64,000 nucleotides of DNA from Botryllus schlosseri (GCA_051294905.1 CM119372.1:32366001-32430000), one strand, 5' to 3'. Shown: positions 1 through 64,000, counted from the first letter of the stretch. Made by a program: numbers and translations. The notes: generated by a model from the letters alone, not told the origin.

Positions 1-2533
1 TATAAGAGGGAGCTGATGTTATGAACATTGTCAATTCGGTGGCAGTGTTCCGCCTTTGCACGTTCGATCTTAACTTGGGGCAACAAAGGCTATGATACCT
101 GATGCAGCAGAATAGAATAATTATTGCTCCCAATACAAGGGCCACGGGAATCAAAATGGAGCCCAAGCCAGAAAAGAGACCGCTCAATCCCTTTCCAAAT
201 AGGCCTCCTATTGCTCCAAGACCCTTCTGTAATAGGTGGCCCGCGCCCTTTCCGACCGATTCTATCAAACTTCCGGCCCCATCTGCCATTCCTTCTATCG
301 TTTTGCCGAAGTTCTCCATGAACTCTCTCCCCCCGGCAAATTCGAAGGGTTTTACCGATACATTTTCATAGCGCCAGTCGGACATATTCACGAACACACT
401 TCGGTTTAGGTCCTTTCTCCATACTTGTATGCTCAGGTCTATTTTATGCTGAGCTTGGTCCAGACGAAGGCGATTTGCCCGGAGTTGGTTCCCGATGTCA
501 TGTGTAGAGTTCTCGTAAGCGTCCCTATAGGCGACGAACTGCTGAGCCCATTCTTGTACCCGCAGTGTCCCCCTCCGGATTTGCGTACGATATATCTTGG
601 TAGAGTCAAATATTGACTTGCCGGTCAAATTGGCCAATTCCTGCATGACCAACCGATCGATGGCAAGTTCAGCTTCGCTCAACTCTTTAAAACTCTGGAA
701 CTGGGCGAGATCGTTGGTCGCCTGTCGTAGTATCATTTGGCGATTTCTCTCCATCATCTTCTGCATCCACACAAGTCGTTTGTCTGTTAGTGATGCCCTA
801 ACCTCCATACCGGCTACCAATTTGTCCAGTTTTTGTTGTTGCGCCGATTGAATCTGGGAGAGTTCATTAATCTTTTTCCCTAACTCGGTCGATCGTTGCG
901 TAGCTTGGAGCATTCTATCATTGATTTGATCTCCCAAATCTTCAGTTACTTTGTATAGTTCATCGGCGACGGTCGCCACGACAGCCACGGTTGCTATAGT
1001 GGCAAAGAGAAGAAAGAGCATTCCAAAGAACCGCCTGTGTCGACGTTTTTTATTTCTTATCAGTCCGCGGCCTAACAAATCCCCCTTTATTTCTATTGGC
1101 CCCCCTGGAAAACGGGGTCGGTTTCTCTCGGGGTCGAAATGTATTTGGTCCCAAAAGGCTGCTTTTAGTTCTGGTCCACCGACGGCATCCCGACAGATGT
1201 CCTCTGCGGTCATCACCCTTTTCTGGCAGTCCTCATCGGACCTTGTCATGGAGGGATGAGTCACCCATATGGGCATAATGTTGTAAGGCGAGCGCGGCCT
1301 GCTCGGGAGCCCATCGAATAAACTATTCCATTCGAAGCCTTGGTCGTCACGACCTTCCCAATTTGGGAACGATGCTTGTACCCATCGTATTCTTCGGGGA
1401 AAATTTGTAGTGGGCAAATCCCCCCACGTACTGTTATTCCTGATTGGCCACAGATTGCAGGAAGGTGGGTGGGCCATTTTGAAGCTTTTACGTTCGTAGG
1501 CCTCCCGTAGATGTTCGTAGCGCTCCTGGGTGATCAGTCCCGCCGTAGCCCGGCAATTAAACATAGGATGGTGGTGGCGTTCCCACGCGGAGTCCGGGCG
1601 AATGACATCTATTTCCTGTATTATGATATCTGCCTGGCTTGGTTCCAAGGCGGAAACCACTCCCGAAATCTTGCAAGAGATACAGATACCGTCTGAGCCT
1701 GGTAATGACGACACAAGGCGCTTGGGGTTTTCGTTAGGGTTTTTCCAATCGTAGGAAGACGAATAAAATTTAATCGATACTACTTTGTGCGGCCAGCAAT
1801 GTGCAAAGCTGGAGCTGCTGGCATTATACCTGTTATCCTGGTCCACTTTGGTCCAGTTCCATGTTCCCATCTCCAAACGCTCCGTACGGCAAACTGACCT
1901 CACTGCCGAGAAGCTCGCGAAAGCTCGCAACATGACAAGTTTAAACTTAGTCATCGCCATCAGGGTACCATTGACTTGGCCATTCACCAAGGCCTCCCTC
2001 AAGTCCCATCTATCCCTAGCGGCGTCCCAAGTCTCGCTCCAAAACCACTGTATCCTGACGTCATTCCCTATCGGACGTACGAATATCGTCTCCTGGTTCA
2101 GCACAGCGAAGGACAGGTTCGGTGAAATCTGACCCAGTCGTCGTTGGCAAAGGCAAGTGCGCTCAAAGTCCCGCACCTGTGACCAATATCGTCCTCGTGG
2201 AAATGCCATTTGTTGCAACGAAACCCGTTCAGCGACCACGTACCCAAAGGATTCACTGCGAAACAATTCCGGCCGACGATATGCGTGCCTTTTTCCCGTT
2301 TTATTGAAGATACTCATTATGTCGTAATCTTCCCATTGTGTCTCGTTGAGAACCACCCAATTCTCTGGCAACGAACCGTTCAGTTCACCCAATTTCCCTT
2401 GGGTAAAAGTTCGTCCCCTATTTGCTACAATATTTGTGGGTCCGTGCATGCCGTCCGCCGTCGTAGGCAGCATGCGATCAAGTGTGCAGCCGATACCAAG
2501 AGTGATAAAAAGAAGATAAACAAAGTCGTCCAT
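1..2533 (-). CDS. Viral-type class I membrane fusion (envelope) glycoprotein, at least 844 aa; C-terminus runs off the window
   Basis: Manual translation from ATG 2533 finds no stop down to base 2. N-terminal signal-like MDDFVYLLFITLGIGC; about 14 N-x-S/T sequons; polybasic site RNKKRRHRR (1057-1031) followed by FFGMLFLLFATIATVAVVATVA (1030-965); long helical Q/E/K/L-rich segment; Gly-rich amphipathic stretch; TM SILIPVALVLGAIIILF; tail CCIRYHSLCCPK. Confidence 0.88.
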   Translation of the reverse strand, partial: MDDFVYLLFITLGIGCTLDRMLPTTADGMHGPTNIVANRGRTFTQGKLGELNGSLPENWVVLNETQWEDYDIMSIFNKTGKRHAYRRPELFRSESFGYVVAERVSLQQMAFPRGRYWSQVRDFERTCLCQRRLGQISPNLSFAVLNQETIFVRPIGNDVRIQWFWSETWDAARDRWDLREALVNGQVNGTLMAMTKFKLVMLRAFASFSAVRSVCRTERLEMGTWNWTKVDQDNRYNASSSSFAHCWPHKVVSIKFYSSSYDWKNPNENPKRLVSSLPGSDGICISCKISGVVSALEPSQADIIIQEIDVIRPDSAWERHHHPMFNCRATAGLITQERYEHLREAYERKSFKMAHPPSCNLWPIRNNSTWGDLPTTNFPRRIRWVQASFPNWEGRDDQGFEWNSLFDGLPSRPRSPYNIMPIWVTHPSMTRSDEDCQKRVMTAEDICRDAVGGPELKAAFWDQIHFDPERNRPRFPGGPIEIKGDLLGRGLIRNKKRRHRRFFGMLFLLFATIATVAVVATVADELYKVTEDLGDQINDRMLQATQRSTELGKKINELSQIQSAQQQKLDKLVAGMEVRASLTDKRLVWMQKMMERNRQMILRQATNDLAQFQSFKELSEAELAIDRLVMQELANLTGKSIFDSTKIYRTQIRRGTLRVQEWAQQFVAYRDAYENSTHDIGNQLRANRLRLDQAQHKIDLSIQVWRKDLNRSVFVNMSDWRYENVSVKPFEFAGGREFMENFGKTIEGMADGAGSLIESVGKGAGHLLQKGLGAIGGLFGKGLSGLFSGLGSILIPVALVLGAIIILFCCIRYHSLCCPKLRSNVQRRNTATELTMFITSAPSY

Positions 2534-2565
2534 GGAGGCGGAATAGGCGGTACTGGCCACTGCAT
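2425..2565 (-). CDS. Putative 46-aa single-pass membrane microprotein overlapping the glycoprotein start
   Basis: ATG at 2565, stop 2427-2425: MQWPVPPIPPPWTTLFIFFLSLLVSAAHLIACCLRRRTACTDPQIL (Pro-rich N-terminus, hydrophobic span, CC, RRR). Shorter than any ORF in the supplied track. Confidence 0.35.
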   Translation of the reverse strand: MQWPVPPIPPPWTTLFIFFLSLLVSAAHLIACCLRRRTACTDPQIL

Positions 2566-2646
2566 AAGTTAGTTAATAACACGTCGTAGGCCTAATTTAT
2601 TGTCTGTAAAAACATAAACAAAACGTCCGTTTATGGCGGGCCACGA

Positions 2647-3636
2647 TTACAATTGCAGCTCCGCGGGCGAAGCGTCGTATTCATTGAGACTGTACTGTGG
2701 GTCGTTCCTAATAGTGCGTAGTAGTGCCAGAAAGCGATCACTTTTCTGGTGCTGGCGTTTCCATAACCACTCTCCTACGTAATCGGCCAGTAGATGGCGC
2801 GCTAGACCTCGGGATCGATGTAAATGATATTTCAGCGAGCTCCAACAAGCCTCCACGTCATTGGTAAACACCCCTTGCGGGCTTTTAAAGCCAGAGCTAT
2901 GATCTACAACCCCATGCGTATAGCCCCGTCCCCAGCTTTCTATGCCTTTATAAGAAGGGTATGCATCGGTCAGGATCGTTGATCCGCTGGCTACGTTTTC
3001 TTCAATGAGCTTCCGAAACACTGCCGCCGTTCTGTCAGCAGTTATTTCGATGAAGATTTTCCCTGTATTTCTATCTATTCCCCCAAACGCCCATATGGCT
3101 TTCCTGGCTGATCGTCCAGAAGAGGCGGCCTTGCGTTTCGCTAGATGGGTCTCGTCAAGAACAACACAGCCTTCAACGCCCCCCAAAGGACGTTTATTCC
3201 TCTGGAATTCAGCCGCGCAGATCTTTCGCAAGCGGCCACTCCACACGACCGTTGAACGCTTACTAACTTCGGCTTCATGGGCTATTTGGGTCTGTAGAGC
3301 GTCATGGGCCCAAAAATAGATCAGCATCAATAATTTAGGAAGTTCCACATTGCTATTTGCAAACAGTGAATACTTGCGTATAGTCGCCGTAGTATGGCAA
3401 GGTGTGCACCGCCATCTAATCCCATCGTCTACAGTAGACGTCGTCTCTTCCTTCATTTCTCTAAGGCATTTTTTACACTTCATTTTTCGCACCAACAGTC
3501 CGTGCTCCCTTAGAAACCGTACGCAATCACCTACGTTGAGCAACGCTCCCGCTTGTATTAATCGCAATACGTTGTATGTCCTTCCATGAACGCCTGCGTA
3601 AGCAAAATGGTAGAGCGTGTGCAGGTTTTCGGACAT
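2647..3636 (-). CDS. Merlin / IS1595 (ISXO2-like) DDE transposase, intact 329 aa
   Basis: N-terminal zinc ribbon CKKC...CTPC; catalytic motifs VVLDET, WAFGGIDRNTG, ILTDAYPSY, HGVVDHS, TNDVEACW typical of IS1595/Merlin; AATAAA on the minus strand at 2601-2596 after the stop. Confidence 0.93.
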   Translation of the reverse strand: MSENLHTLYHFAYAGVHGRTYNVLRLIQAGALLNVGDCVRFLREHGLLVRKMKCKKCLREMKEETTSTVDDGIRWRCTPCHTTATIRKYSLFANSNVELPKLLMLIYFWAHDALQTQIAHEAEVSKRSTVVWSGRLRKICAAEFQRNKRPLGGVEGCVVLDETHLAKRKAASSGRSARKAIWAFGGIDRNTGKIFIEITADRTAAVFRKLIEENVASGSTILTDAYPSYKGIESWGRGYTHGVVDHSSGFKSPQGVFTNDVEACWSSLKYHLHRSRGLARHLLADYVGEWLWKRQHQKSDRFLALLRTIRNDPQYSLNEYDASPAELQL

Positions 3637-4309
3637 CTACTGTCTCTTGCGAGGAAGCGCCGTTTTTTTCAACAGCGCGTCACTAGACGGTTCTCTCCTA
3701 TTTGTTTCCGTGCTATGGTTAGGCAGGTTGGATAATTCACCTGCTCCGTATGAGACCTAGTGAATTAAAAACCCTTATTTTCAATGTTCATGTACAGCAC
3801 ACATCGTATTAAAGTGAAACATTCACACTCCTATCACACACCCACAATTCAGTGTTCTACACTGGCGCCGTCTAAATTTACGGCGCTTACTTCACTTGAA
3901 CCGAAATTTCAATAAATTGCAGCTCCATTACGGTGGCGTTCTGAAGGAAATGGCTGCGGCCAAAAATCTTTGTTCGTTTTTACCTTCAATTTGAGACCAC
4001 ATCATTTTTAGAGCGCAGTGCCCCTTTAACCATACATTTGCTCAGCGACAGATTGATGATCGCATTGCTTGTTTTATCATTGGTGCGTCCGCATTTCATG
4101 CCGCGTTGACGGTGAGCAGAGGTGACAATCAACGTCGAGACGATAGTCCATGAACATATAATTTATGATGATATATTTCACATAAAACAAAGTTTGTAGA
4201 AATGCACACGACATAAATGCTTGACTGAATTGAATATACGCGAACCGAGCTATATGCATCGGAATCATGATTGGTCCTAATCGTTCAATTTCGATATATT
4301 GGCTTAAAG

Positions 4310-5571
4310 TAGTGGTTTTCAACCTTTTTCGAGTCATCGCGCCCTTTTCAACCTCCCCACCGATAATCACCCCCCCCCCCCCAAATATTGGGAACCGAAA
4401 AATGGACATACAAACTGTAATCACCGGCGATTTGACTAAAAAAGGTCATTTCTCGGACTTGACTCCGAAAGGACCGTAACAGCACCTCGTCAGCCCCCCC
4501 AAAAAAAACGTTGGTGATAAACCAAACTTCTGGGGCTTCGCCCTCAGACCCCCTCCCCGATACCTCTTTACCGCTACTTCTCAGCAAAAATTGTTGGACA
4601 CTTTAGTTAGTCGGCTTAATTCGCGCGAAGCCCGAAAAATTTCTATCATTCATGATTGAATCGGTCAATATGATCGGGAATTGCATATATATTGCTGTCA
4701 ATTTTTTATCCTCTCTCTGCTCATGTATTCAGATTTACCGTTAGAGCTGAGTGAGGTGTCTTGGAAAATGTAGGGCCCGTAAATAATAATTAAACATATT
4801 CGGGCGGACCCGTGAGTTAATGACTTCGTTACGTGATGGCATGTCTGCTACGTCAAACGATATTCAAATCGCCAGTACGTACTAAACTAAAAGACGCACA
4901 CGATTTCAAATTGGTATTTCTGCACTGGCAATTAATTTTTCTCTGCGGGATGGCATTTGTCTTGTGGGGTTCTGATTGCCAGGACAGGAACATTTGGCGC
5001 CAGCCATTTAGGTGCCCATGGACAATTAAACATATATGTATATCATATATATATATCGAAGTCGGTCAGCATAAAGGCAGTCCTTTTCCGCCAAGGTTTT
5101 CTCGTTCTGGCACACTTCTCGGAGTCGCATGTTACATGACCTGAAATTTCATATGTTTTGCTGCGTCATGGCGTGGTAATGGCTGGCGCCTAGATGCCCA
5201 TATCTATAACTCATGCGTATTATTTCTTTGGGCGAATAGTATCCAATAAGAAAGAAATTCGACACCGTTAAATCGCGCGCAGCGCGAAAAATTCTTGAGA
5301 AAGTTGCTTAAATTTCCAAAATAATACTCTATAATTTATGTTAATTCACAAACAATTTTGGGCCGCCTTTGAGCTCGGGCCCCCATCCCAATTGGGGGTT
5401 TGAGGTGCGACAGTTACGGTCCTGGACTCCAATATAGCCGTGTTACCGCGCCATCGCCCCCTGTCGTCCTCTTCGTCCGTTTTCGCCCCTATCGCCCCCT
5501 TCGCTATTTTCGCCCCCCTGGACCGCCAAATCGCCCCTGGGGGGCGATATCGCCCACGTTGGGAACCACTG
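4310..5571. mobile_element. Non-autonomous hAT-type element containing a nested repeat fragment
   Basis: Termini TAGTGGTTTTCAAC / GTTGGGAACCACTG; perfect 8-bp TSD GCTTAAAG (4302-4309, 5572-5579). Same family as 14598-14986. Internal ~4600-5424 is the reverse complement of ~43119-44230. Confidence 0.8.
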
Positions 5572-5827
5572 GCTTAAAGCAATGTTACCCAGATGTTTTC
5601 AGCTGGAGCTAAGTTTATCTCGACTGATTTAATTTAGAGAATATGACCGTCAAGTTAGCGATATCATTTTTCTCAGCCTTAAAGGCATGCCCAGGGCTAG
5701 GCTAGGGGCGTAACTCAATAAATATCCCGCGATTGTTTAAAATAAAGAGTGAAATCGCTGAAAGCGGACATAGGCTAGTTGCAAAGTAATCGCACCTCGG
5801 TGTGCAGCACACACTCTCAGCATGTGA

Positions 5828-6105
5828 CGAGATAGCGTAGTGGTATAATCCACAGCTACAACACCAATGGGTTGTGGGGTCGAGTCCGACCGAGGTGGAC
5901 TTCAGAATTCCTACCTAAGTGTTGGAGGTTTTTCTGGGCTTCTCATCGCCATCCCATTCGCGTAAGCGGTGTTTTACAAAAAATCCCAGAAGTGGGCCGT
6001 GCTACAAATCGGCATATACGGAATCAAAAACAAGAAATATCGGCCTGGTGTGAATGATCATAGTAGTGGAAAACACCATGAATACCGCAAACAACAACAA
6101 CACAC
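5828..6105 (+). mobile_element. tRNA-derived SINE
   Basis: Pol III A box (TAGCGTAGTGG), B-box-like GGGTCGAGTCC and a (CAA)n tail; the 3' half recurs at ~32530-32690. Confidence 0.7.
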
Positions 6106-7440
6106 TCCCAACAAAAAGCGAACCACGCTATGTAGTGAAACAGATGACTGCTAACTCTATTCACTGATGGGCTTGCTCAACAAATATATTATTTTCCAAT
6201 ATAGCGCTGATTGTTTGGCCTTGACGTGGCGCTTGTCAATCAGCTTCCCAAATAGGCCATGTGAGGGCTGACATTTTGTTCGGAACATTTCAAAACCGGA
6301 AACTGGATTTCGACTATAAAAAGGTTGGCAACGACTGACTGAATGGATTTGGCATTATTTGATTGCGCATTTCGTAATTGGTCATAACATGGCCACTATG
6401 TAGCGATTTCGGTGCGTATAGTAAAACGATTTGAAAAAATAAATTATCCCAGAATGCACCAGAAATGAATGTGGTCAGTCTGACATGGGCACTTCGCGTC
6501 CAGTTAGTTCATTACGACTATATGTCCTGGAATGCGGCCATAGGCCATACAGCAATCAAAATGCGGCCGTGAATACCCAAACTGTTGGCCACCCCTGCTC
6601 CAGTACCATACTTGCAGAAGAACAACTGCATACATTACATTTAACGGTGATTTCAATTTTAAGGTCCGCCAGTCCGCCATATATCTTTTGAGCTTTTACC
6701 GGTCCGCGAGGCGAAAAAGGTTGAGAACCACTGGATAAGTCAACACCAGTGAAATGGGGTAAAAGCGGGTAATTCGGGAGCCGAGTTAAGAAGAGGACTA
6801 TTGTACTATCGGTCGGAAATTCTTCAAAATCACCAGTTATCTTTTCCGCAACTAGAGCTCAAAATCTCAAAATATGGTAACCCTTCTATCTCCCATTTTA
6901 TGGCCAGCTACCCATCACCCTCGCCAACACCTCAAGGAAGACGATGGAAATCACTTTGGAAATCACTCCTTTAATATCATACCTTAGCGTTTCACTATTA
7001 TCGCTGAAACTTGAGAGACTTGATATTTGGGCGAAGAATTGGACATTCTCAGACTTGATCTGCAAAATCCCTAACTGACGTTTCGAACTTGTGGTCTAGC
7101 CATTGTGATAGATATGGTGTTATCCGTTATATCGTTATACTCCTAAGAAGTTAGTGTAAACCAGTGCTTCCCAACCGAAGGATTTATAAATGTTACAGTT
7201 TCCTATTCAATATCCCAAGTACCTTATATTTTCACGATTAGACGCGCTAATACAAGTTCCTACCCTCTAGAACCGGGGCGGCCAACCGGTGGCCCGCGAG
7301 AAGGTTTCGAATGGCCCCCGAGGTAAGTCTCGAAATTAGTTACAACATCAAAAAATGAATTACCCATGTAATTTATTGTGAACTTGCAAGACCAGTCGAA
7401 AATTTGATTAGCCTGACCGCCAACTTTGGGATGTTGATTA

Positions 7441-8080
7441 TTAGAATATCAGTTCCGAGGCATTGGCGTAGCCAGGGGCTATCCACATTTCTCGTAGATA
7501 TTCGTATATGACCTTGAAGTAGAATATATCGTGACAGATTTATTTGACTTGATAAGTTTTTTAGCACTTCGCGTTATTTATCATCACTCAATTTCCTGCT
7601 TTTAGTAAAAACACGCCCAATTTGCGGAATTGAGTCAAACTATATTCGCAATCGGTATTGGTATAGAACCGATCACAACGCTGTCTCGCCACGCATATTG
7701 CGAAGTATGAGTAACGAGTATCAATATCGAAGATTTCACTGAAGATGCGTCTATCATTTTATGCAAAGGTTTCATCGCCGACGATATTTCTGCGAGTGCA
7801 GACGCCAAGTCGCATGTTGGACGACACTGTCTCTGATAATTGCGAATATAGTTTGACTCGATTCCGCTAATTGGGCGTATTTTTAATTTTTAATTTTCAG
7901 GTGGGGCATGGATACTAAAAGCAAGAAATCGAGAGAAAATAAATAACGCGAAGTGCTAAAAAAGCTATCGAGTCAAATAAATCTACCACGAAATATTATA
8001 CTTTATGGTAATATACGAGGATCTACGAAAAAATGTGGATAGCCCCTGGCTACGCCAATGCGTCGCAACTGATATTTTAG
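7441..8080. repeat. Foldback (near-palindromic) MITE, ~640 bp
   Basis: 7441-7650 is the reverse complement of ~7840-8080 (e.g. GCATTGGCGTAGCCAGGGGCTATCCACA / TGTGGATAGCCCCTGGCTACGCCAATGC). Confidence 0.8.
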
Positions 8081-8438
8081 GGTTCTATACCAATACCGAA
8101 AAAATCATTACCGAGAATGGACATTACCGAGGATGGATACTACTGAGATTATATTTAATCGAGAATGGACGCCACCGAGAATGGACGCCACCGAGAATGG
8201 ACGCCACTGAAAATGGACATCAACGAGTATGGACACCACCGAGAATGGACAATACCGAGAATGTACATTACCGAGATTGGACACCATTGAGAAAGGACAT
8301 TACCGAGAATGGACAGCGCTGAGAATGAACATTACCGAGAATGGACACTACAGAGAATATACATTACCGAGAATGTATATTACCGAGAATGAACATTAGC
8401 GATAATGGACGCTATCGAGAATGTACGTTATCGAGAAT

Positions 8439-9843
8439 AGCTTCTTGGAGGTACAGAACTTCAATATACAATTGAATAGTATATTCATATTGAAATAAAC
8501 CCGAATATCTTCGGTTGACACTCGTCAGGGGTAATCGTCAGCAACTAGTAGAGAATTGGAAAGAACATCGTATATCAACAACCGTATCACAATATGACGT
8601 TACCAGCATAAAATTTCAAACGAGAGAGCGTTCAATGTACTATTTTTAGGAGCTTCTCGCTCAGCACGATTCCGTCAAACCACTCTTGTACCGCCGATAT
8701 GTAGATGATACTTTTGTCATATTCAGGAACGAGTCGGAGTGCGATCAATTTCTCATTCGCCTAAACTCGCTTCACCCGGACTTGCAATTCACAATTGAAG
8801 AAGAACGCAATAACTCACTGTCATTTTTGGACGTCTTAGTCGAAAAGCACAATACCAACAAATTTGAAACGTCTGTCTTCAGGAGACCGACATTCACAGG
8901 CCAATACCTTCGTTGGAATTCATTTAGTCCTCGACGTAGAAAAATCGACCTCATAGGCACCCTCGTGCATAGAGCGTTGATGATATGTTCCGGTAGCAAA
9001 CTGAGTTTTGAACTTGAAAACATCCGGAAAATCTTACTCGATAACGGTTACCCTGAACACGTCATCAACCGCGACATAAAGAGGAAATTAACGCAATTCA
9101 ATGCAGAAAAGTCAACAGATCCGAACGAACGAACAACCGAAGATGTTCATATCCATCTCCATCGGATTGGTCCCATTTCCACCCGATTTGAAAAACAATT
9201 GATTTCAGCGGTCAGTAAGTGTTACGACACAGTCAAAACCGATGTGATTTTTACGACTACACAACTGCTCCCTCAACACGCAAAGACGTGCTCCCTGCAC
9301 TTCAGCAAAGTAATGTAGTGTACGAATATAAGTGCCACTGTGATTGTGGCTACGTAGGAAGAACGTCAAAGCGTCTGCAGGAACGCATGAACCAGCATGT
9401 CCCCAGATTTATCAGAACACGTGCCTCAGGCTCGGTGAGAAGCTCACACTTAACTCATGCGCTTAAGCTTAATGCTGACAGATCAAAGGCCATTAATTCT
9501 GCTATCGGCAAACATCTATTAGATAATCCGATTTGTGCGAATAATTATCGAGACGACAGATTTCGCGTCGTTGGAAGGGGTCGTTAACACTTTCATTTGT
9601 GTGTCTTGGAGTCGACTTTTATCAAAATACACCAACCCAAACTCTGTCAACAAAAGGAGTTCGTGTACCACCTGGAAATGGTACATTGAACGCTCTCTCG
9701 TTTGACATTTCGTGTTGGTGACGTCATATTTTGTGATACGATTGTTGATATACGATGTTCTTTCCAATTCTCTTCTAGTTGCTGACGATTACCCATGACG
9801 AATGTCAGCCGATAATATTCGGGTTTATTTCAATATGAATATG
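8439..9843 (+). mobile_element. 5'-truncated Penelope-like retroelement (RT plus GIY-YIG endonuclease) with an inverted pseudo-LTR
   Basis: YRRYVDDTF RT motif (from 8686); frameshift near 9270; NVVYEYKCHCDCGYVGRT GIY-YIG motif; in-frame stop at 9585-9587, natural stop at 9689; ~8480-8645 is the reverse complement of ~9672-9843. Confidence 0.92.
8499..8532 (-). ncRNA. Minimal hammerhead ribozyme motif in Penelope pLTR (one core mismatch)
   Basis: Minus strand reads ACCC-CTGACGA-GTGTCAACC-GAAG-ATAT-TC-GGGT; a more degenerate copy lies at 9791-9824 (+). Confidence 0.55.
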
Positions 9844-12800
9844 TAATCGAGAATGTATATTACCGACATTGGACACCACCGAGAATGGACATTACCGAGA
9901 ATGGACACCACTGAGAATGGACATTACCGGGAATGGACACTACCGAGAATGGACATTACCAGGAATGTATATTACCGAGAATGAACACCACCGAGAATGG
10001 ACATTATCGAGAATCGACGTGAACGAGAATGGGCATTACCGAGAATGGACAATGCCGAGAATCTAACTTACTGAGACGGACGTTTTCGAGAAGGTTGCCC
10101 ACACCTGGTCTATAAGTGATGTAGTTTAGTACTGCCCCAGTTTGAACGTCTTCCGTAACGAGGAGTTTGGAGGTGCTAACATTGATATCTTTTCAACGGC
10201 GACACGACACGCATTTGAGTTGCATTCTAGCAACGTATTCTCACAATCAGTACTAATGTAAGCAATCCGGTTATCGCGAAGGGCAGCATATATATATCAA
10301 GAAAAATGTGCCGGATAATCCAATGCATTGCTCTCGAAGTGACATGAAAATTAAATTCTTATGCGTTATGATATATTGATCTCGAAAGGCGAATCATTCG
10401 CTCTGTCAATGGGATGCGATTATCATACATATTTAAAAGGATATAGATATATGCCCATCCCATATACACCAAACACCCTGCGTTCACCTTTCTCGGGAAT
10501 AGATTTTATCTCAACCTTCAACCCTCAACCTCTAACGAATAAAATATTGTTCACCCGCGAGCCCTTGGTCAGCACAATTTATTCCAGTGCCGGTCTCAAA
10601 TTTTAGACAATTGGGAAGGTTGCAGCCGGAAGGACAGTCGAACTATAATGCGAATCAGTGATTCCCAGTGGCAACCCGAATACGATAAAATTCCGATCGT
10701 TAAAGAAGAATGATTATTATCCGACCGCAAAATCAACCCCGGTAGTTCGTTCATACTCGGTATGCGTACTGTTATAGGCAAATCTGTTTTTGTACATTTC
10801 GCACCGTATTATAAATAGAGATGATTAAAGTATTCTACCGCGCTACTCGTGTACAATTTTACTAAATAACAACTAGAAGCAGCACTATCCAATACATATA
10901 ATTTTTTTAAAAAATTTCCGCAGTATTATTAGTTTCAAAATGTAGATTTGGTCCATGAGGCGCATACTTTAGGGGTGGATATTTGCACGATATGTATTCG
11001 CGGCTAATTACACTGCAAATAGGTATAATCTTCGAAATCTGAATCAGTGACCCTGATACAGGAGCTATTTCACGTGGTTCGATAGTTGTATGTCCACTTT
11101 TTAAGGATAATAAGTAACATCTAATTCAAACAGGATGAGTCGAATGGTAATTATAATAATCCATCAATAATTGTAATCATCGTATCACTTTAATCGCCTT
11201 GCCTACATTTACAGGAAGTCATGACCACTCGTTTTATAAACGACGAGGCAAGATTTCGAGCATAACTTCCAGTCATACTGCGGTTTTTCTTGCTCTCTTC
11301 CACATATTGCAAAATACAGTGCGATATGTCACACTCGATGTGCCTATGCATAAAAGAAGGATCATGATGTTGGACGGGGCTAGAAGACAGAGCAAAAATA
11401 TACAAATCACAAAGATGTAGGTATGCTTATCTTGCGCACAAATATTTTTGCTAAAATCCATTCAATAAAATGGAAATATATTTGCATCTACTACGTCTAG
11501 GCTACAAATTGTTAAATGTTGTCTCTGTCGTCGGTATTAGTAGTATCCATTGCAATTCGATATCCATGGTCATAATATACCACGCCAATATTCCCAATAT
11601 ATTCGATTTATTATTAATAATAATATTATTATTATTTAGAATTGATTATTTATTTGGTAGCTGCCGACTTAAAGCACGATCAATTGGCCATATGGGTTCA
11701 TGGTTTTAGTAGCTAATGCACACCGAAAAGCAATGAAGAACCCAGATAATTCATAAATAATATAAATATCTTTAGGGATATTGATTGCTATGTGCCGCCC
11801 GATGTCCCTTGTCGTTGTTGTTGTTATTATTATGAAGAATTGATTGTGTTTTAATCTCCATGGTCATTTTACATCAAGCCGGTATTTCAATTAATTTTTA
11901 ATAATGGAATGTCAGTATATAGCACGGTAAGTCGACTATTTTTATTCGAGACTGCAGTACCACACCGCTGATAATGTGGATCCGGTAGCAATGGGGTAGC
12001 GATTTGTAACTACGCACAAATTCCGGAGAGAAAATTGGCGAGATTGAAGACAATTTTTAAAGTTTCAGTAATACAGTCAAATTCTTAATTTTTAAAATAA
12101 TTGTTAACCTAATTTATAATTTTTTTGGCATCAGGGAGAGTATGGGGCAGTTTCGCTTTATAAGTGCAAAATTTTAGGACTCACATAATTAGAATAGAGT
12201 GGTCGTATGAGATAAATTATCCTACTGTGCCAAATTGCCAATAGCCTACTGATACAAACCTATTGGTGTTGAGACAAGATTTGTTCAGGTTTGTGGAAAA
12301 ATAAAAAGTCGGAGATAGTAAGCTCAAACAGGGTGACTTCGAAATGTTCACAAAACATTTTGGATTGGATGTTGTCAGTCTCGGTAAACTAGTCAACACA
12401 ACAGTCGTTTCAAATAGAAATCACTGAATTTGTTTCCTAATCTGTCCCAACGAGGAAATTGAAACCTCGAAATCCTTTTTCTCTTGAGATATAATTAATC
12501 ACTATCCAGAATAATTTCATGATGAGATGCTATAGATAGAAATGACTAGGCTGGACGTCATATGTTCATTAACAACTCTGTTTCTCAATTTTGGTGGTAT
12601 ATATATATACCACCAAATGTATATACAAATATGTTGCGATCACGCCAAAATCTGTAGTCTGATACGCGTTAATATTACATTCGCCACCACCTATCTTTGT
12701 GGAAATGAATTTTCGCCACTCGTTCAAGACAAGACAAGATAAATACAGCTGCAAAATAAATTCGCTTCGAAATAATACAAGTCTACCCAATTTCTTCATA

Positions 12801-13339
12801 TAGTGTGATGTTATTTTCAGGAAAGGTTATTTTGTGGCTGGTTACCACAAACCTACAGTTAATATTTGCACAAGACAGATAACGGTTGCACGTTAATTGA
12901 GCTAATTTTGAACAGAAACTTGTGGGGGTCCGCAGGGGTCCGTGACGGTCCAAAAAATGGCCCGTGGAAAAAAAGGTTGAGAACCACTGGATTAGAACTT
13001 ATGCGGTTGTAGGCCAATACTATTCTATCTATAGAAGTACACTTCTCTTCTATAGACTGCTCAGTGCCTATAACTTAGCAACGTACTGGTATGATTTAAA
13101 TCGGATTGATCTAGTTTATACATTTATATCACTCCTGAACAATTGTATCGTATGCATGTGTTGGGAGCTTGTGTATTGCATCATATCAATTTATTTATTT
13201 ATTTAGTATGAATTTCATATTTAAAAATCTCTCATCAATAGTCGTAACCTCCCATGCCACCAAACAATCCGTTAGGTTTGCTATAGCATCCTGATTGCGT
13301 GTTGTGATATGACGATAAGGGGGCGCGAAATCTGCACAT

Positions 13340-13758
13340 ATAGTAGAAGCGTGTTTGAAGCTAACATGGTTATGATGCTGTCAGCATTGTGTGTCCTGTA
13401 ACTGAACCCAAAGCGGAATTAGTAAATCTATGAACTGATCACAGCTCACAGATTTAAATTTCAATCCTGTTCTAAGAATCGGGACAACAGACTTTCATCT
13501 CTATAGTTTTGACAAATTGGTTATTGAGGTCCACCAGCCTATGAAATCTCGCCATTGTTTCTGGCGCGTGTACGATATCATCATAGCAATGTTTGGTTTG
13601 TTTCAAATGAGCATATATATCATTTCTATGTCCTCACCATATAATCAAATACCAGCAATATTGCGTTTTGGTTTATGATCCCAATTTTATATAGTGCGGC
13701 CGCGAATGGATTCAGATGTTGAATGCGGCCCGCGAGCTCAAAAGTTTGCCCACCCCTG
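13340..13758. mobile_element. hAT-type MITE fragment
   Basis: Ends in GTTTGCCCACCCCTG; reverse complement of ~48817-49235. Confidence 0.65.
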
Positions 13759-14597
13759 ATCTATCATGTATTTGACTGACAGGTACCGACGTGGCTTCGT
13801 AGTTCTACGTATATGTGAGCCATACTCCGCACCTCTAAAGGTGTATTTAAATCGATATTCGTTACTCTATTCGTAATTCTTAGTAATTCAATGTGTACTT
13901 CAATCATTCAGCCAAATACAACGGATTGGATCACGCCTGGGACTTCGAAAATTCGACATGACTTTGTGACTTGACTCGAGTCAAAATGTGGTATGATCAG
14001 AGGTGGTCTGTAACGAAGTACTTCTATTTTTTCGAAGTAATCAAGTGGTTTTCCTCTACTTCTGGTACTTACTCAAGTAGATAGAATTTTCGCCACTTCT
14101 ATTCTACTTCGTAATATCTTGTCATCTACTTACTTACTTTTCGCTATTTTCAAGTAGAAATAGTGTAACCGCCCCATTAGAAAGAGAAATTGGGGAATTC
14201 TCGGGCTGTTTTAACGGACTTCTAACTTTCAGTTTTAAGGAAATTTAAGTAAAACCCAGAATTTCCGTCGCGCTTCACACAAAGTAGACACGGAGTTACA
14301 AGTATGTTTACACGAAAGTGAATAATATTTAGGTAGCAGGTTGCGTGGTTCCCTTCGCGCGGCATTGTCACCCATATGAATATTTCATCACGGTAAATAT
14401 GGCCCGTCATAACGTCTGAAATAACCGTTTCGCAATCTAGCATTTACATATCATATCGTAATCTAGCAGCCCATGGCGTACCCAAATCTGGAAATGTAGG
14501 CTCTGACTTTTTGAGCGTTAGACCTGTTTTAGCATCATTTTAGCATAGTTTTGTTACTTCATGCAATCGCTACGATCGACCCAGGGTTCATCTAGCT

Positions 14598-14986
14598 CAG
14601 TGGTTCCCAACGTGGGCGATATCGCCCCCCAGAGGGCGATTTGGCGGTCTAGGAGGGCGAAAATGACGAAGGGGGCGACAGGGGGACGAAAATGGACAAA
14701 GGGGGCGATGGGGGGCGAAAATAGCGAAGGGGGCGATAGGGGGGCGATGACGCGTCAAAACGGCTGACCTTTTTTTTTTTTTTTTTTTATTCAACCCACG
14801 GAAATTTAGTTACAAAAGTGTGTCAATTCAGACATCGAGCCGAAAATTTGACCCCCCCTTTTTTTCAGTCACCCGCCGGTGATTGCAATTTGTATGCCCA
14901 ATTTTCGGTACACAAAATTTGGGGGGCGATGATCGGTGTTGACCTTGAAAAGGGGGCGATGGGTCGAAAAAGGTTGGGAACCACTG
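14598..14986. mobile_element. hAT-type MITE
   Basis: TIRs CAGTGGTTCCCAAC; TSD ATCTAGCT/ATCTGGCT; GGGGGCGA subterminal repeats. Confidence 0.8.
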
Positions 14987-15711
14987 ATCTGGCTCAATCC
15001 GCTCATAGACACAATATTCCACTTTCGTTTAGTTTGCTGTTGAACAGTCCTTTCACGGTACAATCACTGTTTGACTTTGTTATATTGTCCACTTAGGACT
15101 TATAATAATTAATGAACAGGCATGGTGCAAAAGGCCTCAGCCCGATTTTTCGTATTTTGATCGGATTCTCCTATTTCTTAAAATTTGTGACAATTAGCTT
15201 CCTATATCGATAAATGAGCTTGAAGTGAACTACAAATAGCAGGAATTCGGTACTAACAAACGATGTATGTCCGAACCTACAAAAAGACGACAATTTGTAA
15301 ACACAGACGAAATAAAACAAGCCAGCAATATCTTTGTTTACCAATGAGTATTCAAATCTTCTCATAGAAATAAATCAACATCGGGATGGGCATTAGTGAA
15401 GTTCTTAGATGCAAATTCCGTTATTAACTCAAGTTAGCTTGAAGTCATATGCAGGAAGGTCATTTTGTACGATATTGATGGGGACAGATTCGCAATGACC
15501 CGACTTTATTCGACTTGACTTGACTTGACTCGATACGCCTTCAAATATCGAGTGACTTGACTTGACTCGAGTCAAAATATGCAATGACTCGAATTGACTT
15601 GTGACTCGAAGGTATTGTGACTTGGTATCAACACTTATCATTACTGACTTACATTTGCAACTTACTGTAACGCAGAGTTGACCCCTGTTACGGGTTGCTA
15701 AAGTATGGGTG

Positions 15712-16360
15712 GCAAAGGTTATAATTTAGTGTCACAACGGCACCAGAGCTAGGGTTACCATATTTTGAGATCCGTAAAATCCCAAAATATATAATATTGG
15801 ACGAGAAACCATGTAATTTGAAAATCTTTACGGGAGGAAATACTGTTGTGTTGACTATTGTCTCTGCATATTGTACAATCGTCTCGCTGTCAACGCCATA
15901 GAGATGGACATATTGTCGAAAAGGGCACATTTGGGCGTCCTCGGAGGACATTTTCGATTTACTGAAAAATGAGGATAAATCCTCCAAGAAAACGACTTAT
16001 GGTAATCCTACCATAGCCATCTGTGAATATGTATGCAAAGGTTATAATTTAGTGTCGCAACGGCACCAGAGCTAGGGTTACCATATTTTGAGATCCGTAA
16101 AATCCCAAAATATATAATATTGGACGAGAAACCATGTAATTTGAAAATCTTTACGGGAGGAAATACTGTTGTGTTGACTATTATCTCTGCACATTGTACA
16201 ATCGTCTCGCTGTCAACGCCATAGAGATGGACATATTGTCGAAAAGGGCACATTTGGGCGTCCTCGGAGGACATTTTCGATTTACTGAAAGATGAGGACA
16301 AATCCTCCAAGAAAACGAATTATGGTAATCCTACCATAGCCATCTCTGAATATGTATGCA
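15712..16360. repeat. Recent 323-bp tandem duplication; each unit carries a TAGGGTTACCATA-type MITE
   Basis: Near-identical units start at 15712 and 16035; the MITE in unit 1 spans 15750-16010. Confidence 0.9.
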
Positions 16361-18039
16361 ATAATTGTTAAATTTCTTGCAAAAAAATTCTTCGCGCTTC
16401 TAGAGACGTACTGAGTAGCCTATAGTATTTACATATTCAAGGTCACAGTGTTGGCTACGTTAGTCAATAAGCGAAAGGAAGAAAATCTGGCTTCATCATG
16501 AACATGTGCCGACCTTTGTATTACACAAATTGTTTAAAATCCTAATAAGATTTGTCCGACCGGTTTTTCTATAAACCATCGTCGAAGGCCGTTAGAATGT
16601 TGTCGAAATGGTCGACAGTCCGCACCGAATAAGGTTCTGTCCTCGCCATCTGAGTAGACCGGGGAAGGGCAATTATTTTTCAAAGGGTCAAATGAGAAGC
16701 AGACAATACGTAAGCGGGCCGAGTCAAAAAGTTTAGCGGTGTTCTCTAGCGCATTAAGTTTATTTCTATATTGATTGAAATCAATGAATAACACTGTTAA
16801 TTAATGCTGCTCAGTGGATGTGTTAATATTAGGGAATGAGAAAGAGAGGGTTAATTACCAAAATAAGAATATTTATTTGCCTTTATATTTCGGAACAATT
16901 TTAAACATGATACCTTTTGAACTCTCTTTAAATCCCTGTCCGCGTTTTCTATCAAGTCAATAAAATGTTTTTGGCATATTACACAGCTAATTGTCTTGAT
17001 CGCTGCCTTCCGAGCACTGTGTAGCATGGTGAAAAATCTTTGTTGCGGAGTGGAGCGAAGCATACAGATTTTCTGCAATTCGCCCCTGCCTTAGAACAAC
17101 TGGAGCGCCCGAGAACTTTGTACGAGTGGGCCTTTGTCCCTTATAGAAAATACACTGTATTAAGGACATGAATGGTAGACGGCCTGGCCAAACAATCCAA
17201 TCAGCAGAATTTCTTGAACAAAACCCAACACTTATTTGGCCGAAACGGGTTTTAGTGCACTATAGTAATAATCAAAACGAGGGAAAAGAGTTGTCTCGTA
17301 ATAATACACCTGATGGCCTAAACCGGCCGCCTACCATAGCTGCACATCTGAAAAAATATTATTACGTAGGCTACCTTCATTTTCGTTTCATATAACAATA
17401 TTCGATTGGTTTGTGTGGATGATTTTTTTGCCAAAAGAGTGCGGATGGTGCTCAAAATGGTTGAAAAGCACTAGAGTAGACTTTTCCTAGTCCTTCCGAC
17501 TTTTTCCTATTGTTTCACATTATCGTAGTTATTCTGGTATTTTGGGTGAAATGATTGTAAACTGAGAAAATGACTCTAGCTCTGACCTAGTGCTGTCGAT
17601 TGTACTACCAATAACAGGGACATAAATGATCATACTGCCACGACTGATCATCAATAAAGGTAGTGTATTACTGTCCGCCATGAAATGTCGTTATGGTCGG
17701 CTATAAAAATATTTTTTCTATGGCCGGCCAAGAAAGTTACATGGCTCGACATCAATTCACTATTGCCGGCTATGGAATAGCACTTTTCATGGCTGACCAA
17801 GGAATATCTCCGGTCGATCACATAACATCCGTGGTGTGTGAGAGGCCACGGGATTGCTGAAAGTCAGATTCCTTCATAATCACCGCTTGTATTTTGACAT
17901 TATCTTCCACTATCTATTTTTCATTTGATATTCGAGCCTCATAGTATCATGTTTTAGGCCAGGGGTCTGCATTTTTGAGAATATATAGAGCCATTGCCTT
18001 TTCACCAAATGAAACCATTCGGGTACTCAGACTCTGTTT

Positions 18040-19180
18040 GATCACTAAATTAACGCAAGATTCCCACTGGTTGGCTAATGGTAAGAGTCACTTTTATGAA
18101 ACAACTGGGATTCATTCGAGTTTTATTTGCTGTTGTAAAGAATAGAAATACGAACACCCAACACATTTAGTGAACGTCCTTCCTTGTTAATGTTGTAGAA
18201 TTCACTTTATAAAGCTATGGAGGGTGAAGCAGCATAGGTGATAGGCCATAGTTTCACTGTGGACATCAATCATAAACAAATCTCCATATGTGACTCAGCA
18301 AAATATCTTGGCGTCACCATTGATGCCAAAATGTCCTGGAAGCAGCATATTGAATGCACAATATGAAAACTTGCTCGGTGTGAGGGAATAATGACCCGTC
18401 TGCAATCTTTGGTTTCCAGATCAGTACTACGAACCATATATTTCTCTCTTTTCCACTCTCACCTGCAATATGGAATCGTAGTATGGGGAAGTGCATGCAC
18501 AACATTATTGTGCAGAATTTGAACCCTGCAAAACCGTGCGATACGGCTGATCTCATCTGTACCTTTACGTACCAAACTATCGCCTTACTACCGTAAGCAC
18601 CGAAATTTGCAAGTTGACAAACTATATCGCTTCGAAGTATCAAAAGTCATTCACAAATATTTTTCCAATAGTTTGCCTCCTGTGTTTGATGACTTTTTCA
18701 TACCTGCCAAAAATGTCCACTCCCACTACACGAGATCCTCGTCTAAAGAAAATATCTACTTACCCCCACCCAATAGCAACCTAACTAAGAGATCTATCGA
18801 CTACTCGGGACCTATCATCTGGAATGCATTACCACCACACATCCGTGAATTGCCCTATAATAGATTCAAAAAAGCCCTACTTGATCACCTCTTGTCGTTA
18901 CACTAACACTGTTGCCCTACCTCGCCCTGACATTGCTTCATTGATCATTTGCTACCATCGTTTAATTTTTCTTCTATTTCGTTTTTTTAACTACTGTAAC
19001 ATTTTTACAGCCATACTGCTTAGAGTCAAGTGTACCTGTTTGATGCTGGTGTGATCAGACTAGATGACATTCACGGTCTTATCGATCATTCCTATCTAAT
19101 ACCGAATACTGTGTAAGCAAATTTTCTGTACCACCATCACTGCCGTGTGTTATGTATTTTGGTTGGATGAAAATAAAGAC
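18040..19180 (+). mobile_element. 3' fragment of an L2/CR1-type LINE (decayed ORF2 C-terminus plus 3' UTR)
   Basis: Frameshifted motifs KYLGVTIDAKMSWKQHIE (~18302), HSHLQYGIVVWGSAC (~18455), HYTR and YSGPIIWNALP (18607-18906). Confidence 0.8.
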
Positions 19181-19670
19181 TCTCTTTCTGATAAAGTGTC
19201 ACACACTGCTGAACAGCTGCGGTTTGCCGGTCTCTGATTTAGGTCAAGCGGAACTATGTATAAAAGACTATTACAAGTCGTTTCTACTACTTCCTATCTC
19301 TTCATTTTATTGCGATGTGGTGATGTTTAGAACTGATCAAAATAATGATAATAGTCTATAGTCAATGAATGAATGAATTGTTGATCGCCACAAACATTGG
19401 TATATTCGCTTTAAATAAGGCAGAATGCTCAAAAGTGCCGACGAGTTAACTACTTTTAAAGCCAGTAACTGTATGCTTAACTGAATTCCAGATACATGTA
19501 ATTTGCTAGACAGTCATAACGCAAGAAATGTCCGAAGAGCTCGTTGACCGCTAAATTAGAAATATTCATAGTCTGTAATTGTTTGATCCACCGCATTCGA
19601 GATTTAAGTATTGGATATCTGACCGTGACATTCTTCATTTTTTTCAGTTGAAAATACCATTACTTGAGGA

Positions 19671-20622
19671 ATGTCTGGAATGAATAATGACCTAGCAAAC
19701 ACCACTAGCACATCTTTAAATACATTTGCTAAAATAGAAGTTGTCAAGTCGTTGAAATTCTGGATACTTTTTGCGTCAACAACAGTAGTCTTTCTAATCA
19801 CGTCAATTTGGATAACCGTGGCATTGCTGAGAGATTATATTCGTCCAATTACCGGGAGAACGATGACTCCGATTCAAAATCAAATCAAAATATTGTCCGC
19901 TCTTTGCGCTGCAAGCACAGCCCTGTTCCTTGTCGCGACCATCTTAGAGGAAATCATTGTAGAAATGTTTGCTCATGAATTGTGTGCCCCGGTCAAGTAC
20001 TCGAAAATCTTCGTGGCGAATTTGTGCGACTCGTTCATTTACGCCGTTCTGTGGATGAGGCAAAGATCACTTTACAAGAGCCCGTCGATGAACCATTTGA
20101 CTACTCCAACTCTACGCATTTTCAGCTGGATCTGCGGAATTCTGCCAGTCATTGCACCATTCGCTTCTTTCGCTCTCTTCGTGGGAGCGTTCGAAGTGGG
20201 AGTTTTGGAATCAGGATGCGGCGTTAACCGGAATAAGGTTCGACCCCAAAATAGGTATTTTTACAAGAGTCGCCGTCATCACCGTCACCCAGTTTGTCCT
20301 TCTCGGATTATTCGCATACCCACTGGTCAAACACACTTCACAAAACCAGAGTGGAGGAGAAAGCCTGATGCCGCTAGTTGCGCGATCGTTGGTATGTGCA
20401 TCGATCTGCGTCGTTACTGACGTCATTACAGCGCTCCTCATCGTGACAAGAGTTGTCAGCGACGGATTCTTCCCTTCTGCTTTAGGTCAAGTCAACCCCA
20501 TGGTGAATTTGTGCATGATTGTTGCTGCATTTCCATCTTGGAGAAAAACGATGTTCCCATTTCTCTGCAATAACCGACCAGTGATAAACGATGTCACCAG
20601 AAGTTCTCCTCAGCCATCGTGA
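19671..20622 (+). pseudogene. Intronless orphan 7TM/GPCR-like gene, paralogue 1 (single +1 frameshift)
   Basis: ORFs 19671-20420 and 20152-20622 join into a ~316-aa protein colinear with 60225-61127 if one extra A at ~20226 is removed; this could be a real lesion or an assembly error. Confidence 0.75.
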
Positions 20623-20951
20623 ATGAATTAAATATATCGTACGTGGGATCGGGACGATGAAGACGCGTCGTTCATTTGATATGGATATCTATTTTTAAGG
20701 ATAGTGCAGACTTTTTCTTCAGAATAATGCTGCCCGATATTAGGACTGGATGCAAATTCGAGTATCAGGCTTTGGGTCAAATTAAGTGTTTAGGTATACC
20801 TCCTTATGTGAAAAGTTCAAGTATTTCCATTTTATACGACCACAAAGGAATTATTGTCAGATATATCCCTTAAAATGATAAATTATTAATTTTTCGATTA
20901 TAAGTATTGAATGGGACTTTGTAACATGTGTGTGGGTTGAACTATGCATAA

Positions 20952-21452
20952 TAACCTACGGAGAGATACGCAACACCCGTCGTCACGCTTGCTTGTCCAG
21001 AGGGAATTACTACTACCCGAACTCTCAAATTAGGAAAAGTTGATCTTATTTGAAAGCTACTGTCGCACTGATTTCGAAAATATACAATAAAATCTGATGA
21101 GGGCAACGGAGCCCCCGAAATACAATTCAAAGTCTTAAAATCGGCGTTGTTCTGAACAATCGCAAGCACTCAAGATTCATTGTTATTTTCATTGTGCTGC
21201 GTCGCTGCGATTGCTTAGAACAATGCCGATTTTCAGACTTTGAAGGCTATCTCATTGCCTTGTTGAAATTTTAATGTATATTTTCAGAATAAGCGCGACA
21301 GTAGCTTTCAAATAAGATCCACTCTTCTTAATTTGAGCGCTCGGGTCGCCACCTCTGGGGTTAGCAATTATGTTGGGTTCAGATGTCTGAGCAGTAATTT
21401 CCGCTGGGGAAGCAAGCGTGACGACGGGTGTTGCTTATCTATCCGTAGGTTA
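20952..21452. repeat. Foldback MITE, ~500 bp
   Basis: TAACCTACGGA...CACCCGTCGTCACGCTTGC is mirrored by GCAAGCGTGACGACGGGTG...TCCGTAGGTTA; the arms pair almost to the centre (~21190). Confidence 0.8.
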
Positions 21453-24400
21453 GTTAGCTATAGTTGTACACGACGTCGCAGAAATGTCATTTGCACTCAC
21501 GTGATGTAGCTTATGTACTACATGTTTGGCTTGCTGTGATACGTCATATTAAAGTTTCAGGGAAAGGAGCATCAAAATCATAATTCTTTATGATGATGAT
21601 AATATCGCTTCATTGAACGGACTGCATTATTTCGGAACACGCCTCTGACTATTTCCTCGAATCATTACAACTACTACTCGTGTAGGATTCCAGTACTGAT
21701 CCCAACATACATGAATTATAAAAAAAGAACCAGACATGCACCCTCGTTTATTTCAGCACGCATGATCATTATATGAATGTTTTGGCCATGTTTTGCCTCA
21801 CTCCAATACTTGGTGACTGAATCAATATTGTTGAAGGTTCTAAATTTGACAACGCATTCATGTTCTAATCATTGTGAGATTGAAAATATGGAAATTGTGA
21901 AAAGATTTCGGATCATGAACACGTACTAACCGCTGATACTTTACCAAGCATTGTGACATTCGGCATATTTCATTACGTGAAGGTTGCTGTGCCTTTCATA
22001 ATGTTAGTCAAATACTATAAAATAATTGAAAACACATAAACATCAAAATCCCTACCTGAAATATTTAAATGTACATAGAAAATTAATTCTATAGTTGTAG
22101 ATATAAACAATGTTATATAAAACCTCGACATTTCTATTGTCTATGTAATTTTACTGTACACTGTGTGATATAAAAATATATAATTTCAGATCACCGAACA
22201 AATATCGATGTTTGTTGCCAAGGCGATAGTGAGCTATGGCTTATCTGGAATCCTCGTTGTGATCCGGTCGACATTAGTTGTGATTTGAAAATTCTTGGAT
22301 AAAAATGGGACATTAGCGATGATACAAAGTTGGCATCTAATTAACATATACTATGTTCATTGGTATGTCATGGCGATACACTATCGATGCTAAATATTAC
22401 CAGCCACGCCGACAGAGGATATTGAAGGGGACATCTCGATCAGGAAATCCTGGAGATAAAGCACGGATTTTAATCCAGGTTATTGAAAAGACGTATAGGC
22501 TATAGCAGTGGTCGGGAACCTATGGCTAGCGAGTCATATCTGGCTCATTTGGGAATAAGATATGGCTCTTTGACAATCAATATCGCAGCAACTTATTAGT
22601 AAATTTTCATAACGGCCAGAAGAAGTATTCTCGTGGCAGCATAAACATGTCTTGGAGAGGTCAAGAGATTGGCGTATCCAGGGCTAGGGGTTCGGAACCC
22701 CGTTTTCAAAATCCCTAAATTCAAGCTGGTGTCGCGCCGGTGACCAATATCATTCTCAAATTCGATGTACTCGACATCGCGGGCCTCAAAATCTTAGATT
22801 GCACGATAGGTTGATTGATCAAAGAGAACCGCAGATATGGTGCCACCGGTATGACTATATGCAATTCTCAAATGCGCATTGTCTTCCTGATCTGCGGCGA
22901 GAAATGAACTGTCTGAACTGTCACAATCACACATTCAAATTAGAAACAACGCCATCCAAGTTCTTGATTGGTGAGTAGAAGTTTCGTACCGGCGTCGAAA
23001 TATCGGCGTGTAACGCAACGTTATGTCACCGCCGAATAATTTAAGAATTGTGACATCAATCAATATTTAGATTTTCGGAATCAGTGAGAAAATTAGCCTA
23101 CATTCGATTATTATTATCAGTTGCTCTAAATTCTAAGCTATTTACGATGAATTGCGCTATCACGGGTAAAGTTTGGTCTGTCTGTGCCTCACCTGCGCCA
23201 TATTATCGAATATTAAATATGAAATTGCGTGATTTTGAGGGTAACAATGTTGAAAATCTAGTCATTCATAAACATCGATAAAAAATATCAATACCAATTC
23301 AAGGTTTCGCAATTTTCTTCTCTCATCCTGGCCACTTATGAGTCACTGACGTATCACACCTTGCAGTGGGTATGTACTGCTGGACTGGTGCAGTAATACC
23401 ATGTAACATCAAAAGACGCATTTTTACTGTAAAAGCGTGTAAATAGTGTAGATTCACACTTTGGTCTGTCCACATCCGATGGAAACCTGAATGCTAATTG
23501 TCCTAAACTTCGAAAAATATCGAATATCTCTCATTGAAATAGAATTAAAAAGATGTATCTTGCAAAAGATCCATGTACGTACAATGCACTGTACAATACA
23601 TGTAAATGTTTCGCATGCTCAACTATAGGCTACCATCTACATGATTATTACGAGTTTTTACAAGCGAAATGTTGCGCACACAACGAATCAAATGAAGTAA
23701 CTTCGTATTAGCGCTTCCATGACGCAATAAATTTTCAGTTGTGACGGAACAGTTGATTGACATGTACGGCTCTTTAGGAGTTAAAACAGAATCTATATGG
23801 CTCTTCGGACGGGTTACCATATTCTTGTGGCACAATTTCCGGACGGTCTTTAACGCCCACTAGAGGATTTCAAAATGAGGTACAAGCACATTGTCGATCA
23901 ATATGACGTCACACCAGCAAAACTTTGTCTATCGGCTAGAGGTGGTAACGATCCGGTTCAGAAGTATGTGGTTGTGTGTTGTAGGTTGTAACCAGGGCCG
24001 AAGCCACATTTTTTTCAGCCCCCTCCACCCAAATAAACACTGATCTTGGGCCCACCTTAGGGTAACCGATGCAACTTTTGGGGGCTTACTAAATGCATGT
24101 GGTCGTTAAATAATTTGAATGAATTATGTCGATAATATTGGCTTTTTCATATACTACTATATAGTTTAGATCCTCTCTCCTCTCCGCCCACATGATCAGA
24201 GTTAGCGGTGGAGATGGTGAAGGATGATGACTTCGGAAATGTAAGGAGCCTAATTGTACATCGCTAAGTCATGTTTATGTCACACCGATAAAATCATTTA
24301 TCAGCCGGTGCGCACTGTACCACTGAGCTATATAAATACCGCACATCTGGTGGCTTCCAACATTTTATGGTCGCGACTCCATTTTCAATTTGAAAATGTC

Positions 24401-25435
24401 CCGTGGCCCAGCTCAAAATTTGATGAGCTGATTACTATATAAAGGTCGGCACATTTCTTTGCACTTACTCACGGCCTATTTTAGAAGCTGATTATGCTCA
24501 ACATATTCGCGAACCCCAGAATCAAGGGAAACCACCCCAAGTTTAGAACCACTATATTCGAATAAAGCATCCAAACGGCCTAAACCGACTCTATGAATAT
24601 ACCATTATCTTGAAATTGCGATTACACTTAGCCTTGTCTTTGTATATGCTATTTTTAAATATTTTTGATCGCAGTTTTTGCTAGGGTCCCCATCCCCATA
24701 TTAGAATCAATATATATGATACTAAATAGTGCGCAGCGCGAAGAAAATTTTCATGTAGCATAAATCTGCACATGAATAATATTGTGTATGTTGATTTACG
24801 AAAAAATTATGAGCTTACTTCAAGCCTTCAAAATTCCGGACATTTAGGCATATTTTACAAATTCCTTCGGACGCAGTTTTAACAGTGAAATTCCGGACGA
24901 ATGGCAACCCTAGATTAATCGGTAAAGCTGATCGATGGTTTTAATATTCACTTCGTGGCGCATTATTATTTCTTGACTTACCATTAAGATTGTCGATATA
25001 GTTCCAATATATCATAATTCGGCGAAACGTACCAGGAAAACCTTTATTCGTGAGACGCATTTACCAGTTTGGCCATAGCGAGTTAAACTCTTCTAACAAG
25101 CGTACATTCTCACAGTCACAGCTAACCTGACCAATACTTCTATCGCGAGGCGCAGTATATATCAGGGCAATAATGTGCTGCGTTATCGACACCATTCGTC
25201 TCGAAATGACATGAAAATAAATTCTTGTACGAAGGTGAAATATTGATCTCGAACGCTAATCATTCGCTCTGGCAATGGAATGTGATTTGAATCCATATTT
25301 AAAATCATAAGGATATAACGTACAAATAAAAGTCCATAATGTTACCAATCCCTTGTAATGGACAAAAAGTGTCCTCATGTGGCCGCAAACACATTGATTC
25401 AACGTAAATTGAGACTTGCAGCATTGAGTAATTAC

Positions 25436-25877
25436 TAGGGCAAGTTTTTGTTGCAGTTAAATCCGTGGAAAGTTGCATTTATTTTTGAAAAAAGTTGCAG
25501 AAGTTGCATTTTGACCACAGTTTGCTCGGTTGACTAAAAAAGGTCAACTTCCCAGATTGACTAACAAAAGAAAAGGTCAATTTTCCGGCTCAGCTCCCGA
25601 AATACCCGTAAAAGCGTTACTTCGGCGCTGATTTACGGTGTTTCAGTCGAATTTGGCCGTGTATTTCACCAAAATCGAAAATACTTTCATGAAAAATTGA
25701 GAAAGTTGCGAAATGTTGCAAAAAGTTGCATGAAAAAAAATGGACAAAAGTTGCAAAAAGTTGCACTGTAAGATTCCTTCAAACAGCTTAAAACAGCATT
25801 CTACATATCTTACGAGTATTTAGGAAGCTGCCGGAAGCTGTAAAAATAAGTTGCAAAAGTTGCAAAAACTTGCCCTA
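25436..25877. mobile_element. hAT-type MITE with TAGGGCAAGTTTTTG TIRs
   Basis: TIRs plus TSD GTAATTAC/GTAATGAC; AAGTTGCA subterminal repeats. Confidence 0.8.
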
Positions 25878-26668
25878 GTAATGACCATGACGAAGCCAAA
25901 AAGGGCTTCATGGTACAAGCCGTCGATCCGAAATGAAATATATTTAATCCGGTAATATTTTCAAGCTACTGTCGCTTCTATTCGTACAATGTCGATATCA
26001 TAGATCAGTGGTTCCCAAAGTGGGCGCGAGCGCCCCCCTGGGGGCGTTCGCAAGCGTGAAGGGCGCGCTGGCCATGAAATGGGCGATTGGGGGGCGCTGG
26101 CTATAAAAGTGGGCGGTAGGGGGGGGCGCTAAGAGCAAATGAGGGCGCTGTAGGTTTAGAAGGTAACTGCTGCGTATGGTGTTGATTCGATTGATTAATA
26201 AAGCAGTCAAATTCGCAGTAAATGCAGAATCGATTCAGTAAGGGCAATTTAGGGTCGTCCATCTATCTATTCATCTGTGCCGGAAAAGTCAATTGTTACT
26301 TAACAATGTTTATCCTGCTAATCAATGAACTAATTTAGCAGTCGGCATTGTCCTTGAAAAGCGTGGTTCAAGTTATACCGTGAAAACTGCGAAATATCTG
26401 AGAAGGTATTGCCCGGTGGAAGGTGTGATGGCTTTTTAATATAAATTTTCTTGCATTATTTTTTCTCTGTTTCAAACTATCGTGAATTTTACACAGTTCT
26501 GTGACCGTGGCCTTCAACACGGCGTTCCGGTTGCGTGAAACGATATCGCTCCTATTTGACGGGCATATGTTCCAAAATTCATGACTAGAATATATAATAT
26601 ATCCGTATACTTAGTCATGGTGAAACCTGATAACGGTGAAAATGAATCTGTTCGGATTCAGTGATAAC

Positions 26669-27914
26669 CAGGCCTGTTTATTTTTGGATTTCTCCAAAAA
26701 TAACAAAAATAACTTATTTTTGGATGTTTTCAAATTTTATTTTTGGAGGATCTCCAAAAATAAGAATTGAAGGTGTTTTGAGCCCTATTACTACTGAAAA
26801 AATCCACCAAAAGTATGTTATTATCATGTATTCAAGTCCTCCAACACATAGATATCATCAGTGATCTTGATCTAACTTTCCAATACATTCTTCACAAATT
26901 TTGTATTTGGCCTGGAGGATGCCTTTAAAAGAATATTAATCACTGCGAGACGCCGCCCCCCCCCCCTTCTTGATTTTCGAGATATCGGCCTTGAACGTCG
27001 CAATTGTGGGAAACATCGAGGTTAGGGGTCCAAAAATGGAGGAATGTCAAACTCTTCAAACTTTCCAATCTTCCAAGCCTTTGCTCCTGAAAAGCGCTCG
27101 TCAGTAATGCGCTTGAAACCTCATCCCATGCGTGCCTCATTGAACTTGACAGCCCAACACCCTCTGACCTTCCTTGTGGCGGTCCTCGTCCCAGTCCTCA
27201 CCTGGACACAGGCGTTCGACCAGGCGCATGAGCTCCTGCTGCTCCATGATCAGAACGTCAAGACCATGAAGCTTCGTGACGGTGGTGCTCAGCTATGTGC
27301 GAGCGTGACCATGCGATCGAGAACGATCAGATGGACCACAGCAGCGAAGTTGCACACGCCGGACTGTTTTCGTTCATAACATCAAGGAGTTTGGTACGGT
27401 TTCCAGTCAACCAAGAGGCCACCCTCTTCATTGACAATAAACGAGCGTCAACAAACTTGGGGCGCACGCTTTCCATCTACTCTGGATCAAGTTGTGTTGC
27501 CGTCTGAAGCATCAGCAGATGAGTCCCGTCATCGTGTGGACGTAGTGATTGTGACAGAGGTGGCTGTATATGATTTCGCCGTTCCCTTTGTCTCACTCAA
27601 GCTGCCTTCCCGTCTTCTCGACATGTCGCACTGTGAAACTTATAGGAGTACAAAGGCGGAGGGGCGGGCAGGCAAGGTCAGCAGAAACGTGAAGTGGATT
27701 GAGTGGAAGTGGTTTTAGCGTTTCGGTGACCCCTTCCCTCACATAGATGCTGTTTTGTGTGTTTTTGTGAGTTTTCTGGTCGTTTACATCGCTCTGACTT
27801 GTTTATTTCACTGAAAAACATCATCCAAAAAAATCTTATTTTTGTATGTTTTCAAATCTTATTTTTGGAGAATCTCCAAAAATAAAATCCAATATCCAAA
27901 AATAAACAGGCCTG
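26669..27914. mobile_element. Non-autonomous hAT-type element with a GC-rich decayed coding remnant
   Basis: TIR CAGGCCTGTTTATTTTTGGAT; perfect 8-bp TSD GTGATAAC; ~27030-27630 looks like degraded minus-strand coding sequence. Confidence 0.8.
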
Positions 27915-29890
27915 GTGATAACTGATAAGCCCGTGATATTTCACCGAAATTCAGCGACACGTGAACTATCCTAATTTTCAAGCTTGCACGAGCTACTGGT
28001 CCAGCTCGAATACCCGATTTTGATGGAGAAATATAAATCCATCATGGCACAAAATTTACACGAGGATATAGTGATTTGATTTCAGGATATATTCCAGTTA
28101 GAAATTCCTTACCGGAAAATCATCCATTCTGTGAAATTTCCGGCATGAGATTATTGAGGAGTTGATTACATTGTAGTGAAGAACAATTTTGAGTTCATCC
28201 CAAAGTTCAATATCTCCAAGCTATCGTTCTGGATGCACAATTGAATCAAATGAAAATACTCTCACAGGAGTCGGGTTGACTGTTTTGTCGTTACACCATT
28301 ACCCCGCTCATACATGATAGAACGTGTTATCCGTGCCGTGACACAGTTCCTAACTCACTGCAAAAACAGACCTGACAATAGGCCTACATGAAATGGACAC
28401 TGGAGATTTTAGAATGAGATTGTTCCTATGAAAACTCAAATCCAATATGACAATGATGATGATAATAATAATAGACCAGCTTCATCCGTCTCATTATTAG
28501 CTGTAATAAATGCAGAACAACTTTCGTTCTAGGATTTAGGCGTGGTGAGGGAGGTGTCGAGGGGCTCTGGCACTCAATTCGATGTCTAGGGGAGCGGTAG
28601 CTCAAAAGAGTTCGGGAGACACTGTCCCAGATAATGCATTAGTACCCCTACCCCAACCACTGTATGCTGAAATAATTACATTAGAACAGAGGGGTGGGCC
28701 ATAATTTTTCTCCGCTGGTCAATTGAGAAGCAGTAAATTTATTGTTGGACCTAGTGAAAAACATTAAATATGTTCTGTGGCGTATGAATTTTATTTTTAA
28801 GTGCATGAGTTCGTCATACTGATCCTCTACACACTGATAAGATTCGCTGATATGACGTGACGAAAGTTAAATTACCAATTACAACTGTTTGTTTTTGTCA
28901 TTTTTATTCAATATATAATTTACAAGATGTGCGAGGAGAAACAATCGTCACAAAAGTCGGTATCATGCGGACGGTTCATCTGTTCAGAATGTGATTTGGA
29001 GAGTGAAAAAACTGCGGTAAACAGCACACGTATACGGCTTGATTTGAACCTAATTTTACAAGCAAGAATCTTTCACGGATTTAACAGATTGAAAGTATAA
29101 ACAAATTGAATTTCTTTTGAATTGGAGACACTTAAGTATCGCGGCATTCAATGGCTTCGATCTACACGTAATATCGATATAGTTTCGTAAGACGGAATAT
29201 TTATAATTTCAGTGGTAACTTTCTCGGCATACAAATGCTGCAGATGTATTTGATATTTCGACGCAAGGACATCATTTTGAATGGTCTTTGAAAATTAAAG
29301 GCGATCGCAACCTCGGGAATTTAGCATCGGAATAGCATCGCACTTTTACCTTTGAAATGATCAATGCTATCGGTAGAAAATGCGGACTGAAACCAGTGTT
29401 GGGATGACTCGAGTCATGACTTGACTCGAGTCAGACTCGAGTCACCTTTTTATTATGACTTGACTTGACTTGACTCGAGTCGCTTTGCTAAATCGATTTG
29501 ACTTGACTTGACTCGGCGTATCAGAAATGTGGATTGACTCGTGACTCGGAGCAAAATTTACGAGTTAATTTCAAGTCATCAAGTAATCGGTGTCGATAAA
29601 AATCACTGTATCTTGCATATGTTCGGATTGTCCGCGAAACGCTGGTGTAACCCGTGAAAGCGACCAATCATTCAATGATCGAGCGTTTCACTGAGCCTCG
29701 ATTGTTCTCTCATAAAAAAATTGACCGCAAACGAAGTGATCGAAGCTTACAGTAGTAAAGTAATAAAATAGCAAATATTACATTTCTGTTCTCTGTTCTT
29801 TTACCTTTACCAAACCTGTTGTTTTATTTAAATCGAATTCGAATATAGTATATATTGTCCTCAACCGTTAGCGCATGCTCGAATTGTATC

Positions 29891-31637
29891 CAGAGGTGGT
29901 CAGTAACGAAGTACTTCTACTTTTTGGAAGTACTCAAGTAGTTTTCCTCTACTTCTGGTACTTACTCAGGTAGATCTGATTTTCTTCACTTCTACTTCTA
30001 CTTCCTAATATATTGTGAACTACTTACTTACTTTTCGCTATTTTGAGTTTGTCAAGTAGAAGAAGTTTAATCCCCCAATACGAAAGATAGCCTGAGGAAT
30101 TTCGGGGCTGTTTTCAAGATATACCAACATTTAATATTCATAAAAGTCAAATAGAGCCCATACATTTTGTTGCGCTTCGTGACTAGTAGCAGGGTTGTAA
30201 TGACTCGAGTCACGATTTTTTGGTGACTCGACTTGACTCGTGTCATTTTCTCAAATACGGAAATGACTCGACTCGACTCTAGTCAATCTGTTTATTGACT
30301 CGACTTGGACTCGAGTCATTGATCATGACTCGAAGCAAGTCATATGACTCGAGACTCAGACGGCCAAGACCGACATTTCACTGTAATTTCGAAGAATAGT
30401 AAAGTAACCACGCTATCGGGATTTCGTCTTGGGTACTAGTACTTCAAATTGTGAGCAGAAACTGCTAAAAGTGAGGAAAATCAAAGCGAATTATTCAATA
30501 TCACCAAACAGAGTAACAAAAAGTGGGTTTAGCAAGACTTTAACTGGAAACTGAAGAGTCAACATAATGACTTGGACTTGGACTCGGACTTGACTCGGTG
30601 GTGAATTGAAAATGACTCGACTTGACTCGAGTCAAAACTGTAGAAGTTAAATTGACTTGTGACTCGGAACTCCGTGACCTGGTTACAACCCTGTACGGTG
30701 CAGAGTAGTGATGGAGTGACAAATATGTTTTCACGAAAGTATCAGTAAATATATAATTTAGGTACCGGATTGCTTGGTTCCTCTCACACCGCATTGTCGC
30801 CCGTATCAAATATTTCATCACAGTAAATATGGCCCACCATAACGTTTGAAACTACCGTTTCGCAATCTAGCAATTACCTGTCATATCGCAATCTAATCCA
30901 TCGCGTGTCTTGCTAATCTGGAAAAAATTGAAGCTTTATGGACCAAAGACATGACATATATATTTTCCGGTTTTTAGAAGTGGTATTTGTATTTCACTTT
31001 CAATTGCGAGTATCATACTTTGAGGTCTAATTACTTTTAGTTCTTTTGTCTGCAGAGCATACATGTTGAAGCATAAAAGCAAGGGTAGTAATGCCTCTAT
31101 TTTCCGAAAATAAAGCTACACTGAATATCACTTTTACGAACCACTATATTTGTCATTAACGTATACTAATCGCGCAAAGTGGTGAAACCGTATCCGATAC
31201 AAGTATTGCTCTTCGCCTAAACTTGGGGCCTTATAATATGGGGGTATGGCGCCATGCCGTGATATTCTCTAAAAACGGGGTCTTCTAGTAAACAAAGGGT
31301 TAGGATCGCATTTTCATATCAAAACTATAATTTGCATCTCATGATGCGAAACAATGCTTAGTCTGTCGAAAATTGATATCTCCTAGGATGCATCCGTACG
31401 AATCACCTGCCGCATAGCTCACTTCGCAACTTTTGACAGTCCATGTGAGCGAATTAGGACTGTTTTCAAAACTACTTACTTACTTGAGTAGATTTGAAGT
31501 CAGTCAATTCTACTTCTACTTCAAGTAGTTTTAGGTGGCTTATTGAAGAAGTACTTCTACTCGTACTTGAGTAGATTTTTTCGTCGCTACTTCTACTTCT
31601 ACTTGAGTAGCGTTCTTGACTACTTTGACCACCTCTG
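29891..31637. mobile_element. Nested hAT-type element (TACTT arrays), itself containing a CAGGGTTGTAA MITE at 30190-30693
   Basis: TIR CAGAGGTGGTCA / TGACCACCTCTG; perfect TSD ATTGTATC; partial copy at ~13998-14500. Confidence 0.85.
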
Positions 31638-31771
31638 ATTGTATCATATCTATTTGTAAATGGGTAAAGTATTGTATCTCATCAATTCGTTTCTCTATTC
31701 TCTATTTTGGCTGGTAACTATAAACTGAGGCTATGCAATTACTTACGTACTTTATTAGTTCTACGTATATG

Positions 31772-33441
31772 CAGTGGCGTAGCAGCCACTTGGCGGTTCT
31801 GGCTCTGCGCCAGGGGCGGCAGGCTCCAAGGGGGCGGCAAAATGTGGCTGCACAGTGTGTGTGAGAGAGAGAGAGAGAAATAGTTATGGTATTTTTTTTC
31901 ACCTGCACCATCGAGATGCTTTGACGACGGAGGTGCGGTACGGACTTTTTTTTAATAATAATGTCATCTAGTCTGCACCCCTGTTTTTCCCTCAGTGATT
32001 GCTGAACGCCTAGCGGGATAACCGCGGATACCAGTTATCGAGTCTTTGGTCTGGTCCGGCCGGGGATCGAACCCACGACCTACCGATCGAGAAGCCGGAC
32101 GCATCACCATTATACACTATCTCGCTCGGCACACGGCTAAAAGAAGCGGTAATTGGTAGTCCTATAGCTGGCGTCCCGTGAGCTAAAATTTGAACAAGCA
32201 GGTATCAATCGAAAGCTAGCGTCGCACTGATTCCGAAAACACGAATTGATATGTTAACATGGCGATGGAACCACTCCGAAACAGCCGTCAATGCCGATTG
32301 TTCGGAGAGTTCGCAGAAAAAAGAAGAATGCCAGGCGAACAATCAGAAGATGATGCTAGCCTCAGTGTTGTTGAAGAAGTTAGGCGATGCATGTTTCAAG
32401 CTTTGGACAGATTTAAACTTGAAGCTGAAACTAGGTTTACTGGCATACACCACTTAAATGATATGTTTGGATTTTTGAATTCCCACGCGCTGCTTCAAAG
32501 CGAAAGTCACAATTTATTCACCAGCTAGGCTCCTCCTCGCCACCTCATCCGCGTCAGCGGTGTCTTACAAAAGCCTAGAGGTGGGCCGTGCTATAAGTCG
32601 GCAGTTACGGAAAATAAGAAGAATATCGGCCTGGTGTAAATGACCATAGTAGTCGACAAACACCATGAATACCCCAAAACAAACAAACAAACCAGCGCTT
32701 TTAGAATCACTTATGACAATGAGGTGGACTTTTTGGAGTTAGCTGCGATAACTGTCATGCGTTATACCTCCGAATCATATAAATCAGAAGATTGGTAGCT
32801 TTTTGTACAAACCAATATGAGGCCTTTAGAACGGACACAAATTAAGATATGATCATATGAAGTTGTTCCATTTGAGATTTTAAAAGGGTTAAGAGGCTGG
32901 TGCGGAGCAGTGAAACCACGTTTGATCGTATTGCAAAAGCGTTTGATGATTTACAGTGGTTCGTTAATGCAAAGCTACTTGATTCGACACCATATTTATG
33001 CTTGTTTCTGAAACTTTATCTGACCATTGGTGTGTCAATTGCGAGCTGTGTGAGGCGAGCTTCTCGAAGCTCAAACTTATTAAGTTTTATTTACGTTCTA
33101 CCATGTATGATGATCGGTTATCAGCTCTATCCATTCTGCCTATAAAAAGAGACTACGTTCAAAAACTTGAATTTGAGGATGTTATCACTGATTTTGCTGT
33201 GAGGCGGCTATTGACTTTCTATTTGCACGTTACAATCGTTCGCTATTTCTTATCTTTATTACTTTTGACCTCATTAACGTTGAGATGGTGAGGCTGAGGC
33301 GCGACATATTGTTTGTAATTATTTTTATTGACAAGGTTGCTTGAACATGAATCTATGTCGAAATTTTCAGCGGTCTACTTAAGGGAGGGGCGGCATTTTA
33401 GGCGAGAGCCAGGGGCGGCAGCACATGCTGCTACGCCAGTG
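31772..33441 (+). mobile_element. Deleted hAT transposon with a C-terminal dimerisation-domain relic
   Basis: TIR CAGTGGCGTAGCAGC; perfect TSD CGTATATG; frameshifted YLTIGVSIASC / EASFSKLKLIKFYLRSTMYDDRLSALSIL (~32990-33200). Confidence 0.85.
31953..32130 (-). mobile_element. tRNA-derived SINE
   Basis: Minus strand: A box TAGTGTATAATGG, B box GGTTCGATCCC, (ATT)n tail. Confidence 0.75.
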
Positions 33442-35089
33442 CGTATATGTGAGCGATACAGCGCCTTCTTGCTTGTATATTATACAAAACACAGAAGAGA
33501 ATTCGATTTTTGCAGAGACTTCGCTATATATGGGCATTTACAAGCGAAAGGACAAGAAGAATACGATTTTCGCTGTGATTTCGGTATATATAGATTGCTG
33601 TGCGTCTATAAATGGTAAAGAATTGTTATTGAACAGAATTTTAGGTGGGGCAATGCCCCAGTTGCATTATAGGACGAGCCGCCACTGATTATACTCTATA
33701 TTCGTTCATCGGTTTGGAATCAATGACCACTCAATCTGTATTTCAGACATCTGGAAAATTGCAATGACGTAATCATGCCCCATACTTCGAAAAAGCAACT
33801 TGACTTGAAATGTGACTTGACTCGTGACTTGACTTGACTTGACTCGACGTGACTCGAGTCACTTCCAAAAATCGAGTAACTTGACTTGAGTCGAGTCAAA
33901 ATGTGCAATAACTCGAAATGACTCGCGACTCGAAGGTAGTAACTTGATCCCAACACTGACTGAAAGACTAAGCTTGCATTCTGTCTTTTCTCTTCCTATG
34001 AAAAAGTTGCCATTACCGAATTAATATTTTAATAGAGATAGAGCACAATACTATCATCAATACTATACGATATCTATTTTCACGCACTTGGATAATGAGG
34101 AATAGAAAACGACGCAGATGGCTTGCAGTCTTTAATATTCCAGCGAAATCGACATTGGAAAATGTAATATTAACGAATAATTATTTGATAGAAATACCGA
34201 AACTGAGTACTCTGTATGATGATACCATCCAAATGTAACATACGAAATCTCATTGCTCATGCCCTTATGGAACACTGTGAAAATCAACACAGAATAACAC
34301 CAGTTTGTACAAAAATATGTAATGCCGTGTAGATAGATACCAGATCAACACATGCCTATATACATAGGTACTCAAATTCGACGGTGAAATTACCACTCAA
34401 ATCATTGAAGGCCATGTTTTACATTTGACACAGTCTTAGGGACCTCTATGACGTCATACCGTGTCATATTCCATGACCGATCAAGGTATGCAACGTCGGC
34501 AAAATCAATACAAGCAAACACTGACTGCTATGCCATATATGACGGATCGGCACATACTCCTATTAGGAAACAGAATTACTGACCTAATAATCGAGTGCAA
34601 ACCTTGAAACTTGTTATATTCTTGATCTTGTTTGAACAATAACTCATACGACGAGGTTGTAATATGAAATCAGTATATTATACAGCAGAATAACTTAACA
34701 CAGGCGACAAGATCCAGAGTGCAGTTAAACGAAAGACCAGGAGACAACAAAATACAGGGTATAGGCTACATACAAAGCACGACACACGAGGAAATAATGA
34801 TTGGCGGTAATTACTAATCCTAGACAAATAAGAAACAAACGATACCAACGTAAAATGCATGAACATAACAGTCCTCCCCTGTAAGTTAAGAGTACAAGGT
34901 AGTTTACGTTGGCCGATAGAATTCAGTTTGTTTTCTCATTCTAAGCGGATAACGTCTGCCCGACGTTCGAGCAGGACTAGCTGCAAGACGTTGTGCCCTA
35001 TTCCTGAACAATGGTTGCTCAACTTGTGGTTGCTGAGGTTGAACAGCTTCCTGTGTGGCTGTATTATTGCCAGCTGAAATCAAGCGTGG

Positions 35090-38000
35090 TTAGAGTTGGT
35101 TTTTATGCCTTCTCCAATATCCATGATCTGTTTTAACAATGTACACAACACGTCCCAGTATTTCCGTCACCACTCCATCAGCCCACTTTGGTCCGCGTCG
35201 GTAACTTCGAGCGCAAACCGAAGAACCAATGTCGAAATGAGTAACGGATTGTCCAGGCGTAACGGGCTTCGATTTGTCGAAGGGCGAGCACAAACTTAAC
35301 AAATTTCGCGGCTGCCGACCATGTAAAATCTCAGCAGGCGTTTTCCAGTCTATGCCCGGGTGCGATGCACATCGGTACGTAGCGAGAAGTGTTTGGAGCG
35401 CGAAGTTAATATCTTTTCCCCCGTCGCAATTTTTTATCAATCCAGCTTTTAGAGTCTGGACGAAACGCTCCGCTTCCCCGTTCGAGACAGTATGAAAAGA
35501 CGGTGATATGGCTGATTGCCAAATTCGAACAAAACGTATCGAATTCATTCGATGTGAATTGCGGCCCGCCATTCGTGACAATTGTTATGGGCAAGCCTTC
35601 GATAGAAAAGACTTCCCTCAAAGCGTTGACTACACATAAGGTTGTGGTAGATCCGACATTCATTACTTTAACGAAAGGATATTTCGAATGCGCATCGACG
35701 ATGACAAGAAACATTTTATTTTCTATTGGACCTGCCAAATCCAAGTGAATCAATTCAAAGCTTTCAGACGTTTTGGGCCATTCGCGATACTGACGATCAG
35801 GCGCTTTCATTACTTTACAGCAAGCGTCGCAACTCTTCACGAGATTTTCAATGTCGCGATTGTTGGAAGGCCATGCGATGTAACGTCGAGCCATCTGCTT
35901 CATTTTCGCGATACCTCAATGTCCTTGGTGCAACAATGAAAAGGCTCGCGAGCGAAGTGACTGCGGAATTACTACGCGCTGAAAACCATCAATATTGAGC
36001 ATGACTACGTCTTCGTGCAGAGAAAGCGAAAGTTTGCGAGTCGAAAACCAAGAAAAACCATCAATGTGCGTCTTTGGATTCCAGTTACCATGAGTGACAG
36101 ATAATTTTACTAGTTTCATAGTTTTGTCCTTCAGCGTCGCGTCGCGAATTTCATTGCGAGTTAACGGTAAGCCATCGAATGCCATATTAATAGCGTGAAC
36201 GATCTCCGCGTTTTCACGAATTTCCAGTTCGTCAAACTCAGGGTCTGGACCCTTTGGTAAGCGAGATAAACCGTCAGCGTTTCCGTGCTGATTAGTCGGT
36301 TTATAGCGTATGTCATATTGATAAGCCATGAGCGTTAGTGCCCATCGCTGCTGCGCTGTAATCACGGGAATTTTCTTGTCCGGCAAAAAAATAGCTAAAA
36401 GCGGTTTGTGGTCCGTCACGAGCGTAAATTTTCTACCATATAAAAATTGACGAACTTTACTGACTCCGTAGGCTAAATGATTGACAGAGCTTCCTTCTCT
36501 ATTTGCGAGTAGGATTTTTGCGAATCGGAAAGCGTTTTCGATGCGTGCGCGATCGGTCTCTCTTCGCCATTGTGCTCGATTGGGAGGACAGCGCCGATTC
36601 CGAATTGAGAAGCATCCGTTGACAAATGAGATGCTTGTTTACATCATAATGAGCTAACTGCGTAGCGTCGATTACGTCGTTTTTGAGAATGCGAAAACCT
36701 GCGTCACAGTCCGTATTCCAAATGAATTTCGCGTCTTTTTGAAGAAGGTGATATAACGAAGCGGCTTTATTCGTAAAATTAGGAATAAACTCGCGATTAT
36801 TATATTTGACTTTGCCTGTAGCTGGCGAACATCCCGAGGTTTAGGCAACTGTTTGATTGCTTCGACGGATTTGTTGGATGGGCGTTTGCCATCCTTGTCA
36901 ATTATGTGACCACGATACTCGATACTACTTTTGAAAAATTCACATTAAGGGAAGTTGATGGTGAGACCGTATTCGGTGAGGCGCTCAAAAAGTAGCAATA
37001 AGTTGCGAAAATGATCGCGCTCAGCAGTGCCAGTTACGATTATGTCATCGATAAAACTAGCAACACCGGGTAAGCCGGCGATCATGGCATCAACACAGCG
37101 TTGAAAATTTGCAGGACTAGATGCGACTCCGAAACACATGCGTTGATAACGGAATAGACTGAATTGCGTGATGATGACACACAAATTCTTCGCATCATCA
37201 TCTAATTCTAGCTGAAAATAAGCATCGGCAAGATCAATTTTCGTTAAAATACAACCACCCTGTAACTTATGAAGAATTTCATCTAAGGAGGGCAGGGGAT
37301 GTTGATCTATTTGAATTTGTTGATTCAATGCTCTGAAATCACCACAAATGCGTACTGATCCATTAGATTTAGTGACGGCAACAATTGGTGCTGCCCAATC
37401 ACTGTAGTTCAGTGGTTCTCAACCTTTTTTTAGACACGCCTCCCTTTATGATAGTGAAGAATTTCGCGTCCCCCTTATCGTCTTCGCGCCCCCCTTATCG
37501 TCATATCACAAAATCCAGCTGGGATGCTAGCAACCCCAACAGATTGTTTGATGACACGGAAGGTTATGACTGTTGATGAGAGAATCAAAAATATGAAATT
37601 CGGTCTATATATAGAGAAAACCGCGTGAATTGGAGGTAAATCGCGCAGAGCGCGAAAAAATTATACAGTTGACCGCTTCTTCGCGCCCCCTTCAGGTGCT
37701 TTCACGCCCCACAATGGGGCGCGCCCCCAGGTTGAGAACCACTGCTGTAGTTGATGGTTCGAGGATACCTTGATTGACTAATCTATTCAATTCGGGGTGA
37801 ACAGTGATTTGTCTTGCGAAAGGCAAAGGACGTGGCTTGTTGAATACGGGCTTGGCATTAGGTTTCAAGTGAATAGTCACCTTTGTCTTGGTGCATCGTC
37901 CTAATACACTAGAGAAAACGGAGGGAAATTTTGACTGAAAAGATACCAGCTTGTCGTTCGAATCACTATGTCAATAGTATTACATGATTGCGACTTGACC

Positions 38001-38450
38001 ATCTGCGAGGAAATTGCATCCAAAGCAGGCGTTCCCTTAGCGGTCATGGAGAAAGCATCGCTCCAATCGAGACCAAAAATGTTTTGCCCGCGGTGTTCGT
38101 CGAGAACTACCAATTTTAAGTCAACTCGGAACTTCGGAACCCAGCTGCACGGTTACAGTGCAAATACCTTTCACTTTCAGTGGCTTGTCGCCGTACGCTA
38201 CGAAAGAGCAATGGTATGCTGAGAGTTTCGGAGAGCCCGGAGGGCTCACAAGTGTCCAACTGTGTCGGCAACGGTATGCCGTTGATGCTGGAGTTGATCC
38301 ATAGCTGGTTTCCCACGCGTCGATATAGTTGATAGATGTCGAAGGAGAGGAGTGGCACTGTGCAGAAATTGACGGATGTGACCTGTTGCGTGATACTAGG
38401 TTTGGTAGACATGCACACAGGTTTGATATGACCTTTACGACCACATTTCT
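35090..38450 (-). pseudogene. Frameshifted gypsy pol (PR-RT-RH-IN)
   Basis: Fragments 36945-37328 (RT), 35916-36419 (RH), 35406-35903 and 35090-35581 (IN). Confidence 0.9.
37410..37744. mobile_element. hAT-type MITE inserted in gypsy pol
   Basis: TIR CAGTGGTTCTCAACC; perfect TSD CTGTAGTT; family members at ~47810-48125 and ~49494-49796. Confidence 0.9.
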
Positions 38451-38519
38451 GACATAGGCTACTGCATGTCGATTGACAGTCTTTTCTCTGGTGAGAGATG
38501 AATCAGCGGCTGCAGGATT

Positions 38520-39350
38520 TCAGTCTTTCCGGGAGTTGCCTTGGATGGATTTGGAAGGTTTTTTCCCTTTCTGATAACTTCCCGTCATTTTATTGACGAT
38601 GGAAGTATCTTTACCGTTACTCTCGCCCTGGATAACCCTATCAGTTTCCAGCGTTCTCACGTATGTTGCGGCTACTTTGAGAAGGTCGTCAAGAGATGAA
38701 TTTGTTTGTGTTAGACAATGCCGTCTCACATCCGCGTGAGGCGTTTCTTTAATGATGAGATCGCGCATTAGCTCATCAACGTAACTCTGATCACAGCATT
38801 CTCTTGAGCATGTGAAGTTGCAATCCTTGGAGATTCCGCGTAGAGTAGCGATCCAATCGGCGTACGACTGTCCCGGCTGCATTTTGCAATTGTAAAATTC
38901 GTACCTGGCTGCTTGCACATGAATTGAGTCCTTGAAGTGTATACACAACTTCTCAGTCAACGCGTCGAAGGTTTGCGCACTGACCTCAGCAGCGCCAAAC
39001 AAATTACGTTGGAGCGAGTAGGTTTCGGGTCCAACCCATGAGAGTAAACGCGCTATCTTTTTCTCCATGTTGGAAATGCCGTAAATTGCTAGATGATGGT
39101 TGAATCGTTGCAGATACTGGTCCCACTTCTCCTTTGATTTTACGAACGAATCAAACTTGGGAGCGGCTGCTTCAGATGTTGACGCACCGGGATTTAACCT
39201 CTTCGTTAATTGCGCCATCTCAGTCATGACTTTTGCCATTGCTTCGTCATGCTTTGCTTGTTGTTGCACCATCATCTCTTGCTGCTTCGCTTGTTGTTGC
39301 GCCATAATCTCTTGCTGTTTCTCAAGAATTTTCAAAATACCCGTTTCCAT
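38520..39350 (-). CDS. Gag-like ORF of the gypsy element
   Basis: 276-aa ORF just downstream of the PBS, with WDQYLQRF and ARYEFYNCKMQPGQSYADWIATLR typical of Mag-type gag. Confidence 0.75.
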   Translation of the reverse strand: METGILKILEKQQEIMAQQQAKQQEMMVQQQAKHDEAMAKVMTEMAQLTKRLNPGASTSEAAAPKFDSFVKSKEKWDQYLQRFNHHLAIYGISNMEKKIARLLSWVGPETYSLQRNLFGAAEVSAQTFDALTEKLCIHFKDSIHVQAARYEFYNCKMQPGQSYADWIATLRGISKDCNFTCSRECCDQSYVDELMRDLIIKETPHADVRRHCLTQTNSSLDDLLKVAATYVRTLETDRVIQGESNGKDTSIVNKMTGSYQKGKKPSKSIQGNSRKD

Positions 39351-40938
39351 GATATATATTCGTCGCAGAAATTACCATGAATCCGACTTCTGACACCAAT
39401 TGTTATGTTCTTGATCTTGTTTGAACAATAACTCATACGATGAGGTTGCAATATGAAATCAGTAGCCTGTATTATACAGCAGAATAACTTAGGACAGGCG
39501 ACACGATCCAGAGTGCAGTAAAACGAAAGACCAGTAGACAACAGAACACAGGGTATATATACAAAACACGAAATACGAGGAAATAATGATTGGCGGTAAT
39601 TACTAATCCTAGACAAATAAGAAACAAACGATACCAACGTAAAATGCAAAAACATAACAAAACTCAACTCAGTATTAGTCACCAACATTATGACTTATCA
39701 TACGACGTTTCAAAACTTACAATGGTGTGGAACATCGACGAAATCAACGTATATCAATGCTTAAGGTAACAATATGGAGGTGAGATGCAGACATCACGGT
39801 TAAGTCATAGATGCAATGTACTGCAAAAGTTACGCCATCTGCTAATTAATTTTGCAGAGTAAGATGAATAAGATGGTAAATCACTGCTCCATCATAAGCG
39901 GCTTTTCGACAAATGCGCTGCGAGAAATGTATTCTGCGATCGGACATTCCCAAGCGCAATCACAGAAAATACCGCGGTTTGCGTAGCCATTTTCTATTTT
40001 AATTGCAAATATATAAATATATTAGTAATATATTGATGGTGGTATTGTTGCTATACACAGAAATACAGGTGGTGCAATACCCCAGTTGCCTATTGCGCTT
40101 AGAAAAAAGTCGCGAAAAAGTTCAAATTTATGACAACCGTTAAATAGGTTTGTTATTTCACCCATAACCTGATTAGGTCTGTGGTCATGTTCAAGTTGGA
40201 TACGACAAAAAATATAAATACACAATTCACAAAGATATAGAAATGCTATCCAAGCGAAAAAATATTTTTGGCGTTTCTTTCAATACCTGAAACAATACTT
40301 GGCACTTCACTAATTGATATGGGCCACGCATGTAATTGTTGTTGTGATTATTTATTATTCACTATGTTTCGATCCCCATAAGTCATTTTACATCATGCCG
40401 ATATTTTTGTCAAACATTAATTAACTTAGGAATTCTAGCATGACCTTAGTAAAGTATTGGTAATGCGGATCGGATGGCAATGTCTTGTCCGCTATCCCTG
40501 TCTTCGTCGTCGTTGTTGCTGTTGTTTTAATAAATTTAGCAGGCGATTTTATTGTGACCATGGTCATTAAATGACCTTCATTTCATACCACTCCGAAATA
40601 TCTCACTGCTTGACGAATTGGTCATTTTAATTCAAGGCTTTTGTAAAACACCGCTGCCTTGGATCGGATGGTAATGAGCGCAGATGATCCCTGATTGGTG
40701 GATTACATCACAAAGTATTGAAATCTGAACAAAAACGTGATCAGAAGATTCAGAACGTTCATATAACAATTACATGTGCTGCAAAATAACAATGACATGA
40801 TTTACAAGTTACAATTAAGAATATGTACAATAAAATAACAACACTAGGCCTATCATTGTCGATCGACATATCCATACCGAATATATATTTGCTAGATGAG
40901 ACACCGCTTTGATGTTTCGGATTTTATTATTCAATTTT

Positions 40939-41899
40939 CTAATTGACTACTCGCGATAAATAGGGAAAAGTCACATTGACTCTTCCTAGCGATGGTTGGT
41001 CTTTCCAGAAAAATGAAAACATTTGTTTTCTCCAAGTCGAAAATGCAGCTACGATCATGCACAAATTCTCTATGTGGTTTACCTGACCTAATGCAGAAGG
41101 ATAAAGGCCATCGGGGACAACACCGGACATAATAAGGACGGAGGTGATGATGTCCGTTCCAATGCAAACTGACGCACACTCTAACGATCTAATAATCAGG
41201 GGCTTCAGGCTTTCCCCGCCAAGTCTGAAGTGTATTTCATCAGGGGGCATGCGAATAATCCAAGAAGGGAGAACTGTGTGACGGTGGCGACGATCAGTTT
41301 CGCAATATAAGCGACTTTCAGATCCAACCTTATCTCGGTAACGATACATCCTGATTCCAGAACTCCAAATTCGAAAGCTCCCAATAAATGGAGACGGAAG
41401 CAAATAGTGAAATCGCCGGCAGAATTCCCGAAATCCAACTCAAAATACGTAGCGTAGGGATTGTTAAATGACTCAACGACGGTCTCTGATGGGGAAGCGA
41501 TATTTGCCTCATCCACAGCACGACGTAAATCAACGAATCGCTGAGATTCAGTAGCAGGACTTTCGAGTACTTGACCGGGGCACATAATTAATGAGCAAAC
41601 ATTTCAACAAAGATATCTTCCAGGATGGTCGCCACGAAGAATAGAGTTGTGCACGCAGAACAAAGAGCGGACAATATTTTGATACGTTTGTGAATTGAAG
41701 TCATCTTTGTCGCACGAGTTGGACGGATGTAATCCTGCAGCAATGCCATGGTTATCCAAATCGACGTGATCAGAAACACTACAGTTGTTGACGCAAAAAG
41801 GGTCCAAGATAGCCATGTTTTTACAACTTCTATTTTTGTAGATGTATCAGAAAAGGTACCCGTAGTAGTTTCTAGGTCATTATACTGTTTAGTAGACAT
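40939..41899 (-). pseudogene. 7TM/GPCR-like paralogue 2 (pseudogene)
   Basis: Colinear with 60225-61127 but has a TAA stop at 41590-41588 (MFAH*LC, where the paralogues have E) plus several frameshifts. Confidence 0.85.
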
Positions 41900-44800
41900 T
41901 TCTCTAGATATGATCTAAAGTCTACTGAAAATAGAGAAAGACAGCGTCTTAGTTATAATAGGCCTAAATATATTTTCAATTACGTCGTACAAACAACTAC
42001 AGCCACTAGAAAAAATAGGAATTCTATTATTGATTTTATTTAGTGCTACACTGCTAAAAAATGATATTCAAGTAGAAAAGTGGCAATGGTCACAACAGGT
42101 GGAAACTACTCTCATAGAAGTGCAAAATGAGTATATTGAGCAGGCGAGCGAATTGATCTAGCAGAAGACTCTATAGCAGGTGTTACCAAAACGCAGCCTG
42201 TGAAGTTGTATTTTGTGGCCCGCGGCGTCGTTTCAGATTTCGGAAGAACGCTAAATAACGCATTTTGAAATGCTGAAATTGATTCCAGTTTCCGAATATT
42301 GTCGTTGTTGTTTCAAAATAAGCTATTCTTATGTGCCCACCATCACTACTCCTCACTAGCTTTAACGGCTTCGGCGATGGCAAGAGCATTCCATCAAGGG
42401 AGAATCAGCTGATATGTACTGGTACACTGTACAGCGGTGATTCCCAAGTGCGGCCCTGAGGGCCGCATGCGGCCCCCAGAGAGTCTTCTTGCGGCCCCCA
42501 AAATATATTAGGAAATCGGTTATTGACAAAAATAAAATATATATTTATAAAATACTCTTGCTTGACTTGACCTCTGTGGTTTTAATTATAGAATTGCAGG
42601 AAAGTTGTGCGTATGGACTGCTAACGTTATGTCACTGCTGTTTCAATGCAATGTGCCGTAACTTTCCAGTTGAACGAGCAGTAGCTATAGATATAAATAG
42701 GTATTGATAACTTACAAAACCGAAGGACAATCTCTCCCTCGCGGTCGCTTGACTAAAAAAATAGGCTCAACTCCCGGAAAATACAGTTTTTTTAACATTG
42801 AAAAAAAAAATCTTACCGGTCCAGCTATGAAATAGCCGCCGTAGCGTTCCTACAGTGCTGACTCAATGTATATCAGTCGTATTTGGCCCTATACGTAACC
42901 AAAACACTCAAAAAAGAACACAAAATCTCAAAAAAGAAGACACTTGGGCGTCCTCCGAGGACACTTTAAAAACAATCAAAAAATAGGACAAATCATCTTA
43001 AAAGAGGACGTATGGTAACCCTATAACTATAGATGTGCATCACGTGACTCACGGTTGAATACGCCGAGATGTATACTGCTTAGTCGGCTAAAAGCAGCAT
43101 AATTGGTAGTCCTATGTTCAGGGCCGTAACTGCGGTCCCCCAAACCCCCCAATTTAGGGGGCCGAGCTCGAAGGGGGACCAAAATTATTTCGTGAATTGG
43201 CATAAATTATAGACTATTTTTTGAAAATTTATGCAACTTCTACAAAAAATTTTCGCGCTGGGCGCGATTTCAATTCGCCGCATATCTTGATTATTGGGTA
43301 CTCTCCCCCAAGAAAAAACACGCAAGATTTATAGAAATGGGCCTATCAGCGTTGGCCATGACCGCACCACAACGCACCAAGACATATAAAGTTTTAGGTC
43401 ATGTAACATGTGACTCCAAGAAGTGTGAACGATCGGCAGCGAGAAAGCCTTAGCCGTAAAGGACTGCTTTTATGATGACCAAAAACTTCGAAATACCAAA
43501 GCTTCGTTATATATACAAAATACATATAGGTTTATTTGTCCATATAGGCGCCTAAATGACTGGCGCCGAATGTTCTTGTCTTGGCAATCTGAACCCCACG
43601 GGACCAATACCATCCTGCAGGAAAGAAAATTATATGCCAGTGAAGAAATACCAACCTGAAATCGTGTGATCTTCCAGTTTAGTAGGTTTGGACAATTCTA
43701 CATTTTGATATAGCAGACATCAGGATGTCACGAAATAACATCATGTGAAGAAGTCATACCTAGTGGTCTGCCCGCCCAAAGATGTTTAATCTGCAGTTTC
43801 AAGACACCTCTCACTCAGCTCTACCAGCAAATTGGATTACGTGGGCAAAGAGGAGAACCACGCGATTCCCGATCTTATTCACCGATTTTATCATGAATTA
43901 TCTAAATATTCGGGCGTCGCGCTGTCTCAATAAACAGTACGATTTTAATTTCGTGGCAAAAGCGAACAACGTCATGCGGGGTCAGTTTATCACCAAATGG
44001 GAGCCCGGGGTCCTGACGAAGTGCCGTTACGTTCCTGCCAACGGGTATACCCCCGGATATGTTTAATTCCTATTGAGGGGGCCTATACCTTTACAAACAC
44101 ACCTCACTCAGCTCTACCGTTAAATCAGATTACGTGAACAGAGACAAGATGAAAATTGATAGCGAAACATGCAATTCCCGATCATATTGACCGATTCAGT
44201 CATGAAACTAAAGAAATTTTTCGCGCTTCACGCGTTTAGACGAGAAAAGCTGATTCACTCAACGGACACCCAATGCAGAAGATAAGTAGCGGTAAGCAGT
44301 GTACACTGTACAGTTTCGAAATCTCGCTAGGGAAATAAAACTACTTCGAAATACCCATGATGACTGTTTGGGTCCGTTTTATAGCCGTAGTATTCGTGCG
44401 GCCCCGACCGTACTCTGAAATTCTGAATTTGGCCCTCACACCGAAAAAGTTTGGGAACCACTGCTGTACAGTCACAGGCATATTGCCGTGACGCGCAATG
44501 TTCCAGAAATTGCTGAGACGGAGGCGTATGGGGCTTCCCCACAAGATCAAGCTTTACGAGGAGATAGTCTTTCAGCTAGAGTACATGTGTCTCTGTATAG
44601 CCCCGATGTCGATTCCTTAAGTCACTGAAAAGCATTTTCTGGCATCGCAGCTCATAGTGCAAAAGGAAATGAGATTGCCGATATCGATTTTTTTGTTGTA
44701 TTTACATTTCGTTAATAGACGATTACTTCTTTTTTGATAACTATGTCCATCGCCCATGTTAAAGAGCACAGTGTTGTAATGACATAAATATACGCTTTGT

Positions 44801-45145
44801 TAAAAAAGTGGCCCATTTTGTCTCGATATTGCATTATTGCAGCCCGCGGCCTTTACAAAATTTTGAGAGTGACCCGCGACCCGATTTGAGTTGGCGACCC
44901 CTGCTCTGCAGCGATAGCCTGCTTAACCAGGATTCCATGGACCACTGTACTACTCGTTTTCCGCGAATCATCAAACAGTAGAATCTTTGTAGGAGGATTT
45001 AGCTACTCGCCGACGAGAAAGGTTTCATAATGCCGCCTCACTATACCGCAAACACCAGAATTTTTATCAAATACAGTGCCGCTGAGCACTAGTCATGAAT
45101 AGACGAAACGCGCCACCGCCACTGTCCTAAATTCGTACATACATA

Positions 45146-46475
45146 GGGGAGATGTGGTACCGATGGATCAAAAATTGCAAAATGATCTCTGGCCCTCAAA
45201 TCTTCAGCCGAGAATAACGGATCTTTTGCTGTCTCAACACTTTGATACAAGGTCTACCTATCGAGGGCATTTACATGGATCTCCTACTTTTCAAAAAAGA
45301 TTCATAAACGTTTAAAAGTTGTTGCTCGAACGTATCATATGTCCCCACCCGGTGGGTCCAATGGCACACGACCATGGGACCTATGAGACATACGCTCAAA
45401 ACTAAAATTTTTCAACTTGTTATGTTGTGTACCATAATCAAAGCTGCAGCATGCCAATGAAGAATGTTTTGTTGCCACGTACAAGAATAAAATAGATTTT
45501 ATCAACTCAAATGTTGGGATAAAATCACGTTTTGATTTCCTCCGAAACTTACAAAATTAATGCCACATACATATTACCGGAAGATCGACATTTTGATTTT
45601 CAAATAGGGCAAATTGGCAAAATCTTTCCTCGCATACAAAAACATTCGACGTGCGCGAGCTATGGGGTCTCTCACAGATGTTTTTTGTTTTTGGGGGTGT
45701 AAACTAAATTTAGATCGACATGTACATTTGTCTTTGTAACCTTCAACACGAACAAACCAGCAATCAATTTTATTGTGAACTCTAGGGCTTGTATCAGGCT
45801 ATATAATGGCACCTATTATTTTTTTCAGTACATTCCTTGAATGGAATTTTTTTCGATTCATGTACAAAATTCGTAGAGTGGGGACCGATGATAGAATAGC
45901 CAAATCAAGCAAAGTAATCCAGCATACTAATCATGAAACAAATGAAACATGCCTACGTACAGAAAATCTTTATGTAATAATTGCATATGATGTTTTATCG
46001 CTATAACGAGATCTTTGGAAGTCACACGGTCGATTTTCGGGCAATATGTATGTACCCGCAAATTTATAAGTCCGAGCCTAAATCGAAACGTGATTTTATG
46101 ACAACATTTGAGTTAATATTTATTTTAGTTTTTGACGGTTGCGACCAAACATTCTTCTTTGGCTTGCTGTATAGCTTAGATTATAAAACTGAGCATAAAA
46201 AGTTGTCACATCTGAGTTTTTTAGGGTATATGTGTCATAGGTCCCCGGGTCGTGTGCCATTGGACCCACCGGGTGGGGACCCATGACACGTTCGAGCAAC
46301 AAATTTCAAACGTCCATAAATATTTTTCGAAAAGACGGATATTCATGTATTTGAGCGCGATAGGTAGAGCTTGTATCAAAGTGCTGAGCCAGCAAAAGAT
46401 CTGCTGTTTTCGGCTGAACATTTTGGGGCCAGCGATCATTTTCCAATTTTTGATCCATCGGTACCACATCTCCCC
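45146..46475. mobile_element. TA-flanked non-autonomous DNA element with long TIRs (GGGGAGATGTGGTACCGATG)
   Basis: Inverted arms of ~400 bp, TA on both sides; further partial copies at ~46490-46960 and ~62745-63510. Confidence 0.75.
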
Positions 46476-49400
46476 TACCTCGTAATAGTGATAAAACACC
46501 ACAGGTAACTATGATTTACACTTTACAGTTTCCTAATATGTAGGCGTGTTTCTGTTGTTACGTGATCAGTTGGTTCTACTATTTTGCTTGATTTGGCTAT
46601 GGTACCATAGGTCCCTCACCCTAGAAATATTGTAACTGAATTGAAAATAGCCCATTTGAGGATGGTATTGATTCCAAAATATGTGCCATTATATACACAT
46701 TAAAAATTATTGCCGGCTTGTTAGTCTGGAAGGTGATATAGAAAAATGCATATGTCGATGGAAATTTACTTTGCACCCCTTAAACGTAAATCTTTTGTCA
46801 CAGACCCCATAACCCACGCAGGTCGAAGTTTTTTGCACGTGAGGAAAGATTCTACCAGCGTGTCATTGTAGACAAAGTCGCGTGCTGCAATAATCGGTTT
46901 ATCTCAGAGAATTTCTCAAGTATTTTCGGTCCCAGTGTCTCATCGGTACCACATCTCCCCTACGCTTTGGAGGTTTGTAATCGATTAGAGACGCAGATTA
47001 ATTCACGAGTCACACTGACAATCACAATCTGGTTATTAGAGATAAGCATGGGTGCTGTTTTGCAAAACCCGGATTTGGTGATTCATGCCGGATTTGGTTT
47101 CGAGAAGATTATATAAATCCGTTTGTATTCGTATTTTAATGAACAGATTTTTAGAATTATTTCTGCAAGCGGCTTTACATATCGACATGCTTCTTCTGAC
47201 CCAGTATAGAGGTTATTAGTGTGCTCTAGAGCAGTGGTTCTCAACCTTTTTCATCTCGCGGACCGGTAAATTTCAAAATATATTGGGCGGACCGGTGGAC
47301 TTTCAAAAATGAAATTTACCAAAAGTGTAAAGTATCCAACCGTTTTTTTGCATGTAAATGGTGCTGAATAGTGATATTTTGAGGCTTTTGTTCGTAATTA
47401 ATTATGTTCATGGTGGTATCCATCAGAGTTGAATCAATTGTAATTTGTAATTGAGCTGAATGTAATTATTGCATTTTTTCATGTAATTGTAATTGTAATT
47501 GTTATTTGATAAAAAAATTGCTCAATTACAATTTCAATTACAATGTTATGGAAACCTGACAATCACAACATATAATAATTAATCAATCATTTATTCGCGA
47601 CACCAGTGAAAATCCGGTACGGACCAGGATGAGACGAGGTGCCGCAAGGCTTTAAGGCCTTAGTACACAGTCGCCACCTTTAATAATTAGCCTATTAACA
47701 TCGGTGTTCTATGCGTGCCGCGTTATAACTAGATAATTCAGCCATGCTAAACTGTTTCCCATACTTCAGTAGCAACACAAAACTTTGTGAATTACAAGAT
47801 AGGCTAAACCAGTAGTTCTCAAACTGGAAGGCGTGCCACCCTTGGGCGGCGTGAAAACATCTGAAGGGGGCGCGAAGCCCCAGTGAACTGAAATTTTTCC
47901 GCGCTTGGCGCGACTCACCTCCATGTCATAGTTATTGCTCTGTGTATAGTCCGAATTTCATATTGGAGAGTTCTCTCATCAACAGTCATAACCTTCCGTA
48001 CCATCAAACTATCTGTAAGGATTGATAACATTCTGGTTTCATTGTGTGATATATGACGATAGAAGGAGGCACGAAATATTTCACTGTCATAAAGGGAGGC
48101 GTGTCTAAAAAGTTAGAGAACCAGTTAGCTAAACTAAATCTTAATATTTCAAAAATGGATGAACAGCAAATAAACTCTTATGAAACCTGGGCTGAGCCGT
48201 TTCCTACACCGCGGTCAGAGTTTTTTTTTCAATCTCTGACCAGTACCGAGGATTGCTACAACAATTGCAAAAATAAATTCAAGTTTCCAACCAATTTTAA
48301 TTGCAATATAGTTGATGTTACTGTCGATGAACTGCTTATAAATGATTCTATGTAAAGCTGTCTCCCCTTCAACTGCCAACCCCGCAAAGTCCTATAAGTT
48401 TACCGATGTAAATATACGCGATTCTGAAGTAGTAAGGATATTGCTTGAAAGAACCAATTGACAATAGGGTAATAGTTCCAAACAAGATAGTTGAAGACCC
48501 AACAAGATCGCTATACACAGTCGGGATCGTCCGATGGGCCGAATACTATTGATACACACAATACCCTATAACAGCTAAATCCAGAATATTCCCATAGACA
48601 AAATCGACAAGCTCAAGAAATGTAGTCAAGCATACGCCCTCTACCGTATACAAATATGGCTCCTAAAGTGTTGAACACCCTGAAAGAAAAATGAAATGGC
48701 CACAGGAACAATTGCGTCGTACCATCCATACACTGACGCTAGATTGTGAGCGATACCAGACCTTGCAGCATCAGAATGCGTCTCAGAATCAGGAGAATTG
48801 GTGGATGCGTCTAGGTCAGGGGTGGGCAAACTTTTGAGCTCGCGGGCCGCATTCAACATCTGAACCCATTCGCGGGCCGCACTATATAAAATGGGATTAT
48901 AAACCAAAACGCAATATTGGTATTTGATTATATATTGAGGACATGGAGATAACATATGTGCTTATTTAAGACAAAAACATTGCTTTGGTGATATCGTACA
49001 CGGGTCAGAAAGATAATGGCGAGATTTCATAGGCTATGGTCGACTTCAATAACCAATTTGTCAAAACTATAGAGATGAAAGTCGGTTGTCCCAATTCTTA
49101 GAACAGGATTAAAATTTAAATCTGTGAGCAGCGATCTGTTCATAGATTTACTAATTTCACTTTTGGTTCAGTTCCAGGACACACAATGCTCAAAAAATCA
49201 TAACTATGTTAGCTTCAAATACGCTTCTACTATGTGTTGATGAAATATAAATGCCCCAATACTACGCATAAAGAGACACGCGCGAATCTGTTTTTATAAG
49301 CACATCATTGAAATAATTAAAACTGGAGTGGCCAATCTGAAATGCCACTCGTGATCCGAAATTATGTCAATCTCGTTTAGGATTTCTGCGATGTTTAGCA

Positions 49401-50104
49401 GTTGAAACCTTTCAATCTGTGTGGGCCTTGAGATCGGGCTGTCGCACCATAAATTAAACATAAAAAATATCATAGGTAGTATTTACCTTAGAGCAGTGGT
49501 TCTCAAACCTTTTAAGACACGCCCCCCCCCCCCCTTATGATGGTGAAAGATTTCGCGCCCCCGTATCGTCATATCACAAAACGCAACCAGGTCCCTAGCA
49601 ACCTAACGGATAGTTTGATGGCATGGAAGGTTACGACTATGGATGTGAGATTTTTAAATGTGAAATTCAGACTAAATACAAAGCGACAATTAAAAAATTG
49701 TTGGTAAATCGCGCGGAGCGCGAAAATTTTCTCGGTTGAGCTCAGCTTCGCGCCCCACTTCTGATGCTCTCACGCACCCCAGTTCGAGAACCACTGTCTT
49801 AGAATTATCATGGGGAAATTCTAAGAGATAGTTTAATCAAGTCCCTGCATTATTTCGATTTTTAGTACGCATTCTATCAATATTTAAAAAAAAGTTTCTT
49901 TAGACTCTCGCGGGCCGCACAGAACGGTGTCGCGGGCCGCATGCGGCCCGCGGGCCGTAGATTGCCCACCCCTGCTTTAAACGGTGACTTGGACTCGGAC
50001 TCGACTCGGTGATGAATTGAAAATGACTCGACTTGACTCGAGTCAATACCACAAAAGTAAGATTGACTCGTGACTCGGAACCATGTGACTTGGTTACAAC
50101 CCTG

Positions 50105-51937
50105 CAGACTTTACGCTGATTGGTCGAGAGACACTGGCCATGGATACGGCGCAGCAACGGAAGACGCTGCATTTACCTAAGCCTAGTTGGCACTACGATG
50201 TATTTCTATAGCCGTGTAGACTGCATAAAAACGACAAGATCACAGTTAAATGTTTATGTCTTCATCCATAATAAAATTAGGAAAGGATATTAAATATTTT
50301 GTAACGTATACTAAAATATAATGCCGAAATACTGCTTTGTTTATAAATGCAGTGCCAGCAATGGCAATGAACCGGGAAAGAACAGATTTTTTCATTCATT
50401 TCCTTCCAACGCAAAGGTCAGGAAAGCTTGGGAATGCAGAGTAAGAAGGCAGGATTTCAAGCCTACTTCCACAAGCTTCATTTACTCCTCATCGCCGACC
50501 TCACTGCAGTTGCAGTGACTTAAAAAGCCCAGAAATCACAGTGAGGCGAGCTACAAGTCGGCAGCTAAAGAGCCGATGAATCGCGAGCCGATGCATGAGA
50601 GAGTGGAAAGAATGTCAAAGACAAGAATAAATGCATTGATCAGTTCGAACACTGTCATGTCGTGGAGCACAAAGCCTTAAACAGGCTAAAAGCACCACTG
50701 TTGTGTACAATAATAATAATAATAATAATTTGCTCCTACCACTTTTGCAAGGAAGATTTTGCTGCTAGTGCATTATAGATACACCAATACAGTCACGTCT
50801 AAAGAGAGATGCGATTCCCAGTCGCAATCTCCGTGTTGAAGCAGAAGATTATGCGCATTGCAAAGAGGCGGACCCTGAACTCCATGCCGCGTCAACTGTC
50901 TTCCTACAATGTTGTGGATGCTGCACATGCAAATCTTACATTGTCATCTGGTGATCCTGATCTGGAATCGCCATCGTGTAGCCTTGAAATGGAATCATCA
51001 AATCCATCACCTGAATCTTAGAGTGAGAAGCCAATGAAGTCAGTCATATGCAGATTAGCTACCTAAGCCCACAGGACATCAGAACAGAGAGGATGTGCAG
51101 AATGGGGTAAATACATAGGGCTCTTCGACTCACAAGTAGCAATTTTGGTAGGGTTTTGGACTGCTTTGAGGGGAACAAGACAGCAGGTACTCCATATGCA
51201 ACATCTCTTTTCAAATCACTTCAATGACAGAACAGTATGAACAGGTATTCAATATTGTGGAGGTTATTGCACGAAGAAAGCGCCATTCAAGACTACTAAG
51301 CATCACGCATGTAAATGTAGCAAAGATTGGTCATGTTCTTTTTCCATATGGATATCTGGATGCTTCACATGATAGAGTGATTCTAGCTGAGGAGACCTCA
51401 TCTGCACTGGTGTGCTTGAGGTACCGTAACAGCACATGCGATGAGTTCATGAAATTTGAACTTGGGCAGAAATCACAGGAAAGGAGTCTTTATTTGACTG
51501 CTGCTAGATAATTACAAGTAAATCACTCTTATTAGCATCAAATTCAGGCCCAAATGTATGCCACAAATAGTCCTGCCTTCTTATACTCTGCCTTCCCAAG
51601 CCTTTCTGTCCTTTGCGTTGGAAGAAAATGAATGGAAAGATCTGTTCTTCGCCAGTTCATTGCCATTGGTGGCACTGCATTCATAAACACAGTAGTATTT
51701 CGACATTATATTTCAGTATATGTTATTAAATATTTTATTTCCTTTCCTAATTTCATTATTGATGAAGAAATAAACATTTAACTGTAATCTTGTTGTTTTT
51801 ACACAGTCTACACGGCTATAGGAATACATCGTAGTGCCGACTATAGGTTGAAGTAAATGCAGCGTCCTCCGTTGCTGCGCCGTATCCATGGCCATTGTCT
51901 CTCGACCAATCAGCGTAAAGTTTGGTTTACGGCCGTA
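50105..51937. mobile_element. THAP-containing foldback DNA transposon relic
   Basis: ~350-bp inverted repeats (50105-50460 and ~51571-51924); THAP motif MPKYCFVYKC...FHSFP...W...FI|CSYHF split by a SINE. Confidence 0.7.
50490..50730 (+). mobile_element. 5'-truncated SINE inserted in the THAP exon
   Basis: (AAT)n tail; flanking ATTTACTCCT/ATTTGCTCCT duplication; related to ~53965-54345. Confidence 0.65.
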
Positions 51938-53964
51938 TACAGCAGGCCCGCAATATAGTCAAGTGACAATATTCTTGACCTGGGAACTTCGAAAAATTTT
52001 CGCGCCTGGCGCGGCTAGTGGCCCGCGCAATAGTTCGTCAATCAAATGTGGCCTTTTGGCTGAAAAGGTTGGCCCCCCCTGCTTTATATTGAATGGTCGA
52101 TCATTCAGTGAGCTTTCAAGTTCCGCGAGTGATTTCAATACGCGTGTTGATTGGTAGACAGAGTATATAGAATGATACAAGTAATTATTTTTTGACGTTT
52201 TTGGTCAATAATAAAAGAACACTTAGCAAAATATTATGACTTGACCTGCCATCACATAAAAGTAGGTATCATTACACCAGTGATTTTTAAACTTTTCGAC
52301 CGCGACCTAAACCGCGAGCCTAACATTACTTTTGGGAAAGAATGCGTTGTCGATGTTAGTATTCTCAGTTTTACTGGGATGTAGGAAATGGAGACGGTGC
52401 CCAGTTATAGGCTACGCTACGCAGTTCTATGACAAATGTGTGTTGTCCAATTGGGGGGCGGGGCATCATCTTCGTCTGCGAGTAACATTTGTATTACAGG
52501 ACTCAGATTGAAAGGATGATACCATTCAGTGCCGATCATTTCGTCGACTGGACATATCAATATCGAAGGATTTTGATAACTAGTGACAGTCATTCGGCTG
52601 ACGGTTTTATCGCCGCCGATCTTTTTACCGCCACACTTTGCCCACCCGGATGTTGGCAACACGTCATGCCTCCTTATGTCTCGGTCGGAATTGCCTTTAT
52701 TAGTCCCGCACGTTGAACACCACTAGACTAAAGCATCCCAACGATCTCCGGCGGTGTTAAGCAATATCGAGAATACGTCGTAGCTGTATTTCATAGCTGT
52801 AAATTATGCGTATTAAAAAAGAACACTATGGCGTACGGCAATTATGTCTCCACTCTTCTCCTCAAGCCTTCCGTAGTGTTTCACCACAATTTAGAGCTGA
52901 CACCAGTGTCAGACAAATATTATCATGACATCAAACCAATGCGCGTGATAACAAGGTCGGCAAAGCTCCACGATCCCGATTGTCTTAACACCATGCACTT
53001 TTCTGCCTGTCTCGCTTATTGACTGCAGTAGCGAACTTTGGTACTTACAAAGCATTCACATAAGTCTCGCGGATCGCGAAAGAAATGCATTGGAAGTATC
53101 TGGGCAAATATTACATACATAATACAATGTCGCTGTGGTGCGGTCGCGAATCACATTTAAACCATTCACGACCTATACTTTTAAGAACCCATATGGTAAG
53201 TGGGAAGAAGTGTTTTGTTATAATTGTCTCGGTTTTATAAGATATATTGTCACTCGCAAAACCAGGCGGTGTATTTACTTTTTCGCAGTAACAAGGTATG
53301 TAATTCCAAAAATTGCGTCAATTTCCGTCTTCATCAGTAATTTCGGTTTGCCGCGAAGATCTTGAAATATTTTTTCCTTTTGCAACTGAATTGCAATTTG
53401 TAAATTATATGTGCAAATTTATCAAAAATGTTACTAATAACAGAGATATAAATTTTCCTGCTCCTGCGACAGGTCCCCCACATAACAAATCCTATTTTAT
53501 TCACTACTCGCAAGTTTTAGAAACATTTGAAAGTACTTCACTTCATATTAAAGTAGTTGGAGTCGAATTGGGAGTCAGGAGCATTTTTACGAAGTAGGCC
53601 TCCGCCTCCAGCCAGTATTCTTCACAACTTTAACTACAACTGACTCCAAGTAGTGTTATAAGAATCTCCGGCTCCATTAAGGCAAATATCAGCCTCCAAC
53701 TCATCGATTCCGACTCAAACCGCACAGCCCTGCTATACATACTGCCTATATTGACATTAATGGTAGGTGATCGAATATGTTTGTTTCTTTGTATTTTCGT
53801 ACGTCTATAATATTTATGACATCCAAAAGCCTTCGTTTATCTATACTCCTGGGGTATTGATTTTTCGATGCAAGATCGGGTTACCATATTTTTGCACTCT
53901 TTAGCACCTTTTAGCGGGTCTTGAAATGAGGTATGAACACATTGTTTCTCACTATGACGCCACT

Positions 53965-54345
53965 GGGATGTGAGTGGCGAAGTTTGTTGAGCGACAACGT
54001 CACGACTTCAATGGTTGTTGGTTCTAGTCTCGACTCTGCCACGTTTCTACGTGTCGGAGGTTTATCTATAGGCTCCTCATCGCTAACCTGAGTAATCTCA
54101 CTGCCATAGCAGTATTTCAAAAAAGCCCAGATTGATGGTGATCAGAACCAAAAAAGTCGGCAGCAAAGATAAAAATCCGGCTCACGCAAAATGAGAGTGA
54201 CCGATGTTGGAAACGTGCGAGTGTGGAAGTCGTTCAGAAAATTACGAAGGCAAAGATCCTGAACAGTACCAAGTCATTGTCGTGGAACAAATAACCTTAC
54301 TGGGAGTTAATAACCACTGATTTGCACGAAATAAACAATAAACAA
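53965..54345 (+). mobile_element. tRNA-derived SINE
   Basis: A-box-like TGGCGAAGTTTG, B-box-like GGTTCTAGTC and an A-rich repetitive tail. Confidence 0.6.
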
Positions 54346-55654
54346 TTATGACGTCACTCTATGAATTGCATATTCCATAGTACATCGACTGGAGTTCTTA
54401 GCAAACTGTCGTGAATTCCGAAGGTCAGAGGTCGTTACCTGTAGCAAGTAGCATGAGTTTTCATGGAACGCCGAATGATTCGACGCACACGATTCAGGTT
54501 TGTTGCATAGAGTTAAACGAAAATTTTGAAAACGGAAAATTGTGATGCCACTGATATCCGCGTATGGCATTATTTAGTTGTCTAAGTACATTTTACAATC
54601 GTCTCGCTCTCAAAGCTATAAACTAGGACAAATTGCCAAAACGAAGGATGTTGAAGAACCCCGCAAAAACATTTTCAAAATATTGCCAAAAATAGGACAA
54701 ATCCTCCTTATAGATGTATGGTAAACCTAAGTAAGGTAGTTGCAATATTACTATGCCGTATATTCCAGTGCCGGTACTAGCGTATTTTATCTGTATGAAT
54801 TAAAAAAATAGGAGTAGGAAGGATTAGTATATCATAATATTTATCATAATTATGAATGCAAGGAATTCGACATCACCCAAGCAGGGTTAGAAATTTCAAA
54901 TGAGAAATAAACATGACTGGAACAAGCAGGGTTGTAACCAAGTCACATGGTTCCGAGTCACGAGTCAATCTGACTTTTGTGGTTTTGACTCGAGTCGAGT
55001 CGAGTCATTTTCAATTCATCACCGACTCGAGTCCGAGTCCAAGTCACCGTTTTAAGGGTCAAGTCCGAGTCATAGTGTTATGACTCGAGTCGAGTCCAAG
55101 TCACAGTATTGAAGTCATGTTCAACTTATGTTTTCAATCCTGCTTGGGTGATATCGAATTCCTTGCTTGCCAAACATGCTTATTTTGTCCCTATCATAGT
55201 CTTGGCACAAGTTTATTTAGTTAGGCAGATAACAGGCAGTTCCTGGCCTCATATACCGATGCTACAGATAGACGAGACAGGCCGCCAATACGATAACGTT
55301 ACTAATCTTAGAACTTTAAATCAAATATCTGTCTTGTCAGTCTGATATTTCACAAATAAAAGCATTCAGTTTTTATTACGAGCACATCGACGACCGCTCA
55401 CAAATAGCTTATAGAGAATAAACGAATTCACGTCTACATACTATCTGATAGAGAACCTACGAATTCACGTCTAGCTAGATACAAGCTGGTAAAGAATCAA
55501 CAGATAAACGCTTATGTAGAGGTACAGTTTTGCTTTCACATCATATCAGGTGGTTTACCAGAAAAAGGTCAACTTTCCTGCTCAGCTGCCGAAATAGTCG
55601 TCGGAGCGTTACTTTAGTGCTGATTTACTGTTGTCTTAGTCTAATTTGCCCTAC

Positions 55655-57585
55655 TGTAACCGCTCGGCTCCGGAGCCATAGTGACTCCGGACTATCTGGT
55701 TGTAAGACCAGTCATGCGTAAGGTAGCATGCGGGATGGGGAAATGAGGAAGTGATTGAGTCTTTGGTAGGAGTTAGTCTTTGGTAGGAGTTGGGGTTTGG
55801 TATGGAGTTGGTCTTGGTGTATCTTTGTGTGGAGTTGTTACTGTGTTAAGTCTTGGATTGGATTGGAAGTATTGGTGTGTTTATTGTGCCTGCCTTCGTC
55901 GTAATATATATCCGTCGAATCTGCAATGTGTCTCTGGGTCCAGTCGAACCTGAAGTAACTTAGCCGCATTCAGTTAGATAGCGAAGACTACGACCGAACG
56001 GCTACAAATGGCGAGCACGCACCCTGATGCTGGATCCGGTATAGTTATGCCGCTTGCAGTAGGAGAGGGATGCGGTGGACAGTTATTGAAGAGGAAAGAA
56101 GAAATTGTGCTTTTACGTTTTTTCAACAAGTTGGTAAAAGGGAGACTTGACGAGGAAGGAAAACGAATTGTGAAGTTATTGGACACTCGTGCTGTTGGGA
56201 AAGTGGATAATGTGGCACGTGATGGGTTGGAACATGTGTCGGTATGCTCGTCTGTTGGAAACTCTGTTGTTGATGTGGCCTTGGAAGAGGAGGATTTTGA
56301 AAAACCGCATGTTGAGGAAATCGTTCATGAAATGTTGGCATGTGAGAGTACAATGGATTCGGTTTCTGAAGAGACTGTTACTGCGCCGGTTGTTGAAGAT
56401 ATTGGATCTGGGATGGTAGTCATGGTACCATTGAAGTCGTGTGACAAGATGAATGATGATGTTCATGGGGAAGAAAGAAGCGTGATGGATGACTCTTTGA
56501 TGGAAGGACATTTGGCTGCGGATTGTGGAGATGATGGTGCTCCGTTGGTTTCATCTATTGAAAACATGAACTCGCTATGGGACTTGGTTGGTAGAGAAGT
56601 AAACGTATCTGATATACTTGGAACTTTAAAGCCGTTGGTGATCTGTAAGCTGGCCATTGAGTGTATCACTGTGAATATAAAGTAGCCGTCGCACCGTAAA
56701 GCTTTTACTTCGAGAGATATTTGAGTGATATGATGGGTCATTCGAATTTGACACCGGACTTGGACTACGCCCCTGATGTTGACATATTATGAACTGTGGC
56801 TTGATTTGATAATGAACTGCGATTGTTAATGGGTATATTGACACCTCGTTTTTTTTGTTTCTGTTGTTGGCTTGGTTGTAACGCACGGTGTTATGATGTG
56901 GGAAACTGTCTGTGGCAAATGGTTGCTTTTTCGTAATTGTTATTGGATTTTTGTGTCTGTTATTTTGTATTGTTGACGGTTGAGAGAACTTTTGGAGATA
57001 TTGTGGTGGCCTCCTTTGTGTTGTTAGTGGATCTCACTAATGTGTTGTATTTACTATTGGTGGTTGTAGAACGTTGTAACAAGCCTTGCCTGATTCTGTT
57101 TATTCTTTGTACATATTGTTGCCATTTTTATACTCTGCATTTTTTTTTTACCTAATTTTTTTAAATTTGTGCTCCTTCTTGTCGCTTGTGAGTGATCTTT
57201 GCTACTAGATCACTCAACTTGGGAACGGGGATGTGTAACCGCTCGGCTCCGGAGCCATAGTGACTCCGGACTATCTGGTTGTAAGACCAGTCATGCGTAA
57301 GGTAGCATGCGGGATGGAGAAATGAGGAAGTGATTGAGTCTTTGGTAGGAGTTAGTCTTTGGTAGGAGTTGGGGTTTGGTATGGAGTTGGTCTTGGTGTA
57401 TCTTTGTGTGGAGTTGTTACTGTGTTAAGTCTTGGATTGGATTGGAAGTATTGGTGTGTTTATTGTGCCTGCCTTCGTCGTAATATATATCCGTCGAATC
57501 TGCAATGTGTCTCTGGGTCCAGTCGAACCTGAAGTAACTTAGCCGCATTCAGTTAGATAGCGAAGACTACGACCGAACGGCTACA
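55655..57585 (+). mobile_element. Young non-autonomous LTR retroelement (TRIM/LARD-like)
   Basis: 352-bp TG..CA LTRs (55655-56006, 57234-57585) differing at one position that I could find; PBS-like TGGCGAGC; PPT GGGAACGGGG; TSD CTAC/CTAT. Confidence 0.9.
56008..56685 (+). CDS. 225-aa acidic, Val-rich ORF of unknown function inside the LTR element
   Basis: Open frame starting at the PBS; no recognisable gag/pol motifs. Confidence 0.4.
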   Translation: MASTHPDAGSGIVMPLAVGEGCGGQLLKRKEEIVLLRFFNKLVKGRLDEEGKRIVKLLDTRAVGKVDNVARDGLEHVSVCSSVGNSVVDVALEEEDFEKPHVEEIVHEMLACESTMDSVSEETVTAPVVEDIGSGMVVMVPLKSCDKMNDDVHGEERSVMDDSLMEGHLAADCGDDGAPLVSSIENMNSLWDLVGREVNVSDILGTLKPLVICKLAIECITVNIK

Positions 57586-59665
57586 CTATATTTACAAAAA
57601 AAATTCTCAAAAATGAGGACAGAATCTCAAAAAAGAGGCTACTTCTTAAAATTGTTAGATTATCTAAAAGAACCTAAATTTGGCTTAATTCCAACCAGTA
57701 GAAAGCAATGCTAAGAGAAAATATTTTGGATTAATTACAAATAGAGACTTTCGAAATACACCGGCTACCTCATGATATTGTTAGATTGTGTAAAAATATG
57801 ATTCATAGAAAATTTGGCTCAATTCCAACTAGAAGAAGCGGAGTTATTAGAGTGGAATATTTTGGATATGAAAAAATAGTCGACTTACTGCTAGTATGTA
57901 ATCATATTATATGAAATCATTTCTAACTAAAAATACTCCATGTATTTTCAAATCCAAAATTTTCTCCTCTCATTTCATTGATTACACTTTTTCAAATTAG
58001 GCCAGATTCAGTGTTTTTTTATGCAACGTAGCAATTTTATCAAGTAGCCACCCAGTAGAACAAAAAAGAAGGTATTTTTGATCGGCCCTATTGTACAAAC
58101 ATCACACAATATTAGCCATTCATTATTATCACGTGCACAATGCACATACCTAACAAAACGTCAAACGGACGGAGGGTATTGTGTGTTTTCACAGACAGCA
58201 GATCAAATCAATGAGTTACACTTGAAAAATACTAAAGTGGAAAGGAGATTCTCATATATGTTGAGGCGGCATGGCCTTAGAATAATCCACATCCCCTGGA
58301 TACACGTTCCTCTGGCGCATTAGATGCAGGAATTGAAAAGCAATTTTGAACCACACTGAAGAGCATTAGATACTCATCCATTCTAGTCGGCCAAAAATGC
58401 AAAGACTCATCGCCTTCATATCTACACATGAGCTTATCAGTCTCTTCCAAGTAGGCTACTTGACCATCTGAGTCATTTCTTTGGCGCTAATTGAACTTTG
58501 CTTCGATTGTTTGCTTGTATAATTGAAATGTCTTGAGTACTTTGATGGTGGAGGATCTATTACCTTTTCATCACTGGATGATTTTGTACAATGCATTGCT
58601 CTTTGCTAATAGGTACCATTGTCTTTTGCTTTTACGGCGGCGCATATCTGATATCAGACGAGTGCAACGAAAGCAGTGGTGACAAATAGCGATGTCGACA
58701 GAATTCGTCACATGCGTTGATCTAACCATTGTGATTCGCAACTTTCTTCACCTTCAAGTCATATAAAATAAGCCGAGTCAATGACTTGAGTCGAGTCATG
58801 CGAAATGACTCGAGTACAAGTCGAGTCAATCAAAATATTGACTCGAGTCGAGTCGAGTCATTTTCCCATTTCAAGAAAATGACTCGAGTCAAGTCGAGTC
58901 ACAAAAAAATCGTGACTCGAGTCTGACTCGAGTCGAGTCATGACTCGAGTAATTACAACCCTGAACAAGCGATTGATTATTAAACAACATCGATTGGAAT
59001 TGAACTCGAGTCTCAGCACAGTGATTCAGACTCGACCCTTTGCACCCTGATTTGAACTCAGACTTGACTTTCTGGGGAATTTAAAATGATTCGACTTGAC
59101 TCGAGTGCAAATTATTAAAGAAGGATTGACATTAGTTTCGTATTCTTGTTGACTTCGTTGCAACCTTGCTATACAGAGGTGTAACAATCGGTTAGAGTGC
59201 AAAAATATTGATATTTTTGTAATCAGTGCGCTAAAACTAACCGAAAACAAAACAAATATCAAGCCAAAGAAAAATTTCATCAGTTTGTTACGTAGTGATA
59301 TAAATATATTTCCAATAGGATTTGAGAGTTCCTCACGTTTCGAAGTATGGTAGATATCATTGATTTTACTAGTGTAGTGTAGCCTATACCTAATCCCAAT
59401 CCTATACACTCAGATAATTATAAGTTTGCTATGATTACAACTAATATACGCACGGAAAATATCATTCGATTACAATATTCCTAACAAAAATATGGCATTA
59501 CAACACCAAGTATTGAAATTTGAATAAAATATGATCAAAAAGTTCATTTAACAACTACGTGTGCTGAAGGATAACAAATATTTATTAGTATGACACTATA
59601 TACTTTTTTATTTTTCACAATCAAAAGTATTAACCTTGTTAAAATAATACCACTACAGTTTAAAG

Positions 59666-60105
59666 AGCTTCTTGGAGGTACAGAGCTTCAATATACAATA
59701 GAATAGTATATTCATATTGAAATGAACGCGAATATTTTCGGCTGACACTCATCAGGGGTAATCGTCAGCAACTAGTAGAGAATTGGAAAGAACATTGTAT
59801 ATCAACAATCGTATCACAAAATATGACGTCACCAGCATGAAATTTCGAATGAGAGAGCGTTCAATGTACTATTTTAATGTGGTACACGAACTCCTTTCGT
59901 TGACAGAGTTTTGATTGGTATATTTTGATAAAAGTCGACTCCAAGGCACACAAATGGAAGTGGTGTGAACGGCCCCTCCCAACGACGCGAAATCTGTCGT
60001 CTCGACAATCATTTGCACAAATCGGATTATCTAACGGATGTTTGCCGATGGCAGAATTGATGGCCTTTAATCGGTCAGCATCAAGCTTATGCGGATGAGT
60101 TAAAG
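59666..60105 (-). mobile_element. 3' fragment and pLTR of the same Penelope family
   Basis: Reverse complement of ~9450-9843; matches 8439-8645 directly. Confidence 0.85.
59726..59759 (-). ncRNA. Minimal hammerhead ribozyme motif (intact core)
   Basis: Minus strand reads ACCC-CTGATGA-GTGTCAGCC-GAAA-ATAT-TC-GCGT. Confidence 0.6.
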
Positions 60106-60224
60106 ATGCTCACAACTTATGAGTTTTGGGTGAGCTTGTCCACATTCCATATCCAATTTCTCTATAGCTCACAACTTGCGATGGTGAGGAAGACGTTTTG
60201 TTGACTGCACTCACCATTGGTTAG

Positions 60225-61127
60225 TCATTCCCGAAAAAAAGGAAACATTGTTTTTCTCCATTTCGGAAATGCAGCCACAATCATGCACAAATTCACCATA
60301 GGATTGACTTGACCCAAAGCAGCAGGAAGAAAACCATCTTTGACAATTTTGGTCATAACAATGAGATTGGTGGTGACATCCGTGCCAACACAGACTGACG
60401 CACATACTAACGATCTAACGACCAGCGGCTTCAAGCTTTCTCCCCCACTCTGGTTTTGTGAAATGTGTTTGGTCAGGGGGTATGCGAACAATCCAAGAAG
60501 TGAGAACTGTGTGACGGTGACCATTATGATTCTTGGGAAATAAGCGATCTTCGGATTGAATCTTGCTACGGTAACGGCGCATCCTGACTCCAGAACCTTC
60601 AACTCAAAGGCTGCTACGAAAGCGGCGAAGAAATAGAATGGTGAAATCACCAGCAGAATTCCGGATATCCAACTCAATGTGCTTAAACTAGGAGTCGTCA
60701 AATGACTCATCGACGGGCTCTGGTAAAGCGATCTTTGCCTCATCCACAGCACAACGTAAATGAACGAATCTCCTAGATTCAACAACAGGATTTTCGAGTA
60801 CTTCACTGGAGCGCACAATTCATGAGCAAACATTTCCGCGACGATATCCTCCATGATGGTCGCCACGAAGAAAAGTGTTGTGCACGCAGCGCCAAGTACG
60901 GAGAATATTCTGATGCGATTTTGAATCGAAGTCATCCTTTTAGGGCCGGTCGGACAAATATAGTCCTTTAGATATGCCACGGTTATCCAAATTGATATGA
61001 TTAAGAACAATACAGTTGTTGACGCAAAAAGTGTCCAGAATAGCAGAGACTTTTCAACTTCAACTTTTGCAGATGTATTAGAAGTGGTGTTGGTGGGGGT
61101 CTCAAGGTCATTATACCCGTCAGACAT
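60225..61127 (-). CDS. Intronless orphan 7TM/GPCR-like protein, paralogue 3 (intact, 300 aa)
   Basis: Seven hydrophobic segments; N-terminal sequons (NTT, NTS); Cys at the start of TM3 and in the loop after TM4; motifs YVVLWMRQR, QFSLLGLFAYPL, WRKTMFPF. Confidence 0.8.
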   Translation of the reverse strand: MSDGYNDLETPTNTTSNTSAKVEVEKSLLFWTLFASTTVLFLIISIWITVAYLKDYICPTGPKRMTSIQNRIRIFSVLGAACTTLFFVATIMEDIVAEMFAHELCAPVKYSKILLLNLGDSFIYVVLWMRQRSLYQSPSMSHLTTPSLSTLSWISGILLVISPFYFFAAFVAAFELKVLESGCAVTVARFNPKIAYFPRIIMVTVTQFSLLGLFAYPLTKHISQNQSGGESLKPLVVRSLVCASVCVGTDVTTNLIVMTKIVKDGFLPAALGQVNPMVNLCMIVAAFPKWRKTMFPFFRE

Positions 61128-61286
61128 TTCTCAATATACGATCTATTCTACTTATATGATACATGTAACCTGAATGAAGTATCGCTCACAATTACGTATT
61201 CTGAAAATATATATTGCTTTTACGTTTATTGATGCTACAGAAATGCAACCAAATATGCGAATTAAAAGTTATTTTCAATTACTGTA

Positions 61287-62719
61287 CACTGGTCAACAAA
61301 ATGAAAAACTTCTGGGGTTTTCAAGGTTGTTGATTACGAATATCAGATTAATTTTGCCAGATTGGCCATAGCAAAGTAGATATTTATACCCCTAAAAAAG
61401 CTTAAAATCACTCTATTTACCATTGAATATTTCACTTGGTAGTAAGTAAATCTTAGATTTTTCTACTTTTATACTGAGCATATATAGATAATTGACTAAG
61501 ATGAACAGTTGAACACTCATGTCGTTCTCAGTAATTCCATCAATATTAAAAAGACCTGATGCTATAACTTTGTTTGTTAAAAAAGCAGTTTTTCAAGCCT
61601 AAAAATTGTACTTTTGCACAATTGAAATATATGTTCTCCTGTGCCAACTGGTCATTCTACCAAGATGAATGAGAAGTATAAAACTATCAAGCGTTCCCTG
61701 GAAAGCCTAATTATTATACTCATATGCGTCTCTTCCCTTTCACTTGTAAATTTTCTTGGATAATTTTCCGTAAAGCCGACAGAGTGGGTATGTCAAGCTA
61801 GTATCCATATCAAACGAGAAGTTAAATCTGGAATCTTTGAAGGATCTCAGATTCGAATACGGACTAAAGATTACAATTTCATACTAAGAAAGGTGCTCAC
61901 TGCATGGAATCCCTTCTAGGATTTAGTGAATATAAGTTTTTGGAAGATCATAAAGCAACCAACTACAAACAGTTGGTCTAAGAATTTGTATCTGCATATG
62001 GAAACCTTGGAACAAACATGAGCATTTATTCTCACTTTCTATTCAGTCATTTTGATATATTTTCTGATAATACTGTTGATTAGAGGGAATAGAAAGGAGG
62101 GGAAAGATTCCCTCAATACATCAAAACAACAAAATAAAGATATCAGTGCAGATGCGACGAACATATTATGGTAGACTATTGTTAGAACCTTCCGAAAAAC
62201 TGCACTAAACTGCTTACAGCCGAAAATAGTAGTAAAAGAACCAATTTTGCTTCAGGATAAGTTATTAATATTATATTCCAACTGATTATTTTGAATTTGA
62301 AATAGGTGGTTGACCTAAAACTGATTTAATTAATGCAACGTTATTTGAGTATTTAGGTAAATACTTATATACATGATTGTAGTTTATTTGTGTACGTGAT
62401 ATCCGTCAAAGTCTCCAATTATGATAAATCTAATACCCGGAAATATAACTTTGTGTATGTATTTTCATTTAAAACAGTCTTCAGCGAGTCAAAATAACAA
62501 GTAGATTAAGTTTCTGAACTTTATAGTACGACTGAGCCGATTTTTTATCCAGCCCATACAGTGAAAATATGAGATTTTACTCAAAATCGATCCATGGATT
62601 ATCTTCAAAAATAGAGCCAATTTGAAAAAAAAAATAAAGGTCATATTTGGAATCAGTGCCCTTCAGAACCCCCAAAATCACTCTTACTTTGTTTACCTAA
62701 AAATATGTATTGACCAGTG
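61287..62719 (+). mobile_element. Decayed Chapaev3-like DNA transposon
   Basis: TIR CACTGGTCAA / TTGACCAGTG; relic motifs KSGIFEGSQIR, LGTNMSI, HFLFSHFDIF, GERFPQYIK, RYQ and IMVDYC (~61820-62185). Family assignment is from memory of these motifs. Confidence 0.7.
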
Positions 62720-64000
62720 TTATCTACTAGTGTAGCTGATGATTAGGGGAGATGTGGTACCGATGGATCACTGGGACCGAAAATACTTTGAAACTTCTCT
62801 ATGATAATTCCATGATCACACTCCGTGAACTTGTCTACAATTGCATTCTGGCAAAATCTTTCCTTACATACAAAAAAATTCGACGTGCGCGAGCTATGGG
62901 GTCTCTCACAGATGTTTTTTGTTTTGGGGGGTGTAAAGTAAATTTAGATCGACATATGCATTTTTCTTTGTAACCTTCAACACGAAAAAACCAGCAATCA
63001 TTTTTATTGTGAAGTGTAGGGCTTGTATCAGGCTATTTAATGACACCTATTATGTTTTTCAGTACTTTCCTTGAGTGGAATTTTTTTCGATTCATGTATA
63101 AAATTCGTAGGGTGGGGACCGATGATACAATAGCCAAATCAAGCAAAAAATCAAGCATACTAATCATGAAATAAATGAAACTTGCCTACGTACAGAAAAT
63201 CTTTATGTAATAACTGCATATGATGTTTAATCGCTAAAACGAGGTATTTGGAAGTCACACTGTCGATTTACGGGCAATATGTATGTACCCTCAAATTTAT
63301 AAGTCCGAGCCTAAATCGAAACGTGATTTTATGACAACATTTGAGTTAATACTTATTCTATCTTTGGACGGTTGCGATCAAACATTCTTCTTTGGCTTGC
63401 TGTAGCTTAGATTATAATACTGAGCTAGAAAAGTTGTCACACCTGAGTTTTTTGGGTATATGTGTCATAGGTCCCCGGGTCGTGTGCCATTGGACCCACC
63501 GGGTGGGGAAGAAGAGTGCGCAGAAGCAAGATCATCACTAGCACGCGCATAAAAAAACTTCTCTCTGAGTGTTACGCATTAAATGGATGACATTAACGTT
63601 ATTTTGCCACCCATTATAATTAACGTGGCTCGACGAGCCGTCAGTTGTCTTCAGACAAGTTTCATTGCGGTTCTAAACTCTGGAATGTAAAGCAAGACTG
63701 GTCTTGGAGACCTGCTGGTTTTTCTTTCTTTTTAACAGTAGTCAGTTTCTTGCTAACTCATTTGGGGATAAGTTTTTTGATAACGTTCCATTTCCCCCAT
63801 GCGTTTCATGTTCATCCATCGTTTTTTTTAAGTTCATTAGTATTTATGGATTATAAATATTATTTGACTAAAAATGTGTTTTTAGTCCATTGCACCCCAT
63901 CTTCCGCTAATGTGTAATGTGCAGTGACAGTGCGAAGTCATGCACTAGGGATTCGTAACCTCTGCTCTAAACACACTATGTTGCGAGCTCAGATAGAGCG

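Follow-up and report, generated by a model that had tools for sequence, protein, structure and literature searches.

Retrovirus-like genes, an envelope-like glycoprotein and a Merlin transposase within one pair of transposon ends in Botryllus schlosseri

Introduction

The classification of mobile elements separates those that are copied through RNA from DNA elements that move by cut and paste. Among the latter, the Merlin superfamily, the properties of which Feschotte is said to have set out in 2004, is reportedly IS1595-like, and the Merlins described so far are small elements with a single gene. DIRS-like retroelements use a tyrosine recombinase, have inverted terminal repeats and have been proposed to pass through a circular DNA intermediate, while the Caulimoviridae are non-enveloped plant viruses of ~7-9 kb without an active integration enzyme. 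Teratorn, a 180-kb fusion of piggyBac with an alloherpesvirus, has been termed the first case of a DNA virus joined to a cut-and-paste transposon; a fusion of a reverse-transcribing element with a transposase is not among the cases in the part of the review drawn on here (PMC10175614).

The element described below resembles Teratorn-like fusions in that the terminal inverted repeats (TIRs) and target-site duplication (TSD) of a cut-and-paste transposon enclose a viral-type gene set, an arrangement that in Teratorn leads to chromosomal integration and growth in copy number. It differs in that the transposase is of Merlin rather than piggyBac type, the viral part is reverse-transcribing rather than herpesviral and the measured size is 40-60 kb rather than 180 kb (PMC10175614). 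No precedent for gag, pol and env-like genes joined to a Merlin transposase was found in the literature searched.

A transposase-glycoprotein pair at the edge of the window

The window, i.e. the whole 64,000-nucleotide stretch that was analysed (GCA_051294905.1 CM119372.1:32366001-32430000), presents the following features at its left edge.

1..2533, minus strand: gp1, an intact envelope-like type I glycoprotein gene, 844 of its 854 codons in the window
2534..2646, minus strand: 113-bp spacer from the Tpase1 stop codon to the gp1 ATG
2647..3636, minus strand: Tpase1, an intact Merlin/IS1595-type DDE transposase of 329 aa (ORF call and Pfam)
3637..3902, minus strand: left subterminal region, ending in a terminal inverted repeat
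3881-3902: the terminal inverted repeat, GGTTCAAGTGAAGTAAGCGCCG on the minus strand
3903..3910: 8-bp target-site duplication, GAAATTTC
3903..4028: one arm of a palindromic MITE-like host repeat, outside the element, which inserted here

The initial annotation had noted an intact transposase and an intact glycoprotein gene, co-oriented and 113 bp apart with no TIR separating them, and the coordinates of both ORFs and of the spacer, which holds no TIR, agree with this. In the window, the gp1 ORF is open over 2..2560 (minus strand) with its first ATG at 2533, and its stop lies 31 bases to the left of base 1, for a full length of 854 aa. The pair had also been placed in a compact GC-richer block. 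GC is indeed 0.46-0.51 in the first four 1-kb bins and at least 0.47 in just three of the remaining 60, but the block ends at 3902 rather than at 3961. The TIR proposed there (GGCCGCAGCCATTTCC, 3946-3961) and its TSD (AAAAATCT) belong to the palindromic MITE-like host repeat and not to the element, and have to be replaced by a true terminus at 3902 and a true TSD at 3903-3910. Similarity to another copy (C9, 97.06% over 2754 bp) ends exactly at 3902, and in RNA-seq reads that derive from host-repeat copies without the insertion the match breaks at 3902/3903 and goes on into the far-end flank of the element. These reads represent paralogous empty sites and confirm the TSD of the window copy, which runs from 3902 leftward to ~-55672 (minus strand); GAAATTTC flanks both ends, its second copy lying ~59.6 kb leftward beside the other terminus.

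Tpase1 scores 45.1 bits with PF12762 (DDE_Tnp_IS1595; cut-off 27, E 1.4e-11), a domain also found in the Tpase1 of a second full-length copy (C5) and precomputed in the relatives P0071-P0075, and its N-terminus carries a CxxC...CxxC zinc finger. The element encodes a second, divergent Merlin paralogue with ~40% identity, and D161, D224 and E262, which we take to be the predicted catalytic triad, are invariant in all six aligned Tpase1 and Tpase2 sequences. The transposase has a single named relative, that of the ascidian Styela clava.

The layout of gp1 is, as predicted from its sequence, that of a class I fusion protein: a signal peptide, an internal polybasic site (KKRRHRR, residues 495-501) directly followed by a hydrophobic segment, long helices (503-555, 562-637 and 666-710 in a predicted model of mean pLDDT 68) and a C-terminal membrane anchor, with 14 NxS/T sequons and a Cys-rich tail in addition. 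The polybasic site, hydrophobic peptide, long helices and anchor are kept across homologues of 32-74% identity, 52 relatives being found among 1.84 billion representatives. No Pfam family matches gp1, and a Foldseek comparison of this model (pLDDT 68) with PDB and BFVD returned no solved or predicted viral fusogen at E ≤0.001. The VIA wide search yielded just generic coiled coils (Z ≤6.4, residues 503-709), and an Atlas feature search placed gp1 closest to the CoV S2, HA and F clusters (0.88-0.90), which is a lead only.

A family of large elements with common ends

In the 495-Mb genome, gp1 occurs at 54 places and Tpase1 gives 122 scored matches. By coordinates, a transposase match in the same orientation lies no more than ~400 bp upstream of gp1 at 53 of these 54 places (33-97% protein identity), so the pairing is not due to chance, and the co-occurrence that the initial annotation had envisaged extends to dozens of independent sites. 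Pol, described below, is in register with the pair at 39 of its 42 places. An ordinary Merlin that came to lie beside an env gene belonging to the host or to some other element, a possibility which the initial annotation had itself named as the scenario that would overturn its reading, has nothing in its favour beyond the single locus as first seen. It is refuted, and left with practically no probability, by the recurrence of the pair down to 33% identity, by one TSD that encloses the whole unit and by the 10 distinct flanks among the 11 left ends examined.

Duplications of 8 bp flank both ends in all three full-length copies examined, namely the window copy, C5 (40,140 bp; ACGAATTT on both sides) and C14 (GAAAAATT on both sides). 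The TIRs are short, imperfect and of Merlin type (16 of 24 positions agree by eye); their motif has 69 matches versus 10 for a control, and the 263-bp left end was found in 20 copies at identities of at least 81%. Being bounded by Merlin-type TIRs and an 8-bp TSD, the element inserts into the chromosome by DDE transposition. The pair is thus, as had been supposed, the terminal module of something larger, ~59.6 kb here and 40.1 kb in relatives measured end to end. Its PF12762 transposase, with zinc finger and conserved D, D and E, is shared with other Merlins, as are the 8-bp TSD, the MITE-like deletion derivatives and short TIRs that begin with GG, but the element differs from them in its size of 40-60 kb, its two transposase paralogues and at least 18 selected ORFs that include gag, pol and env-like genes.

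The family comprises dozens of copies of several architectures and sizes, together with many short deletion derivatives. Identity is 99% or more among seven gp1 copies and 98.96% over 7.9 kb between C5 and C14; the family has thus, as claimed earlier, been active recently. Across all 18 ORFs dN/dS ranges from 0.05 to 0.6, and every one of them is, by this measure, under purifying selection.

Gene content

Capsid and replication genes had been expected to the left of the window. What lies there is of retroviral type: a Gag-like ORF followed by Pol. The former is a putative Gag, named for its position and for a single zinc knuckle that narrowly passes the threshold (zf-CCHC, 21.8 bits; cut-off 20.8); no capsid domain was recognised in it. 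Pol is open in the -1 frame relative to Gag, with which it shares 43-67 nt, and follows the slippery site A_AAA_AAC. This site is correctly phased in both lineages checked (C5 and window copies) and has been kept between lineages ~22% apart in protein. Pol reads putative protease-RT-RNaseH-Tpt1, with RVT_1 (1e-17, 64.8 bits), RT_RNaseH_2 (2e-19, 69.9 bits) and a C-terminal Tpt1 (2e-10). The motifs LADTGS, GIGG and IVGLKW are readable at the N-terminus, where a Pfam protease match is absent, and YIDD and TDAS are readable as well. An rve-type integrase (PF00665) is absent from all frames scanned with Pfam, although it is present in 9 of 15 more distant Pol relatives. An RT-RNaseH preceded by a protease (putative in the present Pol) and without integrase is also what the Caulimoviridae have, and the best solved relatives of Pol in the PDB are 8r0s ('Enzymatic polyprotein', 2.3e-18), foamy virus Pr125Pol and Ty3. 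No movement or coat protein family was found in the element.

In addition, the element carries gp2 (a membrane glycoprotein related to gp1), the second transposase and several small ORFs. Pfam matches among 19 long ORFs include LRR_8 (2e-53), BIR (1e-58) with RING and UQ_con (8e-48), and the LRR, IAP and E2 genes lie inside the TIRs. An ORF-poor stretch extends over 8 kb in C5 and 27 kb in the window copy, which holds nested repeats and two interrupted small ORFs.

This inventory bears on the possibility that a large DNA virus (herpes-, nudi- or irido-like) fused with Merlin, Teratorn-style, and became endogenised, the reverse transcriptase genes being a nested passenger. Large DNA viruses typically have IAP, E2 and LRR among their accessory genes, and the 40-60 kb size and the two glycoproteins would suit such an origin as well. 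However, in Pfam scans of the 19 long ORFs, the two Gag pieces and 93 short frames (34 in C5 and 59 in the window copy), families of DNA polymerases, helicases, packaging ATPases and capsids were all absent, which is also where the earlier expectation fails. Herpesvirus families were likewise absent from the Pfam scans, and recombinase families from those of the 19 long ORFs and the C5 short frames. Furthermore, the RT module, without ends or a TSD belonging to it alone, is enclosed by the common TSD in each of the three full-length copies examined, and we regard a DNA-virus origin as very improbable.

The compact form

Some copies have a different, compact architecture, Gag-Pol-TAG-Tpase1-gp1-gp2-TIR (from coordinates and copy L038), which spans at least 13.8 kb and in which the transposase occupies the position where retroviruses have their integrase. 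Tpase1 is in the frame of Pol and has no ATG before its conserved N-terminus. By coordinates, the two share a frame in three of four compact copies (C16 is out of frame), and the single in-frame TAG between them is sequence-checked in the C12 copy only; no stable RNA structure was found 3' of it (z = +0.94). The left end of this form was searched for and not found. A 253-bp end of the compact form is present in at least 40 copies, and some derivative ends retain just the first ~60 transposase codons. Both architectures would follow one cyclic gene order, Gag-Pol-Tpase1-gp1-gp2, in which the TIR junction is differently placed, and such a difference would be compatible with a circular or concatemeric intermediate.

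A retrovirus-like element or a transposon with retroviral cargo?

We favour, with a probability of about 0.6, the view that this is a chimeric element (~59.6 kb here), retrovirus- or pararetrovirus-like, in which Merlin has taken the place of the integrase. Gag, Pol and the glycoproteins would form enveloped particles for spread from cell to cell or horizontally, and IAP, E2 and LRR might modulate the host cell. The transposase would insert a DNA form that is probably circular, with its TIRs abutting, and after integration the same ends would also let the element spread by ordinary cut and paste and let deletion derivatives be mobilised. We infer the particles, the circular intermediate and infectivity. 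Against this reading, the whole element would have to be reverse-transcribed with no visible cis apparatus, be it LTRs, terminal direct repeats or a DIRS-like internal complementary region. Self-comparison of the 40,140-bp C5 element revealed no LTRs or terminal direct repeats, and there is no internal match of at least 13 nt to either terminal 80 nt. LTRs would be unneeded if a circular DNA genome were replicated through a terminally redundant RNA, as in Caulimoviridae. Also counting against the favoured reading are the size of the element and the zero RNA-seq count given below, the lack of a fusogen fold match for gp1, the naming of Gag from one zinc knuckle and its position, the absence of a stable RNA structure behind the TAG and of a left end for the compact form, and the ORF-poor stretch; nor did particles, circles or full-length transcripts come to light.

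The same absences would be expected if the element were a Merlin DNA transposon of giant size that moves by cut and paste, its retroviral gag-pol-env and host genes being captured cargo. All copies would then arise by DNA transposition, and the retroviral genes would ride along or have some side function such as vesicle-mediated transfer of RNA or protein. The TIRs, the 8-bp TSDs and the many derivatives with internal deletions are marks of class II elements, the size is beyond that of known retroviral genomes (to our knowledge, 40-60 kb exceeds any known reverse-transcribing genome) and in four bulk RNA-seq runs (6-13% of each run sampled) no read matched window 1-3640 at ≥95% identity. Nevertheless, mere cargo is difficult to reconcile with purifying selection on Gag, Pol, gp1 and gp2 in every lineage compared (dN/dS 0.12-0.59) or with the maintenance of the -1 frameshift site between divergent lineages. 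It also sits poorly with a compact form that retains just Gag-Pol-Tpase1-gp1-gp2 with the transposase in frame behind Pol and hence looks like an integrated replication unit. On balance, cargo seems an unlikely explanation, albeit one of some weight.

A retrovirus-like element that uses Merlin as its integrase would have several partial counterparts. With env-bearing LTR retroelements and retroviruses (Ty3/Metaviridae, errantiviruses, Oikopleura Tor and Retroviridae) it shares a CCHC Gag-like protein, then a -1 RT-RNaseH, here with a putative protease, behind A_AAA_AAC, then an integration enzyme and an env-like glycoprotein with polybasic site and hydrophobic peptide. It differs from them in having TIRs and an 8-bp TSD in place of LTRs, no rve integrase, a C-terminal Tpt1 on Pol, a far larger size and many accessory genes. 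DIRS-like elements likewise combine a Ty3-related RT/RNaseH with a non-retroviral integration enzyme and inverted rather than direct terminal repeats, but here the enzyme is a TSD-making DDE transposase, an env-like gene is present and the internal complementary region was not found. More tentatively, at somewhat below even odds, the family might represent a new virus lineage, reverse-transcribing and hosted by a marine invertebrate chordate. Its members would have an envelope, a circular DNA stage like that of pararetroviruses and genomes of ~40-60 kb, as measured in these copies, in which a Merlin DDE transposase translated behind Pol replaces the integrase and TIRs replace LTRs. Such a lineage would provide a third independent solution to integration for reverse-transcribing elements, after the rve integrase and the tyrosine recombinase. 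It would also be the first case of an element that belongs to class I and class II at once.

Within one pair of ends, this family holds the full protein sets of both classes, under selection and recently active. If the retroviral genes serve spread, the integrase can be replaced by an unrelated DDE transposase, reverse-transcribing elements can reach tens of kb and gather host-control genes as large DNA viruses do, and the Teratorn principle, by which a virus becomes heritable through a transposon, extends to viruses of retro-type. The family also lends itself, as natural material, to work on how Merlin transposases cope with cargo of great length and on the role of the Tpt1 RNA 2'-phosphotransferase domain on Pol. 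Elsewhere in the window, an RT-like fragment lies at 36813-37358.

The transposase–glycoprotein pair and its linkage

At the left edge of the window, the Merlin/IS1595 transposase (Tpase1) and the envelope-like glycoprotein (gp1) were found as follows.

3636..2647, minus strand: Tpase1 ORF, 329 aa, with PF12762
2533 (ATG) to 31 bases past the left edge, minus strand: gp1 ORF, 854 aa, by ORF reading

The match of Tpase1 to PF12762 (IS1595/Merlin DDE domain) scores 45.1 bits against a Pfam cut-off of 27, while gp1 matched no Pfam family. The intact pair in a GC-richer block, as described in the initial annotation, is real: the spacer is 113 bp and GC content is 0.46–0.51 in the first four 1-kb bins of the window, with 0.47 being reached in only 3 of the 60 remaining bins. 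In the genome (495 Mb, 219 contigs), there are 122 scored matches for Tpase1 and 65 for gp1. The latter group into 54 places, 53 of which have, from match coordinates, a co-oriented transposase match within ~400 bp upstream, the sole exception being a fragment at C7:19937508. The same pair was read directly at three divergent loci (gp1 identity 32–34%), two of them with both genes whole and the third with a split pair. The proposed association of transposase and env thus recurs across the genome, and a single chance juxtaposition, the alternative raised alongside it, is excluded because of this recurrence at 53/54 gp1 places and at the three divergent loci. A search of 5.8 billion proteins returned five transposase relatives, the only named one coming from the ascidian Styela clava (uncharacterised protein, 43% identity).

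Ends of the element and insertion sites

Four related copies and the 60 kb adjoining the window on its left (negative positions) were compared for ends. The copies on contigs C5 and C14 are collinear between two sharp points 40.1 kb apart, each copy being flanked on both sides by its own 8-bp duplication (ACGAATTT and GAAAAATT) and ending in imperfect terminal inverted repeats (TIRs; GGTACTTGTGAAATAAGTGCCCGG and GGAACTAGTGCAGTATATGCCCGC). Collinearity of the window copy with these two reaches about -55300. This copy terminates with ...GGCGTATAGTGCATGTGATCC on the far left (about -55672) and, on the minus strand, with GGTTCAAGTGAAGTAAGCGCCG at 3902; GAAATTTC follows each terminus. Two independent checks of the 3902 terminus agree. 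A 97.06% match to the sister copy on C9 over 2754 bp ends exactly there. RNA-seq reads derived from host repeats without the insertion part from the window sequence at 3902/3903 and pass straight into the flank of the far end; with GAAATTTC present only once, they serve as paralogous empty sites. The TIR and target-site duplication (TSD) suggested initially (GGCCGCAGCCATTTCC and AAAAATCT) fall outside the element, within a palindromic repeat that has its second arm, in inverted orientation, past the far end. This insertion site is a MITE-like repeat (~500 bp) bounded on either side by TTAA, and other copies of it are transcribed (reads at 3781–4060 in 4/4 RNA-seq runs).

3903–4028: arm of the host repeat
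about -55681 to -56050: mirrored arm, ~59.7–60.0 kb to the left

Among 11 left ends examined, there are 10 different flanks, two of the ends belonging to a segmental duplication. The latter concerns two copies 50 kb apart (L008 and L009, G000:C7:15.84 and 15.89 Mb) that have flank and TSD (GAACTTTT) in common, and which are not two insertions.

Gene content of the large form

In the 40.1-kb C5 copy, a single strand carries all the long ORFs, and no DNA-virus hallmarks were found in the frames scanned.

Gene content of the large form (copies of 40–60 kb), from the C5 copy; the gp2 entry gives a range of lengths
Tpase1: PF12762
gp1: no family
gp2: 1103–1160 aa, type I membrane protein
ORF-poor stretch: ~8 kb, 34 short frames, no convincing family
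LRR protein: LRR_8, 2e-53
Tpase2: second Merlin transposase, ~40% identity to Tpase1
IAP: three BIR domains and RING (BIR 1e-58)
E2: UQ_con, 8e-48
Small ORFs: about eight, no firm family
Gag-like ORF: 938 aa, CCHC zinc knuckle (21.8 bits, cut-off 20.8)
Pol: 1106 aa, RVT_1, RT_RNaseH_2 and C-terminal Tpt1 domain

Pol has N-terminal LADTGS...GIGG...IVGLKW motifs, a reverse transcriptase (RT) with YIDD and an RNase H with TDAS; among solved structures it is closest to 8r0s 'Enzymatic polyprotein', foamy virus Pol and Ty3. Its frame is -1 relative to Gag, the end of which it overlaps by 43–67 nt. In the C5 lineage as well as that of the window copy, the Gag stop is preceded at ~15 nt by A_AAA_AAC in proper phase. 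Neither half of Gag matched PDB sequences below E 0.03. Just one close Pol relative was found among the 5.8 billion proteins. A Tpt1/KptA RNA 2'-phosphotransferase domain is fused at the Pol C-terminus (residues about 947–1096 of Pol at L032:1327-4644; E 2e-10); kept in the sole outside relative, P0002 (45% identity), it is to our knowledge present in no other retroelement. No integrase family was detected by Pfam in any frame scanned, and integrase is present in 9 of 15 more distant Pol relatives. Searches for LTRs or terminal direct repeats and for a DIRS-like internal complementary region found none. Pol occurs at 42 places, 39 of them in register with the Tpase1–gp1 pair (from match coordinates), and Gag has 95 genome matches. 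Since the distance from Tpase1 to Pol ranges from about 11 to 70 kb, element size varies widely. The element is a unit with an apparently complete retroviral-type gag-pro-pol and env-like genes, devoid of integrase and LTRs, that was inserted by Merlin-type transposition.

In the window copy, the ORF-poor region extends over 27 kb, with a Pfam match in one of 59 short frames: this match, a spectrin repeat (E 7.5e-8), lies on the plus strand, opposite to the element, at L011:3459-3854 (about -6541 to -6146). Nested insertions or captured pieces are probable in this region, as its dispersed repeats also occur beside the C5 copy. Elsewhere, at locus L018, a 188-aa ORF (L018:7115-7678) shows a sub-threshold Pfam match to Bcl-2 (E 0.044), and two further ORFs (L018:4770-5627 and L018:8882-9433) have weak sub-threshold matches to PWP3A-B_C (E 3e-5 and 0.013), which together with IAP hint at a possible anti-apoptosis gene set. 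Some 25 genes for E2 ubiquitin-conjugating enzymes, all intronless and 52–82% identical to the E2 of the element, form a tandem cluster at G000:C1:34.12–34.49 Mb and on contigs C148, C155 and C163. At least eight further dispersed E2 copies have identical scores (57%), as if borne by a different repeat. The element and its host may have exchanged E2 genes.

The glycoproteins

gp1 displays a signal peptide, 14 sequons and a single polybasic site, KKRRHRR (residues 495–501), directly followed by a hydrophobic stretch; a membrane anchor and a Cys-rich tail lie at its C-terminus. This layout, from signal peptide to anchor, is kept among homologues at 32–74% identity. A profile search of 1.84 billion representatives yielded 52 relatives, all unnamed, and the search of 5.8 billion proteins only one. 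An AF2 model built from seven sequences was unusable (pLDDT 31), while 48 sequences gave pLDDT 68, with three long helices predicted after the hydrophobic peptide and a confident N-terminal domain (about residues 50–480). Foldseek comparison of this model with PDB and BFVD returned nothing at E ≤0.001, the N-terminal domain being barely covered, and the wide VIA fold search returned generic coiled coils only, with residues ~50–480 again barely covered. The ~390 N-terminal residues of gp2 resemble the outer part of gp1 (BLASTP 2e-7). Neither glycoprotein matched PDB sequences below E 0.03, and there was no usable match for gp2 in the Atlas search. As no solved or predicted viral fusogen was matched, gp1 is labelled a putative 'class I-like fusogen' from its sequence layout, to which a language-model search adds a lead only.

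On a public metagenome contig (L039:2117-10967), a weak gp1 relative (P0070, whose cluster representative matches the gp1 profile at E 4.6e-4) directly follows a protease-RT-RNaseH Pol without integrase. This contig has no transposase match among ORFs of at least 120 aa, and neither LTRs nor TIRs were found on it.

A compact form

At six places, coordinates give the order Gag, Pol, Tpase1, gp1 and gp2.

Copies of the compact form, by coordinates
C1:24294023-24307812
C12:25761408-25775217
C3:611866-625757
C7:28282159-28299108
C16:20588672-20602484, minus strand
C3:30327755-30341555, minus strand

In one compact copy (L038), the right terminus (...GTGCACTAGTTCC) lies at most 480 bp past gp2, and the subterminal sequence is homologous to that following Pol in the large forms. 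E2 is absent near the compact copies, where searches for a left end (TSD-plus-TIR pattern and TIR motif) gave no match. At the C12 junction, the one examined at sequence level, Pol ends in ...MENMA and a single TAG, after which the same frame is open into the conserved N-terminus of Tpase1 with no ATG; by coordinates, Pol and Tpase1 are in the same frame in 3/4 compact copies, the exception being C16. Tpase1 might be made by readthrough of the Pol TAG, which no stable RNA structure follows (z = +0.94). In both the C5 copy (L016:5028-5171) and the compact C12 copy (L040), the conserved first ~48 residues of Tpase1 are encoded by an open frame that lacks an in-phase ATG; the window copy's own Tpase1 has an ATG start. 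Judging from these frames, ATG-less lineages may depend on readthrough, splicing or initiation at a non-AUG codon to express Tpase1.

Further architectures were noticed, such as a Gag-Pol preceded at ~1.5 kb by a left TIR and with neither Tpase1 nor gp1 in its vicinity, and a class of about a dozen copies in which the left TIR is 8–10 kb from a shortened Gag frame of 614–640 aa (examples of further architectures are G000:C16:624166-631928, C2:15288067-15299374 and C3:18170284-18181085).

Possible mechanism and novelty

In the favoured reading, the element is retrovirus- or pararetrovirus-like and its integration would have been taken over by the transposase; Gag and the glycoproteins would build enveloped particles, and IAP, E2 and LRR would act on the host cell. 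Large and compact forms have the cyclic order Gag-Pol-Tpase1-gp1-gp2 in common and differ in the position of the TIR junction; this is consistent with a circular or concatemeric DNA stage, which would also supply the terminal redundancy missing from the integrated form. Several points nevertheless count against a retrovirus-like element: cis-acting signals of reverse transcription went undetected, the element sizes are unprecedented, and RNA-seq showed zero reads on window 1–3640 in four runs (6–13% of each sampled). The main rival, a giant cut-and-paste transposon with retroviral cargo, is considered less likely. No description of an RT-bearing Merlin element was found in the full-text literature, a coverage that stops short of subscription journals and Repbase reports. 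A review (PMC10175614), in which no RT-bearing Merlin element was found, presents Teratorn as the first known case of a DNA virus fused to a cut-and-paste transposon.

Copies, activity and selection

Seven copies of gp1 share ≥99% identity, and the C5 and C14 copies show 98.96% identity over 7.9 kb. In comparisons with computable dS, dN/dS is 0.05–0.59 for all 18 ORFs and, since inserted copies decay neutrally, these low values point to selection while the lineages replicated. Identity between copies is mosaic, and the switch of the nearest copy to C5 from C14 on the left to C11 on the right indicates recombination. The window-type 263-bp end has 20 copies at ≥81%, several followed by only the first ~60 transposase codons, and the 253-bp end of the compact form has at least 40 at ≥87%. 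The window copy, 3% from its sister, with a stop in two small ORFs and repeats in common with unrelated flanks, is not among the youngest.

The window also contains an RT-like fragment 23% identical to Pol (36813–37358, minus strand). An unrelated repeated ORF, which flanks the C5 copy as well, is present three times (45163–46458 and 63300–63568).
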